Assembly (NCBI GenBank): GCA_963705505.1
Contig: CAVPJU010000001.1
Span: 257,678 to 321,677, forward strand
Reading direction: 5' to 3'
DNA from: an uncultured bacterium
Lineage (GTDB): Bacteria; Desulfobacterota_D; UBA1144; Nemesobacterales; UBA2774
DNA length: 64,000 nt
Part shown: piece after piece, positions 1 through 64,000 of the stretch
Numbering within the stretch: the first letter of the stretch is position 1
Layout of the letters: each line of letters starts with the position of its first letter
Program-made: the position numbers and the translations under genes
The notes under the pieces: model-generated
Database searches by the model: none
What the model saw: the letters and a program-made list of their open reading frames with translations, nothing else
Told to the model about the DNA's origin: nothing

Positions 1-22
1 AGGAAAATCGGAGGACCTATAC

Positions 23-120
23 TTTATTCTCAAATAACCTTGCAACAATTTCAAAATATTGTAGATTTAAATACCGCGGGGTGTAGCTCAGATTGGCTAG
101 AGCGTTGCGTTCGGGACGCA
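23..120 (+). repeat. Left att site: tRNA-Pro promoter plus 5' half of tRNA (77-120)
   Basis: TTTATTCTCAAATAACCTTGCAAC...TTCGGGACGCA matches 10276-10374; identity stops right after the anticodon stem. Confidence 0.92.
40..67 (+). promoter_or_regulatory. sigma70-type promoter (copy of tRNA promoter) upstream of integrase
   Basis: TTGCAA (40-45), 16 bp, TAGATT (62-67); same sequence precedes the intact tRNA at 10293-10320. Confidence 0.65.
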
Positions 121-167
121 AATTGTGAATTAGAAAAACTTCATTGTTATAGTATTTTAAGAAGATT

Positions 168-207
168 TTTCAACCATATTTTCCTTCTTTCTAACCATAT
201 TCTAACC
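168..207 (+). repeat. Putative integrase arm-type sites (left)
   Basis: TTTCAACCATAT (168-179) and TTCTAACCATATTCTAACC (189-207); near-identical tandem at 10189-10207. Confidence 0.65.
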
Positions 208-256
208 CAAGACACTAGCTATATGTCCAAATACTTCAAATCTTTGGAGGCGACAT

Positions 257-1345
257 ATGGCGAGTTTACAGCGTAAGAACGGGACGTATTGGGCGGTCTT
301 TGCTGAAGGGGGTAAGCGAAAGTGGCTTAAGATCGGCGATGTTTCCAAGTCAAAGGCAAAAGCGATATTAAAAGAACTGGAAGCTGAACGGGCAAGAGAT
401 AGGCTGGACCTTCTTTATCTAAAAAAGATAAATTTTTACGAATTCGCGGAAATTTATTTGAGATACGTAAAAACGAACAAATCCGAAAGTTCCTATAAAA
501 GGGAGGCTTACACCGTTAGAAAGTTGAAAGAGTTTTATGGAGATATTCCATTAAGAAAATTCGATACTCAGCTAGTTGAAAGTTATAAAACCAAGAGAGT
601 TGAAGATGGGCTAAAAAATAAAACAATCAACCGGGAACTTGAGATATTCAGACATCTGATGACAATTGCAAAAGATTCAGGGTATCTGTCAAAAGTACCG
701 AAATTCAAAATGCTACCAGTAAAGGTGCCTCCGGTTAGATTTCTCTCAATTGACGAAGTCCATAAATTATTGGAGAACAGTACTCCCTGGTTGGAGCCTA
801 TGATAATTATTATGTTGAATTCTGGTATGCGTTTTTCCGAAGTTAAAAACCTGAAATTTGAGGATGTTGATTTTGATAAGAATATAATCTGCGTCAGATC
901 CGCCAAGAACAGCAGCAACAGATTAAGCTCTTTTACGGACTTCAGGGTAATACCCATGAATGAGGTTCTTAGGGATACATTGATATGGGCTAAGTCTTTT
1001 TATGTAGATCCTAAAACCCTGATTATTAATAAACGGGATTCTCACCGGTTGAATTATGTTTTTTGTAAGCCTGATGGCAGACCAATTGGCAGTATAAGAA
1101 CGAGCTTCACAAAAGCTTGCCGTAAGTCAGGCATTACAAATACCGATACATATATTCTCAGGCACACTTTTGCATCCCATCTGTTAATGAATGGCATTGA
1201 TTTAGTTACGATTCAGAAACTTCTCGGCCATTCCTCAATTTCAACGACTATGATTTATTCTCATATTTCTGATAAACATAGGGCAGAGAGCGTAAAAGTA
1301 CTTCCATGGAACAATTGTGTAAAAAATGTAGAGGAAAAGCTATAA
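257..1345 (+). CDS. Tyrosine recombinase/integrase with short N-terminal arm-binding-like segment
   Basis: SGMRFSE (Arg), YILRHT (HxxR with H->Y), LLGHSS, TMIYSH (catalytic Tyr). Confidence 0.95.
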   Translation: MASLQRKNGTYWAVFAEGGKRKWLKIGDVSKSKAKAILKELEAERARDRLDLLYLKKINFYEFAEIYLRYVKTNKSESSYKREAYTVRKLKEFYGDIPLRKFDTQLVESYKTKRVEDGLKNKTINRELEIFRHLMTIAKDSGYLSKVPKFKMLPVKVPPVRFLSIDEVHKLLENSTPWLEPMIIIMLNSGMRFSEVKNLKFEDVDFDKNIICVRSAKNSSNRLSSFTDFRVIPMNEVLRDTLIWAKSFYVDPKTLIINKRDSHRLNYVFCKPDGRPIGSIRTSFTKACRKSGITNTDTYILRHTFASHLLMNGIDLVTIQKLLGHSSISTTMIYSHISDKHRAESVKVLPWNNCVKNVEEKL

Positions 1346-1460
1346 AGAACAACTAGTTGGCTTAATCTTCATATTCGAAAAATCCTTCCTATCAGTCGGT
1401 AATCAGGCTAACTTTCTGGAGAAACCTCAAAGTACGGATAACAAAGTCTGAACTAAGAAT

Positions 1461-1624
1461 ATTGTCATAATTGAATGACAATTTTTGTCATTTCCGTCGT
1501 TACTCAAATAGCATTAAGTCGTGCTACTTTTCTAGTAATTTGAAGGAGTTAAATAATTGTTAACGATAATTCCGACTAGTATAGTTTATTATTGGCTTAT
1601 AAATAAGATGGCATGAATTTTGAT
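1461..1624 (+). promoter_or_regulatory. Overlapping palindromes plus possible sigma54 -24/-12 site upstream of TPR gene
   Basis: ATTGTCAT-N6-ATGACAAT (1461-1482), AATGACAA-N3-TTGTCATT (1474-1492); TGGCATG-AATT-TTGAT (1609-1624; GA instead of GC at -12). Confidence 0.4.
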
Positions 1625-1686
1625 ACTAAGTAAGAATACAATAAAATTCGTAAACTATCTGACAAATCATTCTTTGGAGTAAGTAT

Positions 1687-4600
1687 ATGTTTGAGACTCT
1701 CGATTCTGAGTTAAATGCTGTCAGTAGAAATAAAAGATTATTGCTTTCTGATCATGTGTTCTCATGCGTTGTAATACCTGGTGTTGATACATCTATAGAA
1801 TTCATTAATTTATGTAATACAATAAAACAGCATCTGTACCAAACGCGAATACAAGTTAATTTTTTGCCAGAAATAGATAAGCAAGCTGGATCATACGAGC
1901 AGCTATTCGATCAATTAGTTGATAACTGCATTTTTGTTATTGCGATGAAAGGGGACTTTGAAAAGAGTTTATCATACGAGTATGGATATTTGAGAGGCAT
2001 AAGAAAGCCAATTATTGTAATAAATACCACATATAATCCAACACCTGCCGATACAAAACATGATAGAGTCAATCATGATAATTATGAATCTACTCATAAA
2101 GAGGTCTTGAATAAATTCATCTATTACATTGACTTAGGTTCAGAATCTCAACATGATCTTCCGGATCAATTTATAAACAAATTCGATCAAATCCTCTTAG
2201 AACTAGTGGAAGGGTCTTTAATTAACTTCGATAAGATCATTAAAGGAAACCAAGAAGTACAGTTTAATGATATCAAATATCTGATAAGTCGTATTATAGA
2301 CTATTATATATTGCGGAATGGATACGGTTTACATGAGATCGATGAGATATTTAAATCGATTGATAAATTAGATGCAAATCAACATAAGAATCTCCCTTCG
2401 TTCGTACTAAACTGCTTACTTGCTCTATCAATTGATTTATTGAGAGCACAAAATGATAAGAATCAAGTTCATGATATAGCAGAAAAGTGCATATCTATGT
2501 GTCAAAAAATATTGGATAATGAAAAAGATTTAGCATTTAAAGCAGTTATAGAGAAAAAGTTGGCTGATTTGCTGTTAATTTCCCCAGACCCGGATAATGA
2601 GGTTGGGAATCTTGAAAGAGCTGTAGATCTTTATAAAAAATCTAAAGAGTATTTAACAATAGATGACTATCCTCATTATTTAGTTTCAATAAATAATAAT
2701 CTTGGTGTGGCGTTGAATGATTTATTCCAAATTGTAGGAGAATCAAAGTATCTGAATGAAGCGAATGATTATCTTTCTAACCTGGTGGCAGATCAAATCT
2801 CTTCAAATTCCAATTCTAATTATGCGTTAGTTAAATATAATCTTGGTATTACCAGGTTGGGGTTTGCTTCAGTGGTTAGTGCTCAATATGATTATTATGA
2901 TGCACTTGAATGCTTCAATAGCTTTCTAATGGATTCTTTTTACCTCGATAATAGTGAAGAATTTTTGGATATTGCAATCAACATTGGGTCTATATATTTT
3001 ACAATTGCTCAAGAGCAAAACGATCAACTATGTTGCGAGAGATCAATAGGAGTATTTCAAAAAGTTCTAGGTTTATGCTCTACTCAAATTCATGAAATGG
3101 AGTACGGAATTATTAACCGCAGTCTCGGTGATATTTATAGCTTTCTTGACACATTAAGACCAGATAATATTGAAACGAAGCTGAATATTATTGGATTTTA
3201 TGAAGAAGCTTTAAAAATATATACACTAGATAAATTCCCAGATGAATATTGTTGTATAAGGTTCAAATTAGCAGATGCACTAAGTACACTTAAGCGTCGA
3301 CACGATTTGGAAAGTGCGTCAGAAATCTTCAATCAACTTTTGAGTACTCCAATTCTTGAGTCTTACAACTACAATTATGCTCTTATTCAAAAGAAACTTG
3401 CCATCTTATACTTAAGGTTAGCCAAAATGGATATGAGTAAGAATTATCACTCTATGGCTATAGAGAGTTACGAAGGCGCATTGTCTCAATTCTCTTCAAT
3501 GAAAGACGAATACGAGATTGCAGATCTAAAAAAGTATTTGGGAGATTTGTACATTCTCGATGCGAAGAAGAAAAGTGATTTCTCTTTATATCTAAAAGCT
3601 ACAGAGGCTTATCAAGATGCACTTAGTTATTTTACAAGAGATAAGTTCCCATTGGTTTTTGCCTCACTCAAGATGAAACTCGGTGATCTAAATATAATGA
3701 TCGCAGAAAATCAGAATTCTATCGATGATTATAATGATGCTATTCGTGCTTATGAGGAATCTCTCAATATTTATAATTCTTATGAATTTCAAAAAGAATC
3801 ATGGGAAGTGCATAAAAAGATTAGCGATACATATATGACCTTGGGAGACATCAAATCAAATTCACAATATCCAGATGATGCGATCAATTATTATACTGAG
3901 GCTCTAAAATTTCTAACAAATCAAAGCTCACCGATTGAAAAGGGGAATGTTCTGAGAAAACTAGGTAATGAGCATGTTCAATTTTCTAGAATTGTATACC
4001 GTACTCAAAATTTAAAACATGCTCTCGAATATTATGAGAAAGCCCTAATGTATTACAATCCTGACGAGTATCCATCCGAATATGAAGAGATAAGAATTAA
4101 TATGGGAATGAATTTCAGGATATTAGCAGTTCTTGAAAAAGAGAGGGGCAACTTGAAAAATGCAATCTCATTTTATGAGAGAGCTGCTGAGTTTATTTCA
4201 ATTAACAACAATCCAAATAAATACGCTTCACTGATGGTCGCAATTGGATCCATATACAAGCAATTATCGCAGATTGAAAATGAAGTAGTTAATAGCAAAA
4301 AAGCTATCGAGTATTATATCAATGGATTAGTTGTTTATAATCCACAAGATCATCCTCTTGAGCATGGTTCTTTACAAAAATATCTAGGGTTAGCATATAT
4401 AGATATAGCCGAGAAAGAGAATTATCTCGAAAATATAAGAAATGCATATAAAGCATTTGAAGCATCTCAAAAAATATATTCAGTCGAAGACAATCCCGAA
4501 GATTTGTTATTTGTGGAGAGTAAATTGTCGGAACTGAGTAGAAAGATTTCAAATGGAGATAACAGCACTTCAAATCAAAATGTGCTTCAGGATGCAAGCT

Positions 4601-6408
4601 ATGATAATTTTATGACGCTTGATCCAATCAATTCTACTCTCAACAATCAAGAAATTGCTGAACAAATAATGACACTTGACCAACCGGCTGAATTTGAAGA
4701 TATAGACTCCAATAGAGAGGGCTTGAAAGAAGTAAGAGTTGAAACAGACGAATTCGGTCCATTAAATTTGGAAATAGACTTTACTAATAACGAATTAAAT
4801 GACGATTCAGAATCTATTGAACGTCTAGATCAGCTCATCAGCGAGACATCTCCAGTGGAATCGCCAAAGCTTCATGCATACCTAAATTATAAGATTGGCA
4901 ATGCCTATCATAATATTGGCAAATCTCACGGTTCCTCACAAAATTACAAAGAAGCAATAAGATATTATGCTCAAGCCTTAAAATATTATACATATGAGGA
5001 ATACCCATATGAATATGCTTGTGTAAATGGCGAACTTGCAACTACTTATAAATATCTAGGTGACTCATCTGGCGATTTAATGAACTATGAGGTTGCAATA
5101 GAATTATACAAGGAGTCATTAGGAGTAATTAAGATTGATGAGCATCCCATTGAATTCGGGAATTATAACCTAAATATGGGACTCATTTTTAGTGAATTTA
5201 GCAGAATTCTTCAACTTAAAAAGTATCATGATAATGCGATACATGCATATAATGAAGCATTAAAGGTTTTTGAATCGAGCGAAAATCCTTCTGAGTATGG
5301 ATTAATTCAGATGAAGCTAGGTTCCGTTTATAGCATGCTTGCTGATTATGAAAGTTACTCCTATAACTGTCTAAAATCTGCTGAAGCTTACAAGCAAGCA
5401 CTAACCGTATACGGATTCGAGAATTTCCCGAATGAATTTGCAGAGATTCAAAAAAAACTGGGCATCTTATATTTGGACTCTGGTTTAAATGATCTGGACA
5501 ATAATAATTTCTTGTTATCTGTAAAATCATTCGAAGAAGCACTAAAACACTATAACTTAGAAAATTACCCGGCGGATTATGGATTAATAAAAATAAAAGA
5601 AGCTAAATCTTATGAATATTTATCCAAAGCTTCCGAGGAATCATTTTATTTGAGACAAAGTATCGATGCTTATAAAGAGGCAATTAAATATTATACCCAT
5701 GAGACTTATCCAGATGTATTTGCTTCGATAGCATTAAGTTTAGGCGATGTTTATCAGAATCACGGTAAACTAGAAAACACAGACATAGATCGAAGAATTG
5801 CAATTGAATACTATAAGCAGGCTCTTATGGTTTATAATTCAATTGAGTTTCCTCTAGAGTATGCAACTACAGAATATAACATAGGAATGGCATACTTAAT
5901 GCTTGCAGATTCTGAGCAACTAAAAGATAATATCATTAAGGCGATAAATTCCTTCAAAGCATCATCAAAAGTCTATTCGAAAATAGGGCTATCTGATCAG
6001 TATGGAAGTTGTGAGAATAATCTTGGCATAGCGTATATGAAAATTGCAAATGAACGGGAAAGTAGTACTTATCTGTTGTTAGCTCAAGAATGTTTTGAGA
6101 AGGCGATTAAAGTCAGGACTTGTGAAAAACAGCCGCTCGAATTTGCCAATACGCAGTTTAATTTAGGGGCCTTATTCATGATACTCTATAAGAACGAGAA
6201 AAAAACAGAATATGCCGAAAGGTCTGTACAAGCTTATGAAAAGGCTCTGCAAATCTACATCGAGGATAAATTTCCGGTTGAATACAACTCAATACAAAAT
6301 AATCTTTCTTGGATGAATCAAACACTTGCTAAAGAAAAAGATGAAAACAAGTCTTATGATAATAGCTGGGCTTACCTACGAAAGTCTACTCCGAATAATT
6401 TAAATTAA
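1687..6408 (+). CDS. Giant tetratricopeptide-repeat protein with N-terminal nucleoside 2-deoxyribosyltransferase/TIR-like domain
   Basis: N-term SLSYEYGYLRGIRKPIIVI; many repeats of the type AIxxYxxALxxYTxExFPxEYAxxQxNLG; acidic linker near aa 955-1050. Confidence 0.8.
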   Translation: MFETLDSELNAVSRNKRLLLSDHVFSCVVIPGVDTSIEFINLCNTIKQHLYQTRIQVNFLPEIDKQAGSYEQLFDQLVDNCIFVIAMKGDFEKSLSYEYGYLRGIRKPIIVINTTYNPTPADTKHDRVNHDNYESTHKEVLNKFIYYIDLGSESQHDLPDQFINKFDQILLELVEGSLINFDKIIKGNQEVQFNDIKYLISRIIDYYILRNGYGLHEIDEIFKSIDKLDANQHKNLPSFVLNCLLALSIDLLRAQNDKNQVHDIAEKCISMCQKILDNEKDLAFKAVIEKKLADLLLISPDPDNEVGNLERAVDLYKKSKEYLTIDDYPHYLVSINNNLGVALNDLFQIVGESKYLNEANDYLSNLVADQISSNSNSNYALVKYNLGITRLGFASVVSAQYDYYDALECFNSFLMDSFYLDNSEEFLDIAINIGSIYFTIAQEQNDQLCCERSIGVFQKVLGLCSTQIHEMEYGIINRSLGDIYSFLDTLRPDNIETKLNIIGFYEEALKIYTLDKFPDEYCCIRFKLADALSTLKRRHDLESASEIFNQLLSTPILESYNYNYALIQKKLAILYLRLAKMDMSKNYHSMAIESYEGALSQFSSMKDEYEIADLKKYLGDLYILDAKKKSDFSLYLKATEAYQDALSYFTRDKFPLVFASLKMKLGDLNIMIAENQNSIDDYNDAIRAYEESLNIYNSYEFQKESWEVHKKISDTYMTLGDIKSNSQYPDDAINYYTEALKFLTNQSSPIEKGNVLRKLGNEHVQFSRIVYRTQNLKHALEYYEKALMYYNPDEYPSEYEEIRINMGMNFRILAVLEKERGNLKNAISFYERAAEFISINNNPNKYASLMVAIGSIYKQLSQIENEVVNSKKAIEYYINGLVVYNPQDHPLEHGSLQKYLGLAYIDIAEKENYLENIRNAYKAFEASQKIYSVEDNPEDLLFVESKLSELSRKISNGDNSTSNQNVLQDASYDNFMTLDPINSTLNNQEIAEQIMTLDQPAEFEDIDSNREGLKEVRVETDEFGPLNLEIDFTNNELNDDSESIERLDQLISETSPVESPKLHAYLNYKIGNAYHNIGKSHGSSQNYKEAIRYYAQALKYYTYEEYPYEYACVNGELATTYKYLGDSSGDLMNYEVAIELYKESLGVIKIDEHPIEFGNYNLNMGLIFSEFSRILQLKKYHDNAIHAYNEALKVFESSENPSEYGLIQMKLGSVYSMLADYESYSYNCLKSAEAYKQALTVYGFENFPNEFAEIQKKLGILYLDSGLNDLDNNNFLLSVKSFEEALKHYNLENYPADYGLIKIKEAKSYEYLSKASEESFYLRQSIDAYKEAIKYYTHETYPDVFASIALSLGDVYQNHGKLENTDIDRRIAIEYYKQALMVYNSIEFPLEYATTEYNIGMAYLMLADSEQLKDNIIKAINSFKASSKVYSKIGLSDQYGSCENNLGIAYMKIANERESSTYLLLAQECFEKAIKVRTCEKQPLEFANTQFNLGALFMILYKNEKKTEYAERSVQAYEKALQIYIEDKFPVEYNSIQNNLSWMNQTLAKEKDENKSYDNSWAYLRKSTPNNLN

Positions 6409-6548
6409 CTTATATAGACGTCGAGTCTCTGAATCTCGCTGATCGGTTATGTGTTTGCCGCAGTTGACTCCTATACATAAAGGAGAAGCCTCTTCAGCTT
6501 CATTGGAATTTTCAAAGGCGACACAGGTTTTCTATGTCTTCTCTATAT

Positions 6549-6610
6549 CTACATTTGCTACACCATCTACACCAAGCACTTAAAGCATGTAGAAGATGTA
6601 GGAAATGTAG
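6549..6610. repeat. Inverted array of 9-bp-period repeats (iteron/origin-like)
   Basis: CTACA at 6549, 6558, 6567; 16-bp spacer; TGTAG at 6588, 6597, 6606. Confidence 0.75.
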
Positions 6611-6694
6611 GAAAAGAGCAAGACCGTCAAAGATATGTGGGACGAATTGTTGTGAATCAGGGGGTAGGAGAATAACATTCTAGACCGACCAGCT

Positions 6695-7903
6695 TTAATT
6701 GTTGACCCCACTGATATTTGTTTTATCGTAGGGGTGTTTCAAGTAGTTGCCGGTTTTAAGGAGATTGTAGATGGCCTCTGTAGCAACCTTATGACCGTAA
6801 GCGTTCCAGTGCATTCCCTTACGGTAGTATGTTCTTCGCCAAGTTCCTTTGAAAGCAGATGCCATGTCATAACAAGTAATGTCGAGTTTCATGCAAATCG
6901 GTTTAATTTTCTCCTGATATGGTGTGGAGTCGTATAGATGTTCAATTTCAATTTTGGAAGGGATGAAAAAAATAACTAGTTTGGCTCCCTTCATTTCGAC
7001 GGCTTTATCAAGCTCTTCAAAAATTCTAGACGTTAACTTCAAGTCTTGCTGAGCTTCAGGATATGAATCGGGATCATTCTGAGTATTGAAGTCTTCGACC
7101 ACGTTTTGGTGATAATCGTAGAGTTCAGAATACTTGGTTTTTAACCGTGTATACATATCGTGTAGAAAGTATGATTTAAATAAGACCTTTTTAACGTACT
7201 CTTTCCAGTCGTTTACCGGGGTGGCGGGTCTATTGGTTTCGTTCCATGCGGGTGTTTTAGGAACAGGCACACCCGTGAGGATGATCTTGTTCCCGGCAAT
7301 TTCGAATTTTGGCTTCGGTTTCTGATAAGGATTCTTGCCGTCGTACTCATATGAATTATTTTCCTCGACATCATTTTCACAAATCATCAATACTACCAGC
7401 TTGATTTGTCCCTGATATCGCCAGTTTTCAAAAGCTAATAGTTCCTGGTCATTACCATAACCGCTCATAGAAAGATTGAATATTTCATAATCTGGCAGCT
7501 TGTCCCTAAGTAGATTAATGAACATTTCATCGAACTCAACCTCATAACCATATGTGAAAGAATCTCCGAGGAATAGAATTGCAGGTTTGCTACTTATACC
7601 TTTATGTTCTATATCTCTGAAACCGTAGGTGTTGTGCTCGACCAGGAAGCTGTTGTTTTCAGTAGTCATCCTGGCTTTACCGCCCGGTACTCCCTTCCAA
7701 CCTAGTACGGGGTCGTATTCAGACAAATTTCCGTGCAGCCTCATATTGATCTCGTATGCGCTGAAGTACGGGAATGGGCTGAATATGCGGTAACCAATCT
7801 CGATAACTAGGAACGTTAGTATTAATGAACATAGAAAAAGTATTATTTTCAGAGGTAAGAGGCGTTGATTCAGATCCGAGGATTGTCGGTTGTGATTTTT
7901 CAT
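6695..7903 (-). CDS. Membrane-anchored SGNH/GDSL hydrolase or acyltransferase
   Basis: N-terminal TM helix, LGDSFTYG, SGYG, ENDV, MHWNAYGH blocks; ATG at 7903 preferred to TTG at 7951. Confidence 0.85.
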   Translation of the reverse strand: MKNHNRQSSDLNQRLLPLKIILFLCSLILTFLVIEIGYRIFSPFPYFSAYEINMRLHGNLSEYDPVLGWKGVPGGKARMTTENNSFLVEHNTYGFRDIEHKGISSKPAILFLGDSFTYGYEVEFDEMFINLLRDKLPDYEIFNLSMSGYGNDQELLAFENWRYQGQIKLVVLMICENDVEENNSYEYDGKNPYQKPKPKFEIAGNKIILTGVPVPKTPAWNETNRPATPVNDWKEYVKKVLFKSYFLHDMYTRLKTKYSELYDYHQNVVEDFNTQNDPDSYPEAQQDLKLTSRIFEELDKAVEMKGAKLVIFFIPSKIEIEHLYDSTPYQEKIKPICMKLDITCYDMASAFKGTWRRTYYRKGMHWNAYGHKVATEAIYNLLKTGNYLKHPYDKTNISGVNN

Positions 7904-8193
7904 ACGAATTCTCGATGGGTAAAGATACTTAATAATGAAGAGCGCAACCAATTTCCAGAATATAAAAAAACAATTCTGAAGACATAACAGTTCAGCTATA
8001 AATCAGAATTTCAAGAATTATTAAAATATGCTTAATATTGTATTTGTATTTTAATTTGATTGTCCTAACTATCTATGTTCAATGCTCTTTTTATATCGAT
8101 TTTAGAGATATAAAGCCTTATTATTCAAGAATTTGATAGATTTGCATATACAAAGCACTTTTTTCTATATAATTATTCTTACTTATAAGAATT

Positions 8194-9405
8194 ATGAAGA
8201 AGCCACCTGCAGTAGTTATTAAGCTGGATTGCAGAACAGGATTACAAACTGCAAGAATATTATCCAGATATCAAATCCCCGTAATAGGAATTGTAGATGA
8301 TCCTGCGAATTTTTGCGGTAGAACCAATTCATGTAAGGAAATTTTAGTTACTAACACATCAGATGAAAGGCTTGTTGATACATTATTGAGTTTAGCTTTA
8401 AAAATACAAGACAAAGCCGTACTTTTTCCTATCAGCGATCAAAGTGTTCAGGTTGTATCAGATAACAGGGAGAGGCTCGGGGAATTTTATCATTTTGTAA
8501 TACCTGATGGTAATATTCTCACGCTTTTCATGAACAAGACAAATTTTTACAAATATGCACAAAAGAAAAGTCTCTCGATACCCAACACTTATTTCCCTAG
8601 AACGAAAGCGGAACTTGATGAAGTAGCAGACAGAATTCAATTTCCTTGTATAGTTAAGCCAGCGATAAGAACTGGAACGGATATTTGGTTCGATCATTTT
8701 AGTAACAAGGTAATTAAAATAAACAACCCGCAAGAATTATATGATGTATTCGATAGATGCTTGATCGCTTCCGAGAATATAATTGTTCAGGATTGGATAA
8801 AAGGAAATGACTCTAACTTGTTATCTAGTATTTTTTACTATGATTCAAACTATAATCCCGTAATAACTTTTACTTCACGCAAACTAAGGCAGTGGCCCAT
8901 AGAAAATGGTGATGCATCTTTGGCTATAGAATGCAGAAATGATGAAGTCTTGAATCAAACCACTGAAGTACTTAGCAGCGTTAAGTTTAAAGGACTAGGC
9001 TCGATAGAATTTAAAATGGACGATTCGAGCGGTAGATATTTTATTATAGAACCGAACATTGGAAGACCCGTCACTAGAATCGGTTTGGTAGAAAAAGCAG
9101 GAGTCGAAATTCTCTATACGATGTATTGTGATGCATTGGGCCTGGCGTTGCCTTCTAAAACAAAACAGCAATTTAAAGGCATAAAATGGATTTCAATTAA
9201 TAACGATATTCGAGCAGCTATGGCTTATTACAAAAATGGCGAGCTAACTATTTGGGAGTGGTTTAAATCGATTCAGGGTGTTAAGGCATTTGCGGATTTA
9301 TCCGTTCGGGATCCCATGCCCTTTTTAATTGAAACATTGTATCCTTTGAAAAAATTTCTCTGGCTATTAAGGCAAAAATTAGCAAGGGCCATATTTAGAA
9401 TCTAA
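8194..9405 (+). CDS. ATP-grasp carboxylate-amine ligase (D-aspartate ligase-like)
   Basis: FPCIVKPA, IVQDWIKG, RKLRQWP, IEFKMD...FIIEPNIGR, DPMPF motifs. Confidence 0.8.
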   Translation: MKKPPAVVIKLDCRTGLQTARILSRYQIPVIGIVDDPANFCGRTNSCKEILVTNTSDERLVDTLLSLALKIQDKAVLFPISDQSVQVVSDNRERLGEFYHFVIPDGNILTLFMNKTNFYKYAQKKSLSIPNTYFPRTKAELDEVADRIQFPCIVKPAIRTGTDIWFDHFSNKVIKINNPQELYDVFDRCLIASENIIVQDWIKGNDSNLLSSIFYYDSNYNPVITFTSRKLRQWPIENGDASLAIECRNDEVLNQTTEVLSSVKFKGLGSIEFKMDDSSGRYFIIEPNIGRPVTRIGLVEKAGVEILYTMYCDALGLALPSKTKQQFKGIKWISINNDIRAAMAYYKNGELTIWEWFKSIQGVKAFADLSVRDPMPFLIETLYPLKKFLWLLRQKLARAIFRI

Positions 9406-9771
9406 AATAAATATGTGTTAAGCTCGAATAAATATTCCACCCCACCAGAACCTGAGATATGAAAACTTATTATCTCTGTTATATCAATATTGCAACAATT
9501 CCTACACCATCTACACTGCATCAACGTTAGTCAGAGATTGAGTTTTCATGTTTTAACAGTTTCTCAAAAGTCTTCCCGGTCTCAATATAGGTTCGTGACA
9601 ATTGATTGATTACCCAAAATTGTAATTGCATTTTATGAACCTTCATGCTCACTTCGATGTCAACATCTAATATCGCTTGATCCCGCCTACTTAGAAGAAT
9701 GTATGTTTTGTTTACTTAAAGTCATACGAGTTGAAAACATACAAAATCATGTACTTTTCTATACTTTTTCA

Positions 9772-9818
9772 TTGACATTTGAGGTAGTAAGCGGTACCGT
9801 ATCTAACAGTGTTAGATA
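9772..9818 (+). promoter_or_regulatory. sigma70 promoter and operator-like palindrome over start of small Cys/His gene
   Basis: TTGACA (9772-9777), 17 bp, TACCGT (9795-9800); TATCTAACA-G-TGTTAGATA (9800-9818). Confidence 0.6.
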
Positions 9819-10099
9819 AATCACTTTTAAAGCAAATTAAATCTCTCAATCTAAAAGAACTACGAGAGCTTCATGGCTACATCCAATCTCATCTACCTCC
9901 GTCTGTTGTCTACCAGCAAAAACCAGTAAAATGCGGATGTAAACTATGCAAAGAAGGTGGAAAAGGTCACGGTCTTTATTGGTATGCCTACTTCACTTAT
10001 CAGAATAAAACTCACTGTATTTATGTTGGAAAAGAAAAGAGAGAAATAGATCCGTTAGAAGAGCTTGAGAAAAAGAAAACTAGACGGAGGTCTAAATAA
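9809..10099 (+). CDS. Small basic Cys/His protein (DUF6788-like), putative DNA-binding
   Basis: CGCKLC...HGLYWYAY...IYVGK motif; basic C-terminus; at element end opposite integrase. Confidence 0.75.
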   Translation: MLDKSLLKQIKSLNLKELRELHGYIQSHLPPSVVYQQKPVKCGCKLCKEGGKGHGLYWYAYFTYQNKTHCIYVGKEKREIDPLEELEKKKTRRRSK

Positions 10100-10188
10100 T
10101 GGGAGTCTTTAAATGGAACAATAGAGTCAAACTTTACATATTGCACTGATCTGATTATAATTTTTCATGAGAATAGACATATAGTTAG

Positions 10189-10207
10189 TTCTAACCATGT
10201 TCTAACG
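10189..10207 (+). repeat. Putative integrase arm-type sites (right)
   Basis: TTCTAACCATGTTCTAACG, 17/19 identical to 189-207. Confidence 0.65.
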
Positions 10208-10330
10208 GATATGTAAGAATTAAGGGAAAAACCAGTGTCCTTAACGAACTTACAAGAATGCCAATTTGAGTTCTTTTTATTCTCAAATAACCTTGCAACA
10301 ATTTCAAAATATTGTAGATTTAAATACCTG

Positions 10331-10408
10331 CGGGGTGTAGCTCAGATTGGCTAGAGCGTTGCGTTCGGGACGCAGAGGCCGCCGGTTCAAGTCCGGCCAC
10401 CCCGACCA
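10331..10408 (+). tRNA. tRNA-Pro(CGG)
   Basis: Acceptor stem CGGGGTG/CACCCCG, anticodon arm TTGCG-TTCGGGA-CGCAG, T loop GTTCAAGT, encoded CCA. Confidence 0.97.
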
Positions 10409-10431
10409 TTAATTTCAAGTGCTCTCGCCTT

Positions 10432-11523
10432 TTAGCGGGAGAATACGACCATAAGGATTTCCGCCAGGATCAAAATAATAATGACCAGTTCCAGAGTTTG
10501 GCTTTGGGTCGTTCGCACCCGGTCGGTTAGCAACTGATATAGGCTGGCGATAATGTCGAGTTTGCGCGAAATGGCGCTCTCCCAATCTTGCAGATAGAGT
10601 CTTCGAGCGGCGACGGCATGAACTCGGGCCAGATAGAGATCCCCAATCAGCTTGAGGGCATTATCAACCCTTTCGGCTAGCAACAGCGATTCGAGTCGTA
10701 GTTCGGCCAGTGCTTGAATCGCTTTCCGATTTGGCGTGCGCAACGGCACTAACCAATCTCTGTGTTTGAACGAGAGTCCTTGATAATCGCCGATGCGCCG
10801 ATCCAGTTGCTCGTCCATATAGCGCGCTTCTAATAACTCCACGTTGAGTAATTCTAAGACATTGACGGTGTCTTGATAATCACGATCATAGACAAGCGCC
10901 GCATTCCAATCCACAATGACTAGATCGTTCTTGTAGTAAGAGAGCCTTTGATTCAGCGCCTCCTCTTGCTGCTCTAAACTGAACGGCTGAGTTTCAAACC
11001 GCAGCACCTGTGCGATGAGTGAGCTGTGCTGCGCCAGCAAATCGGCGGCGGACCAGGGTTGGTCAAATTCCTCTATGACGAACAAATAATAATCTTCTAC
11101 CAGAGGCGACAATTCAGGCCGGATTACTGCCGAGCGAATTTCTTCCAGAAATACTTGAATCTGTTCCTTCGCCTGAGCTTCCAGATTACGGTCATGAAGC
11201 GTTCGACTGAGCGGTTGCAAATCTGCCAATGACAGGGCTTGCTGGCCGGTGGGCAGTGACCATTGATAAGCTATGCTGGCAGCGCCGAAATCAAAGACTG
11301 TGACCTGCGCTCGCCCTGCTTCAGAAAGAATGGGTCTTATCTCTCCCAAATTCACGACGAGAGGCGGCTTTGAATACTGTATGAAAGTGGGGGTCTGTTT
11401 TTTGGGCGAGAGCGGCTGCACAGGTGCTGATGAAGGCAACTTGCTAAGCTGCTCGAGCGACACCTCAAAGCCAATGTCAAAGGCAAAAAGAGCTATTACT
11501 CTGCCGTTCAAGATCTTCGTCAT
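10432..11523 (-). CDS. Conserved hypothetical protein, RMD1/DUF155- or CorA-like, with C-terminal TM helix
   Basis: 363-aa ORF; DLVIVDWNAALVYD, GDLYLARVH, LELVIIILILAEI C-terminus. Confidence 0.6.
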   Translation of the reverse strand: MTKILNGRVIALFAFDIGFEVSLEQLSKLPSSAPVQPLSPKKQTPTFIQYSKPPLVVNLGEIRPILSEAGRAQVTVFDFGAASIAYQWSLPTGQQALSLADLQPLSRTLHDRNLEAQAKEQIQVFLEEIRSAVIRPELSPLVEDYYLFVIEEFDQPWSAADLLAQHSSLIAQVLRFETQPFSLEQQEEALNQRLSYYKNDLVIVDWNAALVYDRDYQDTVNVLELLNVELLEARYMDEQLDRRIGDYQGLSFKHRDWLVPLRTPNRKAIQALAELRLESLLLAERVDNALKLIGDLYLARVHAVAARRLYLQDWESAISRKLDIIASLYQLLTDRVRTTQSQTLELVIIILILAEILMVVFSR

Positions 11524-11624
11524 GCGATTAAGTCTACAGTCGGCAATGGGGTTTTTCTATAAAGCGATTTTTGGGTATATTTTCATTACTTTTCTCGGTC
11601 TAACCGGATGGTATATGGTCAGCG

Positions 11625-11960
11625 TTGGGAGAGATACATCCGGAGGGGGATGAGCAGAGGTGCTGGAACCACAAGATAACTAATGTTCTTGATGCAATGC
11701 CCAGGAGAGTAAGGGATGAGGCAGGGGAATATCTTAAGAGGATTCCCTACGCACAGACCCGGAAGGAATGTGAGAGGCTGAGGGATGAATTTGTTAACCG
11801 ATTACAAGAGAGATTATCTAAAGGCAGCAGAGAAGCTTCTTACAGACTGGGAACGGATGGTTACTTTTTATTCTTATCCTCAAGAGCACTGGGTGCACAT
11901 AAGGACAACCAATGTCGTTGAATCGCCCTTTAGTTCAATAAGACTGAGGACCGATGCGCA
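11625..11960 (+). pseudogene. IS256-family transposase remnant (truncated, frameshifted)
   Basis: QRCWNHKITNVLD in one frame, YPQEHWVHIRTTNVVESPFSSIRLRT in the next; N-terminus missing. Confidence 0.85.
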
Positions 11961-12006
11961 AAAGGTTCAAGAAGGGGAGTTGATTCAAGCTTCAGGAACT
12001 TTGAGC

Positions 12007-12035
12007 AAAAAAAAGGGGAGCGGTTGCTCCCCTTT
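12007..12035 (-). terminator. Intrinsic terminator of the secreted repeat protein gene
   Basis: AAAGGGGAGC-GGTT-GCTCCCCTTT hairpin with A-run on + strand (U-tract on -). Confidence 0.8.
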
Positions 12036-12057
12036 CGATATTTAGAGATTGCATTCC

Positions 12058-12378
12058 TTATTTAGCAGCATCATCCGGCATATCGCCACCGGGCGCTTCA
12101 CCTTCTGTGGACTTATCCGTCGTTCCGGTATCGGCACCAGAACCGTTTGTAGCTTCGTCCGTCATCTCACCGCCGGGCTGCTCGCCTGGGGTAGCTTTAT
12201 CGGCCGTGCCGGTGTCTGCACCAGAACCGTTTGTAGCTTCGTCCTTCATCTCGCCGCCGGGCTGCTCGCCAGCCGGCTGGTCCTGCGCTATTGAGGACAC
12301 ACTACCGAAAAAGGAATTTCCACCGAGGGAAAGTCCAGTTATTAACAGCAAGCCAAACAAAACAGCAATTACTCTCAT
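12058..12378 (-). CDS. Small secreted acidic low-complexity protein with 28-aa tandem repeats
   Basis: Hydrophobic signal-like N-terminus; GEQPGGEMxDEATNGSGADTGTxDK repeated (84-bp DNA period); GGAGG upstream, terminator downstream. Confidence 0.75.
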   Translation of the reverse strand: MRVIAVLFGLLLITGLSLGGNSFFGSVSSIAQDQPAGEQPGGEMKDEATNGSGADTGTADKATPGEQPGGEMTDEATNGSGADTGTTDKSTEGEAPGGDMPDDAAK

Positions 12379-12443
12379 GTCTTCAAACCCTCCTGATTTT
12401 TTTTTACCGACCGTATTTCCCCGGGCGGCTTTACTAATTATAG

Positions 12444-12459
12444 TGCAATTGTTGTACCA
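12444..12459 (-). promoter_or_regulatory. sigma54 -24/-12 promoter
   Basis: Minus strand TGGTACA-ACAA-TTGCA; TGTG-N8-CACA palindrome at 12564-12579. Confidence 0.6.
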
Positions 12460-12625
12460 GAAAACAACTACACGAAAAATCTAATTATTACAGATGGTTA
12501 AATTTACAAATAAAGATAACGGCCTTAAAGCTTACTTCGTTTGCGTTATAAACCACAATAAATTGTGCAATTTCACACATTTTGTTCACTCTTCTGGATT
12601 TCTCCGTATGATTAATGAGACGGTG

Positions 12626-13777
12626 CTAAGCACGGAAGTTTTTCAGGGCTTCCTTCATTTTAGAAACTGAAAGTTTTCGGAGTGCTTTCTTTTCGATCTG
12701 TCTTATCCTTTCCCTGGTGAGCTTGAATTTCCTGCCGATGTCGTCGAGCGTCACCACGTCGCTCCTGTCTATGCCGAAACGCATTCTCAGCACTTCTTCT
12801 TCTTTCGCACTGAGAAGCGCGAGGGAATTGCGTATGCTCTCTTTTAATTCGCAGTCCACGACAATGTGATCGGGCGAGATCGATTCTTCGTCCTCGATAA
12901 AGTCGTAAAGTGTCCTTCTCTCTCCATCGACCGGAGAATCGAGACTTACGGACTCATTCGTAATTTTCAGTATTCGCTTAACATACTTCAGCGGCACGCC
13001 TGAACGGTCTGAAATCTCCTCGGAGGTAGGGTTTTTGCCGGACTCTTTTAAAAGGAGCGACTTCGTGCGGTACACGCGGCTCGTTACCTCTAGCAGATAC
13101 ACGGGGACTCTTACCGCTCCCCTGTGAACCAGGATCGCTCTCGTTATGGCCTGATATATCCACCAGGACGCATAGGTGGAAAATCTATACCCTTTGGAGT
13201 AGTCGTATCTTTCGATCGCCTTCATGAGTCCGATATTCCCTTCCTGTATCAGGTCGAGGAAAGGAAGACCGTGGTTCACATACCTCTTTGCGATGCTTAT
13301 GACTAATCTGAGGTTGGCGCTCGCAAACCTTTTCCTTAACTTTTCAGCTTTAAGGGAATAAGCTTTTAGTGAGGCGTTAAGCCTGTTCCTGTTTTGATTG
13401 TGGTTGATGTGCCCGTTTGCGGTACCGCCGTTCTCGGAGCTGTCGGGGAACCTCTCGAGGTACGATGTGATTTGTTTTATTTTATATTCACATTTTTTTA
13501 TTTTTGCCGGTATCTCAACTTCTTCTTTAAGAGAGAGTAGAGGTTCTTTTGAAATGTCCCTGAAGTAATCGTTCAATATCCTGAACTGCTCGTCTTGTTT
13601 ATCGTAGATATCCTCTCGTTCCGCATCGTCGAGGGCAGCCCCGTCATAGTCCTCGCCGCTCTCTTCAACGCTGAATATCTCATCGTCTGCAAAAATTTCC
13701 TCCACCGCTGCTTCTTCGAAGTGCTCCGCGTAGCTTTCAGCCCCAATTTCCGATGCGCTAATTTCGTCGTATTTCAT
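12626..13777 (-). CDS. sigma70-family factor, RpoD/RpoS-like (lacks region 1.1)
   Basis: NLRLVISIAKRY, DLIQEGNIGLMKA, RFSTYASWWI, TRERIRQIE; ATG at 13777 with GAGG RBS. Confidence 0.92.
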   Translation of the reverse strand: MKYDEISASEIGAESYAEHFEEAAVEEIFADDEIFSVEESGEDYDGAALDDAEREDIYDKQDEQFRILNDYFRDISKEPLLSLKEEVEIPAKIKKCEYKIKQITSYLERFPDSSENGGTANGHINHNQNRNRLNASLKAYSLKAEKLRKRFASANLRLVISIAKRYVNHGLPFLDLIQEGNIGLMKAIERYDYSKGYRFSTYASWWIYQAITRAILVHRGAVRVPVYLLEVTSRVYRTKSLLLKESGKNPTSEEISDRSGVPLKYVKRILKITNESVSLDSPVDGERRTLYDFIEDEESISPDHIVVDCELKESIRNSLALLSAKEEEVLRMRFGIDRSDVVTLDDIGRKFKLTRERIRQIEKKALRKLSVSKMKEALKNFRA

Positions 13778-13899
13778 ATTCTCGTTCCTCTCTGAAAATT
13801 TTCTGTTACTTCTGATCGACAATCGGTAGAAAGCAAATCAAAGCCTGTTTGGGTTTTAGGCTCACGGGTTATTGCCTCCCTTCTCTATACATTCATAAG

Positions 13900-13915
13900 C
13901 GCAATATGTGTGCCA
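13900..13915 (-). promoter_or_regulatory. sigma54 -24/-12 promoter for the sigma factor gene
   Basis: Minus strand TGGCACA-CATA-TTGCG; palindrome GTGTA-N4-TACAC at 14001-14014. Confidence 0.75.
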
Positions 13916-14330
13916 TATAGCTCATTTTTGCATTTTATGTGTGATGTCAAAGTGTTATACAAATCGGATTTTTTGTTAATGGCTGAATATGAGATGCATT
14001 GTGTAAAAATACACTGTTTGCGGTGTACGAAATTAACACAATATAAAGAGCGGCCAAGGCTTCAGGCGGGGTTTTGGAAAGAACGGGATATTCTTCCGCT
14101 CCCGAAAAAAAATATGCGCGGGCTGTTTACTCATATTGTATCTGCATGTTTAAGTTACTTTGCGTCCCTGAAAGCGTTGATAAGGTTTACGGACTTCCGC
14201 GGTGGAAGCATCCGGGTGAAAGCCTCGCATCTTCTGAAAGGACCCCTTCTTGAGGTTAATTGTCTGCCGAAGCGGGGTTTCTGTGCGCGAAACTTGAATT
14301 CTCTCCTTAAGTACCTGTAGAATCTTATTA

Positions 14331-16862
14331 ATGTCAAAGGAGCTGAATGAAATACTGGAGGCGCTCGAGAGGCCCCTAAGATTCGCATCCAGGAACGACT
14401 ACTCGAATTTGGAAAAGGTCAAAGCGCTCGACCAGCTTGTCGGGGATTTGACGCTAAAGGCGCTCTCCCTCCCGCTCAGCGCCGAACAGGTAAGGGATTT
14501 GGAATCCCTCAGGGATTATTTTTCCGAATACGAGAGCCTGGCTTCTTCCGGGAGGAGGGAGCTGATTGAAAAATCGTTGTCCATCCTCACACAATTGAAA
14601 AACGATTACGCTTCACATGGACTTAAAAAGGCGGCTGATAAGATGCCGTTATCAACTGAAGAGCATGCTGAGAATGAGGGAGCTTCGGTTCAGGATAGTC
14701 GTGGGGCGTCTTTTTCAGACACGAGGGAACCCGGCCGGATTCCGATTCAATATGTTAAGGGAGTAGGTCCGAGGATAGCCTCGCTGCTCAGGAAAAAAGG
14801 GCTCGAAACGGTTGAGGACGCGCTTTATTACTTTCCGAGGACTTACGAAGACAGGAGGACCGTCAAGAGCATATCGAAGATAAAACCGGGTCACCGCGAG
14901 ACCGTAATGGGAAAGATAGTGCTTGCGGGAAAGGTCCGCACCAGAAGCAGAAGCCTCTATCAGCTGGTGGTTTCTGACGGAACGGGAACGGTCACCCTGG
15001 TATGGTTCCAGTTCAATGAGAAGTACTTGAGTAGCGCATATAAAAAAGGGACATCAGTAATCCTGACCGGCGATGTGAGCGTCGGCTACCGGGACGTGCT
15101 CCAGATTGTTCACCCAAAGCCTGAGGACATAGAGGTAATCGAAGAGGGCGAGGAGCTCGATGAGGGCCACGTCCATTTTAACCGTATAGTGCCGATATAT
15201 CCCCTCACCGAAGGCTTGAAGCAGAGGCGCATGAGGAGGATCATGAAGTCTGTCGTGGACTCCTACTCCGCTTCACTTTCGTCAAACGCTCCTCAATCGA
15301 TAAAGAAAAAAAGAGGGATCATCGATTTGAGCGATGCGGTATCGCGGGTCCATTTCCCGTCGAACGACGAAAGCTTGGTGGAGCTTTCCGATGAGGGCTC
15401 CGTCTACAAGTCGCCTCCTCATAAGACTCTCTCGTATTATGAATTCTTCCTGATGGAGCTCGGCCTCGCGCTCAAAAAGCGGGATGTTTCCCGATTAGAA
15501 GGCATCTCATTTCATCCAACCGGGGAGCTCACCGGGAAGCTCTTGTCCGGGCTCTCGTTTCAGCTTACATCCGCTCAGGAGCGCGTGCTGTCCGAGATAG
15601 AGGCGGATATGCGGGCGGGCAGGCCTATGAACAGGCTGCTGCAGGGAGATGTGGGGAGCGGCAAGACCATCGTAGCTCTTTTATCCATGCTGAAGGCTGT
15701 AGAGAGCGGGTACCAGGCGGTCCTCATGGCTCCTACGGAGATACTGGCGGAGCAGCACCTGTCGTCCGTCCTGAATTATGTAAAGGGAATGGGTGTCCGG
15801 GTCGTCTTTCTCAAGAGCGGCCTCGGGAGGGGCGAGAAGAATGCATATTACAGGGCGATCGCGTCGGGAGAGGCTCAGATCGCCATAGGGACACACGCGC
15901 TCCTTCAGGAAAGAGTGGACTTTAAGAAGCTGGGCATGGTGATTATCGATGAGCAGCACAGGTTCGGTGTCATGCAGAGGGCGGAGCTCATGAGCAAGGG
16001 AATTAACCCGGATGTGCTTGTAATGACGGCGACCCCTATACCGCGTACTCTCGCCCTTACGGTCTTCGGCGACCTCGATGTTTCTATACTCGATGAGCTC
16101 CCGCCAGGGAGGAAGGAAATCAGGACGAAAGTGTATTATGACCAGAAGGGCTCACGCGAAAGGGCGTACGAAGCAGTCAGAAAGGAGATAGAGAAGGGGA
16201 GACAGGCCTATGTCGTCTATCCGATGATCGAGGAGTCCGAGAACCCTGATTTCAAGGATCTGAAGTATGCGACTCAGATGGCAGAGGAGCTTAAAAACGA
16301 CATTTTCCCCGAATTCAGGGTGGGTCTTCTTCACGGGAGGATGAAAGCCGAGGAAAAAGAGGCCGTGATGAAGAGGTTCATATCTCGCCATATAGATATA
16401 CTCGTCTCAACGACGGTCATCGAGGTAGGGGTCGATGTTCCGAACGCTACGGTGATGGTCGTGGAAAACGCGGAGAGGTTCGGGCTCACTCAGCTCCATC
16501 AGCTGAGGGGGAGGGTGGGGAGGGGAGGGCACGATTCGGCATGCATCCTTATCTCGAGCTTCAGGAGGTCTGAGGACGCGGAGAAGAGGCTCTCTATAAT
16601 GGAAGAGACCACGGACGGGTTTAAGATAGCCGAAGCCGACCTTTTGATAAGGGGCCCGGGAGATTTTCTGGGGACGAAGCAGTCGGGACTGCCTGAATTC
16701 AGATTCGCCGACCTGATAAGGGATGCGAGAATTCTCGCGGAAGCGAGAGAGGACGCTTTTCAGATTGTAAACGAAGACCCCAGGCTGAGCGGGTACCCGG
16801 AATTGATGTCAGAGGTGGAAAAGAGGTACGGAGCAGTTTTTGAGCTAGGCGGAATATCTTAA
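14331..16862 (+). CDS. recG: ATP-dependent DNA helicase RecG
   Basis: LLQGDVGSGKT, IDEQHRFG, MTATPIPRTL, QLHQLRGRVGRG. Confidence 0.97.
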   Translation: MSKELNEILEALERPLRFASRNDYSNLEKVKALDQLVGDLTLKALSLPLSAEQVRDLESLRDYFSEYESLASSGRRELIEKSLSILTQLKNDYASHGLKKAADKMPLSTEEHAENEGASVQDSRGASFSDTREPGRIPIQYVKGVGPRIASLLRKKGLETVEDALYYFPRTYEDRRTVKSISKIKPGHRETVMGKIVLAGKVRTRSRSLYQLVVSDGTGTVTLVWFQFNEKYLSSAYKKGTSVILTGDVSVGYRDVLQIVHPKPEDIEVIEEGEELDEGHVHFNRIVPIYPLTEGLKQRRMRRIMKSVVDSYSASLSSNAPQSIKKKRGIIDLSDAVSRVHFPSNDESLVELSDEGSVYKSPPHKTLSYYEFFLMELGLALKKRDVSRLEGISFHPTGELTGKLLSGLSFQLTSAQERVLSEIEADMRAGRPMNRLLQGDVGSGKTIVALLSMLKAVESGYQAVLMAPTEILAEQHLSSVLNYVKGMGVRVVFLKSGLGRGEKNAYYRAIASGEAQIAIGTHALLQERVDFKKLGMVIIDEQHRFGVMQRAELMSKGINPDVLVMTATPIPRTLALTVFGDLDVSILDELPPGRKEIRTKVYYDQKGSRERAYEAVRKEIEKGRQAYVVYPMIEESENPDFKDLKYATQMAEELKNDIFPEFRVGLLHGRMKAEEKEAVMKRFISRHIDILVSTTVIEVGVDVPNATVMVVENAERFGLTQLHQLRGRVGRGGHDSACILISSFRRSEDAEKRLSIMEETTDGFKIAEADLLIRGPGDFLGTKQSGLPEFRFADLIRDARILAEAREDAFQIVNEDPRLSGYPELMSEVEKRYGAVFELGGIS

Positions 16863-16897
16863 AATCTTTTTTCTGTCGTTTCCGGGACGGACTTCCC

Positions 16898-18157
16898 TTA
16901 TCCTTCGAGTAGGAGCGATTCAGGGTCCTCTATCAGCTCCTTGACCCTGACCAGGAACTGGACAGCTTCACGGCCGTCGACGATCCTGTGGTCGTAGCTC
17001 AATGCGACGTACATCATCGGGCGGATCACTACGGCGCCGTTAAGGGCAACCGCCCTGTCTTCGATCTTATGAAGCCCTAGAATCCCGGACTGGGGTGGGT
17101 TCAGAATGGGAGTGCTCATAAGCGAGCCGAATACCCCGCCGTTCGTAATCGTGAAAGTGCCGCCCATAATCTCTTCGAGGGTCAGTGAGTTGTCCTCGGC
17201 CCTCTGCGCGTAGTCTTTGATCGATTTCTCGATCGCCGCAAACGACATACTGTCGGCGTTTCTCAGGACCGGGACGACGAGTCCTTCTGTCGCTCCTATC
17301 GCCACACCGATATCGTAGTAATGCTTGATAATCATATCGTCGCCGTCGATCTCCGCGTTTACCTGAGGGAATTCCTTGAGGGCCCCTATGGCGGCTTTGA
17401 CAAAGAACGAATTCAGACCCAGACTAACTCCGTATTTTTCCTTGAAAGATTCCTTCCTCCGCTTGCGGAGTTCCATTACAGCGCTCATGTCGATCTCATT
17501 GAACGTGGTGAGCATGGCGGTCGTTTGAGTAGCTTCGAGCATCCTCCGTGCGATCGTCCTCCTCCGCCTGGACATCTTGATTCGCTCTTCCCTGGCGTCC
17601 CTCGAAATGCGGAGCACAGGCGCCTCTTTCGCCTCCACCAGAGCAGGGGATTTGGTCCTGAGCGGCTCTGCCTTCGATATCTCCGGCTGAGCCGCTTGTT
17701 CTGCCTTTTTCTCTATATAGATTTCGACGTCTTCCTTGGTTATCCTGCTGCTCGGTCCCGTACCCTCCACTTTGCCGAGGTCGACCTGCTTTTCTTCGGC
17801 AATGCGTCTTGCGACAGGGGTCACTCTTTCCGCAGCGGGTTCGGGTTTCACTTTGATTTCTGCTTTTGGTTCCTCGACCGGTCTCGGGGTTTCCTTCGGC
17901 TTCGCTGCCTCGCCGACTTTGCCTTCTTCGATCACTCCCAGGACGTCACCCACCTCTACGTCCTCACCGTCCTTTTTCCTGATGCCGGTCAGTGTCCCCT
18001 CTTTCTCCGCAGCGACCTCGAAGTTCGCCTTTTCCGTCTCGAGCTCTACGAGCGGCTCTCCGATCTTTACAGGGTCTCCTTCAGACTTGAACCATCTCAC
18101 TACGGTCGCCTCTACGACGGATTCCCCTAATTCGGGTACGGTGATATTTATAGACAT
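16898..18157 (-). CDS. sucB: 2-oxoglutarate dehydrogenase E2 (dihydrolipoamide succinyltransferase)
   Basis: Lipoyl domain, E3-binding domain, [10 protein letters not shown]. Confidence 0.95.
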
Positions 18158-18173
18158 AGTATTTCTCCGGTAT

Positions 18174-20987
18174 TTAAACGTTTTTTACCCAGGTAATGCC
18201 TAATTCGTCGATGTTCGGGAGCTGCTTTCCGATCATGAAAACCTGTCTTACAAGCGCCTCCTGGTTGACTTTGTGCATCGAAGCGGTTCCTTCGGCCGGG
18301 CTCGAGTTCCGGCGCCTTCCCATGAAATGAAGCGCGACTCGTCCCTTGATGAATTTCCTCAAGAACGGGTATATGAACATCCACGCCCCCATGTTCTCGG
18401 GTTCCTCCTGGAGCCAGACCACTTCCTTCAGCTTGGGGTATCTGTTCAATGCCTTCTGGAGCAGGGTCGTCGGGACCGGATAGAGCTGCTCCAGCCTCGC
18501 AATCGCAACATCCTTGGAATTTTGTTTTCTGAATTCACTGGCGATCAGGTCTATGTAGACTTTTCCGCTGCAGAGTATCAACCTTTTCACGGACTTGGCC
18601 CGTGTGTCGTTCATTTCGTCATCGATTACAGGCTGCCACGTTCCTTCCGAGAGGTCCCTTAATGAAGAGAAAATAAGCGGGTTCCGGAGAAGGCTCTTGG
18701 GTGTCATTATGATCAAAGGCAACGGGTCTATGTCGAGCACCCCGGCCTGTCTTCTCAGGAGATGGAAATACTGCGCAGCTGTCGTGCAGTTCGCGATCCG
18801 CATATTCACTTCTCCGGCCGAATCGAGGAATCTTCCCAGGCGGCCGCTTGAGTGATCCGGTCCCTGGCCCTCATAGGCGTGCGGCAGGAGGAGCACGAGG
18901 GACGGGGTCTGTCCCCATTTGGCCCTCGCCGAGACTACGTATTCGTCTATGATTGTCTGGGCGCCGTTTATGAAGTCCCCGTACTGAGCTTCCCAGATTA
19001 CGAGCCGGTCGGGCGCCTGAATGTTGTATCCGTATTCGAACCCTATGCACGCGTTTTCTGTAAGCGGGCTGTTTAAGATTTCAAAAGCGGCTTTAGACTG
19101 CGGAATATTCTGAAGCGGGGTGTAGATTTTCCCCGTATTGAAATCGTGAAGCACCGCGTGCCTGTGGCTGAATGTGCCCCGCTCGGCGTCCTGTCCCGTA
19201 AAACGGATGGAGATTCCGTCCGAGAGTATCGACGCGAACGCCAGCTCCTCGGCCATAGACCAGTCCACTGTTCTGTCGTCCATGTTGGCGAGAGCGGTTT
19301 CCCTGCGCTCCCTCCCGCGCTTCAATTTCGAGTTGATTGTGAACCACTCGGGGAGTTTCAGGAGAGAGGCATTCAGCTCTCTCAATGTTTCCGCAGGCAC
19401 TGAAGTAATCGTTTTTTGAGCCGCCCCTGCCGGGGGTTTACCGGACAGGGCCTCTTCGGGTATGTCCCGCGGTGTCAGGGATTCAAAATCGCTATGGAGT
19501 ATTTCGTTGTATTTATTTACTAATTCCTCGGACTCGTCCTTGTCCAATATCTTCCGTTCTACGAGTGTATCCGCCCAGACCTCCCTCACGGTCGGATGGT
19601 TATCGATTATCTTGTACATTTCGGGCTGGGTGAAAGCGGGCTCGTCGGCTTCGTTGTGCCCGTGCCGCCTGTAGCCCACGAGATCTATAAGGAAATCCTT
19701 CCTGAACCGCCTAAGGTATGCGAATGCAAGGCGTGCGCATTCGATACATGCTTCTGGGTCGTCGGCGTTGACATGAACGATGGGGATCTCAAAACCCTTG
19801 GCGAGGTCGCTTGCGTAGAGCGTGCTGCGGCTCTCACTTGGCAAAGCCGTGTATCCAAGCTGGTTATTCGTGATGACGTGAATCGTGCCGCCCGTAAAGT
19901 AGCCGGGAAGTCTGCACATATTGAGAGTCTCGGAGACTATGCCCTGGCCGGGGAACGCCGCGTCCCCGTGGACGATGATCGGGAGAGAGAGTTCGGGGTT
20001 GAATTTAGGCGCTCCGACTCCGTTGACCGATGTACCGGCTGCTCGCGTCATCCCCTCTACTACCGGATTCACTGATTCCAGGTGACTCGGATTAGGGGCC
20101 AGGGTGATCTGCATTCCTATGGCTCTTCCGTTTTTAATTGCGTGCCGCGCCCCTTCGTGGTATTTGACGTCGCCTGTCCAGCCCATGTAGTCCCTGAAGT
20201 CCCTTTCCAGTATGGGGTCCTTGAACTTAATCAGTGTCCCTTTGTAAGCCTTGTTCATAACATGGTGCATCACATTGAGGCGGCCCCTGTGAGCCATACC
20301 TATAAGAATATGGTGCATGCCGGACTCCGCGGACAAGCCGACTATTTCGTTCATGATCGGAACGAGCATATCCACGCCTTCTACGGAAAAACGGAATTTC
20401 CCTGGGAATATACGGTGGAGAAACTTTTCCAGCACCTCCACTTTGGTAAGGCCTTCGAGAAGCAGTTTTTCATTAATCGGGTCCACGGGGGGTCTGAAGC
20501 TCCCTGTTTCCGCGGCCTCCCTGAGCCATTTCCTCTCTTCGAGCGAGTTTATGTGATAATAATCGTAACCCACCTTCGATGAATAGATTTTTCGGAGCTC
20601 CCCAATAGCTTCATAAGCGTTGGCCGTCTTCTCCGAGATGGGCTTGCCGATGAGGCTCGAAGGCAGCCGGGTGAGGTCTTCCGGCGTGAGGCCGTGAGTG
20701 GAGAGTTTGAGGGAAGGGTCTCCGGGCGGCGTACTGCCGAGCGGGTCTATATAGGCGTCGAGATGACCGAAAGCCCTTATCGCCTGAGCCAGGTTGACTG
20801 TCCCAACGATCTTTTCAACTTCATGCTGGGTAATCTCGGCAGGTTCCTCTTCGTATATCTCCGGACGTATCTTGTCGAAGACCGCTCTTGTTGCGGAGTC
20901 GACCGAGTTCGGGTCCCTGAGATAACGCTCGTACAGCTCAAGCACATAACCTGAGTTAGGTCCGTGAAAAATATGCGAAATATCCAT
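18174..20987 (-). CDS. sucA: 2-oxoglutarate dehydrogenase E1
   Basis: [38 protein letters not shown]. Confidence 0.96.
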
Positions 20988-21257
20988 GTTTTCTTGCCCT
21001 TTTGATTCGAATCGTCAGTTTTCTGGACGGATTGGTATTAAAGTCTCAATTAATGAACATTATATTAGCACAGGAATATTTTTGTGCAATCCTGTTTTGC
21101 TTAAATATTCGCAATTACGATCGATTTTGTTTCTATTCTCGGGATAGGACGATGGGAGGAATATACGGCCATAAAATAATTCAAAAAGCGTACGGAATAA
21201 TTTGTTCGGGGTTATATCCCGTTTTTTGTTCTTTACCGTCCGATCACGGTCTCTAAG

Positions 21258-22136
21258 TTAACCCATGTACGAATCGATGAACTTCTCGTAATGCTCCCTG
21301 TGGCCATCGTGCCCGATTTTTTGCTGTGCGGGCGGGAGTTCCTTCTTGTTGAGAATGAGAGATTCGAGTGAAGCGTGTTCTCCCTTGAATATCCTGCCGA
21401 TCGGTATCCGTCCTTCTTCTCTCAACTGGAGGGCTCTTTGAAAAGCCATCCCGCGGTTAGCCGGGTCGTAACCTTCCTCTTCATCGATATTGTAGACCTT
21501 GGCTCGCCATTCGCGGTGAGTATCGTAATAGGTTACGCAGGGTGAGAGCACTTCGAGGAATGCAAATCCCCTGTTCGATTGAGTATGGTCGAGAGCCGCC
21601 TCCATCAATTTTTCCAGCTGCTCCGGGTTACCGCTGAATCCGCGTGCCAGGAAGGTTGCTGAAGGAAAGCTCAGGCCTAAAAGAATTGAGTCTAATCCTG
21701 ATTCCGCGTTGTCGTGGTATCCGGTCGGGCTCGTAGGCGATGCCTGCCCCTTCGTGAGACCGTAATTGCAGTTGTTCATGACTATGTATGTAATGCTCGG
21801 ATTGCTCTTGAAGGTATGTACGAGGTGGCCCGCTCCTATCGCGTAACCGTCGCCGTCACCGCCCGCCGCGATAACTGTCAGGTCCGGGTTTGCCAGCTTC
21901 GCCCCGGTGGCCGCAGGTAATACCCTGCCGTGGAGCGCATGATACCCGTAGCAGGGCAGGTTATTCTGGATCGTGCCGGAGCACCCGATTCCTGCCAGCA
22001 GCATGAGCTTGTAGGGAGGTATACCCATCTTATGCAGGGCTTTCTCAAGGACTCCCTGAACTGCGAAATCCCCGCACCCTGCACACCATATAGGTCTTGC
22101 AGGCGCAAAGGTTTTTGTATGCGGTTGAGTGCTCAT
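21258..22136 (-). CDS. 2-oxoacid:ferredoxin oxidoreductase beta subunit
   Basis: WCAGCG, GIGCS, HGR, GGDGD, YGLTKGQASPT. Confidence 0.93.
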   Translation of the reverse strand: MSTQPHTKTFAPARPIWCAGCGDFAVQGVLEKALHKMGIPPYKLMLLAGIGCSGTIQNNLPCYGYHALHGRVLPAATGAKLANPDLTVIAAGGDGDGYAIGAGHLVHTFKSNPSITYIVMNNCNYGLTKGQASPTSPTGYHDNAESGLDSILLGLSFPSATFLARGFSGNPEQLEKLMEAALDHTQSNRGFAFLEVLSPCVTYYDTHREWRAKVYNIDEEEGYDPANRGMAFQRALQLREEGRIPIGRIFKGEHASLESLILNKKELPPAQQKIGHDGHREHYEKFIDSYMG

Positions 22137-23950
22137 TGAAGCTTTGCCTCCTTTTTACCCTTTTTTATGACACGGCTCTTAACGATACGGCTTTCTTCCT
22201 CGAGGATCCGTTTTACCAGCTCTGCAGGCCTGAAAGGAATCCCGTCAAACCTCAATATGCTGATTAATTTGTCCGGGTCTGCTCCCTGATGGATCAATAT
22301 GTGCGCGAGCTGCGCCTGTGCGTTCAGCTCCACGACGTAGACCCTGCTGCATGTGTCGATAAACTCGAGTATGTCTTCGAGCACGGGCCATACGGTCCTC
22401 GGCTGCAGGTACTGAGTCTTGATCCCGTCCCTCTCCAGGTCTTCCAGAGCTTCAAGTATAACTCCGAATACGGAACCTATGCCTATGAATCCGATCTCCG
22501 CTTTACTATCGCCGAAATGGCGTGCCCTGGGTAATTCCTTTTTCGCAATTTCGATCTTACCCATGCGTTTGTTCATCATTTTCACACGGTTGACGGGGTC
22601 CGTGGATACGAGTCCCCATTCGTTATGCTCGTTTCCCGTGACGAGAGACAAACCTCCCGGCGTTCCCGGCGCCGCAAACGGCGAAACGTTGTCCTCCGTG
22701 AACTGGTAACGTTTATAGGCGTCCATATTTTCGAGGTCTTTTTCTCCTAGCCGTTTTCCGGGAACTGCGCTGACTTCCTCCAGATTAAACGGTTCGACCG
22801 TGGCGATATTTTGTGATAACGCCTGGTCCATCGCAAGGAAAACCGGGCATTGGTATTTGTCGGCCAGGTTCGTGGCATCGACAGTCAGGTGAAAACAGTC
22901 ATCCGGATGTCCGGGGGTAAGCACTATGCGGGGGAAGTCCCCGTGCCCGCCGAAGACCATGAGGTTGAGGTCGCTCTGCTCGGGCTTGGTCGGCATGCCG
23001 GTGCTCGGCCCCGAACGCTGGCAGTCCACGATCACAAGCGGTATTTCCCCGGAACCCGAGTGTCCGACCCCTTCCTGCATGAGGGAGAACCCGGGACCCG
23101 AAGTCGCTACCATCGCCCTCGTTCCTGTCAGGGCCGCTCCGAGCGCCATATTGATGCCGGCAAGCTCGTCTTCCGTCTGCCTCGCAACGCCTCCGACGCG
23201 CGGGAGCCACTCCTGGAGCGTCTCAAGTATTTCGGATGACGGCGTAATCGGATAGCCGCAGAAAAACCTGCCGCCTGCGACCATGAATCCGAAGGCGACG
23301 GATTCGTTGCCCGTGATTATAAGGCGTTCTTCAGGCTCTGTCTTTTTGATCTTATATAGTCCTTCACCCTCGTGTATGTTCATCTCGTCAGCGAGATGGA
23401 AACCCAGGCTGAGCGCCTCGAGGTTATATTCCAGAACGACCTGTCCCATCCTCTGAAAGCGTTTAATGAACGTCTCGCGGAGCGTTTCGTCTTCGAGTCC
23501 CAGGAGACGTCCCACGACGCCGAAGGCTATACTGTTCTTATAGAGCTCCCTCCGCATCGTGCGCATGGCGATCCTGTTAAACGGGGCGGAATATACCTTA
23601 GTCCCCTTCGGGAGTACGGAAGGGACAGGGCCTCCCGAGTCGTCATAGACTACAATGCTCTTAGGATCGAGCTGGCGCGCATTTTTTTCAACAGCCTCTT
23701 CATCGAGAGCTACGAGGAGGTTAATATTGCTTCCTATACAGTATCTGTTTCCGGCAAAAGCTCTCATCGTGGCCGCCGCGTGTCCGCCCCTGATTCTCGA
23801 TAGTACGTCCCTTTCCGTATAGACGTTGAGCCCGTTCATTCGCAAAAGCTCTGCAAGCATGGTTATAACGGTAAGCGAGCCGTCTCCTCCCTGGCCCGCT
23901 ACGATTACGTTCACGTCTTCTAAAATAGGCCGGTTGTTGTTGGAACTCAT
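22133..23950 (-). CDS. 2-oxoacid:ferredoxin oxidoreductase alpha subunit (fused gamma-alpha)
   Basis: GYPITPSS, QTEDE, ATSGPGFSLM, QRSGPSTGMPT. Confidence 0.93.
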   Translation of the reverse strand: MSSNNNRPILEDVNVIVAGQGGDGSLTVITMLAELLRMNGLNVYTERDVLSRIRGGHAAATMRAFAGNRYCIGSNINLLVALDEEAVEKNARQLDPKSIVVYDDSGGPVPSVLPKGTKVYSAPFNRIAMRTMRRELYKNSIAFGVVGRLLGLEDETLRETFIKRFQRMGQVVLEYNLEALSLGFHLADEMNIHEGEGLYKIKKTEPEERLIITGNESVAFGFMVAGGRFFCGYPITPSSEILETLQEWLPRVGGVARQTEDELAGINMALGAALTGTRAMVATSGPGFSLMQEGVGHSGSGEIPLVIVDCQRSGPSTGMPTKPEQSDLNLMVFGGHGDFPRIVLTPGHPDDCFHLTVDATNLADKYQCPVFLAMDQALSQNIATVEPFNLEEVSAVPGKRLGEKDLENMDAYKRYQFTEDNVSPFAAPGTPGGLSLVTGNEHNEWGLVSTDPVNRVKMMNKRMGKIEIAKKELPRARHFGDSKAEIGFIGIGSVFGVILEALEDLERDGIKTQYLQPRTVWPVLEDILEFIDTCSRVYVVELNAQAQLAHILIHQGADPDKLISILRFDGIPFRPAELVKRILEEESRIVKSRVIKKGKKEAKLQ

Positions 23951-25227
23951 TTAGATGCTTTCCCTCCGTTAGTGGGGTTGTAATCTTTGTAGAGTGTTTT
24001 AGGGTTCGTGTTTCCCATCTCGATTCTTTCCTGAAGCGTTGGCATCAGAGCCGGCAACGGTTTGTTTCTCTTCATGTTGCAGAGTTTTATCAACAGTTCT
24101 TTCGCGCGCGGTTCCGAATCGACAGGTTTTACTTCGAAGAGCCCGTCGTCCATAGCCGCCTGAAAAGCCTTGTGTCCGGCCTCCGTTCTCACGGCGACGA
24201 ATGTCCAGCCGTCAAGACCTATTCCCCCGACGCCTATATCGGAATGCTCGGCGGAGTAGTCGAGGCAGTACAGGCACGCGGGCCGCGCGAACGGGTGGAA
24301 GTCCTTTAATTTCATGATAATCTCGCGCCCGTCCCTGAGCGTGATTATTACCTTCCCCTTTACGTTCACATTCACTATATCTTTAGGCTCTACATTGAGA
24401 CTGTCCGCAATGAATTTAATATGTTCGTGAGTAAAGCTCTCGGAGCAAAAAAGCCCTATTACGAGCGTAACGTTTTTTTGATACCATTTCGCCACTTCAA
24501 GACGTATGCTGCTGTACTGCTGCTGGCGGATTCCGTCGACCTGGCAGGGCACGCCCACAACCGCTATGGGGTGGATGTCCTTTCTCATCGCTTCCGTAAG
24601 GGCGACGGTATTTGGCGAATACGTATAACGGGAGCCGCTGCATGACAAAATTTCCTCAGGTGTAGTCGCGAGCTTCTGAACGCCTACCTGAGGGTTCTCC
24701 GGAAGCACGTCCCCCAGCACGGCGCCCTTTATCGTCCCTTTATTTAAGGCATGTACGAGGAGTGCGCTCGTGACCCCTCCGTCCTGGCCGCGCTTGAGAA
24801 AATCCTCCGCTTTCGCACGCGCAATGACGGCATAGCTATAGGGTCCGAAGCCTTCATCTATGACGGGCTTTTTAAATCCGAGGAGGGTTTTCAGGTCTTT
24901 GTCTAAGGGTCTCAGCACCGGGCAGACATCAGCGCACAATTCACAGAAAACGCATGCGTCATTCCTCGTGTCGACCGGATGCTCGTCTTTGTAGTCGAAA
25001 ACGTCTGTGGGGCATATGGTGACACAGGCGGCACAGCCAACGCATTTGCCCGTGTCCACTATCTCGCGCATTAAAAAGTCAACCGCTTTAAATCCGCCGC
25101 GGTTGATCTCGGACCGCCAAGCATAGGCCCATTCATAAGGATCGACGTCCTGGTCCAGCATGTTGCGGTACCTCTCCTGAACGGCGCGTACCAGTTTCTC
25201 ATCCCTGCTTAACTCTTCATTGCTCAT
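23947..25227 (-). CDS. FrhB/FdhB-family (F420 hydrogenase beta-like) Fe-S flavoprotein with 2x[4Fe-4S] domain
   Basis: CVGCAACVTICP, CVFCELCADVCP, GQDGGVTSALL, GSRY, VGVPCQ, IGLFC, CLYCLD, DIGVG. Confidence 0.88.
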   Translation of the reverse strand: MSNEELSRDEKLVRAVQERYRNMLDQDVDPYEWAYAWRSEINRGGFKAVDFLMREIVDTGKCVGCAACVTICPTDVFDYKDEHPVDTRNDACVFCELCADVCPVLRPLDKDLKTLLGFKKPVIDEGFGPYSYAVIARAKAEDFLKRGQDGGVTSALLVHALNKGTIKGAVLGDVLPENPQVGVQKLATTPEEILSCSGSRYTYSPNTVALTEAMRKDIHPIAVVGVPCQVDGIRQQQYSSIRLEVAKWYQKNVTLVIGLFCSESFTHEHIKFIADSLNVEPKDIVNVNVKGKVIITLRDGREIIMKLKDFHPFARPACLYCLDYSAEHSDIGVGGIGLDGWTFVAVRTEAGHKAFQAAMDDGLFEVKPVDSEPRAKELLIKLCNMKRNKPLPALMPTLQERIEMGNTNPKTLYKDYNPTNGGKASK

Positions 25228-25473
25228 AATCCACACTCCCTGTTAGATTATTATGCAGACTTATGATCTTAGGTTATTAATTTTTATACGACTAAGCGGG
25301 TCCGGTCAAACTTAATTTTAGCTCAAAAGCTATATTCTAAATTTTAACTTAAAAGCCCTCGTCAGGAAAGCCTTTTATCATAAAAATTGACTGATATTGT
25401 TAAATAATTCCCATTACTTTACCTTAGCTGTTTATAGTATATCAGTTTTCTATGATTTTATAACAATTTATTG

Positions 25474-25489
25474 TGCATAATTTATGCCA
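25474..25489 (-). promoter_or_regulatory. sigma54 -24/-12 promoter for FrhB-like/OFOR operon
   Basis: Minus strand TGGCATA-AATT-ATGCA; inverted repeat GTGTCA-N7-TGACAC at 25559-25577. Confidence 0.55.
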
Positions 25490-25753
25490 CATTGCTATTA
25501 CAATAACTACCTATCTGCACTATCTATTTATTATTGAGCAAATTAAGGTCTATGTAAAGTGTCAGAAGTTATGACACATTAATATTAATATATTAGGTCG
25601 ATGTAAAAATGCAACCACTTTATGTATGGCGTGACAGGCAGGTTTCCCGGGGTTCTCGGCAAATCGTTTGGATTAGAATTGCCAGACGGTTATTCTATTG
25701 CTTAAATTCGGCTCGCCGGGTTGAAGTTATGGAGACGCCCGGACAATTTTAAT

Positions 25754-26680
25754 ATGATACACGTCCACAATCTTACGAAGCGGTACGGGAACCTTGTCGC
25801 AGTAGAAAATCTGTCGTTCCGGCTCGACAGGGGGGACGTGCTGGGTTTTCTCGGTCCGAACGGAGCCGGAAAGACGACTACCATGCGTATTATCACAGGC
25901 TACATGCCCCCTACGAGGGGCACGGTTCATATTGAAGGAGTGGATATATTCGATAACCCTCTCCATGCCAAGAAGCTGATCGGCTATCTTCCTGAAAACC
26001 CGCCTCTTTATAACGATATGACAGTGGCCGAATACCTCGATTTCGTAGCCGACATCAAGCAGGTAAAAAAGAAAGAGAAAAAGAGCAAGATATTTTACGT
26101 GCTCGAGAAGTGCGGGCTCACCGAAGTAAGGAGGCGTATCATAGGCCACCTTTCCAAGGGGTACAGACAGCGTGTGGGAATAGCGCAGGCTCTCGTCAAC
26201 AACCCCCCTGTCCTGATTCTGGATGAGCCGACTATCGGGCTCGACCCGGTGCAGATAATAGAGATCAGGGACCTGATAAAGAGCCTCTCGGGCGAGCGCA
26301 CGGTGATACTGAGCACTCATATACTCCCCGAGGTCACGATGATATGCAGTAAGGTCGTTATAATCAACGAAGGAAAGATAGTGCTCGAGGAGTCGCTTCA
26401 GTATCTGTCCGAGAGCTTAAGAAATTCCCAGAATCTTTTACTCAGGGTTAGGCAGAACGGCGACGGTGTGAAAGAAAAAATCCTTTCCGTCAAAGGTGTG
26501 GCGGGCGTGAAATCGGGATCCTCGGGGGAATTCATCATTACACCCTCGGACGGCATGGAAATAAGGGAAGAGCTTGTCAGGCTCGTCGTGGAAAACGATC
26601 TGGGTCTTCTCGAATTGAGACCGCTTGTGAATACGCTCGAAGAGATTTTTCTGAAAGTTATATCCTCTGAAGGGAATTAG
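25754..26680 (+). CDS. ABC transporter ATP-binding protein (GldA-like)
   Basis: GPNGAGKTT, LSKGYRQRV, LDEPT. Confidence 0.93.
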   Translation: MIHVHNLTKRYGNLVAVENLSFRLDRGDVLGFLGPNGAGKTTTMRIITGYMPPTRGTVHIEGVDIFDNPLHAKKLIGYLPENPPLYNDMTVAEYLDFVADIKQVKKKEKKSKIFYVLEKCGLTEVRRRIIGHLSKGYRQRVGIAQALVNNPPVLILDEPTIGLDPVQIIEIRDLIKSLSGERTVILSTHILPEVTMICSKVVIINEGKIVLEESLQYLSESLRNSQNLLLRVRQNGDGVKEKILSVKGVAGVKSGSSGEFIITPSDGMEIREELVRLVVENDLGLLELRPLVNTLEEIFLKVISSEGN

Positions 26681-27433
26681 ATGAAGGCGCTTTATACTAT
26701 TATTAAAAGGGAATTGAGGTCTTATTTTGCTTCCCCGCTCGCATACATAATTCTCGTTGTATTTCAGGTCATCTCGGCGAGGTTCTTTTTCCTCTATCTC
26801 CAGGGGTTCCTCCAGTTCCAATTCGATCCGAGCTATCAGCTGCAAACGGGCGAACTGAATCTGAATAACCTGGTCGTGCTTCCGTACTTTGGGACCATAA
26901 GCATCGTACTTCTCCTTATAGTGCCGCTCATAACCATGAGACTGATCGCCGATGAGAAAAAGAATTATACGGCGGAGCTGCTCTTCACATCTCCCATCAG
27001 GATACGCACGATAGTCCTAGGGAAGTTTATCTCTGCTCTGATTCTTCTCTTGATAATGCTGGTTTTGTCATCGATCAATATTTTCGTGCTTATGGTTCAC
27101 GGCAACCCCGATCTCGGGGCTGTCTTTTCGGGTTACATAGGGCTGTTTTTATTAGGGGCTTCATTCCTGTCAGTCGGGATTTTCGCCTCGTCGCTTACGG
27201 AGAATCAATTAATAGCGGCCGTGATCAGTTTCGGCGTCCTGCTCCTCCTATGGCTCGTGGGCGCTTTATCGGACGCCGAGAGCTCGGTCATGGGCTACAT
27301 CTCGGTAATCAATCATTACGAAGACTTCAGCAAGGGATTGATAGAGTTGAAGGACGTGGTCTATTATCTGTCCCTCATATTCCTGGGCCTGTTTCTCACC
27401 TACACTTCGCTTGAATCGGAGAGGTGGAGATGA
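26681..27433 (+). CDS. ABC transporter permease (GldF-like)
   Basis: RELRSYFASPLAY, TMRLIADEKK, multiple TM helices. Confidence 0.9.
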   Translation: MKALYTIIKRELRSYFASPLAYIILVVFQVISARFFFLYLQGFLQFQFDPSYQLQTGELNLNNLVVLPYFGTISIVLLLIVPLITMRLIADEKKNYTAELLFTSPIRIRTIVLGKFISALILLLIMLVLSSINIFVLMVHGNPDLGAVFSGYIGLFLLGASFLSVGIFASSLTENQLIAAVISFGVLLLLWLVGALSDAESSVMGYISVINHYEDFSKGLIELKDVVYYLSLIFLGLFLTYTSLESERWR

Positions 27434-28791
27434 AGAGAAGGAGGCTTATTTACGGTACGAACGCTCTGATTTCCGTTTTGAGCGTCTGCGGTATCCTCAT
27501 CGTGCTGAATTACATTTTTTTCAAATCCGACATCCGGATCGATATGACCGAAGGTCGGCTCTACACGGTCTCAGAGCATACTGTCGGGGTGATCGAGAAT
27601 ATAAGCGGCGATGTCGAGATTCTTGCGTTTTTTAAAGATGTGGGGATGGACAGGAGCGAATTTCAGGACCTTATAAAGGAATATTCGAGAAGGTCCGGAA
27701 AGATAAAAATCAGGTATGTAAATCCGGACAAAGAGCCCGGTATCGCGAAGAAGTACGATATCAAGGAGTACGGCACCGTCGTGCTCGTGGACGGGGATCA
27801 GACGATTAAGCTGAGGCTCGCGGACCACATATCGGGAGGGATCCTCAAAAACGCGGAAGAGGAGATTACGAACGCCCTTTTCAAGCTAAACAGGGTAGTC
27901 CACAAAACGGTTTATTTCCTTACGGGACACGGGGAGCGGGACATGGGGGACGACCTTGAGCCGGAGGGCCTGGGGGTATTGAAGGGCGCTCTCAAAGACG
28001 AAGGCTATGATGTGAAGGAGTTCCTCTTTCTGAGGGGGGACCCGCTTCCTAAAAAAGACACGGTGCTTATGGTGGCGGCTCCGAAGCAGGCTTTATCCCT
28101 CAAGGAGATAAGCGATATCAAGGACTATCTCGACCATGGCGGGAAAGCGATATTTCTGATAGAGCCCAGATCAGGGGGAGAGCTCGCCTCCGTTTTAAAG
28201 AACTACGGCTTCGTCATAGCGAATGATATTATCGTCGATCCAAGCTCCAAGCTCGAAGGGGGAGGGGATATTGCTCCGATTGTCGCCCAGTACGCTCATC
28301 ACGACATCACCGAAGGGTTCAGGTACGCGACTATATTCCCCTATTCAAGGAGCATCGAAGTTGCCGACCTGGACGGATTCGATTCGACCGTGCTCGCCCA
28401 CACAGGTGAATACAGCTGGTCCGAAACCAATTTCGAGCTCTTCGACCAGGGCGTCGCGCAGCAGGAACCGGGCGAAAAGAAAGGCCCTCTCGGAGTAGCC
28501 GCAGTCGTCGAGGACGGGCACAATTCCAGAATAGCCGTATTCGGAAGTGTAGACTTCGTCTCGAATATATTTATCGACTTTTCCGGCAACAGGGACCTGT
28601 TTCTCAACACTGTCAACTGGGTCGCTGGCGATGAGAACCTGATTTCGATACGGCCGAGAGCGGCTAAAGAGGGGAAATTAACGATAACGAAAAAACAGAC
28701 TAATATAATATTTTTCTTTACTGTAGTATTAATGCCGGCGGTAATCTTTTTTTCGGGTATGGGTATTTGGTGGAAGAGGAGAAGGCTTTGA
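27430..28791 (+). CDS. GldG-like ABC auxiliary protein
   Basis: IDMTEGRLYTVS, VYFLTGHGE, GNRDLFLNTVNW, C-terminal TM. Confidence 0.88.
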   Translation: MKRRRLIYGTNALISVLSVCGILIVLNYIFFKSDIRIDMTEGRLYTVSEHTVGVIENISGDVEILAFFKDVGMDRSEFQDLIKEYSRRSGKIKIRYVNPDKEPGIAKKYDIKEYGTVVLVDGDQTIKLRLADHISGGILKNAEEEITNALFKLNRVVHKTVYFLTGHGERDMGDDLEPEGLGVLKGALKDEGYDVKEFLFLRGDPLPKKDTVLMVAAPKQALSLKEISDIKDYLDHGGKAIFLIEPRSGGELASVLKNYGFVIANDIIVDPSSKLEGGGDIAPIVAQYAHHDITEGFRYATIFPYSRSIEVADLDGFDSTVLAHTGEYSWSETNFELFDQGVAQQEPGEKKGPLGVAAVVEDGHNSRIAVFGSVDFVSNIFIDFSGNRDLFLNTVNWVAGDENLISIRPRAAKEGKLTITKKQTNIIFFFTVVLMPAVIFFSGMGIWWKRRRL

Positions 28792-28850
28792 TGTTCATTC
28801 TCTTCCCGGATTTTGCGAGCCGCAGTTAATGAAGTAACTGAGCCTATAAA

Positions 28851-29801
28851 TTGAGCAGCTATCTGAAAAGGTTTGCCGGCACCATAATCGCATTCGTCAT
28901 ATTCGTTCTTCTTCTCGCGTCTGTCCTGTTGTTCGACAGAGAAAAACATACTGAGCCTAAACTGGATAAAGTTTTCCCCGGTATAAATACTGAGGAGATC
29001 CGGTCTATCAGGGTGAAATCCGCCGGCAGAGAGTTCGTCCTCGAAAAAGGAGACGACGGCTGGTTCGTCGTAAGCGGTTCAGAAAAGCTCAAAGCCGATA
29101 AGGGCGCTGTGGACGACCTGATCAAGAATGTGAAGGAGATGGAGGTCGAGAAGGTGGTTTCGAGGGATTCCGCGAAACTGGACGACTACGGGATCGTCAA
29201 ATCCGATACGGAGTTTTCGGTAAAGACTTCGGTAAAGACTAAGGATGACGAGTACCCTTTGATAATCGGGGATAAGACTCCCGTCGGCCCGGATGTATAC
29301 GTTTACGACCTCGGCGAGGGGAGAGTCCTCATCGTTAAAGATAAGTACCTTGCGGGGTTCATGAATAAGAGCCCCGAAGACTTGAGAGATAAGACAATCC
29401 TGACGTTCGATAAGGAGAGCATCAACAGCATAACTTTCAAGGTCGGCGGCTTCTCTGCAGACCTCATGAAGGAGAACGGCAAGTGGGTCGAAGTGATAAA
29501 TCTGGACCGCCATACGGCGGATCAGAAAAAGATACACGAGATTATCGATGCGTTTGCGGAAATGAAGGCGGACGGGTTTCCGGACGACGAGCCTCTGGAT
29601 TTGAGTAAGTACGGCCTGGCCGAGCCCACTGCCGAAATCAAATTCTATATCGAAGGAAAAGGAGTTGCCGTATTATTCGGGAAAAGGAAGGACGAAGAAA
29701 ACTATTACGTACAATTGAGTGATGGAGCCCCTGTTTATTCCGTCTCGAAAAATTATTTCAAGATTCTGCCTAAGAACAATGAAGAGCTCCTGAGTCGATG
29801 A
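28851..29801 (+). CDS. DUF4340-like protein
   Basis: N-terminal TM; two internal repeats (LDDYGI / LSKYGL, LRDK); typical fourth gene of Gld-like operons. Confidence 0.75.
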   Translation: MSSYLKRFAGTIIAFVIFVLLLASVLLFDREKHTEPKLDKVFPGINTEEIRSIRVKSAGREFVLEKGDDGWFVVSGSEKLKADKGAVDDLIKNVKEMEVEKVVSRDSAKLDDYGIVKSDTEFSVKTSVKTKDDEYPLIIGDKTPVGPDVYVYDLGEGRVLIVKDKYLAGFMNKSPEDLRDKTILTFDKESINSITFKVGGFSADLMKENGKWVEVINLDRHTADQKKIHEIIDAFAEMKADGFPDDEPLDLSKYGLAEPTAEIKFYIEGKGVAVLFGKRKDEENYYVQLSDGAPVYSVSKNYFKILPKNNEELLSR

Positions 29802-29927
29802 CCCTACCGGATATGAAATCACACCTCTGGATCCCGCCTTTATAAGCATGACTTCCCGATCGCAGGAATAACTGTGATTCCCGGTTTTAATTGAATTACC
29901 GTGCGGCGCGAGGGTGATAAACGTGCC

Positions 29928-31724
29928 TTATTTGTCCTTATTTTTGACATCGAGCTTTAGACCGAGCTCGAGGAGCTGGCCGGGTTCAACCGCAGACGGA
30001 GCCTCAGTAAGCGGGCATACTCCTTTTTGTGTCTTCGGGAACGCAATGACGTCTCTTATAGAATTCGCCCCTGTTATCAGCATTACTATCCTGTCGAGTC
30101 CTAGGGCTATACCTCCGTGGGGCGGTGCTCCGAATTCGAGAGCTTCGAGGAGGAACCCGAATTTCTCCTTCGCCTGCTCCGCGGTGAGCCCTATGGCGTG
30201 GAATATTTTCTCCTGAATGTCTTTCCTGTAGATCCTTATGCTCCCCCCGCCTATCTCGACACCGTTCAGAACCACATCGTATGCCCTCGACGCGACCTTG
30301 CCCGCCTCGTCGTCGAGGAGGTGTATGTCTTCCTCCCTGGGCGATGTGAACGGGTGGTGCATGGCGACATAGCGCTTCTCGTTGTGGTCGTAGTCGAGGA
30401 GCGGGAAGTCCTCCACCCAGAGGAAATCGAACCTCGCGTGGTCTATCATACCGAGCCTCTCCCCGAGCTCGAGTCTCAGGTGGGAAAGGACCATGTTTAC
30501 TATGTAGGGCGAATCGGCTCCGAAAAAAACAATGTCGCCGTCTTCGAGGGCGAGCCTCTGCTGCAACTCCTCTTTTTCCTTGTCGCTCAGGAATTTTATG
30601 ATCGGGGACTGCCATTCTCCTCCCGAAACACGGATCCAGGCGAGCCCCTTGGCTCCGAGCGATTTCGCGGTCTCCCCGAGGTCGTCTATTTCCTTTCTCG
30701 AAAGCTCGCCTGCTTTTCCCTTGAGCCTGAGCGCTTTTATGATCCCCCCCTTTTTAACCGCCCCGCTGAATACCTGAAAACCGGATTCCCTGAATATATT
30801 TGTCACGTCCTCGAGCTCGAGTCCGAACCTCGTATCCGGCTTGTCGGACCCGTATCTCAGCATCGCCTCTTCGTGCTTCATTCTTTTAAACGGCGTGGGG
30901 ATATCCATCCCTTTTGCTTCTTTGAAAATCGATTTGAGAATGCCCTCGACCACCGTCATAATGTCGTCCTCGTTCACGTACGACATTTCGAGGTCAACCT
31001 GTGTAAATTCAGGCTGCCGGTCGGCCCTCAGGTCTTCGTCCCGGAAACAGCGCACTATCTGGTAGTACCTGTCGAGCCCCGAGATCATGAGGGTCTGCTT
31101 CAGGAGCTGAGGCGACTGCGGGAGGGCATAGAATTCCCCGGGATTGAGCCTGCTCGGGACGAGGAAGTCTCTCGCCCCTTCGGGTGTCGATCTCGTCAGA
31201 TAAGGCGTCTCCACCTCGATAAACCCCTCCCCGTTGAGGTAGTTTCTCGTCGCCGAGACTACCTTGTGCCTTGTGATGATCTTATCCTTCATGTGCGGGC
31301 GTCTCAGGTCGAGGTACCTGTGTTTTAATCTGAGCAATTCATCGACCTTGATTTCGTTTTCGATAAGAAACGGCAGAGGCTTCGAAGTATTGAGGATTCT
31401 GAAATCAGCCGCTATGACCTCAATCTCTCCCGTCGGCAGATTCGGATTTATTGTTTCCGGGGAGCGGTTCGTAACTCTTCCCGAGACGGCGATGACCCAT
31501 TCGTCGCGGAGCGCAGAGGCTTTTTCGTGTATTTCCCTGTTAGTCTGCGGGTTGAAAACCACCTGTACCATCCCCTCTCTGTCCCTCATATCGACGAAGA
31601 TGACGCCGCCGTGGTCCCTGTTCGACTGGACCCAGCCCATGAGTATTACTTCCCTTCCGATATCTCCGGCCCGGAGGCTTCCGCAGTAGTCCGTCCTCTT
31701 CCAGTCCCCCATATGTTCGAGCAT
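29928..31724 (-). CDS. aspS: Aspartate--tRNA ligase
   Basis: [45 protein letters not shown]. Confidence 0.97.
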
Positions 31725-31950
31725 GAGAAAACTCCTTTAAAACTTATGTGCTGATAAAGACCAAAAATCTTAACCTTTGTTGAGGATTTGGCAAGACGGC
31801 GGGCCTGAGCCCCCGTTCCGGGAGAAGGTCCTGCTTATGAAGGCTCAATCGGGGTCTCTGGCTAAGATTGGTAATTATGTTTACAATTGTCGGGAGCAGC
31901 CTATGAATCAGGGGGCTTGGTATTAAAGATTTCCGGGACCCGACCAGAAG

Positions 31951-33441
31951 ATGACGAAGAATCAGCACAATAATCCGACGCCTGTTTATGACTTCATCAG
32001 AACTAACCTTCCGCTGATATTAATTTTCTTGGTGGCTCTATTCCTCAGAATCTATAGCCTCGGCAAGGAGAGCATGTGGCTTGACGAGGTATACACGGTT
32101 GAAATGTCCCGTCTGGGCCCGATACAGATTGTAAAAGAGATTATACGCCAGAATGAAAATCACCCTCCCTTATATTACGTGCTTATGCATTACTGGGTAA
32201 TGGTTTTTGGCGACAGAGAATTCGCTTCGAGGCTGTTGCCGGCTCTATCGGGATCGTTTTCAGTGCTTCTTATATATAAATTCGGGAAAGAGCTATTTAA
32301 TAAGAATACCGGCTTGCTGGCTGCATTGATTATGTCCGTATCTGTTTTTCAAATCGAATATTCCCAGGAGGCCCGCACCTATTCGCTGATCGTTTTCCTG
32401 ACGCTTCTAAGCAATTATTTCTTCCTGAGATTATTGAGCGTTCCTAAATTGAAATACGTATTGGGTTATATCCTGACGGGTGCTGTTCTCATATACGATC
32501 ATTATTATTGGGTGTTTTATATTGCGGCTCAGAATATTTATGTGTTCACGAAGCTAATTCTGGACCGGCGGCGGGAATGGCCCACATTTAAGCGATGGAT
32601 AGTCTTGCAATTAATTCTTGCCGTCGTTTCGCTGCCGGAGCTTATGATGTTAAGGGGAGCGGACGCGGTGCACGAAGGGTACTGGCTTGCAAGACCTAAC
32701 CTCTATACAATCAGAGGCACTGTTTTGCAATTCTCGGGTTCTATCCCGCTCTTGATTCTCTTTTTCGTTCTGTCTGTATATGCGGTGATAAGTGCCTTCG
32801 GGGCCAACTTTAAAGGAGGGCTCAAAGAGCCCGTAAGCCGTGCGAGCGGCATCTCTGAGGTATCGCCTTTTTCCAATAAAATAGACAGGCTCTACTTTTT
32901 AATCATTTTGCTGTTCACCCCGGTAATACTTCCTTTCATCGTCTCCCTGACTTTTAGCCCCGTCTATAATGTCCGCTATACGATAGGCGCCTCTTCGATC
33001 CTTTTTATACTGGTCGCGGCGGGAATCGATAATCTGAAATTTAAGAAACTTAAAGTCTTTGCCGTCGTTTTGATTGTTTGTCTCTCCCTCCTACAGGTTT
33101 ATCGGTATTATGAATCTGTAGATAAGCATCAGTGGAGAGAGGCAGTTCATTATATAGAGGAAAAGGCATCCCCCGGAGATTTAGTTATGGTCTATCCCGA
33201 TTTCGAGCTTAGGTCGCTGGAATATTATTTAAAGAGAAAGGATCTCAGGACAATGGCGCTGCCCGAAAAACCGAATCTCGATTTCGGTTTGAAAGGGGGG
33301 AAGATATGGGTTGTATCCTCATATCAGGGGGATCAATATAACGCGGTTAATGAGGGCATTCTGAAACAGCATAACGAGCTCCTGTCGGAAAAAGATTATA
33401 AGAAAATAAAGATATATCTTTTGACCGGGAAATCCGAATGA
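31951..33441 (+). CDS. GT-C fold glycosyltransferase (family 39/PMT_2-like), paralog 1
   Basis: ESMWLDE, HPPLYY, YSQEARTY, multiple TM helices. Confidence 0.85.
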   Translation: MTKNQHNNPTPVYDFIRTNLPLILIFLVALFLRIYSLGKESMWLDEVYTVEMSRLGPIQIVKEIIRQNENHPPLYYVLMHYWVMVFGDREFASRLLPALSGSFSVLLIYKFGKELFNKNTGLLAALIMSVSVFQIEYSQEARTYSLIVFLTLLSNYFFLRLLSVPKLKYVLGYILTGAVLIYDHYYWVFYIAAQNIYVFTKLILDRRREWPTFKRWIVLQLILAVVSLPELMMLRGADAVHEGYWLARPNLYTIRGTVLQFSGSIPLLILFFVLSVYAVISAFGANFKGGLKEPVSRASGISEVSPFSNKIDRLYFLIILLFTPVILPFIVSLTFSPVYNVRYTIGASSILFILVAAGIDNLKFKKLKVFAVVLIVCLSLLQVYRYYESVDKHQWREAVHYIEEKASPGDLVMVYPDFELRSLEYYLKRKDLRTMALPEKPNLDFGLKGGKIWVVSSYQGDQYNAVNEGILKQHNELLSEKDYKKIKIYLLTGKSE

Positions 33442-33546
33442 GGCCGGGAATCTCACGGATTCGGGTGAGCGCGCGCCTGATGCCCGGCATTATAAACTGA
33501 TACATATCGAGTTAGCTGCGGTTCTGAAGACCTGACTTGATCGATA

Positions 33547-35046
33547 ATGAGAATACGAATACCCTACGAACCGGCCTCCTCTCTCATAAGAAACAATCAG
33601 CTCTTATTATTTATATTCCTTCTAGGTATTTTCCTCCGGATTTACAGGCTCGGCGCTGAGAGCATATGGTTCGATGAGGCGGTCTCGGTGGCGGCCTCGA
33701 AGCTCGGGTTTCTCGAGCAAGTAAGATGGAACCTGACTGCGAGTGACAATAATCCGCCACTCTATTACGCTTTCCTTCGTGTCTGGGTTCTATTATTCGG
33801 CGACTCCGAATTCGCCGTAAGACTCCCCTCGGCTATTTTTGGATCGTTCAGCATATTGCTTATTTATACTGTCGGCAATCTGCTTTTTAATAAAAAAACC
33901 GGCATACTGGCCGCACTCATTCTGGCTTTTTCAGTATTTCATATCAGGTTCTCACAGGAAGCGAGGGCATACAGCATGGCTTCCCTTCTCACACTCCTTT
34001 CCTATTATTTCTTTTTAAAAATTTTGACCCGGCGAAATCGCATGGATTCAGCAGGCTATGTTATATCGAGCGTGCTCTTGATGTACGCTCACTACTACGG
34101 CCTGTTCATCGTTATGTCTCAAAGCATATACATGCTTCTGCTTTTTCTCATTCGAAGGCAATCAGGCGCGCCTGATTATAAGAATTGGATTAAGCTCCAG
34201 CTCTTATTGGGTTTATTATATATTCCCGGTCTCTACTTCCTGTACTGCCATTCGATAGGCATTAAGAAAGGGTTCTGGCTCTCTGCCCCGACATTAAAAG
34301 TGGTACTAGACTGCTTCGACTTATATACGGGCTCGACCGTTCTACTGGTTGTATTTTCACTTCTGTCTCTATATTCCGTGATCGTCGTCGGAGGCGTGAG
34401 TCTGAAGGGGCTTCCGGGAGGGATATTCGGACAGACGCCCGATAAGCCTTACCCGGGAGGGTTATCATATTCAAACGGAGTCGGTCTCCTTCTTCTCTGG
34501 TTGTTTATACCTATCGCTATCCCTTTTCTGATTTCACACATAACGACCCCGATATTCTTTTACAGATACACTATCGTGGGATCTCTGGGGTTTTATCTCC
34601 TGGCTGCAACAGGAACGGCCGAAACCAATGATAACAGGCTCATTATTCCCATAGCGGGATTGATACTGATTCTTTCCGCCATGAATGTTCTCGGATATTA
34701 TCAACACGTCGATAAACCCGAGTGGAGGGATGGCGTGAGCTATATAGAATCGAGCGCGCGGCCCGGGGATGTTATAGTTACATATCCCGATTACGAGACA
34801 GCCGCCGCCGCTTATTACTCTAAACGGGCTGATTTAAAGCTCATACCGCTCACTGATGAGTTTCTCACTGAGCCGGGTAAAGACGATAGAGAATACTGGC
34901 TTGTTATGTGCGACCGGTGGAAGGACAATATCGGCAACACCAGGGGGCTCATCGAAGGCAAGCTCGGGGAAAAGTATGACGTGTTGAGCAAGAAAGACTA
35001 TGAATATCTTTACATATATCGTCTTAAGCAAAAACAGGGGAAATAG
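33547..35046 (+). CDS. GT-C fold glycosyltransferase, paralog 2
   Basis: ESIWFDE, NPPLYY, FSQEARAY. Confidence 0.85.
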   Translation: MRIRIPYEPASSLIRNNQLLLFIFLLGIFLRIYRLGAESIWFDEAVSVAASKLGFLEQVRWNLTASDNNPPLYYAFLRVWVLLFGDSEFAVRLPSAIFGSFSILLIYTVGNLLFNKKTGILAALILAFSVFHIRFSQEARAYSMASLLTLLSYYFFLKILTRRNRMDSAGYVISSVLLMYAHYYGLFIVMSQSIYMLLLFLIRRQSGAPDYKNWIKLQLLLGLLYIPGLYFLYCHSIGIKKGFWLSAPTLKVVLDCFDLYTGSTVLLVVFSLLSLYSVIVVGGVSLKGLPGGIFGQTPDKPYPGGLSYSNGVGLLLLWLFIPIAIPFLISHITTPIFFYRYTIVGSLGFYLLAATGTAETNDNRLIIPIAGLILILSAMNVLGYYQHVDKPEWRDGVSYIESSARPGDVIVTYPDYETAAAAYYSKRADLKLIPLTDEFLTEPGKDDREYWLVMCDRWKDNIGNTRGLIEGKLGEKYDVLSKKDYEYLYIYRLKQKQGK

Positions 35047-35090
35047 GCAAGAGCGTAAATAAATTTTGATTCTACGGGGTGATCGGCTTC

Positions 35091-35987
35091 ATGGCGAACG
35101 AAGATAAGTTTCGGTCGGGTTTCATAACGGTTATAGGCAGGCCCAACGTGGGCAAGTCAACATTGATCAACGCGGTTACAGGTCAGAAAATAGCGGCCGT
35201 ATCGGACAAGCCCAATACCACGAGGAACAGGATTCTCGGTATCAGGACGCTACCGGATGCTCAGCTCGTATTCATAGATACTCCCGGAATACACAAGGCC
35301 CGGGGAAAGCTCGGCAAAGCGATGGTGCACACGGCAATGTCGGCGATCGAAGAGGCGGACGTGATTTTGATGATGATCGAGGTGAAGGACCCTTTCGGCA
35401 AAGGGGACAGCTTTATTATCGGGAATCTCCCGAAGCCCTCAATTTTGGTCATAAACAAGATCGATACGGTGAGGAAGGGCGAGATACTGGGCGTTATCGA
35501 CGAATCGAGGCGGTTCGAGGGGAAGTTTCTCGAAGTGATCCCCGTATCCGCGATGAAAGCGGACGGGATCGACGACCTCCTGGCTACGATCGTAAGATAC
35601 CTGCCCGAGGGCCCCAAATATTTCCCCGAAGACATGATAACGGACCAGCCCGAAAGGTTCCTGGCCGCCGAGTTCATAAGAGAAAAAATATTCCAGCTCA
35701 CCAAACAGGAGATTCCCTATAAGACTGCGGTCGTGATCGAGGAATTTAAGGACGTCCCCGAGAAGAAGCTCGTCAGAATCTCGGCCGTCATATACGTCGA
35801 GAGGAGTAACCATAAGGGGATTATAATAGGAAAAAGGGGGGAGATGCTGAAGGAGATAGGGAGCCTTGCGCGGCAGGATATCGAAAGGGTCCTCGGGGCA
35901 AAGGTATTCCTCGAGCTATGGGTGAAGGTGAGCGAGAGGTGGACGGAGAGGGAGAATCTCATAAGAGATTTCGGGTACGGGACCTGA
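35091..35987 (+). CDS. era: GTPase Era
   Basis: GRPNVGKS, TTR, DTPG, NKID, KH domain GIIIGKRG. Confidence 0.96.
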   Translation: MANEDKFRSGFITVIGRPNVGKSTLINAVTGQKIAAVSDKPNTTRNRILGIRTLPDAQLVFIDTPGIHKARGKLGKAMVHTAMSAIEEADVILMMIEVKDPFGKGDSFIIGNLPKPSILVINKIDTVRKGEILGVIDESRRFEGKFLEVIPVSAMKADGIDDLLATIVRYLPEGPKYFPEDMITDQPERFLAAEFIREKIFQLTKQEIPYKTAVVIEEFKDVPEKKLVRISAVIYVERSNHKGIIIGKRGEMLKEIGSLARQDIERVLGAKVFLELWVKVSERWTERENLIRDFGYGT

Positions 35988-36098
35988 GACCGACGGATAG
36001 TTAGAGCCCCGGGAATATTGAACGAACTGCGAATATTGAGCCGCTAAAAAAACCGCGGGAAACCGGAGTCAGCGGGTCCGAGACGGCGCATACAGCGT

Positions 36099-37562
36099 AT
36101 GAAGAAAGAACCGATCCTGAAGTTTTTTAAAGACAATTACCTCATAATACTGATTTTTCTTCTGGGCATCATCCCGAGGTTTTATAACCTCGGCAGGGAA
36201 AGTATCTGGTACGATGAAGCGGTTTCTGTAGCGGCTTCGAAGCTCGGGTTTATCGAACAGATAAAATGGGTCTTCACTAATACCGGAGAGACCAATCCGC
36301 CTTTTTATTATATGGTCCTCCATGCATGGATCCCTGTTTTCGGAGATTCCGAATCTATTTCCAGGATACCGTCTGCTTTTTTCGGTTCGTTATCTGTTTT
36401 GGCTATTTATGCATTCGGAAAACTGCTCTTTAATAAAAGAGCGGGACTCATTGCCGCGCTCATTCTGGCCGCTTCTGTTTTTCACATCAAATATGCTCAG
36501 GAGGCAAGGGGCTACACCCTTATGGTGTGCCTCATCCTCGTTTCTTATTATTCTCTCCTGAAACTAACGGCTGGAAGGAAAATGACGTATTCGGTCATTT
36601 ATGTCGTTTCGAGCATGCTGCTGGTCTACACCCATTATTACGGACTGCTGATTCTTTTGGCCCAGAACATCTTTTGTTTCTCTCTCTTTCTGAAAAATAA
36701 AATGATAGGCAAGCTCGGTTTAGGCAGGTGGTTCAAACTCCAGGTAATAACGGGTCTATTGATACTGCCCGCCATCATACTCCTGGCAGTCATAACCCTT
36801 AAGATTCAAAAGGGGTTCTGGATACCGGAGCCTGATTCAGAGCAAATTTTTGAGTATTTCATCATATACGCCGGTTCGATCTATCTCCTGATTTTGTTTG
36901 CGGCTTTTTCGGTTTATTCCGCTATCAGCGTAAGAAAAACAAGAAATCCCAAGGGGCTCTCTAATTCTCCTAAAGATTATCCGGATGATCCCGGCTTATC
37001 GGAAGGGGGGAGATTGTATATGCTTCTTCTCCTGCTGATCGTGCCTATACTGATACCGTACCTGGTCTCACTCGTTTCATCCCCGGTACTGATATTCCGC
37101 TATACCATCGGAGCTTCGCTTGCCTTCTATTTGCTCGCCTCAAAGGGAATCAGCAATTTAAAGAATATATGGCTACTTCGCTCTGCCGCCGCTTTAATAA
37201 TTGTTCTTTCCCTTTTTAATATAAATTTTTATTTCAGCCACGTCGGAAAGCATCAGTGGAGAGAAGTAATGAGCGAGATAGAAGCCCGCTCTGGATATGG
37301 GGATGTACTAGTGGTCTTCCCTCCCCGCGAAGAAATAACGGCGGAGTATTATTCTCACAGAAAAGATTTGAGAATTATTCCGATGAAGGATAAATTTCCG
37401 TCATTAGAGGATTTGGGTGACAAAAACGTATGGTTTGTCATTCACGCCCATCCTTTGAACAGAGAGCGTACGAGAGAGGGACTCGGCGGGCGGTACGATT
37501 TGATATCGGAAAAGCATTTCGTCAAACTCGACCTGTTCCAGTTCAGGAAGAAAGGAAATTAA
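36099..37562 (+). CDS. GT-C fold glycosyltransferase, paralog 3
   Basis: ESIWYDE, NPPFYY, YAQEARGY. Confidence 0.85.
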   Translation: MKKEPILKFFKDNYLIILIFLLGIIPRFYNLGRESIWYDEAVSVAASKLGFIEQIKWVFTNTGETNPPFYYMVLHAWIPVFGDSESISRIPSAFFGSLSVLAIYAFGKLLFNKRAGLIAALILAASVFHIKYAQEARGYTLMVCLILVSYYSLLKLTAGRKMTYSVIYVVSSMLLVYTHYYGLLILLAQNIFCFSLFLKNKMIGKLGLGRWFKLQVITGLLILPAIILLAVITLKIQKGFWIPEPDSEQIFEYFIIYAGSIYLLILFAAFSVYSAISVRKTRNPKGLSNSPKDYPDDPGLSEGGRLYMLLLLLIVPILIPYLVSLVSSPVLIFRYTIGASLAFYLLASKGISNLKNIWLLRSAAALIIVLSLFNINFYFSHVGKHQWREVMSEIEARSGYGDVLVVFPPREEITAEYYSHRKDLRIIPMKDKFPSLEDLGDKNVWFVIHAHPLNRERTREGLGGRYDLISEKHFVKLDLFQFRKKGN

Positions 37563-37597
37563 CGTTATGTACGTCCGCTCTATCGGTCTTTTTCTTT

Positions 37598-38389
37598 CTA
37601 TTTGCCCTTGAAAACCGGCTTCCTCTTCTCGGCAAAGGACCTCTGTCCCTCTTTGTAGTCCTCGCTCTCCTGTACGGTCAGAGTCAGTTTTTTTAAGAGC
37701 TCTTCGTCTTCCGCGCTGATTTCCTGATTCCTCTGCCATATGTTTGCCATCTCCTTTAAAGCTTTCAGGGAGAGGGGGGCGTTTTCCGTTATTTCCTTGG
37801 CCATATCGGATGTGAATTTTTCAAGCTCTGAGGCGGGCACGACGAAGTTGACGAGTCCAATCCCCTCAGCCCTATGTGAGTCGATAGGTCTCCCGGTCAG
37901 GAACAGCTCTTTGGTATAGCCCGGCCCTATCAGGTTAAGGAACCTCTTGACGCCTCTATACGAATAAACGACCCCGAGTTTTGCGGGGGGCATTCCGAAA
38001 AGGCAGTTATCGACGGCGATTCTGATGTCGCATGTGGCGGCGATTTCGAGTCCCGCCCCGAAGGCGTGCCCGTTCATCATCGCAATCACGGGATAGGGAA
38101 AATTCTCTATTGCTTTCACCGCCTTAGGGAGGGGGTTGTCTCCCGCGTGGTTTCTTATCATGTCGTCTTTGCCGATCGAGCTGATGTCGTAGCCCGACGA
38201 AAAAGCCGTTTCTCCGGCCCCTCTTATGACGACACACCTGGTCTTATCTTCTTCCTTCAACCTCTCAAGGATCGACCTGAGATCGAGGAGCATCCCGGGG
38301 GAGAGGAGGTTCCTCTTTTCGGGCCTGTTGAATATTATCTTCGAAACCCCGCCCCCTTCCTCTACTATCAGCTCCTTTTTTTCAGGCAT
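37598..38389 (-). CDS. Enoyl-CoA hydratase/isomerase family protein
   Basis: FNRPEKRN, AFSSGYDI, GHAFGAG, EGQRSFAEKRKPVFKG. Confidence 0.9.
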   Translation of the reverse strand: MPEKKELIVEEGGGVSKIIFNRPEKRNLLSPGMLLDLRSILERLKEEDKTRCVVIRGAGETAFSSGYDISSIGKDDMIRNHAGDNPLPKAVKAIENFPYPVIAMMNGHAFGAGLEIAATCDIRIAVDNCLFGMPPAKLGVVYSYRGVKRFLNLIGPGYTKELFLTGRPIDSHRAEGIGLVNFVVPASELEKFTSDMAKEITENAPLSLKALKEMANIWQRNQEISAEDEELLKKLTLTVQESEDYKEGQRSFAEKRKPVFKGK

Positions 38390-38542
38390 AACGGCCTCCG
38401 GGCTCAATAAACAGGATTAACAATCTAGTATCGACACGCGGTCCGCTTTGTCAAATTCCTGGGCGGGATTCAAAAGCGGGCTGGAGCAATTTGCAAATTT
38501 TGGTTATTATTAATAACTTATTAAGTCTAGGGGAGCTATAAC

Positions 38543-39046
38543 ATGCCATTATTCGAATATGAATGCGACAAGTGTATCGACAGGTATAACAAGGATATAG
38601 ACGCTTTGGTCGCCAAGCTCAATAAGACCAATGCGGCAAAGATACAAAAAGAGAATCCGGGTTTTCTCTATATAGAAGTCAAGGACGGCGATAAGAGTAA
38701 ATTGCTTTTCGCAATCGGGGATAAGAGCAAGAGCCGGAGTGTAAAAAGGTTCCGTTACACGCTCGATAAAAATAAAATACTTTACCTCGAGCTCAGGAAT
38801 TTCAGGTTCAGCTCGCTCGTCTACGAAAAAGAGGAAGAGAAAGACCTGACCTGCCCGATTTGCGGGGCAAAAGGAGTCCGCAGGGTTTTTTCGACATTCA
38901 AGGCGATTTTCGACGACAAGAGCAAGAGGGCGCCCGGTCCGCGTGACGAGCTCAGATGGCATTTTGAGTATAAAGAGCAGAAAGACGAAGAAATGCGGAA
39001 CAACTGGGTGGGCCAGGAGCACCTGAATCAGTATTTCAACAGATAA
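38543..39046 (+). CDS. FmdB-like zinc-ribbon protein with large insertion, paralog A
   Basis: MPLFEYECDKC ... TCPICGAKGVRRVFS. Confidence 0.75.
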   Translation: MPLFEYECDKCIDRYNKDIDALVAKLNKTNAAKIQKENPGFLYIEVKDGDKSKLLFAIGDKSKSRSVKRFRYTLDKNKILYLELRNFRFSSLVYEKEEEKDLTCPICGAKGVRRVFSTFKAIFDDKSKRAPGPRDELRWHFEYKEQKDEEMRNNWVGQEHLNQYFNR

Positions 39047-39069
39047 AATAAACAGAGAGAGGGAATTAA

Positions 39070-39555
39070 ATGCCGCTTTACGAGTATGAATGCATTCCGT
39101 GCAGAAAAAACGTGGAAGACTCCTTAAAGGCGCTTCAGAAAGGGGTTACGAAGAAGGTGGTTTCGGATCTGGTAAAAAAGCATGACAACATAAACCATAT
39201 CGGGGTGCTCGATCTTGAGAAGGAAGAGGTTTTAGCCGAGCATGGGAAGCGTGACAGGGACGCTGCGGATTTGAATTTTTATCTCAATGACGGCTCCACC
39301 CTTGTCTTGATTAACTTAAAAAGAAATTACCGCTTCTCCGAGCTCATATATGAGCCGGGGGATGAGAAAAAGCTCAAATGTCCCTACTGCGGGACAAAAA
39401 AAGTCGAAAAAGTCGTGTCGAGCTTCGCCTTTACGAGCGATCTTTCGACGAACATGCCTAAACCCGATTTGGGGAACCTACCCCCGTCGGTCAGGAACAG
39501 GACTTTCCTAGGCGAATATATAGAAGAAAAAGACAGGCCCAAGAAAAACCGCTGA
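39070..39555 (+). CDS. FmdB-like zinc-ribbon protein with large insertion, paralog B
   Basis: MPLYEYECIPC ... KCPYCGTKKVEKVVS. Confidence 0.75.
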   Translation: MPLYEYECIPCRKNVEDSLKALQKGVTKKVVSDLVKKHDNINHIGVLDLEKEEVLAEHGKRDRDAADLNFYLNDGSTLVLINLKRNYRFSELIYEPGDEKKLKCPYCGTKKVEKVVSSFAFTSDLSTNMPKPDLGNLPPSVRNRTFLGEYIEEKDRPKKNR

Positions 39556-39748
39556 TGGCTTGTTGAATTTTGGTTAGAATCACTTTAGGTGATTATAGGG
39601 CCTCCCCTTTCAGTGAGAAATTACCCCCGCTCCGTCCGAAAAGGTATTTGACCTTTTTATCTCGGACAACAGTCCTGACGTAATGGATGGTTGGCGGAGC
39701 TATCGGGCGGAAATGCTTCCAAGTCTCTATCCCTAGGAACCGGTGTGG

Positions 39749-40417
39749 TTACTTATCGTTGTTTCGGTATGACTCCTTGGGTTTTCCGAACCTTCTGCCA
39801 AGCTCCTGATAGATATCTTCCGGGGTTATACCGAAATAAGATAGCGCTATAAGCGAGTGAAACCAGAGGTCGGCCGTTTCGTATATTATTTCCTGCCTGT
39901 CTCCGTTCTTGGCTCCGATTATAGTTTCTCCCGCCTCTTCGCCGACCTTTTTCAGGATTTTATCCAGACCTTTTTCGAATAGCCCGCTTACATAAGAACC
40001 CTCGCGGGGGTTTCTCTTCCTGTCCTCGATTACGCTGAAGACTTCTTCCGGTGTCTTCCCCCGGTTCTCGCTGCCGAATGACGGCGAGCTCTTTTCGCTT
40101 CCGTCGACGGAGGTAAAGAAGCAGCTTCTCCTGCCCGTGTGGCAGGCCACCCCCTTCTGTTCAACGAGTATGAGAACGGTGTCGTTGTCGCAGTCGAAAA
40201 AAATGTCCCTCACGTCCTGCACGTTTCCCGACTCCTCCCCCTTCAACCAGAGCTTCCTTCTCGATCTGCTCCAGAAATGAGTTCTTCTCGTCTCGATCGT
40301 CTTCTTCAGGGACTCGATATTCGCATACGCGAACATAAGCACCTGACCGTTCTCCGCATCCTGAACGATAACGGGAACGAGCCCGTTCTCATCGTACTTG
40401 ATTTCTTCCAGGTTCAT
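39749..40417 (-). CDS. hisIE: Phosphoribosyl-AMP cyclohydrolase / phosphoribosyl-ATP pyrophosphatase
   Basis: FWSRSR, KGEESG, DCDND, ACHTG, KKVGEE. Confidence 0.96.
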
Positions 40418-40556
40418 ATAATTTCCTCCGACCCGTTAATTTTAACCAAATATCGCTTAAATTCCGAGGGTTAATGACAGGTGCGCTTTACATCCCCGTT
40501 TTGATTACTTATATTATATGCACTAATCAGATGTTTCATTCGGGGGGTAATTCCTT

Positions 40557-40766
40557 ATGGCGCGAGTAACTATTGAAGATTGCCTTGAGAAGGTTGTAAA
40601 CAGATTTGCGCTCTCGGTGGCTGCCATGAAAAGGGCGAAGCTGCTCGTCAAGGGTGCGGCCCCGCTTTCGGAAGAGACCGATAACAAGGACGTCGTGACG
40701 GCGCTCAGGGAAATTGCTGAAGAGAAAGTAAAGGTCATTTACCCAGTCGGTCAGGATGAATATTAA
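40557..40766 (+). CDS. rpoZ: RNA polymerase omega subunit
   Basis: [10 protein letters not shown]...NRF...KRAK...ALREIA. Confidence 0.95.
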
Positions 40767-40997
40767 CATCCTCCGATTTTAGCTCTATCCGCTTCGAATC
40801 CTAAACAGTAAGCTTCAGGCCCGCATTTTTTGCCGATCTGGAAAATGCGGCCGGGATTGTCCGTCTTACTCCCCCGCCGCTCGTTTTCATTCCCGTTTCC
40901 CCTCATTGATATTGCCGCCCACCCAATGATAGGATATGTTTTCAATCTCGGCATTGGAGAATATTCCCGAATAATCTCGTTGCCTTAAACGGAGAGC

Positions 40998-42965
40998 ATG
41001 CTTCGGATGCGTGTAGGAATCGATACCGGGGGGACATTTACGGATTTCGTATTCTTTGACGGCGAGAAAATCCTTACCCATAAAATTCCCTCCACGCCCG
41101 GAGACCCTTCAGTCGCAATAATATCAGGACTTACTCACGTGCTCGGGGATGACCTGTCCGATGTGGAAATCGTTCATGGGACCACAGTCGCGACGAACGC
41201 ACTCCTCGAGCGGAAAGGAGCGCGTATCGCCCTTGTTACAACCCGAGGGTTCGAGGATGTTATAGAGATAGGGAGGCAGAACAGGGGGGAGCTTTATAAT
41301 ATCTTCTGGGACGCTCCCCGTCCCCTTGTGGAAAAAGGGCTCAGGCTGGGGATCGGAGAGCGCACATCATTCAGAGGGGAAATCTTAAAAAAGATAGGGC
41401 GGGATGACCTCAGGAAATTACTCGCAAGGTTGAAAAGAATTAAACCCGAGGGCATAGCCGTTTCCTTTCTTCACTCTTATAGAAATCCTGAAAATGAAAA
41501 TATCGCAGCATATCACTTAAGCATACTCGGGGTCCCGGTGTCTGTATCTTCAAGGATCCTTCCGGAGTTCAGGGAATACGAAAGGACCTCCACCATAGTC
41601 GCCAACGCATACCTTCTCCCCAAAGTGAAATCCTACATGAGCGCGCTTTCCGAAAGCCTGTCATCTAAGGGAGGTAAGGGCGAAAGGATTTCGATCATGC
41701 AGTCAAGCGGCGGGATTATTTCACCCGGGCAGGCGGGAGAAGAGCCGGTCAGGATCCTCCTTTCCGGGCCGGCGGGCGGAGTAGTGGGGGCTTTTAACGT
41801 ATCCCGCCTGATCGGATACGGCAAGGTCATTACTTACGACATGGGCGGGACTTCGACCGATGTCGCACTCTGCGACGGCGGCCCTAAATTCACCACTGAG
41901 ACGAGCATAGACGGTGTCCCGATTAAAATACCCATGATCGATGTGACGACCATAGGCGCCGGAGGAGGGTCTGTCGCATATATCGACTCTGGGGGTGCAC
42001 TGAAGGTCGGTCCGCGGAGCGCAGGCGCCGACCCGGGCCCGGCATGTTATGGGAAAGGCATGGAGCCCGCCGTAACCGACGCCAACCTGGTGCTCGGCAG
42101 AATTAGTCCAACGCGGTTTCTGGGCGGGAGGATGAAAATCTACCCTGAAAAATCGGAAGCCTCTCTCAGGATACTTGCGGGGAAGTTAAAGCTTTCTCTA
42201 CGGGAGCTTGCGGAAGGGATAATAAGCGTAGCGAACGCCAATATGGAAAGGGCTCTCCGCGTTATCTCCATCGGGAAGGGTTATGACCCCAGGGACTTCG
42301 CGCTTCTTTCATTCGGAGGGGCGGGGGGCCTCCATGCATGCGAGCTTGCAGACAGCATGGAGATAAAAACAGTCATTTTTCCGAGGGACCCGGGCGTTCT
42401 TTCGGCGCTCGGGATGCTGATGGCGGATATGTTTAAGGATTACGGCCTTACGTTGTTCCTGGGCGGGAAAGATGCGGAGGTCCCGTTGCTCGAGAAGAAT
42501 TTCCGGGCGCTCGAAGAAAAATCGAAGGCCGACTTCGGCGGCTCTCGGATGAAATTTGAAAGGTTCCTCGATGTGCGGTACAAGAGGCAGGCGCATGAAA
42601 TTATGATCCCTTATAGTAGGGATTTCGTCAGTGAATTTCATCTTACGCACAAGAAGATGTACGGATACATGAAGCCCGAGAGTGAAGTCGAAGTCGTAAC
42701 GCTCCGGTTAAGGGCTCTTGCGGAGAAGAAAAACCTCGATCTCCCCATGCTGGAAAAGAGGAAATCCGCCGTTACTTCGATAAAAGAGAAAATTATTTAT
42801 GGCGGAAAGGAGCTAAGCGTAATCGCATTCGAGCGGGAGAGTTTTTATCCGGGCTTTAAATTTTCAGGGCCTGCGCTCGTATTCGAAGACACGTCCACGC
42901 TCTTTATCGTCCCCGGCTACGGGTGCGAGGTGGATGCATGGGGGAATATTGTGGCACAAATATGA
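40998..42965 (+). CDS. Hydantoinase A / 5-oxoprolinase family protein
   Basis: GIDTGGTFTD, HGTTVATN, LSGPAGG, DMGGTSTD, GPRSAGADPGPACYG. Confidence 0.92.
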   Translation: MLRMRVGIDTGGTFTDFVFFDGEKILTHKIPSTPGDPSVAIISGLTHVLGDDLSDVEIVHGTTVATNALLERKGARIALVTTRGFEDVIEIGRQNRGELYNIFWDAPRPLVEKGLRLGIGERTSFRGEILKKIGRDDLRKLLARLKRIKPEGIAVSFLHSYRNPENENIAAYHLSILGVPVSVSSRILPEFREYERTSTIVANAYLLPKVKSYMSALSESLSSKGGKGERISIMQSSGGIISPGQAGEEPVRILLSGPAGGVVGAFNVSRLIGYGKVITYDMGGTSTDVALCDGGPKFTTETSIDGVPIKIPMIDVTTIGAGGGSVAYIDSGGALKVGPRSAGADPGPACYGKGMEPAVTDANLVLGRISPTRFLGGRMKIYPEKSEASLRILAGKLKLSLRELAEGIISVANANMERALRVISIGKGYDPRDFALLSFGGAGGLHACELADSMEIKTVIFPRDPGVLSALGMLMADMFKDYGLTLFLGGKDAEVPLLEKNFRALEEKSKADFGGSRMKFERFLDVRYKRQAHEIMIPYSRDFVSEFHLTHKKMYGYMKPESEVEVVTLRLRALAEKKNLDLPMLEKRKSAVTSIKEKIIYGGKELSVIAFERESFYPGFKFSGPALVFEDTSTLFIVPGYGCEVDAWGNIVAQI

Positions 42966-43744
42966 TGCTTACGAAATATTTGATCAAATTTGCTAAAGCT
43001 GTAATACCCATTCAGTATCACGGTAAAGCTGCCGAGATATATCAGGACAGAGACAGCATCATGCGTGCGGCTCCCTTTATAGGGATAAAGTTCTTCTGTC
43101 CTTGTTGCGGTTGGTATTTGCGTAAATTTCTTCCGTTCGGCGTTAAATTACGGCCTAACGCCCTTTGTCCGAGATGCCATTCATTGGAGAGACATCGTTT
43201 ATTATGGCTTTATCTTAAGGATAGTACGAATCTGTTTACGGATCATCTTAGGGTTCTGCATTTCGCACCGGAGCACCTTTTTAATAGAGCTTTCAAGTCA
43301 TTGGACAACCTGGATTACACGACTGCTGATTTAGACCCGAATCGCGCAATGATAGAGATGGATATTACAAATATAACTTACGAAGACAATTCGTTTGATG
43401 TTATATTATGCAGCCATGTTTTAGAGCACGTCATGGATGACAAAAAAGCTATGAGTGAGCTGTTCAGGGTTTTAAGTCCGGGAGGATGGGCAATTTTACA
43501 GGTCCCGGTACTGCGTGAAAAAACATATGAAGATCCTGCCGTAGTGGCGCCTGAAGAACGGGAGCGTTTATTTGGTCAGCGGGACCATGTAAGAATATAC
43601 GGTTTGGATTACCGTGATAGACTCGAAAGCGCCGGGTTCAATGTAAAAGTGGATGGATACGTGAGAAAATTGGGGAGTGCTAAAATCAGGAGATATGGTT
43701 TATCGAAGGGCGAAGATATATATTTCTGTACAAAACCTTGTTGA
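42962..43744 (+). CDS. SAM-dependent methyltransferase with CxxC motifs
   Basis: CPCCG, CPRCHSLERHR, LHFAPE, CSHVLEHV. Confidence 0.85.
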   Translation: MMLTKYLIKFAKAVIPIQYHGKAAEIYQDRDSIMRAAPFIGIKFFCPCCGWYLRKFLPFGVKLRPNALCPRCHSLERHRLLWLYLKDSTNLFTDHLRVLHFAPEHLFNRAFKSLDNLDYTTADLDPNRAMIEMDITNITYEDNSFDVILCSHVLEHVMDDKKAMSELFRVLSPGGWAILQVPVLREKTYEDPAVVAPEERERLFGQRDHVRIYGLDYRDRLESAGFNVKVDGYVRKLGSAKIRRYGLSKGEDIYFCTKPC

Positions 43745-43826
43745 AGTCAATTGAGTGATATCCTTCCTGATACTGTTGATATGTGATTATAAACACAAAA
43801 GTCATTTATAGAGGGTATGATAGGCA

Positions 43827-45110
43827 ATGAAAAAAATGGACAATATTATCATAGGTGCGGGCATGACCGGATTGGCGGCAGGCATGGTATCGGGCCTTCC
43901 TGTTTACGAGTCGGAGACCGTTCCGGGGGGAATCTGCTCGTCATATTATTTAACGCCGGGGAGCGGCGAGCGTCTTTATAAATCTCCCGAGGACGGCGAA
44001 GCGTACCGTTTCGAAATAGGCGGGGGACACTGGATATTCGGAGGCGATCCCGCGGTGCTCCATTTCATAAAGTCTCTCGGCCCCGTGAAGTCATATAACA
44101 GGAAATCATCCGTTTATTTCAGCAAGCTGGGTCTTTATGTCCCGTACCCGATACAGAATCACCTGAGCAGCCTCGGTAAGGACATCGCCGCAAAAGCTAT
44201 AAGCGAGATAATAAACGCCCCTGATGGCACCCCTAAAACGATGGCCGACTGGTTGGAGATGAGCTTCGGCAAGACGCTTCTTGAGCTTTTCTTCGCGCCT
44301 TTTCACGAGCTTTACACGGCAGGGTTGTGGACGAGGATCGCTCCCCAGGATTCGTATAAATCCCCCGTAAACCTATCCGTTGCCCTCCAGGGCGCAATCG
44401 ACAAAGCGCCTCCTCCGGTAGGGTATAACGTTACCTATGTTTATCCCAGGGAGGGTTTGAATACACTCGCGCAGAGGATGGCGAAGAAATGCGACGTTAA
44501 CTATGGAAAGCGCGTAGCCAGAATAAGTGTTAAGAAAAAAGAGGTCTTTTTTTCAGACGGCTCGGGCGCTAAATTTGCAAATCTGATATCGACGCTCCCC
44601 CTCAACAAGGCTCTAGAGATGGCGGGCGTAAAAGTTGATGAAAAGCCCGCGAGCTACACCTCCGTCCTCGTTCTGAATATAGGTGCGACAAGGGGAAAGA
44701 AGTGTCCTGAGGACCACTGGCTCTATATACCGGACAGCGATTCTAAATTCCACAGGGTCGGGTTTTACAGCAACGTGGACGCCTCGTTCATGCCGAAATC
44801 CTCGCGGAAGGGCAATGAGCGCGTAAGCATCTATGTGGAAAAGGCTTATCAAAACGGCAAAAAACCGGGGGACAAGGAAATTCGCGCATACTCGGACTCC
44901 GTTGTCGGGGAGCTCAGGTCGTGGGGATTCATTTCTAAGGCCGAAACGGTGGACCCCACGTGGATAGATGTCGCATATACATGGTCTATGCCCGGGTCAA
45001 AGTGGAAGGAGCGCGCTCTCAACGAGCTTGAGAAAAACGGGATTTATCAGATAGGCCGTTACGGACGCTGGATATTTCAGGGCATTGCCGAGTCTATTAA
45101 GGATCATTAA
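43827..45110 (+). CDS. FAD-dependent oxidoreductase (protoporphyrinogen oxidase-like / Glf-like); C-terminus clipped by a short duplication
   Basis: IIGAGMTGL, GGHWIF, IGRYGRW; alternative end at 45150. Confidence 0.8.
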   Translation: MKKMDNIIIGAGMTGLAAGMVSGLPVYESETVPGGICSSYYLTPGSGERLYKSPEDGEAYRFEIGGGHWIFGGDPAVLHFIKSLGPVKSYNRKSSVYFSKLGLYVPYPIQNHLSSLGKDIAAKAISEIINAPDGTPKTMADWLEMSFGKTLLELFFAPFHELYTAGLWTRIAPQDSYKSPVNLSVALQGAIDKAPPPVGYNVTYVYPREGLNTLAQRMAKKCDVNYGKRVARISVKKKEVFFSDGSGAKFANLISTLPLNKALEMAGVKVDEKPASYTSVLVLNIGATRGKKCPEDHWLYIPDSDSKFHRVGFYSNVDASFMPKSSRKGNERVSIYVEKAYQNGKKPGDKEIRAYSDSVVGELRSWGFISKAETVDPTWIDVAYTWSMPGSKWKERALNELEKNGIYQIGRYGRWIFQGIAESIKDH

Positions 45111-45246
45111 GGACGGTTTCTTCATCGGCGGGGCGTTGAGAAAAGGATAAAATGCTTAATAATTAATAAAGATGGATCGAAAGCACGCTTATAATTAGAT
45201 CGTTTCTTGGTAATATTGTAGTGATTTGAAAGTAAACTTGGGATAG

Positions 45247-46665
45247 ATGAATAACCAACCGCAAGTAGCTATTGTTATTGTCAACTGGAACAAAAGAGAT
45301 TGCTTATATAATCTCCTCAAATCTTTAGGGAATATGGCGGATGTGAACTGCGATATAATAGTGGTTGACAACGCCTCGACCGATGATTCTGTACAAATTC
45401 TGAAAAATTCGTTTCCAGATGTATTTCTCCTTGTCAATGAAGAGAATATTGGTGGGGCAGGGGGGTTCAATATAGGAATTAGGCATGCTCTTATGCTACG
45501 AAGGTATAAATATATTTGGTTATTGGATAATGACGCCGAAGTTAAAAGCAATACATTGACGGAATTGGTGGAAGTAATGGAGAACGACAACGATATCGGT
45601 ATTGCGGGTTCTATGATAATTAATCCGGATAATAAGGATTTAATTGTGGAGCTCGGCTTGAACATTGATTGGAATACGGGGATCGTAAAGCCTTTTATGG
45701 AGAACTTCAGTTTATCGGATGTCGAAGACTGTGTATACAAAGTCGATTATGTTCCCGCATGTTCAGCCTTAATCAGAGCAGAAGCGCTAGGTAAAACAAA
45801 TCTAATGGATGAGAGGTATTTTATATGGTGGGATGACACGGATTTAGGATTAAGCATACAAAAAATAGGATATAAAATTGTCGGGGTTACAAAATCAATT
45901 GTATATCATCCCACAGAAAAAGATTGGATTCTTATTAACTATTATAACAATAGGAATGCTTTGCTTGCCTTTTCGAAATTTGCGGAGTTAAAGGATAGAA
46001 TTAAAATTTTTCACAGGATAGCGTCGTATTCTTCCAAGGGGGTATTATTTCATTACCTTACAAATAACAGATTTATGAGCAAACTTCTTTATTATTCTTT
46101 AGCGGATTTTTTTCTAAACAGATGGAAACAATACGGACATGAGTATGGTTCCGATTTAAAAGCGCTCGATCATAGCCAAAAACAGAAGTTAACCGTCGAA
46201 GATGGTACTAAAATCATTATTCTGCCAACCGGCAATTTAGCCAAGATAACGAAATGTGTTGATTTAATAAGAAATAGCGGTGCCAAATGTTCCATCGCGC
46301 TACTTATTCAAGAGTACAGAAAAAGTCTCTTCGAGGACTTAACTCTTGATGATTTTATTTTATACGATGATAAAAAGAGGCATATTGTTATTGAGCATAT
46401 CAGGGTTTTTTCCCGGTTGTTGTTTAGAAATTTTGATATAGCTATAATGCCGAGCAAGGATACGGATTCGCCATTCGGGTATATTGCAAAAAAATATTAT
46501 GTGTATGATGTTGAAAACAACGCGATTAATTTTAAAGGAAAGAGAATAGATCTATGGAAAGTGATTATTGCAACTATTTTCGGGGAGTTAATAGCTCTCC
46601 CTTTGACATTCTTTCTTCTGATTAAATCTCATAAATATAATAATGAAGAAAAATTCTCTGAATAA
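45247..46665 (+). CDS. Glycosyltransferase family 2
   Basis: VAIVIVNWN, VVDNASTD, WLLDND, WDDTD. Confidence 0.9.
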   Translation: MNNQPQVAIVIVNWNKRDCLYNLLKSLGNMADVNCDIIVVDNASTDDSVQILKNSFPDVFLLVNEENIGGAGGFNIGIRHALMLRRYKYIWLLDNDAEVKSNTLTELVEVMENDNDIGIAGSMIINPDNKDLIVELGLNIDWNTGIVKPFMENFSLSDVEDCVYKVDYVPACSALIRAEALGKTNLMDERYFIWWDDTDLGLSIQKIGYKIVGVTKSIVYHPTEKDWILINYYNNRNALLAFSKFAELKDRIKIFHRIASYSSKGVLFHYLTNNRFMSKLLYYSLADFFLNRWKQYGHEYGSDLKALDHSQKQKLTVEDGTKIIILPTGNLAKITKCVDLIRNSGAKCSIALLIQEYRKSLFEDLTLDDFILYDDKKRHIVIEHIRVFSRLLFRNFDIAIMPSKDTDSPFGYIAKKYYVYDVENNAINFKGKRIDLWKVIIATIFGELIALPLTFFLLIKSHKYNNEEKFSE

Positions 46666-48073
46666 ACCGCCTAAAGTAGCTATCGTAATTCCCGTATACA
46701 ACCGCAGTAAAGATTTACAAGCTCTGTTAAATTCTGTTTTTGAACTCGACTTCATAAATTTTGATGTGATAGTTGTTGATAACGGTTCTATCGACGGTGT
46801 AGATAAGGTTGCGGAATTATACCCTCAAATACGGATATTGAGGAATGACAGGAATTACGGTGCTACGGTAGGATTCAATACCGGTCTTAAATACGCCGGT
46901 TCTACTGATTTGTATAAGTATGTCTGGATGCTTGATTCGGATTTGATTGTAGGAAGTGGGAGCTTGTCAGCTCTCATCAACGTAGTGGAGGCGGATCAAG
47001 GAGTAGGCATCGCGGGACCAAAAATTCTAAATAATGCGGATAGAAACTTAATTGTTGAGGTTGGTGCTAAAATAGATTTGGGGTCGGGACAAGTTTTCCC
47101 GTTGTTTTGCAATGAGCCGGATTTTGAAAGCAATGAGATATTTGAAGTGGACTATGTTGGCTCCGGAATTTCATTAATCAGGGTCGAGGCGTTTAAAAAG
47201 GTAGGGATTATGGATGAAAGGTATTTCTTTCTGTGGGACGATATGGATTACGGGCTTGCTATGAAGAGAAAGGGATATAGAGTGGTAGCTGTGCCGAAAG
47301 CAGTTGTTTACCACCCGCCGTTTACTGAGAAGAGGGGTGCTGCTGTTAATGCATATTACGGAATAAAGAGTCCTCTTTTAACGATTAGCAAATATTCGGA
47401 TTCTGTATCCAGGCTAAAATGCGTTTACAGTATGCTTCGAACTGTATTAAAAGGTGCCGTCTATAGATATTTAAGCGGTTATGGAGATCTTGCAAAATTA
47501 AGCATATATGCACTCCGGGATTTCAATAATAATAAGTGGGGAGAATTCAACGGATTCAAGACTTATATTGGTAGTAAAGATACTGGTAAATTAATGCGGA
47601 AATGGAGTGTGAATCAAGACGTAAAAAAGGTAATAATCCTACCCTCAGGTTCGGATAAAGACATCGCACAAGTTATAGACTTTGTCAGGTCGGGGAGCCC
47701 TGAAGCAAAACTGGTACTGGTTATACAGAGTTATAGAAAACATTTATTTGAACAAATGAGAATCGATGAATTTCTAATATATGACGATAAGAGTAAGTAT
47801 TTGTTATTTGAACATTTCTTGCTGTTTTCCAGACTGATGAAGACAAACGCAGATATCATAGTGAATACTTGTCCGGAGCGAGGCTCCCCTTTTACATACG
47901 CTAAGAGAAAAGTTATTGATTGGAACAAGGAGAGGAAATGTTTCTTTGAGAGCTCGGAGGATATTTATTCTCTTTGGAAGCTGCCTGTATCTGTTTTATT
48001 GGGGGAATTTCTTGCTTTGGTAGTTTGTCCGTCTATTTATTTTGCATCTTTCAAATATAAAGTAAAAGACTAA
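46643..48073 (+). CDS. Glycosyltransferase family 2 (paralog of upstream gene)
   Basis: VAIVIPVYN, VVDNGS, WMLDSD, WDDMD; shared C-terminal domain. Confidence 0.9.
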   Translation: MKKNSLNKPPKVAIVIPVYNRSKDLQALLNSVFELDFINFDVIVVDNGSIDGVDKVAELYPQIRILRNDRNYGATVGFNTGLKYAGSTDLYKYVWMLDSDLIVGSGSLSALINVVEADQGVGIAGPKILNNADRNLIVEVGAKIDLGSGQVFPLFCNEPDFESNEIFEVDYVGSGISLIRVEAFKKVGIMDERYFFLWDDMDYGLAMKRKGYRVVAVPKAVVYHPPFTEKRGAAVNAYYGIKSPLLTISKYSDSVSRLKCVYSMLRTVLKGAVYRYLSGYGDLAKLSIYALRDFNNNKWGEFNGFKTYIGSKDTGKLMRKWSVNQDVKKVIILPSGSDKDIAQVIDFVRSGSPEAKLVLVIQSYRKHLFEQMRIDEFLIYDDKSKYLLFEHFLLFSRLMKTNADIIVNTCPERGSPFTYAKRKVIDWNKERKCFFESSEDIYSLWKLPVSVLLGEFLALVVCPSIYFASFKYKVKD

Positions 48074-48080
48074 GCACTAA

Positions 48081-49171
48081 CTACAAATAAGACTCGGCAA
48101 TTTTTATCATCTTTTGCATTTTGTCGATTAGCATGTGGTCTTTCTTCATGCGGTCATACATCCTGTCAATCAACGTATGGTCTTTTTTTACACGGTCATG
48201 ACCTGCGCGCGCAATCTCCTCTCGCTTCTCGCTATTTTCAAGATAATACTCGACTTTTCTTCTCAAGTCGTCTTTGCTTGTGAAGGTAACGACTTCTTTT
48301 CCGACCTCGAAGTATTTCCCGATATCCCTTTTATCGTCAACCATCTGAAGGGCGTTACAGGCGGGTATCTCGAAAAGCCTGTAGTTTCCTCCGCTCTCTT
48401 CGAAATCCCGGTGTATGTTGAGGACTATTTTCGATGACTTGAAGACCTTAATTAAACTTTCACCATAGGCGACTCCCCTGTGAAATTTTTTTAATGGAGT
48501 ATCATAATCGCCGATATTCCAGCTCCAAATACCGAGGTTAAAGTCGGAGAGCGCTCCTAAGTACTCCTCCCGGTGCTCGTCGAATAACCCCACGAAGGAG
48601 ACATCCACTGCGTTTTCTTTTCTGAATTCCTCATCAGGCTCTATGCTATCGTAATAATCGACGTCGCAGCCGAGAGGGACTGTACGGAGGTTGTGTATCC
48701 CCAAATACTGATTGTAATAGTCTATGTAGGTCGGGTCATAAATAAGGGTAAAGTCTGAGGAGCGTAATAGCTTATGTATCCCCGGGGATACCTAGAAGGA
48801 TGAATCCCTAACCATGTTACGACGCGGGTGCCTCTACGTTTAATCCTCGTGATAATTAACGGCAGATAGTATGTATCGAGCGGGTGTATGAATAGTAGAT
48901 CAGGGTTATAATCTTTAACCTCCTGATATAGTTGATTCATCAGCAGTGAATCGTGTGGGATGTCTGCAAGCCACTTCCGCCGTCTTCTGAACTCAAGAAA
49001 TATATTTTCTACGAACTTCCACATAATAGGGTCATAGATACTTTCCGTCGTTTGGACTAGTCGAACGTCGTGACCTAGAGTTTTTGCCGCTTTTGCTAAA
49101 CCTGTTGCATACTGGCTTATGAAAAAAGTGTATTTATGGAAAGTAACAGGTGCCGCAAATAGGATTTTCAT
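48081..49171 (-). pseudogene. CgeB-like glycosyltransferase split by a 1-bp frameshift near 48793
   Basis: Frames join as LGIHPS/VSPGIHKLL...YDPTYIDYY...VPLGCD; C-terminal SKIVLNIH, NYRLFEIPAC. Confidence 0.75.
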
Positions 49172-50562
49172 TCTATATCGATTTTCTTAAGTCTTTTTCC
49201 TGTTAATACGGAGAATAGAGAATAAAATGTGTGAAATGCAAGATAAGCAAGTAATGAACAATAAAGTAAAATGAATTTTAGTTTTACGAAGCAGAATTTT
49301 AGTATGTTTTTTCTGATTTCTGATGCCGGACTGAATAATTCTTTCATAATTGTTTTTGTTTTAGTCCATAATCCTTCTTTGTTGATCCGGCCCAGATTCC
49401 TGATTCTTTCTCTTATTATTTTGAGTTGATTCTCAGACAAGCCGGATACGGGAAGCCTATTTTCAAGAAGGCTTTTAAATAGCTCTTCCAGGTTGTCCAT
49501 TTCGATTTTACGGTCGTAATAGGTCTGCACGTGTCTTCTGGCGGCCTTCCCCATCTTGATCCTGAGCTCGGGATTTGCAACCAGCTCTTTTAATCGCTGG
49601 GCCATGGCCGGTATATCCTTTTCTGGGACTAAGAAACCGGTTTCACCATCGTTTACGATTTCCGGTATTCCGGTATGTATCGTTGAGACTATGGGAAGCC
49701 CTGTGGCTTCTGCCTCCAGGATCGAAACGGGTGAGCCCTCCCTGTCTCCGTTTTCCGCAGTTAATGAGGGGAGGAAAAAAATATCGGCCTCGGCGATTTC
49801 TTTTAAGACGATCGATTGGGGCTGTCCCCCCAATAACAGGACCTTGCCGTCGAGGTTCAGCTTACGTATAAGGTCGTTGACTTCATCTTTAAGGGGTCCG
49901 TCGCCTATCATTCTTAGCTCGATATCGGGAATTTCTCCGAGGACTCTATTAAATGCCTTTATAGCATAAGTCGCCCCCTTCTTCTCTACTAATCTCCCTA
50001 TGAAGAGAATTTTTACTTTTCCGCTTGGTTTTCTTTCAATAAGACTGAATTTTGATGTATCTATCCCGTACCTTATTATCTCGATGTTGGCTCCAGTTTT
50101 CTCCCCCAAGAGTTTCGATAAATAATCTTTATTATAATTTGTTGTAGTAATTACCTTTGCGGCATTTCCAAATTTTTCTTTCAGGTCCTCGACGTCGGGA
50201 TTTATATATATGTCGTATGCGTGTGCGGTAATGACGAACGGTATACCTGAAGCTCTTGAGATTTTTAAAGCCCAGGCCGCCGGATGCGCTGCAAAATGCG
50301 CGTGGATAATATCCGTGAAGATTAAGGAAGATATGAGTTTCTCGTCGAGTTCAAAACCGAGGTCTGACGGGTTTTTATATATGTAATGAGTTTTTTCTAA
50401 AAGCTTATATTTGTTTATATCCTCGTGGAAGGCTTCTTCAATTGGCTTGTTTATGGATATGACCTCGACGTCATGTCCCCTGTCGATTAAGTCCGTTATC
50501 TGCCCTAAGATAAATGTCTCCGAAAGTTTTGGAAAAAAGTTGACGATATATGCGACCTTCAT
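49168..50562 (-). CDS. Glycosyltransferase family 4
   Basis: FPKLSETFI, IHAHFA, GRLVEKKG, EGSPVSILEA. Confidence 0.9.
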   Translation of the reverse strand: MKVAYIVNFFPKLSETFILGQITDLIDRGHDVEVISINKPIEEAFHEDINKYKLLEKTHYIYKNPSDLGFELDEKLISSLIFTDIIHAHFAAHPAAWALKISRASGIPFVITAHAYDIYINPDVEDLKEKFGNAAKVITTTNYNKDYLSKLLGEKTGANIEIIRYGIDTSKFSLIERKPSGKVKILFIGRLVEKKGATYAIKAFNRVLGEIPDIELRMIGDGPLKDEVNDLIRKLNLDGKVLLLGGQPQSIVLKEIAEADIFFLPSLTAENGDREGSPVSILEAEATGLPIVSTIHTGIPEIVNDGETGFLVPEKDIPAMAQRLKELVANPELRIKMGKAARRHVQTYYDRKIEMDNLEELFKSLLENRLPVSGLSENQLKIIRERIRNLGRINKEGLWTKTKTIMKELFSPASEIRKNILKFCFVKLKFILLYCSLLAYLAFHTFYSLFSVLTGKRLKKIDIE

Positions 50563-50613
50563 CCGCCGAAAGCTCCTGAGTTAGTTAAGAGATCTATAGG
50601 CATGTTTATCTGT

Positions 50614-51288
50614 TTAATCCTGGTGCTTTTTTCCCCCTATAATTATATGTTCATCAGCTCCGTACTTTATATATGGTTCTAAACGGACTATAAATTTATA
50701 TATGAGGAACTTTCTTCTTAAGTTGTTAGGAGTCATTACGGATGGATAAATTAATCTGGTGAGAAAATTAAAGTAGCCGCTGGTTTTTTCATTCGTTAGG
50801 TTGTGTGCATTGAGTAATGCTTCTATCCGGTTTATTGAATAACCAGGACGGACATGCCCCCAGCCTTTATTAATTTCCAGCGATTTTTCTCTGTCCAAAA
50901 GGGGGAAGGAAACCCCGTTTTCCTTAGGAGTAGTTAGAATAAACCTGCCGTCTTTTCTCAAGACTCTCGAAATTTCCTCGATCACTTTACTGTCATCGTC
51001 TATATGCTCTATAAGATCGAGGCAAAGAACGGCGTCTATTTTACCGTCTCCTACCGGAAGATTTAGAGCTGAGCCGTAGATAGCATTTAAGTTCTTTTGT
51101 TTTGCCTTAACCAGTCCCGACATATCCAAATCTATAAGTATTATATTAATGTTTGGATACATTTGAGTTAGTTTGTTCGAGGTGAATCCGTCGTAGGATC
51201 CGATATCGAGAACGATAGAATTATTCTTTATCTCAGATTTGAGAATTTTTTTTAATGCATGCCACCTTAGTAAAGTTCCTGGTCTCAT
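50614..51288 (-). CDS. Class I SAM-dependent methyltransferase
   Basis: VLDIGSYDG, LDLIEHI, HVRPGY. Confidence 0.85.
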   Translation of the reverse strand: MRPGTLLRWHALKKILKSEIKNNSIVLDIGSYDGFTSNKLTQMYPNINIILIDLDMSGLVKAKQKNLNAIYGSALNLPVGDGKIDAVLCLDLIEHIDDDSKVIEEISRVLRKDGRFILTTPKENGVSFPLLDREKSLEINKGWGHVRPGYSINRIEALLNAHNLTNEKTSGYFNFLTRLIYPSVMTPNNLRRKFLIYKFIVRLEPYIKYGADEHIIIGGKKHQD

Positions 51289-51411
51289 TTAAAAATATTT
51301 TGTCTTAAGTTCTTTTCTGTTGGGGGTTTGATTAGCACAGCATAATTTTTTGGCTCCGGAGTGGGTCACTTCGTTTCTTTAAAAATGTCGCGGGGTCTTA
51401 TGTATAGTCTA

Positions 51412-51681
51412 CTATTGATTTGCAAGGCTTTTCAAATAAACGAACGGCATGAGGATTAAGGCGAGCAATTCCGCCGCCGAAGACGACACGAATAATTTCC
51501 AGTAAGCGGACAAGTCCTCTTTAGCTTTTGACAAAGCAATCTCGCTTGGGTCGTAAGGATAATATTTTTAACCGAATAAGAGAAGGGAAGCATCGAGTGG
51601 GTGGGGCTGATACAGAAGTCATAATTGTACTCGAGAATACTTTGTCGCCATAACTATTGCAACTTTCGGATTTTCACTCAT
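51412..51681 (-). pseudogene. Internally deleted GT2 paralog (N-terminal codons joined to C-terminal domain)
   Basis: MSENPKVAIV resembles starts of 45247/46643 genes; YDFCISP...PFSY / KYYPYD...YWKLFVS...ELLALIL resembles their C-termini. Confidence 0.75.
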
Positions 51682-51739
51682 CAGATTTCTAATTACCCGG
51701 CGTCGAATTCGATCCCTATTATAGCCTAAAGTCCGCTGT

Positions 51740-52450
51740 TTACGAATTAATTATCTCGCCGCTCTTTATCAATATTATTCTGTCGGTCAATTCTTCCATC
51801 CTTTGTTTATTGTGCGAGACGATGACTATTGTTTTTTTGTTTTTTATTAAGTCTTTTATCTTGTTTATGCACTTCACCTGGAATGATTCGTCACCCACTG
51901 CAAGTACCTCGTCTATCAATATTATGTCCGCGCTGCTGTGAATTGCAATCGAAAAGCCGAGCCTGGCATTCATTCCGTCTGAATATTTTTTGACCGGCAT
52001 ATCGATAAATTTTTCTTCTATATCCGAAAAATCTATAATGCTCTGGATCTTCTCTTTGATTTCTTTGATCGACATCCCGATTATCGTGCCGTTTGTGTAT
52101 ATATTTTCCCTCCCGGTCAGGTCGGGGTGGAACCCTGCGCCGACCGAGATCATGGGCGCTACTCTGCCCCCGACTCCGACTTCCCCCAGGTTAGGGTACG
52201 TGACGAACGCTATGAGCTTTAATATAGTCGTCTTCCCCGCCCCGTTCGGGCCGTAGAGACCCACGCACTCCCCCCTCTTAATGGAGATATTGATCCCCTT
52301 TAATGCCCAGAACTCCCCTTCCGAAAGCGTGTCTCTTTCGCTCCTTCTGAATATTTCCGAAATCTCCTCCCTGAGAGACTTGTGGAATAGGTCTCTCGTC
52401 GAGTATTTCTTCCACACATCCTTAAACTCTATGATTCCGTCAGATGACAT
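51740..52450 (-). CDS. wzt: Polysaccharide ABC exporter ATP-binding subunit (Wzt-like)
   Basis: FWALKGI, GPNGAGKT, GAGFHPDLTGREN, DEVLAVGD. Confidence 0.88.
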   Translation of the reverse strand: MSSDGIIEFKDVWKKYSTRDLFHKSLREEISEIFRRSERDTLSEGEFWALKGINISIKRGECVGLYGPNGAGKTTILKLIAFVTYPNLGEVGVGGRVAPMISVGAGFHPDLTGRENIYTNGTIIGMSIKEIKEKIQSIIDFSDIEEKFIDMPVKKYSDGMNARLGFSIAIHSSADIILIDEVLAVGDESFQVKCINKIKDLIKNKKTIVIVSHNKQRMEELTDRIILIKSGEIINS

Positions 52451-53213
52451 CTGCAAAGTCCCGCTCGGTTTTTATAAAAAATTTGTAACAGAGGTAATAA
52501 AAGACAGCCACGATAATGCTCACGAAAATAAACTGCCACAATATTACTCCCCGCCCCTCGATGAGACATCTCCTCATGTTTTCTATTATGAAAGTCAGGG
52601 GATTGAAAAAAAGTATCAGCTTGAATTTCAGGCTCAGATCGTCGATGGAGTAGAGCACGGGCGATGCAAAGAAAAGGAGCTGTATCAGAAACCCCGTCGC
52701 TAGTTTAACATCCCTGTAATAAACGTTCAGGCTCGACAGGAGCAGCGACATCGACAGAGTAAAGAAAAATAATAACACGAGAAGGGGCAGCATCCAGAGT
52801 ATGTGATACGTAATGTGGATGTGATAGATAATCAGCATGGGTATAAAGATCGCGGATGCGATTAAGTAGTCGAGAAACGCCATTACTATGCCGGACAAAG
52901 GGAGTATCTCCCTCGGGAAATATATCTTCGTGATGAGGAAATAATTTCCCGTGAGGCTTGTGAGAGAGAAATTCACGGATGTGGAGAAAAAGGCCCACGG
53001 CAGGAGCCCCGAGTAAAAAAATACGGCTTTGGGGTAGTCCGAAACCGTCGCCCTGATGAGGTACGTAAAGACGAACGTAAAGAGGAGCATCATGCTCAAG
53101 GGCTGAATTACGGCCCATAGAATGCCGATGAAGGATTGACGGTACCTGATATTGAATTCCCGCCATACATTGATATAAAAGAGGTCTTTATAGGGTAAGA
53201 GTCTTTTAATCAT
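52440..53213 (-). CDS. wzm: Polysaccharide ABC exporter permease (Wzm-like)
   Basis: RYRQSFIGILWAVIQP, LITKIYFPRE, NVYYRD, FASPVLY. Confidence 0.88.
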   Translation of the reverse strand: MIKRLLPYKDLFYINVWREFNIRYRQSFIGILWAVIQPLSMMLLFTFVFTYLIRATVSDYPKAVFFYSGLLPWAFFSTSVNFSLTSLTGNYFLITKIYFPREILPLSGIVMAFLDYLIASAIFIPMLIIYHIHITYHILWMLPLLVLLFFFTLSMSLLLSSLNVYYRDVKLATGFLIQLLFFASPVLYSIDDLSLKFKLILFFNPLTFIIENMRRCLIEGRGVILWQFIFVSIIVAVFYYLCYKFFIKTERDFADVI

Positions 53214-53248
53214 GGATTATCATATGCCTGCTTCGGGTCAGAAGGGTT

Positions 53249-54154
53249 TTAATTATACTCGATTTTCTTGCCGACTATCGAATACAGGATACCGAGCACA
53301 AAACCGAGGCTGAATTTCCCCTGCATCCTGTATTTCGTACTTAAGGGGAATATTAGCTTCGGAATGTACCTGGATCCGTTAAGCAGCAGCATGAGCCATA
53401 TTACGAACGGGTATCTGTTTTTAAGCTTCGCGAAGGATGCTCCGACCGCAGCCGCCTTGTTCATGCTGCCTGAGATAAGAGGCGGATGCATATAAGCTGC
53501 CGCCTTGGAGTGCACGACCTTTTTGTCAGCCGCAGCCAGCCTTACGGCAAACTCGACGTCCTCCTGCCCTATCATGTCAGCATTAAAGCCCCTCAAATCC
53601 CTGAGCGTCTCCCTACTGTAAGCCATGCACCTGTTCGTGGGGAAGTAGGGGTCGTGAAAGCTGTACTTCCCTTCGATAAGGCAATAGCTCGCGCTCCCGT
53701 ACGGAATTATCGCGTCTGCAGCCCCATCCTCGAACTCGCTCATCAATTTTGAAATGAATCCCCTGTCCATAATCACCGTGTCGTCATCGAGGAATAGAAT
53801 GTATTTCCCTTTAGCCTTGCAGAGACCGAAATTCCTCGCATAACCCATAGCGCCGAAATTCTTGTCGAGTCCGAAATACCTGAGATTCATCGAGGGCTCG
53901 AATTCCCTGACTATTACTTTCCCCGCCTCCGTCCCCCCCCGGTCCTCGACCAGGATCACCTCGAATTTATCTTTGGCGTAATCCTGCTGCGCAAGGCTTG
54001 TCAGTATGCCCCGGAGGAGCTTAACCCTGCCGTAGAAGTTGATAACGCATGAAATGCCGCAGGAAGGATCGCCGTCCCCTATCTCGGCATCGCCTTTTAA
54101 CGGGAAAGGGAATAATTTATAAGCAGCGGCTAATACTCTCGGCCTAATATCCAT
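53249..54154 (-). CDS. Glycosyltransferase family 2
   Basis: ISCVINFY, ARNFGL, FLDDD, QEDVE; start at 54154 because the upstream extension overlaps the macro gene. Confidence 0.85.
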   Translation of the reverse strand: MDIRPRVLAAAYKLFPFPLKGDAEIGDGDPSCGISCVINFYGRVKLLRGILTSLAQQDYAKDKFEVILVEDRGGTEAGKVIVREFEPSMNLRYFGLDKNFGAMGYARNFGLCKAKGKYILFLDDDTVIMDRGFISKLMSEFEDGAADAIIPYGSASYCLIEGKYSFHDPYFPTNRCMAYSRETLRDLRGFNADMIGQEDVEFAVRLAAADKKVVHSKAAAYMHPPLISGSMNKAAAVGASFAKLKNRYPFVIWLMLLLNGSRYIPKLIFPLSTKYRMQGKFSLGFVLGILYSIVGKKIEYN

Positions 54155-54233
54155 TAGATTGTTGAGGCATTTGAGGTTATAGATTAAATTAGTAGTTTTA
54201 TCGATATAAATGTCAAGTGGTCTCAGGAGAATC

Positions 54234-54761
54234 ATGGGCGCGGATGCGAGTATAGCGGTCGTAAAGGGCGACATTACGGAAATGGAGGTCGACGCGATCG
54301 TGAACGCCGCTAACACCCGACTCGTACTCGGCAGCGGTGTCGCGGGCGCGATAAGAAAAAAAGGGGGCCCTGCGATACAGGCTGAATGCGATGCTCTTGG
54401 CCCTATAGCGCTTGGAGAGGCTGCGGTCACCACGGGCGGAGCGCTCAAAGCCCGTTATGTCATACACGCAGCCGGTATACACCCGGGAGGGAGTGTCGGC
54501 AGGGATTCACTCGTTAACACAACAGTAAATAGTCTAATTAGGGCGGATGAGAGGCGGCTCAGAACGATTGCGTTTCCTGCAATAGGAACGGGTGTGGGCG
54601 GGTTTCCCATGGAGGAGTGCGCGGAGATAATGATCGAGGCGGTATCGGAATATCTTGAAATGGCAAATACCTCGGTCGAAAAGGTATTCTTTGTTCTATT
54701 CGACGACCCTGCGTACCGGGTTTTCGAAAAGGTGCTGAATGCAAGGTCGGCTGTAAAATAA
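54234..54761 (+). CDS. Macro domain protein
   Basis: GDIT, DAIVNAAN, GSGVAGAI, IAFPAIGTG. Confidence 0.92.
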   Translation: MGADASIAVVKGDITEMEVDAIVNAANTRLVLGSGVAGAIRKKGGPAIQAECDALGPIALGEAAVTTGGALKARYVIHAAGIHPGGSVGRDSLVNTTVNSLIRADERRLRTIAFPAIGTGVGGFPMEECAEIMIEAVSEYLEMANTSVEKVFFVLFDDPAYRVFEKVLNARSAVK

Positions 54762-54765
54762 AAAT

Positions 54766-55371
54766 ATGGAACTTCGGGCGCAAAACAATACTGTCAATGA
54801 ATTAGAGGAGCTTTTAAGGTCCAGGAATCCCGTAAAGATAACGGAAGCCGGGGATTTTGTTCACGCGGCGGTAATGATGATACTGGGCGGGAATCCGGAC
54901 AGCCTATCCATGCTCTTCATCAAAAGACCGGAGAGCGATATCGACGCTTTCTCGGGGCATATGGCGTTTCCCGGCGGAAAGATGAAGGAAGAGGATAAAG
55001 ACAAGCTCGACACCGCCATACGCGAGACATACGAGGAGGTAGGCGTCGATCTCTATACGAGCGGCCGTGTAATCGGGGAGCTCGACGACATTAATCCGAA
55101 TAACCCACGGGCGAATAACTATATAGTCACGCCGTACCTGTCCATGCTCAAGGAGGAGGTCTTGATAAGACCGAATCTCTATGAGGTTGAGGCCGCCGTC
55201 TGGGTCCCTATGAAACACTTAAAGGATGAACGAAACTTTAAAATACGGTTCAGGGAAAGGAATGGGAAATTGGTCGAAGACTACGTTTATAGCTTTGAGC
55301 AATACATAATATGGGGCATGACCGGCAGGATACTCCACCGGTTCCTTTCGTTCTCCTCGCATCTTTTCTGA
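54766..55371 (+). CDS. Nudix hydrolase, CoA pyrophosphatase type
   Basis: SGHMAFPGG...[15 protein letters not shown]. Confidence 0.88.
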
Positions 55372-55441
55372 TTTCTGGATTTTCATACCCTCTAATGATA
55401 GAATTCAGACTTGGATATATAATGTAGACAGGGAGATAATA

Positions 55442-55873
55442 ATGAGGGGAGTTAATAAGGTCATATTGATCGGCAACTTGGGCCGCGACCCGGAAATAAG
55501 ATACACAACGAGCGGCCAGGCGGTGGCAAATTTTACAATAGCTACGACCGAAGGGCATACGAATAAGGATGGCGAAAAACAGGAATATACCGAATGGCAC
55601 CGCATAGTTGCGTGGGGGAGATTGGCTGAGATTTGCGGGGAGTACTTGTCTAAGGGAAAGATGATTTATGTGGAAGGCTCCATAAGGACCCGTTCGTGGG
55701 AGGACAAAGAGGGCAAAACGAGATATACAACCGAAATAATAGCGAAAAACATGCAGATGCTGAGTCCGGTCGGCGGCAAGCCGGAGCCTTCTTCAGGGCA
55801 CGATGACCGGGTGCCGGATGACTTCGAGATTGATGAAGATTCCTTCAGTTCGGATGACGATATCCCGTTTTAA
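55442..55873 (+). CDS. ssb: Single-stranded DNA-binding protein
   Basis: [21 protein letters not shown]-terminal DDDIPF. Confidence 0.97.
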
Positions 55874-55965
55874 AGTCGCGGTACCCGCCGGTTGAAGGAA
55901 GTGACCTTCCGTTTCTAATAATAACGCATACGAGCCCGGTATTAATGCCGGAATCTGAATAGATT

Positions 55966-56322
55966 ATGATTAAAACTAATATTAAAAGGGTTGAAAAACC
56001 GTGGGGTTATGAATTATGGTGGGCCCATACCGACAAATACGTCGGGAAAATCCTCCATATTAACAAAGGCGAGAGCCTTAGTTATCAGTACCACGAGATA
56101 AAGGACGAATCGCTCTATCTATACAGCGGAAAAATGATGATGGATATCGAGGAAGATGGAGGAGAGAGGGAAACAGTAACGCTCTCTCCCGGGGGTTCCG
56201 TCAGAATAAGGCCGTATACGAAGCACAGGATGACTGCTCTTGAGGATTGCGATGTATTAGAGGTATCGACTCCCGAAATCGATGATATAGTTAGGATTGA
56301 AGACAGATACGGGAGGGTATGA
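55966..56322 (+). CDS. Cupin domain protein
   Basis: KPWG, SYQYH..KDE, HR, EVST. Confidence 0.85.
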   Translation: MIKTNIKRVEKPWGYELWWAHTDKYVGKILHINKGESLSYQYHEIKDESLYLYSGKMMMDIEEDGGERETVTLSPGGSVRIRPYTKHRMTALEDCDVLEVSTPEIDDIVRIEDRYGRV

Positions 56323-56331
56323 TAAATCGAT

Positions 56332-57717
56332 ATGAGCATTGCAGCAGTCGTTCTTGCCGCCGGTATCGGTAAGAGGATGAAATCGAGAGTCCCCAAAGTA
56401 CTGCACCCGGTCCTGGGGAAGCCCATGCTGAGCTATGTTATAGACGCGGTAAGGGGCGTTTCACCGGCAAAAATAGTCGTGGTCCTGGGCCGCGGCAGGG
56501 ATGACGTAAAAAAGTCGGTGGACTCGAAAGGCATTATCTTCGTCGAGCAGGGAGTGCAGCTCGGGACAGGTCATGCCGCGAACTGCGCCCGGAAAGAGCT
56601 CGGCGGTTTTAGAGGCGATATACTGGTTCTGAACGGCGACTTCCCGCTTATAACTTCACAGTCCCTTAAAAGCCTTGTAAAAAAGCACGAAAGCGAAAAA
56701 GCCGATATTTCAATTCTCACTGCCCGTCTTCAGGACCCATTCGGTTACGGAAGGGTGCTCAGGAATAATAAAGGCGAAATTGAGAGCATCGTCGAAGAGA
56801 GGGACGCTTCTCCCGAAGAAAGGAAAATTAATGAGATAAATTCCGGCACTTATTGCGTGAAATCTGGCTTTCTCTGGGAAGCTCTCAATGGTGTGGGCTC
56901 CGGAAATAAACAAAAGGAATACTACCTTACCGACATAATCGGAATAGCGAGAAAAAAATCACGGAAGATCTCAGGAGTGGTGGCCCGGGACAGCAATGAG
57001 GTCGTGGGTGTAAACGATAGGGCGCAGCTCTCCGAGGTCGAAGCTCTTCTCAGGAAAAGGATTAACGATACCCTCATGCGGGCAGGCGTGACATTGATCG
57101 ATCCGGGTAAAACGTATATATCGCCCGACGCCAGGATCGGTACCGACACCGTGATATACCCGAATTCCTATATTTACGGTAAGACCGTTATTGGCCGGGG
57201 ATGCTCGATAGGCCCCGGTGCGTGGATCGAAGACTCCGTGCTCGGAAACGGCGTTACAATAAAACTTTCTTCCTACATCTCGAAATCTCTCATAAGGGAC
57301 GATGTTACTGTCGGTCCCTTCGCCCACATTCGCCCCGATGTGGAAATAATGGAGGGCGCAAAGATAGGGAATTTCGTCGAGATAAAAAAGTCCAGGATCG
57401 GCAGGGGATCAAAAGTTCCCCATTTGTCCTACATCGGAGACGCGGTCATCGGGAAGGATGTCAATATAGGAGCTGGGAGCATTACCTGCAACTACGACGG
57501 ATACAAAAAGCACGAGACCGTCATCGCGGACGGGGTGTTTATAGGCAGCGACACGATGCTTGTAGCCCCGCTCAAGGTCGGCAAGGGCGCGACCACCGGT
57601 GCGGGCTCGACTATTACGAAAGACGTGCCGGAAGGCGCCCTCGCAATCGGCAGGGCCAGACAAACGGTAATTGAGAACTGGAATAGGAAACCAAGAGAGA
57701 GGAAAGTTAAGAAATAA
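56332..57717 (+). CDS. glmU: Bifunctional UDP-GlcNAc pyrophosphorylase / GlcN-1-P acetyltransferase
   Basis: LAAGIGKRMKS, QLGTGHA, GNFVEIKK, HLSYIGD, TCNYDG. Confidence 0.96.
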   Translation: MSIAAVVLAAGIGKRMKSRVPKVLHPVLGKPMLSYVIDAVRGVSPAKIVVVLGRGRDDVKKSVDSKGIIFVEQGVQLGTGHAANCARKELGGFRGDILVLNGDFPLITSQSLKSLVKKHESEKADISILTARLQDPFGYGRVLRNNKGEIESIVEERDASPEERKINEINSGTYCVKSGFLWEALNGVGSGNKQKEYYLTDIIGIARKKSRKISGVVARDSNEVVGVNDRAQLSEVEALLRKRINDTLMRAGVTLIDPGKTYISPDARIGTDTVIYPNSYIYGKTVIGRGCSIGPGAWIEDSVLGNGVTIKLSSYISKSLIRDDVTVGPFAHIRPDVEIMEGAKIGNFVEIKKSRIGRGSKVPHLSYIGDAVIGKDVNIGAGSITCNYDGYKKHETVIADGVFIGSDTMLVAPLKVGKGATTGAGSTITKDVPEGALAIGRARQTVIENWNRKPRERKVKK

Positions 57718-59550
57718 ATGTGCGGAATAGTCGGTTACGTCGGCAATCAGAAGAAAACCGTCAATGTGCTCATGGAGGGCCTGACGAGGCTTGAGTACCG
57801 GGGCTACGATTCGTCCGGGATTGCTCTCATGGAGGACGGACGCCCGAGGGTATTCAGGAGCACGGGGAAACTCGCCAATCTCAGGAAGAAACTGAGCAAA
57901 TACTCGCTCGAGGGCCTGCTCGGTATAGGTCACACCAGATGGGCGACGCACGGCGTCGCGACCGAAAAGAACGCCCATCCCCATTCCTCGGGCGGCACAT
58001 CGGTGGTTCACAACGGAATTATCGAGAATTATTCCGAGCTCAAGGAAGAGCTCATCAAGAAGGGGTACAAATTCAGTTCGGATACCGACACCGAGGTGCT
58101 GGCGCATTTGATAGAGGATTATTCGAACGGCGGTCTTTCCTTCGAAGAGGCGTTCAGGGCTGCTTTCAGGAGGGTCGAGGGATCGTACGCGGTGGCGGCC
58201 ATATCCGAGAGAGACCCTGACAAGCTAATAGCTACGAGAAAGTTCTCGCCCCTCATAGTCGCAGTCGGGGATCACGAGAATTATCTGGCATCCGACGTGC
58301 CCGCGGTCCTGCCGTTCTGCAGGAACGTGATCTTTTTAGAGGACGGTGATGTGGCCATACTCGAGAGGGAGCGCGTGAGGGTAACGGACCTGGAGGGGGA
58401 CCCTGTCGCGCGGAGAGTCCAGGAGATCAATTGGGACCCCGTTTCAGTCGAAAAATGCGGCTACCGTCATTATATGTTAAAAGAGATATACGAGCAGCCG
58501 CAGGCGGTGCTGGACACAATGCGCGGCAGGTTTTCGGAAGAGTCGGGCGAGGTATTTTTTGACGGTTTGGACGCCTCTCATTATCAAAAAATCAAGCGTA
58601 TAATTGTTCTCGCATGCGGTACTTCTTACCACGCCTCGCTCATCGGCAAGTATATGATCGAAACTATCGCCAAGCTCCCCGTCCAGGTGGAGATAGCGTC
58701 CGAGTTCCGTTACAGGAACCCGATCATCGACAGCGACACCCTTGCCATCGCCGTATCCCAGTCGGGAGAGACGGCGGATACATCGGAAGCGCTCTCTGAG
58801 GCAAAATCGAAGGGGGCTATGACACTCGGCATAACGAACGTCTTGATGAGCAAGATAGCGAGGGATTCCGATAACGTGATCTACACGCATGCGGGACCGG
58901 AGATAGGCGTCGCCTCGACGAAGGCATTCACAACCCAGCTTATTGTATTTTTCTTCCTGTCTATCTTCCTCGGCAGAATTAAGAAGCGGCTGAGCAGGAA
59001 AGAGGCTCTCGGATTCCTGAAAGACGCGATAAGGATACCCCAGCTCATCCAGATGACGCTCGGGCTCGATGACGATATGAAAGAGCTGGCGAAGGATTTT
59101 TTCCAGTACAGGAATTTCCTCTATCTGGGCAGAGGAATAAGCCATCCCGTTGCGTACGAGGGCGCGTTGAAGCTGAAAGAGGTGTCATATATACACGCTG
59201 AAGGTTATGCCGCCGGCGAGATGAAGCACGGCCCGATAGCACTGATAGACGAAGACATGCCCGTCATATTGATAGCTCCCAACGACGGTATTACTTACAA
59301 GAAGATTCTGGGCAACCTGCAGGAAGTCAGAGCCCGTAGAGGTAAGGTGATTTTCCTCACCTCCGATACTTCGGCCGATGAACTCAGGGGCAATGTGGAC
59401 CGGCTCATTGAATTCCCGGAGAGCAACTATCTCCTGAGTCCCATAATCTCCGTAATCCCTCTTCAGCTCCTTGCATACCATATAGCAGTATTGAAAGGGA
59501 CCGATGTCGACCAGCCGAGGAACCTGGCGAAGGTCGTCACTGTCGAGTAA
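57718..59550 (+). CDS. glmS: Glutamine--fructose-6-phosphate transaminase
   Basis: MCGIVG, GHTRWATHG, SQSGETAD, DQPRNLAK. Confidence 0.97.
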   Translation: MCGIVGYVGNQKKTVNVLMEGLTRLEYRGYDSSGIALMEDGRPRVFRSTGKLANLRKKLSKYSLEGLLGIGHTRWATHGVATEKNAHPHSSGGTSVVHNGIIENYSELKEELIKKGYKFSSDTDTEVLAHLIEDYSNGGLSFEEAFRAAFRRVEGSYAVAAISERDPDKLIATRKFSPLIVAVGDHENYLASDVPAVLPFCRNVIFLEDGDVAILERERVRVTDLEGDPVARRVQEINWDPVSVEKCGYRHYMLKEIYEQPQAVLDTMRGRFSEESGEVFFDGLDASHYQKIKRIIVLACGTSYHASLIGKYMIETIAKLPVQVEIASEFRYRNPIIDSDTLAIAVSQSGETADTSEALSEAKSKGAMTLGITNVLMSKIARDSDNVIYTHAGPEIGVASTKAFTTQLIVFFFLSIFLGRIKKRLSRKEALGFLKDAIRIPQLIQMTLGLDDDMKELAKDFFQYRNFLYLGRGISHPVAYEGALKLKEVSYIHAEGYAAGEMKHGPIALIDEDMPVILIAPNDGITYKKILGNLQEVRARRGKVIFLTSDTSADELRGNVDRLIEFPESNYLLSPIISVIPLQLLAYHIAVLKGTDVDQPRNLAKVVTVE

Positions 59551-59709
59551 CCCGATAATCGGTTAAACTGTACAGTCGAAAATCATATTTGCGGAAAGCC
59601 CTCTCTCCTGAGATTGATAGTTTATATCTCATTTTCAAACGCGATAATATCTGGTAAGTTTAGGGGCTTCTTGCGGTATTAAACCCTAAATCAAGAGGTT
59701 GACTACTAA

Positions 59710-61028
59710 ATGAAAGTGCTCGTTGTCGGCAGCGGCGGCAGAGAACACGCCTTGTGCTGGAAAATAAGGCAGAGTCCTCTCGTGAAAACTCTTTACTGCG
59801 CTCCGGGTAATCCCGGGATCGCCAGGCAGGCCGAGTGCGTCGATATTAAGATTTCCGATATAGAGGGACTCCTCAGGTTTGCGAGGGCCGAAGAAATTGA
59901 TCTCACAGTCGTAGGACCGGAGTTCCCGCTCTCTCTCGGTATCGCCGATAGATTTAACGAGGAGGGGCTCGCTATTTTCGGCCCGACGAGAGCCGCATCC
60001 GAGATCGAAACGAGCAAGGTGTTTTCAAAGAACCTGATGAAGAAGTACGGGATACCCACCGCTTTTTTCTCGACGTTCGATGATTTTAAGGAAGCGCTGG
60101 AATGGGTTAAGGAGGTAAAGCCTCCGCTGGTAATCAAGGCAGACGGTCTGGCCTCGGGGAAAGGCGTATTCATATGCCGGACGGAGGCGGAGGCCGCTGA
60201 AGTGCTGGATGATATAATGAGGCGTAAAATCTTCGGGGATTCTGGGGACAGGGTCGTCATAGAGGAGTTTCTTTCAGGCGAGGAGGCTTCATTTTTCGCC
60301 GTTTCAGACGGCAGGAACGTAATCCCTCTCGAATCGTGCCAGGACCATAAGGCCCTCCTCGACGGGGACCGGGGTCCCAATACGGGAGGTATGGGTGCTT
60401 ACTCTCCGGCCCCCGTAATCACTCCCGACCTCACGGATGAGATTATGCGCAGGATCATAATACCAACGGTCAACGCGCTCAAAGAAGAAGGGAGAGAGTA
60501 CAGGGGGGTACTCTACGCCGGGCTCATGGTCGAAGGCTCGGAGCCCAGGGTTCTGGAATATAACTGTAGATTTGGGGATTACCCGAAACGCAGCCCCTCA
60601 TGATGAGGATGGATTCCGATGTAGTGCCGATCCTATCGGCTGTTGCCGGAAAAGGTCTTTCGGTAGAGACGATTAAGTGGAAGGACGAGGCCTCTGTCTG
60701 CGTGGTCCTCGCCTCGAAGGGATATCCGGGGGACTATAAAAAAGGGGCACTTATTATGGGGCTTGATAATGTGGACGATATGGACAACGTCGTTGCATTT
60801 CACTCGGGCACATCCGCGGATAACGGCAATGTAGTTACTGACGGGGGCAGAGTGCTCGGTATTACGGCCCTCGGACGGACCATACCGGATGCAATAAACC
60901 TTGCGTATAAGGCGGTTGGGAAGGTAGACTGTGACTCTCTATACTACAGGACGGATATAGGCAAGAAGGCGCTTCGGCATGTCCTGCTCGGGGAGCCTGT
61001 AAGCCGTTTAAAGAGCAAGGAGGTTTAG
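59710..61028 (+). CDS. purD: Phosphoribosylamine--glycine ligase (frameshift near 60580, probably artefact)
   Basis: GSGGREHA, KADGLASGKGV, GPNTGGMG; FGD|PETQP restored by removing 2 nt. Confidence 0.92.
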
Positions 61029-61030
61029 TT

Positions 61031-61346
61031 ATGTCTGAAATATGGTATCTCGCTGTTGATACGGAATCGCTTGAGGGGATTGTGCCCGTGTACGAGCGGC
61101 CCCTCCGGGACTCTATCGAACTCCTCGAGCTCACTCCCGCGAAGTGGGAGTGCGGCCCGGATGAGACTCCCAAGCTCAAGACCGGAGATCCCGCTCGTGG
61201 ACCAGAGCGGATACGTCTATGTGATGATGAGGGTGGCTGGCAGCGAGACAGAGACTTATGAGGATAAGAGGTGGAAGCCCGGATGGTATAAATCCTCCCT
61301 CACGATCGTCGGAGTTGAGAAAAATCTAAGGAAAAAAGCTAAATAA
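61031..61346 (+). CDS. Hypothetical protein (two frames likely joined near 61190)
   Basis: GGAGG RBS before ATG 61031; overlapping ORFs in an error-rich stretch. Confidence 0.5.
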
Positions 61347-61361
61347 TTTAGTCTTGTTGTC

Positions 61362-61391
61362 TTGACATAGGTCTTCTTTTCTGGATATATT
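61362..61391 (+). promoter_or_regulatory. sigma70 promoter of str operon
   Basis: TTGACA, 18 bp, TATATT upstream of rpsL. Confidence 0.55.
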
Positions 61392-61424
61392 ACTTGGATT
61401 ACCTTTTTATGGAGATAAGTATTC

Positions 61425-61797
61425 GTGCCTACTATTAGTCAGTTGGTAAAAGATGGAAGAAAAAGGGCTAAAAGAAAGAGTAAGCCCCGGCATTACAGAA
61501 TTGCCCTCAGCGCAGAGGGGTGTGCGTAAGGGTTTATACCACTACCCCCAAAAAGCCTAATTCCGCGTTAAGAAAAGTCGCGCGAATCAGGTTGACAAAC
61601 GGAATCGAGGTCACGGGTTATATACCGGGTGAAGGTCATACACTGCAGGAACACTCCGTAATACTGGTAAGAGGCGGAAGGGTAAAGGACCTGCCGGGTG
61701 TCAAATCTACCATATCGTAAGAGGTACTCTGGACTCGACGGGTGTGGCTAACAGAAGACAGAGCCGTTCGAAGTACGGGGCTAAAAAGCCCAAATAA
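61425..61797 (+). CDS. rpsL: 30S ribosomal protein S12 (frameshifted in this sequence)
   Basis: [40 protein letters not shown]. Confidence 0.95.
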
Positions 61798-61815
61798 TCA
61801 AAGGGAATAATCAAT

Positions 61816-62288
61816 ATGCCTAGGAAGGGATCAGTTTCTAAGAGAAAAGTTTCCCGTCGATCCCAAGTTTGGTGATTTGACGGTCGCGAAGTTCATCAAC
61901 TCTCTCATGCACGAGGGTAAGAAGAGCAAGGCGGAAATGATACTCGACGGTTCGCTGAAGCTCATTGCCGAAAAGACGGGGAAGGGATCCCCTCGAGGTT
62001 TTCAATACGGCAATGGACAACGTAAAGCCGGGGATCGAGGTCAGACCTCGCAGGGTCGGCGGCGCCACGTATCAGGTGCCGATGGAAGTGAGTTCCTTCA
62101 GGAAGCAGTCACTTGCCGTTAGATGGATTCTTTCCTCGGCAAGGAAAAGAGACGGGAAGTCCATGATCGACAAGCTGACGGGTGAATTGCTGGACGCTTC
62201 GGAAGGTCGCGGCGGCGCTATAAAAAAGAGGGAAGATACCCATAAGATGGCTGACGCCAACAGGGCGTTCGCCGATTACAGGTGGTAA
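61816..62288 (+). CDS. rpsG: 30S ribosomal protein S7 (frameshifted in this sequence)
   Basis: [36 protein letters not shown]. Confidence 0.95.
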
Positions 62289-62308
62289 TCAACTGCGGAG
62301 GGGTAATT

Positions 62309-64000
62309 TTGGAAAGGGCAATACCTATTAATAGAGTTCGAAATATTGGGATCGTGGCACACATTGATGCCGGTAAGACTACTACGACCGAGCGTATTCT
62401 CTATTATACGGGGCTTACATATAAGATCGGCGAAGTTCATGAAGGCACAGCCACTATGGACTGGATGGAGCAGGAGAGGGAGAGGGGCATTACGATCACT
62501 TCCGCTACCACCACCTGTTTCTGGAAGGACCACAGGATAAATATCATCGACACGCCGGGCCATGTGGACTTCACTATAGAAGTCGAAAGATCGCTCAAGG
62601 TCCTTGACGGAGCGGTCGTCGTTTTCGACTCCGTCGGCGGTGTTGAGCCTCAGTCGGAGACGGTCTGGAAACAGGCTGACAGATACAGAGTGCCGAGGAT
62701 GGCGTTTGTTAACAAGATGGATAAGATAGGGGTTGATTTCGCGAAGGTCGTAGCCCAGATAAAGGAAAGACTGAATGCGAATCCGGTTCCCCTTCATGCG
62801 CCTTACTTCGAAGGCGACACTTTCAAAGGAATAATAGACCTCATAAGAATGAAGCTTGCCCTCTGGGACGAGGAATCCCTGGGACTTCAATACGATTGGG
62901 CGGATATCCCCGGCGACATGCAGCAGACAGGAAGCGGAGGCCGGAAGAGATAAACTCATAGAATCGCTTGCCGATTTCGATGAAGCGATTATGGAAAAAT
63001 ACCTGAACGGGAGAGTTGCGTATCCCAAGAGGAGATAGAGGCTTCGATAAGAAAATCCACAATAGATTTGAAGATCGTGCCCGTAATACTGGGCTCGGCA
63101 TTTAAAAATAAGGGCGTTCAGCTGCTTTTGGATTCGATAGTGAGCTATCTGCCCTCCCCCGTGGATGTCCCTCCGATAGAGGGTATAAACACCGATACGG
63201 GGTCAGGGAGAGGTTAGGTACCCGAAAGACGAAGAGCCCTTCTCGGCTCTTGCTTTTAAAATCATGACCGATCCGTTCGTAGGCCAGCTAACGTACCTGA
63301 GGGTGTATTCGGGAAAGCTGGTTTCGAGCAGCACCGTTTATAACTCCACTAAGGATAAAAGGGAGAAATAGGAAGGCTCGTCAGATGCATTCCAATAAAA
63401 GGGAAGATATAAAAGAGATAGGTGCGGGTGGTATTGCCGCCGCGGTAGGGCTCAAAGTGACGACGACGGGCGATACGTTATGCGATGAGGACAAGCCGAT
63501 CCTTCTCGAGAGTCTCTACTTTGCAGAGCCCGTTATATCGATATCGATCGAGCCCAAGACCAAATCCGACCAGGAGAGGCTGGGCATATCCCTTAATAAA
63601 ATCTCTCTCGAAGACCCCACATTTAAAGTTAAATATGACGATGAAACAGGCCAGACCATAATCTCCGGCATGGGCGAATTGCATCTCGAAATAATCGTTG
63701 ACCGTCTGAGACGCGAGTTTAACGTCGACGCAAACGTAGGCAGGCCGCAGGTCGCGTACAGGGAAACAATCACGGAAGAAGTTCCGATGTCGAGGCGAAG
63801 TTTATAAGACAGACGGGCGGCAGGGGTCAGTACGGCCATGTGAAAATAAAAATGGAGCGCGGTGAGGAAGGGTCAGGCGTCACGTTCGTGGACGAAGTCA
63901 AAGGCGGCACGATACCCAGGGAATATATCCCGGCTGTGGAAAAAGGAATAAAAGAGGCATCCGAGACGGGAGTCGTAGCCGGTTATCCGGTCATAGACGT
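62309..64000 (+). CDS. fusA: Elongation factor G (partial, several frameshifts)
   Basis: [38 protein letters not shown]. Confidence 0.95.

Follow-up and report, generated by a model that had tools for sequence, protein, structure and literature searches.

The single tRNA-Pro(CGG) gene of an uncultured Thermodesulfobacteriota bacterium carries a 10.25-kb integrative island, which was very probably (about 85%) inserted there by its own tyrosine integrase with duplication of the tRNA promoter and the 5′ half of the gene. The analysis covered a 64-kb stretch of DNA, referred to as the window, from a metagenome-assembled genome (G000; 93.6% complete, 10 contigs).

Direct repeat and tRNA-Pro(CGG) at the island ends

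The island is bounded by a direct repeat of 98/99 nt (window 23-120 versus 10276-10374) with a spacing of 10,254 bp, and a near-perfect repeat of 98 nt is far beyond chance. It comprises 53 nt of exact identity over the promoter region (23-75 = 10276-10328), a 1-nt indel in which the right copy has an extra T at 10329, and a further 45 nt of exact identity (76-120 = 10330-10374) ending at position 44 of tRNA-Pro(CGG), after which the copies part at A121 on the left and G10375 on the right. The left copy contains 54 nt of upstream DNA and tRNA nucleotides 1-44, so that the extent read by the first-pass annotation, about 54 bp of upstream DNA plus tRNA-Pro nt 1-44, was borne out apart from the indel. 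The displaced 5′ half occupies 77-120 on the + strand as an exact repeat of 10331-10374, and BLAST against the genome's own tRNA-Pro(CGG) matched it to positions 1-44 at 100%. The intact tRNA, which had been placed at the right end, was the sole ARAGORN call in the window (10331-10408, + strand) and is the only such gene in the genome.

The repeat block ends at tRNA nt 44, inside the 29-45 stem-loop. In the left copy the anticodon arm TTGCG-TTCGGGA-CGCAA (105-121, + strand) is a perfect dyad, confirming the TTGCG-N7-CGCAA symmetry noted earlier, while the 3′ stem strand of the intact tRNA reads CGCAG where the left copy has CGCAA. This stem-loop is the putative attL core, with an overlap that probably corresponds to its 7-nt loop (110-116), judging from the sequence and the repeat boundaries of relatives; the corresponding attR core (10359-10375) lies within the intact tRNA-Pro(CGG).

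Both promoter copies lie on the + strand. The host-side copy (23-75), forming the B arm of attL and repeating 10276-10328, has a -35 box TTGCAA at 40-45 and a -10 box TAGATT at 62-67. The element-supplied copy with its short leader (10276-10330) has the -35 at 10293-10298, the -10 at 10315-10320 and the extra T at 10329. These hexamers were read by eye and were not listed by a consensus promoter scan; the promoter block CCTTGCAACAATTTCA(A/G)AATATTGTA(G/A)ATTTA is common to the same-genus sequences compared. The stretch from the -10 box to the tRNA start, TAAATACC, is AT-rich, and because of this the sequence lends no support to the stringent control of the tRNA promoter that had been suggested.

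Integrase, arm sites and island cargo

The integrase gene int (257-1345, + strand) encodes a protein of 362 aa and starts 136 nt after base 120, the end of the left half-tRNA, in agreement with the earlier reading that the half-tRNA lies 136 bp before the int ATG on the same strand. Its residues 162-341 match the catalytic domain PF00589 (E 1.1e-29, 103.8 bits against a cut-off of 27.1), and a match to PF13102 (E 1.1e-9, 38.9 bits against 22.3) identifies the N-terminal SAM-like core-binding domain. Tyrosine recombinases use the catalytic residues R, K, H-x-x-R, H and Y; R192, K217, R302, H325 and Y334 of the G000 integrase align with those of 24 relatives, and the first catalytic His is replaced by Tyr (Y299) in G000 and in the related G047 protein, with His in the other rows covering this position.

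Both arms are marked by the tandem motif TCTAACCATNTTCTAAC, for which the 64-kb window has two occurrences where 0.01 would be expected. In the P′ arm (122-256, + strand) the tandem arm-type motif reads TCTAACCATATTCTAAC (190-206), and the int ribosome-binding site GGAGG follows at 247-251; in the P arm (10030-10275, + strand) the motif reads TCTAACCATGTTCTAAC (10190-10206), and an inverted TTCTAAC is present at 10054-10060. Of 24 related loci, 16 had the tandem upstream of int according to a script, and inspection by eye showed 14 of these to be clear. The P arm is also conserved in G007, a genome of a second species (75%), and in a remnant in G006 (88%).

The enclosed DNA has a GC content of 33% (31-40%) versus ~50% (~45-55%) on both flanks, with a sharp change at both repeats. 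For a metagenome-assembled genome of 93.6% completeness in 10 contigs it is conceivable that the repeat arose in assembly or binning, or as an ordinary duplication unrelated to any att pair, yet we regard this as a very remote prospect: besides the shift in composition and the presence of an integrase with arm sites, the same junctions are found in the G007, G014 and G047 assemblies and in a metagenome contig. In particular, the half-tRNA/P′ junction recurs in the G007 assembly, from another species, as well as in a single independent metagenome contig, X1 record 1, which spans 76-969; for this reason it is not taken as an assembly artefact.

The conserved core of the element includes a 1573-aa TPR-repeat protein (1687-6408, + strand), whose G007 copy is 93% identical. 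Pfam returned only TPR families, PADLOC and NCBIfam matches were weak and of TPR type only, and protein atlas scores were at most 0.88. An extra cargo segment (6493-10029) is absent from the G007 copy, the alignment of which jumps from window position 6492 to 10030. By Pfam and NCBIfam this segment encodes an SGNH/GDSL hydrolase (6695-7951, - strand) and an ATP-grasp protein (8194-9405, + strand), and a 96-aa ORF (9809-10099, + strand) runs 70 nt past it. Metagenome contigs in X1, X2 and X4 continue unlike the window after 6479-6492, and the contigs of four DNA runs give zero cover of ~6607 to 10276.

Empty sites, flanks and mobility

Comparison with relatives lacking the island, proposed as a check, gave the predicted outcome: in G004, G009 and G002, all of the same genus, the 5′ side is empty and the left flank joins the intact tRNA-Pro(CGG) directly. 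G003, G004 and G007 share synteny with the right flank. The possibility that another element lies in tandem beyond the left edge of the window was considered and rejected, since host sequence precedes window base 1: it has ~50% GC and includes an aldo/keto-reductase-like gene found in syntenic position in relatives.

Over 1349-6492 the island of G007 shares 96% identity with that of G000, as against 80-88% for the host genes on either side, a difference in sequence identity that argues for recent transfer of the element between species; int is internally deleted in G007. Contigs of the four DNA runs, searched over window 1-11000, yielded no attP or attB joints (10275-10374 to 121; left flank to tRNA 3′ half), a result that is uninformative given that these contigs break at the repeat. 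The island may still be mobile today.

Position of the crossover and proposed mechanism

Integrases related at 39-48% identity occur in three layouts, namely a classical layout carrying the 3′ half, the G000 type, and a divergent 5′-carrying layout. The suggested survey of related integrases for 5′-type att sites turned up 5′-carrying layouts in G014, G047, G006 and the divergent loci. All the tRNA-Pro(CGG) users identified bring the 5′ half. G014 has the G000 layout, with the 5′ half and int on the same strand and the intact tRNA at the far end; its repeat covers tRNA positions 0-47 and the two copies have no shared upstream DNA, so the element there brings different upstream DNA. G047 has the same layout in a 23-kb island with a repeat from -28 to +40, and so has G006, with a tRNA fragment followed by int and then the contig end. 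Loci of the divergent layout (L063, L077 and L081, and also G041) have the intact tRNA immediately before int but on the other strand, in distinction to G000, where a same-strand 5′ half precedes it.

The repeat boundaries of these relatives converge on one structure. In classical relatives the 3′ fragments start at tRNA position 29 (L023) or 25 (L042), and 3′-side remnants at the same tRNA-Pro(CGG) start at positions 31-37; the 5′ fragments end at positions 40-49 across four genomes, and those of the divergent layout at position 38. All repeat blocks of the relatives begin or end at the anticodon stem-loop, the only part common to all of them. The left ends of the 5′-type repeats vary (-54 in G000, -46 in G007, -28 in G047 and 0 in G014) and the right ends all lie just past the anticodon loop. 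A crossover in the anticodon loop is most likely on this sequence comparison, which is needed to position it, as the two identical G000 copies cannot place it alone.

That same identity leaves room for a different account, in which insertion took place upstream of the tRNA with a crossover near -54, the tRNA was never split, and the left promoter and half-tRNA are simply P′-arm DNA of the element. The 53 upstream nt are 100% identical in both G000 copies although this region differs between species, a point in favor of such an upstream crossover; under the anticodon-loop crossover it requires either that the sequence was captured recently from a very closely related host or that gene conversion has made the copies alike. 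Against the upstream crossover stand the variable left and constant right ends of the repeats, the start of the classical and 3′-remnant repeats within the anticodon stem-loop of the same tRNA, and the perfect dyad of the attL stem-loop, as expected of a core site. It is therefore considered improbable.

Under the anticodon-loop crossover, attP would carry, in order, the P arm with TCTAAC-type arm sites, the tRNA promoter copy, tRNA nt 1 to ~33, the anticodon loop as overlap, the 3′ stem strand, the P′ arm with its arm sites, and int. Recombination in the loop would split the host tRNA-Pro(CGG) gene and join the promoter and 5′ half of the element to the host 3′ half, giving a working gene at the right end to which the element would contribute nt 1 to ~40 and the host the rest. 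The left end would retain the host promoter and 5′ half, on the same strand as int and 136 nt ahead of it. The earlier proposal that the element supplies a replacement promoter and 5′ half, keeping the tRNA intact, is supported by the repeat itself, the empty sites and the repeat boundaries of relatives.

A single origin of the 5′-half layout was also considered and rejected: an AU test, run after a quick tree had been inspected, rejected one clade of the four such integrases (p 0.0015). Grouping of G000 and G047 as one clade was not rejected (p 0.25).

Transcription of int

The first-pass annotation had seen no obvious terminator between the half-tRNA and int, and a search of window 1-1800 for terminator-like sites likewise found none. 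The RNA fold of 74-275 has a z-score of -1.26 and shows nothing that resembles a terminator or is notable in any other way. With no terminator detected, int may be reached by read-through from the displaced tRNA promoter; a material contribution from this read-through, as judged from the sequence, is given a little less than even odds. Such read-through would probably add to transcription from an Int-repressed int promoter within the P′ arm. Excision would likewise leave the element's own promoter copy facing int in the circle, which means that coupling of this sort, if any, would not be confined to the integrated state. The idea of coupling element transcription to a growth-rate-regulated tRNA promoter was raised, with credit to Swenson et al. 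1994, in a passage of PMC2951348.

There is about an even chance that transcription of int instead starts at a dedicated promoter in the P′ arm, one that overlaps the tandem arm sites and is repressed by Int as in IntS of KplE1, with the tRNA promoter irrelevant or blocked; an autoregulated int promoter is an equally good explanation as read-through from the tRNA promoter. In the blocking variant, Int bound at the core and arm sites would stop transcription from the displaced tRNA promoter. Most relatives with tandem arm-type sites have them 36-53 nt ahead of the int ATG, whichever of the three att layouts they show; KplE1-type integrases with this arrangement are expressed from a promoter of their own that Int represses (PMC2951348). 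Classical relatives, moreover, would have to express int from a circle in which it is not preceded by a tRNA promoter, so the integrase family presumably has an int promoter there. According to passages of PMC2951348, int promoters that overlap attL are negatively autoregulated when the tRNA precedes or diverges from int. On the other side, the promoter scan listed no convincing sigma-70-like candidate for the + strand of 122-256, the best -10 found by eye (TATAGT at ~150) is not conserved in G007, and no terminator separates the tRNA promoter from int.

It is also conceivable, though unlikely, that at least two integrase lineages of one family, each on its own and each at tRNA-Pro(CGG), exchanged the 3′ half for the promoter plus 5′ half as the part carried, and that the switch was perhaps selected for placing int behind a tRNA promoter and a half-tRNA leader in both the integrated and excised states. 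If so, int expression would be growth-coupled independently of integration state, which the classical layout cannot give, and the unprocessable, structured half-tRNA leader would be a functional part of the int mRNA.

Relation to known elements

The island is a clean and complete example of a minority mode of entry into a tRNA gene, with its integrase, both arms, empty sister sites and sisters of contrasting layout. It makes testable how, within an integrase family, the half of the tRNA gene that the element carries comes to change, and what regulatory role, if any, a strong host tRNA promoter left before int may have. A reverse-orientation element that replaces the 5′ part of its tRNA gene, and so must supply a promoter, was reportedly described by Zhao and Williams in 2002 (J Bacteriol 184:859); there the target gene is said to be turned round relative to the element, as in the divergent layout (e.g., G041). 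In G000, by comparison, the tRNA keeps its usual direction relative to int, and only the carried half has been switched.

This kind of insertion is rare but already catalogued, and the rarity attributed to it by the first-pass annotation was overstated: Table 1 of the Islander study lists a 5′ fragment in 159 of 3919 islands (Hudson et al. 2015, PMC4383910). In the terms of the Islander passages, the G000 island resembles these 5′-fragment islands in having a fragment (77-120, +) upstream of, and in the same orientation as, a full tDNA (10331-10408, +), an internal tyrosine integrase, a length of 10,254 bp within the 2-200 kb range, and a boundary in the anticodon stem-loop. Its boundary and flanking symmetry agree with the anticodon-centred att class (the Williams sublocation of Table 1 in PMC4383910), for which strand exchange in the loop is predicted. 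It differs in that int adjoins the displaced fragment instead of the rebuilt gene, and in that 53 nt of promoter are duplicated, two features on which the relevant Islander passages are silent. The layout is also relevant to island-finding software, since an element of this type adjoins a half-tRNA that tRNA finders miss.

As described in parts of Panis et al. 2010 (PMC2951348), the IntS system of KplE1 (CPS-53) at argW shares with G000 the order of tRNA sequence then int on the same strand and a short intergenic attL with arm-type sites just before int. KplE1 carries the argW 3′ end beside an intact tRNA, whereas the neighbor of int in G000 is a 5′ half, which cannot mature. Autoregulation was shown for IntS in that work, and for the G000 integrase we only infer it.

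Literature word searches for elements carrying a 5′ half returned no usable description; the prime sign is unsearchable, which makes this a weak blank, and we accordingly make no claim that a layout with int beside the displaced half is unpublished. For archaeal and thaumarchaeal elements, recombination with the 5′-distal part of a tRNA gene is reported, in the part of Krupovic et al. 2019 (PMC6563490) concerned, to be considerably rarer than with the 3′ part. The G000 island differs from these elements in domain of life and integrase group, and promoters and int position are not detailed in that part of the source, but like them it recombines with the 5′ part of the tRNA gene.

Island ends and host flanks

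The ~10-kb island is bounded by a direct repeat made up of two exact stretches, one of 53 nt (23-75 and 10276-10328, + strand) and one of 45 nt (76-120 and 10330-10374, +), separated by an extra T at 10329 in the right copy only, the single-nucleotide difference between the copies. The left copy holds 54 nt of upstream DNA and nt 1-44 of tRNA-Pro(CGG), and the two part at A121 on the left and G10375 in the tRNA. Since the anticodon stem occupies positions 29-33/41-45 in linear numbering, with the loop at 34-40, the repeat stops one base short of the stem end. The left-copy stem-loop reads TTGCG-TTCGGGA-CGCAA, a perfect dyad. ARAGORN places the intact gene, the sole tRNA of the window, at the right end (10331-10408, +), and the integrase gene int (257-1345, +), a 362-aa ORF, begins 136 nt past the half-tRNA on the same strand. 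The first-pass annotation had described the repeat of promoter region and tRNA nt 1-44, the intact right-end tRNA, the dyad and the placement of int, all of which are borne out. The window lies at C1:257678-321677 of genome G000, in which tRNA-Pro(CGG) is single-copy, with Pro(GGG) and Pro(TGG) also present.

The sequence CCTTGCAACAATTTCA(A/G)AATATTGTA(G/A)ATTTA is common to the aligned or listed same-genus sequences. We read this conserved host promoter as a predicted -35 box TTGCAA and -10 box TAGATT with a 16-nt spacer, from which transcription would start 2-3 nt before the mature tRNA 5' end. The two promoter copies in the window (23-75 and 10276-10328) are 100% identical, yet several positions vary among sister species; this would reflect either capture of the element's copy from a very closely related host or homogenisation of the two.

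Left of window base 1 the DNA is host-like: its GC content is ~50%, and its minus strand encodes an aldo/keto-reductase-like gene. This excludes reading the left copy as the right end of a neighbouring, tandem element. GC content is 31-40% between the repeats and returns to 45-55% right of the tRNA. The left flank was searched in 41 genomes, with some match in 38, and its sorting covers nine other genomes of the genus. In three of these (G004, G009, G002) an intact tRNA-Pro(CGG) follows the flank directly and the 5' side is thus unoccupied, as had been anticipated for relatives lacking the island. Other DNA (1.6 and 0.5 kb, respectively) precedes the intact tRNA in G003 and G008, elements of the same kind occupy the site in G007 and G006, the G001 sequence stops at a contig end, and the search of G005 gave no left-flank match. 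On the right-hand side, flank synteny is kept in G003, G004 and G007.

The same tRNA is also exploited from its 3' side. In G014 (locus L020) a second integrase, 30% identical and on the opposite strand, directly follows the tRNA (c2804-2881), and in G003, G004 and G007 the intact gene is followed 0.5-2 kb downstream by 3' fragments (L017, 4591-4641; L005, 3574 onward; L016, 7992 onward, respectively).

Related elements and the crossover

The int product is a tyrosine recombinase (PF00589, E 1.1e-29; SAM-like N-terminal PF13102, 1.1e-9) with an 8-residue insert following the catalytic Lys. A GTDB species scan yielded relatives at 39 loci, labelled Thermodesulfobacteriota and others. Two short contigs with close relatives (L025, L026) are labelled Xianfuyuplasma and Ignavibacteriales; the L025 integrase region is identical to that of a Thermodesulfobacteriota contig (L024), which would reflect either mis-binning or a transferred element.

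Across 120 genomes of the class, relatives of 39-48% identity occupy 25 places in 16 genomes, and these 25 loci were sorted by the DNA directly upstream of int. The classical layout A, an intact same-strand tRNA before int (Glu, Leu, Met, Thr, Arg), accounts for 11, and two are A-like: L080, cut by a contig end, and L071, where a 3' part starting at position 12 lies behind the arm sites of a different element. Layout B, a tRNA-Pro(CGG) 5' half on the int strand, is seen in four (G000, G047, G014, G006), so that the suggested check for 5'-type attachment among related integrases found three further cases. Layout C, an intact opposite-strand tRNA diverging from int, is found in three (Met twice, Arg); L079, cut by a contig end, and L084, with an opposite-strand 5' fragment, are C-like. 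Nothing recognisable lies directly upstream of int in L072, L074 and L083.

Layout-A 3' fragments span positions 29-75 of tRNA-Thr (L023, 6.6 kb away) and 25-74 of tRNA-Ala (L042), and the 3'-side remnants at tRNA-Pro(CGG) in G003, G004 and G007 begin at 31-37. Layout-B repeats run from -54 to +44 in G000, -46 to +44 in G007 (counted by hand), -28 to +40 in the 23-kb island of G047 and 0 to 47 in G014, with a fragment of 1-49 in G006; the layout-C repeat at tRNA-Met in G041 runs from -23 to +38, stopping at the last loop base. The anticodon stem-loop is the sole part common to all these repeats and fragments. Most simply, these boundaries would reflect a single conserved core in which the stems serve as inverted binding sites and the overlap is the 7-nt loop, with the tRNA-restoring sequence joined to one or other side.

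With a crossover in the loop, all DNA left of the loop at the island's right end would be element DNA. The proposal that the element supplies a replacement promoter and 5' half is supported by the repeat boundaries, the empty sites and the layouts of relatives. Upstream, element-side DNA matches the host copy over 53 nt in G000; in G047 the copies share -28 to +40, and farther upstream each has a separate TTGCAA; and in G014 the rebuilt tRNA is preceded by DNA that bears no relation to the host promoter left with the fragment, a possible promoter (TAGAAA-N16-TAAAAT, chosen by eye) lying ~20 nt before the tRNA.

This structural interpretation, drawn from sequence comparison, is supported. The island, with int next to the displaced half and the restoring segment across the core from it, is a new and unusually complete example of an already known minority kind. 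In Islander (PMC4383910), 159 of 3919 islands carry a 5' tDNA fragment, which the filters expect upstream of the tDNA, likewise its place here. A review (PMC6563490) terms recombination with the 5'-distal part "considerably less frequent", citing archaeal cases and Zhao and Williams 2002.

Mobility, putative arm sites and integrase phylogeny

The 5.8-kb island of G007 has a half-tRNA/P' arm junction identical in kind to that of G000. The two share 96% DNA identity across 1349-6492, against 80-88% for flanking host genes, which argues for recent movement of the element between species. Of the G007 int, just the first 21 nt remain, fused to the last few codons. The segment 6493-10029 (SGNH hydrolase, ATP-grasp protein) is missing from G007, so it is extra cargo in G000. 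The 1573-aa TPR-repeat cargo protein (1687-6408), with no recognisable enzymatic domain, is conserved (93% identity in G007). A metagenome contig (X1 record 1, ~90% alike over 76-969) crosses the half-tRNA/P' junction; look-alike contigs for the TPR cargo occur in four metagenome runs.

In G006 the half-tRNA lies between what is left of a G000-type element, whose right end precedes it, and a second, G014-type element, so new elements enter the rebuilt tRNA and arrays extend on the 5' side. This array (L018/L027, contig G006:C100) runs from the decayed element, reduced to its P' arm site, int start and right end, through promoter and half-tRNA to the G014-type element with its own integrase. 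At L087 of G041 (8150-8400) a far-end tRNA-Met 5' fragment is followed by int-start/arm-like sequence of the same element type, which suggests tandem arrays in the divergent layout too.

The sequence TCTAACCATNTTCTAAC occurs at 190-206 and 10190-10206 (both +), two copies in the 64-kb window against 0.01 expected by chance. Scanning 130 nt before the ATG of 24 loci for CTAAC-N6-CTAAC, with at most one mismatch per half, detected a tandem in 16 (14 judged clear, L079 and L085 doubtful), ending 36-53 nt before the ATG in most, whichever of the three layouts is present. Half of the eight remaining loci (L070, L073, L075, L082; tRNA-Arg clade) have instead a tandem CAAAGAAT, ~10-25 nt ahead of the int start; arm motif and integrase clade thus seem to change together. 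In G047 at least seven TTCTAAC copies lie just upstream of the promoter copy, in the P arm. We infer that these motifs are arm-type Int sites.

The integrase tree has 25 rows: the class loci minus L074, whose N-terminus was not recovered, plus L024, identical to L066. The G014 and G006 integrases sit within the tRNA-Thr layout-A group (100% support). Forcing the four layout-B integrases into one clade, a constraint chosen after a quick tree had been seen, is 72 log-likelihood units worse (AU p 0.0015). A single origin is thus rejected, giving at least two switches to 5'-half carriage, each at tRNA-Pro(CGG); none of the 25 loci is a layout-A user of that tRNA. A clade of G000 and G047 alone is compatible with the data (p 0.25), and among the 23 rows covering the position only these two (G047 as L064) have the first catalytic His replaced by Tyr (residue 299).

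Possible transcription of int from the displaced promoter

Material read-through from the displaced tRNA promoter into int is a tentative proposal, to which we give somewhat under even odds. The promoter is oriented towards int, and the earlier claim that no obvious terminator intervenes holds: a scan of 1-1800 found no terminator-like site, and the RNA fold of 74-275 has none. The half-tRNA lacks a 3' acceptor strand, so tRNA-processing enzymes should not cut it out. Alternatively, int may be served by its own Int-repressed promoter at the arm sites, which occupy exactly the place of the own promoter described for KplE1-type integrases, likewise repressed by Int (PMC2951348). In the circular form, classical relatives would require a promoter for int, and Int bound to core and arms could block read-through from the tRNA promoter.

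In the displaced promoter, the DNA from the -10 box to the start is AT-rich. Stringently controlled promoters have GC-rich discriminators, unlike this one. The circle would also put the element's promoter copy before int, so any coupling would be no sensor of integration. That an element might in general be coupled to a tRNA promoter under growth regulation has been published before, in the discussion of PMC2951348, with credit to Swenson et al. 1994.

Follow-up and report, generated by a model that had tools for sequence, protein, structure and literature searches.

A DUF6788-like gene with a conserved palindrome over its start codon is a candidate autorepressor of recombinase operons on Dadabacteria integrative elements

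Among the closest described systems are the xis-int operons and autoregulated integrase modules of lambda, Tn916 and P2 Cox, and in P2 Cox and 186 Apl the directionality factor is also an autorepressor. The excerpted account of KplE1 IntS/TorI (PMC2951348) describes an element that targets a tRNA gene and couples an integrase with a small gene for a DNA-binding protein, as at the locus studied here (where DNA binding is predicted), and a promoter near the recombination module that is repressed, as we propose for this locus. The excisionase profiles named in the excerpts of PMC8138268 are HTH_17, HTH_31, AlpA, MerR and DUF2384; the small protein of our locus matches none of these, and its models lack the winged-helix or MerR/AlpA-type fold of common excisionases. 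Unlike in xis-int modules, the putative control site is not within att but is a palindrome over the start of the gene itself.

The window, by which we mean the whole 64-kb stretch of DNA analyzed, contains a 10.25-kb integrative element inserted in tRNA-Pro(CGG) (Table 1). Its ends are a 98/99-bp direct repeat, differing by a 1-bp indel and composed of 53 bp upstream of tRNA-Pro(CGG) and the tRNA 5' half through the anticodon stem; the upstream part of the attL core is kept across the genus, and a promoter-like TTGCAA-16-TAGATT lies within this core at 40. As expected of a tRNA-targeting element, we found an integrase, the tRNA with a displaced fragment and an empty site in relatives, and a run X2 contig bypasses the element. 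Islander-type islands, as excerpts of PMC4383910 describe them, share with it the tyrosine integrase, the anticodon-centred core and the element-restored tRNA, with displaced-5'-fragment islands being a minority class (159 of 3,919 islands), whereas the window element additionally brings 53 bp of tRNA upstream region. Neither the element nor its arm sites are of an unusual type.

Table 1. Features of the integrative element (window positions).
Feature	Position	Strand	Support
attL core: 53 bp of tRNA-Pro upstream region and displaced tRNA-Pro(CGG) 5' half	23..120	+	repeat comparison
Possible third, degenerate arm unit	168..179	+	sequence
Left arm-type pair, TTCTAACC units, 11-bp period	189..207	+	
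Tyrosine integrase, 362 aa, class B clade	257..1345	+	Pfam PF00589 E 1e-29
Cargo: 1573-aa TPR protein	1687..6408	+	96% identical DNA in G007
Cargo: SGNH/GDSL hydrolase	6695..7951	-	
Cargo: ATP-grasp protein	8194..9405	+	
Module of promoter, palindrome, small gene and integrase relic, with an 84% identical counterpart in the genome's second element (C3)	9755..10113	+	
Predicted sigma-70 promoter TTGACA-17-TACCGT	9772..9800	+	
Palindrome TATCTAA-N5-TTAGATA over -10 end, predicted TSS and start codon; putative operator	9800..9818	.	
96-aa DUF6788-like protein (small gene)	9809..10099	+	
Five-codon remnant of the start of a C3-type (class A) integrase gene; overlaps small-gene stop	10099..10113	+	
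Promoter-like TTTACA-17-TATAAT (11/12), 28 bp before right arm pair	10133..10161	+	
Right arm-type pair, orientation as left pair	10189..10206	+	
attR core: tRNA upstream region and 5' half as carried by the element	10276..10374	+	repeat comparison
Restored, intact tRNA-Pro(CGG)	10331..10408	+	

The integrase carries R192, K217, R302, H325 and Y334, with Tyr299 replacing the first His of HxxR. The original prediction described end repeats and a palindrome over the GTG of the small gene, and a direct check of the sequence found them as claimed: TTCTAACCAT(A/G)TTCTAAC occurs at 189-206 and 10189-10206, both on one strand, and these are the only two window matches when up to 3 mismatches are allowed (0.14 expected). 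Across the 2.88-Mb genome TCTAAC-N5-TCTAAC occurs at these two end sites only, and the element contains 12 copies of TCTAAC (6.0 +/- 2.5 in shuffles). TCTAAC-like tandem repeats lie between att and int for 12 of 17 related integrases, these being of CTAAC/CTACC type and spread over several tRNAs; four integrases (one 100/97 clade) have CAAAGAAT and one has another type. The arm motif tracks integrase clade rather than target tRNA, and an integrase subclade with a different N-terminus has a different repeat. In the window element and in L189, L191, L195, L199 and L186, tandem direct repeats flank the core on the element side only and in one orientation. Position and covariation with integrase clade indicate that the end repeats are likely arm-type sites of the integrase, in agreement with the original prediction. 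The promoter-like sequence at 10133 is shared by L030, and a TATAAT is similarly placed in L186, L189, L196 and G006.

The 96-aa protein has a CxCxxC...H site, a predicted zinc knuckle, and is predicted to contain two N-terminal helices, a three-stranded sheet and a C-terminal basic helix. It scored 14.8 bits against DUF6788 (PF20586), below the Pfam gathering cut-off of 27.2, and the family link comes from profile A1, which recovers DUF6788 members scoring 28-37 bits, from a shared C-x-x-x-C..C...HG-x-YWY...Y-I/V-G motif whose residues are invariant or almost so in 91 rows, from a precomputed DUF6788 assignment on all 77 close homologs, and from the nearest Atlas clusters, which are DUF6788 (0.89). 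By these sequence comparisons it is a divergent DUF6788 member, distinguished by an N-terminal helical pair. DUF6788 is also the N-terminal domain of Trans_reg_C-BTAD-AAA_16 regulators, and no paper naming it was found in the library searched. In contrast to the recombinase-tied subfamily of the 96-aa protein, none of 23 distant DUF6788 loci (tblastn) has a tyrosine integrase.

AlphaFold2 models (pLDDT 87.7 and 85.0) place strands at 33-39, 56-64 and 67-74 and a helix at 82-95, a predicted order of three antiparallel strands followed by a helix that corresponds to an arm-binding domain; together with the conserved CxC..C..H, these models agree with the zinc site and arm-domain-like fold proposed earlier. 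The alignment to the integrase N-terminus first made by eye was recovered only weakly with hhalign, at a probability of 27.6% and E 6.5e-4, and scored above all 60 column shuffles; the hhalign matches cover the second and third strands, with E values between 2e-4 and 7e-4 and probabilities of just 28-48%. The profile match was 25.4 to window-type integrase N-termini (above 60 of 60 shuffles) and 16.8 to class A N-termini (reached by 1 of 60), and fold searches of the small protein listed no arm domain. The arm-binding domain of complex tyrosine recombinases has three strands and one helix in the excerpted text of PMC8138268, like the predicted beta-beta-beta-alpha of the small protein, which differs from the domains described there in being stand-alone, in its zinc insert and N-terminal helices, and in its link to an inverted rather than a direct-repeat site. 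Among PDB sequences, the family profile has its best match in Sulfolobus UBP, which binds DNA sequence-specifically; the match is weak and covers the GxYWY...Y-x-G hairpin (PDB profile E 0.087, NCBIfam E 0.009), and Foldseek found no significant similarity between UBP and the small protein (E 1.0). According to excerpts of PMC12141716, UBP is chromosomal, essential and bound to DNA as a monomer, its beta-hairpins binding the major groove sequence-specifically with K63 of the hairpin loop contacting bases; these excerpts mention no zinc site, unlike the one predicted for the small protein.

The palindrome, TATCTAACA-G-TGTTAGATA, spans the GTG start of the small gene. The promoter of this gene has a perfect -35 (TTGACA at 9772) and a -10 matching at three of six positions (TACCGT, 9795-9800); it is absent from the consensus promoter scan list, and its TSS is a prediction only. 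Because the start codon lies 8 nt past the -10, the small-gene mRNA is probably leaderless or nearly so. A perfect 9-bp palindrome by itself appeared in 24 of 100 element shuffles, and an inverted TCTAAC pair averaged 0.03 per shuffle. Among loci the conserved form, TATCTAW-N5(7)-WTAGATA, covers both the promoter and the start codon, with TATCTAW in 12 left and 15 right halves of the 17 loci with a 5-nt centre, and a 7-nt centre in three further loci. Perfect inverted repeats of at least 7 bp cross the start at 12 of 25 loci, compared to 1.7% of random windows (n = 5,000). Where codon 2 encodes Leu, 16 of 17 cases use TTA, which is chosen in 42 of 173 cases in the rest of the gene, and codon 3 is GAT in 18 of 19 (24 of 42), a bias among related loci that suggests DNA-level constraint at the start.

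Related palindromes also precede stand-alone DUF6788 genes of other groups, at 10 of 43 short and 9 of 17 mid-length genes but at none of 24 fused genes (background 24 of 2,565 windows), these counts using a family motif derived from the very loci counted. With a matrix built from 15 sites of other genomes, the two small-gene promoters of the window genome rank first and second in 2.88 Mb (scores 26.0 and 19.9, the next being 19.1, a narrow margin for the second promoter). As expected for autoregulation, the inverted repeat is conserved on the gene's own promoter and the host-genome site is confined to that promoter. Alternatively, a host regulator could bind the palindrome, or the palindrome itself could serve for recombination or hairpin formation, and the small protein would then have some other function; the variable spacer of the palindrome fits this reading, as does window-C3 similarity that begins 45 bp upstream of it, yet we regard this alternative as remote given that the only two strong sites in the host genome are both at the small gene. 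No LexA domain was found in the host genome (93.6% complete) and recA has no palindrome site by matrix scan, together pointing away from a host regulon, and because the left arm of the palindrome lies upstream of the predicted TSS, an RNA hairpin would not form.

The original prediction was that proteins compete for a single motif common to arms and palindrome, the small protein acting as an arm-domain mimic at the TCTAAC arms or the integrase repressing the small gene through the palindrome. The TCTAAC match in the window is real, its inverted pair is rare in shuffles, most loci have TCTAAC in the right half of the palindrome when read on the minus strand, and the profile match is better to window-type than to class A N-termini. 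However, the palindrome does not change with the neighbouring arm core (GTTAGC, GACACC, CCGTAC or GTGACC) or next to serine recombinases, being retained where TCTAAC arms are absent. The left-arm C that completes TCTAAC is present in only 2 of 17 loci, and the matching right-arm G is the third base of the start codon. Arms are direct repeats, mostly with C or T after CTAAC, whereas the palindrome is inverted and has A, and arm regions differ from the family half-site at 2-4 of 8 bases. Near att at 15 loci, we counted no exact TATCTA half-site (1.5 expected) and 21 with one mismatch (23.4 expected), and the small gene occurs in none of six complete class B (window-type integrase) elements of other genomes. 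The shared-motif claim is thus not supported, the overlap between palindrome and island-end repeats is most likely a coincidence, and we consider either version of the competition model highly improbable.

A recombinase gene lies directly downstream of the small gene in 25 of 32 non-redundant loci, encoding a tyrosine integrase in 23 (22 of them within -23..+36 nt of the small-gene stop) and a large serine recombinase in two; close homologs sit on integrative elements, as originally anticipated. This is the classical xis position, occupied here by a small and basic protein, and it would suit an Xis-like recombination directionality factor, perhaps also an autorepressor, that bends att DNA or contacts the integrase. 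The window element contains no HTH_17 gene, and neither do those parts of the C3/C6 element that are assembled; next to the right att end, the small gene has been kept in the window, in L030 and in run X1. Against such a factor, much the same small protein accompanies serine recombinases as well as tyrosine integrases of three divergent subclades, and it does not follow their grouping (11 changes between small-protein tree and integrase clades, shuffled mean 12.4, on a poorly resolved tree), and two of three complete class A elements of other genomes (L202 and L216, not L215) have an HTH_17 gene as well. The absence from class B elements elsewhere weighs against it too, as does the lack of half-site enrichment near att, where the site preference is taken from the palindrome. 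A directionality role is possible but unsupported, and we judge it unlikely.

Comparison with C3 identifies the small gene of the window as a captured module from a C3-type element, in which five codons of the old integrase survive. Such a relic and the 84% identity would also suit a passenger gene, a leftover of a class A module that was nested or recombined, without a recombination role here and with purifying selection having acted in the donor lineage. G007 has only a decayed copy of the gene, the G006 remnant has none, and the -10 of the window copy is weak. Yet the end architecture is intact in L030, whose small protein is only 71% identical in amino acids and groups apart from that of the window, and the gene is present in run X1, making a mere passenger improbable.

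The palindrome is conserved, its gene is coupled to recombinase genes, and it is independent of arm motifs; dN/dS between the two small-gene copies of the window genome is 0.10. We therefore lean towards the small gene being an autorepressor of the small-gene/integrase operon, so that the originally predicted regulatory role stands in its autorepressor part, as the best reading, and lacks support in its competition with Int for arm sites. The small protein, likely a zinc-stabilised beta-sheet DNA-binder that may dimerise via its N-terminal helices, would bind the palindrome on its own promoter and start and repress its own gene and the usually following recombinase gene, while the tandem repeats at the ends would be separate sites, likely read by the integrase. 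Excision would once more point the small-gene promoter at the integrase gene, at a distance of about 410 bp and with attP in between.

More speculatively, and with considerable doubt, DUF6788 may be related to the integrase arm-binding domain as a sister that stands alone, is clamped by zinc and is now a portable autorepressor with a family-wide inverted CTTA[TG][CG]TA operator, forming in Dadabacteria a swappable promoter-repressor cassette that sets tyrosine or serine recombinase level, and maybe direction, as a non-HTH integration/excision switch. If so, island mobility in Dadabacteria would be governed by an exchangeable cassette whose fold lies outside the usual excisionase and repressor lists. 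A widespread family without described function in the library searched gains a concrete predicted DNA site, and its suggested evolutionary link to arm-binding domains has a candidate natural intermediate in the L134 integrase, in which CxCxxC...HGxW is inserted within the enzyme's own N-terminal domain.

A sequence scan of the window recovered both tandem arm pairs and the palindrome at the positions originally predicted, and all three sites lie within one low-GC element of 10.25 kb that encodes, besides the 96-aa ORF (the small gene), a tyrosine integrase and cargo of TPR, SGNH and ATP-grasp proteins. The element is bounded by a direct repeat and has an intact tRNA-Pro(CGG) at its right end; the tRNA gene is undisrupted in relatives of the same genus, and one contig of sequencing run X2 skips the element. 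Islands that displace a 5' fragment are known and rare (159/3,919 in the available part of PMC4383910). The class B (window-type) integrases at tRNA-Pro(CGG), those of loci L167, L168, L179 and the window, all lie behind a displaced 5' fragment and form no single clade in the tree; their relatives at other tRNAs lie behind an intact tRNA gene. Integrase-deleted kin of the window element occupy the same tRNA in L184 (genome G007), L185 (genome G006) and run X4, and behind the G006 remnant there is an insertion of another class B element. Mutator-type transposase fragments and a sigma-70 factor gene lie just outside the element.

Coordinates of features in the window, in two contigs of its genome (G000) and in compared loci
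Feature	Position	Description
Direct repeat bounding element, 98/99 bp	23-120 and 10276-10374	upstream region and 5' half of tRNA-Pro(CGG)
Arm sites	189-207 and 10189-10207	tandem TCTAAC repeats
Palindrome	9800-9818	over small-gene promoter and GTG
Small gene	9809-10099 (+)	divergent DUF6788 (PF20586)
Promoter-like site	10133-10161	TATAAT, outward-pointing
Transposase fragments and sigma-70 factor gene	11625-12045 and 12626-13822	
Second element of G000	C3:350574-351778 (L001 13568-14775, -) and C6:815532-815930 (L200)	split class A integrase
L134 integrase	L134 1290-1484 (-)	
Fused small-protein gene	L008 10001-10999	
Element in G016	L220 1358-3437	

Seventeen of 20 candidate class B loci were kept, L177 being dropped for want of an N-terminus and L181 and L182 as members of another clade. 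A CTAAC/CTACC repeat with an 11-bp period stands 55-102 bp before the integrase start in 12/17, including the window, and such repeats occur at several different tRNAs; CAAAGAAT repeats belong to 4/17, a clade of their own (support 100/97) whose N-terminus is distinct; the remaining integrase has neither type. The complete elements L186, L189, L191, L195 and L199 repeat the arm pair, its orientation unchanged, at their far end. The end repeats are arm-type sites, to which the integrase would bind by analogy with the known role of tyrosine recombinase arm domains (PMC8138268, available part). Outward-pointing promoter-like TATAAT sites also stand 30-50 bp ahead of the far arm pair in the window, L030, L186, L189, L196 and G006, and would face int only in the excised circle. 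The class B elements L186, L189 and L191 (6-7 kb) each carry a 740-770-aa DNA_pol_B_2 gene and may resemble pipolins.

The 9-bp palindrome alone is unremarkable (24/100 shuffles). Across homologs, it is conserved as TATCTAW-N5-WTAGATA (three loci have N7, L142 has N6); a -35/-10 pair immediately precedes it, it spans the start codon, and codon choice shows DNA-level constraint. A matrix built from other genomes' sites ranks the two small-gene promoters of G000 first and second genome-wide; LexA was not found in G000. In L008, L027 and L134, the palindrome arms are lengthened to 9-12 bp, with differing outer bases. The proposal of one motif common to arms and palindrome was not supported: the palindrome stays constant whether the neighbouring arm core is GTTAGC, GACACC, CCGTAC or GTGACC, and also next to serine recombinases, the left C completing TCTAAC is present in 2/17 loci, and the right-hand G belongs to the start codon. 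Against this, the arms TGCTAACA of the C3-type element and the window's left arm share CTAACA, which is lacking in the C3 copy's own palindrome. These comparisons set the palindrome apart from the arm sites, and we consider it very improbable that the small protein competes for the arm sites.

The small gene was found in 14/120 genomes of the phylum. With nine duplicates and two loci without a tblastn hit removed (n=32), a tyrosine integrase of a different clade, class A (C3-type), lies directly downstream in 23 loci, stop and start often overlapping; a large serine recombinase is found in 2/32 and neither type in 7/32. The small-protein tree, which is poorly resolved, does not track integrase clades. 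The second copy in G000 is 88% identical to the window's (dN/dS 0.10) and is coupled to a class A integrase gene split by a tRNA-Leu(CAA) att site, with the N-part on contig C3, the C-part on contig C6 after the intact tRNA, and TGCTAACA arm pairs on both sides. Mx8/SSV integrases similarly span attP (PMC4383910, available part). L141 and L142 look similar. Downstream of the window small gene stand the same first five codons as in the C3 integrase and then unrelated DNA, which marks the window module as one taken over from a C3-type element; outside G000, all six complete class B elements lack the small gene. The window's gene arrangement is no one-off. L030 repeats its layout (gene, ATG GGA relic, far promoter, TCTAAC arm pair; protein 71% identical), a contig of run X1 bears the small gene and right end, and G007 has a decayed copy. 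A separate element of 2.1 kb (L220), which has a 33-bp direct repeat and sits in what is, from its motif, presumably comM, contains the small gene, a single 306-aa ORF and otherwise no ORF of recombinase length.

All 77 close homologs of the small protein are tagged PF20586; titles of the records that contain close homologs include Dadabacteria, Thermodesulfobacteriota and Deltaproteobacteria. Its own DUF6788 score falls below the cut-off; its profile retrieves full DUF6788 members, and Atlas concurs. Cys42, Cys44, Cys47 and His54 are conserved and probably bind zinc. The AlphaFold2 model has two helices, three strands, the first two joined by the Cys loop, and a final helix. The predicted likeness to arm domains is weak for class B integrase N-termini (hhalign 27.6%, E 6.5e-4), but 0/60 shuffles scored as high; for class A it is borderline (1/60), and a deeper family alignment gives hhalign values of 31% and 48%. 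Fold searches gave weak dsRBD- and AP2-like matches, with the arm domain absent from the list; the topology of arm domains resembles dsRBD. The L134 integrase, directly downstream of a small gene, has a CxCxxC...HGxW insert inside its own N-terminal arm domain and may be a natural bridge between the small protein and arm domains, although hhalign aligned the Cys motif only. Elsewhere, DUF6788 forms the N-terminal part of SARP/STAND-type regulators; the long ORFs of L038-L104 encode BTAD-AAA_16 regulators of 700-1500 aa that begin with it, and several of these also have a Trans_reg_C or TPR domain. The DUF6788 hairpin is weakly similar to the one with which the Sulfolobus nucleoid-associated protein UBP reads DNA (PMC12141716). 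In L008 the small-protein domain continues into some 240 residues that belong to no known family, and a large serine recombinase follows.

We lean towards autorepression: the small protein, probably dimeric, would bind the palindrome and shut off its own near-leaderless promoter, which would limit expression both of itself and of the coupled recombinase. In the integrated window element this promoter points at the right att end; excision into a circle would bring it to face int at a distance of about 410 bp, along with the strong promoter-like site at 10133-10161. Terminator prediction over 9400-10500 gave none. A directionality role would fit the gene's position and is unlikely given the lack of covariation with integrase clades, the absence of half-sites at att, and the HTH_17 genes present in 2/3 complete class A elements. 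Autoregulated integrase modules are already known (PMC2951348, available part); the apparent cassette of regulator and integrase with an unusual fold and predicted operator was not found in the literature searched. Overall, the observation behind the original prediction stands, and its interpretation does in part.

Distantly related DUF6788 genes that stand alone also have inverted sites of a related kind: CTTAGGTA in Actinomycetota, and CTTATGTA in L150 and a viral family. They accompany 10/43 short, 9/17 mid-length and 0/24 fused genes, against about 1% of background windows, with a motif derived from the same loci in which it was counted; reverse scans did not confirm it. None of the 23 distant DUF6788 loci tested has a tyrosine integrase nearby. 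One viral contig carries two short GTCTTATGTAAC..GTTACATAAGAC palindromes (L256, L257), both lacking a DUF6788 gene within 700 bp, and L251 contains a tandem array of CTTACATAAGAC-like units.
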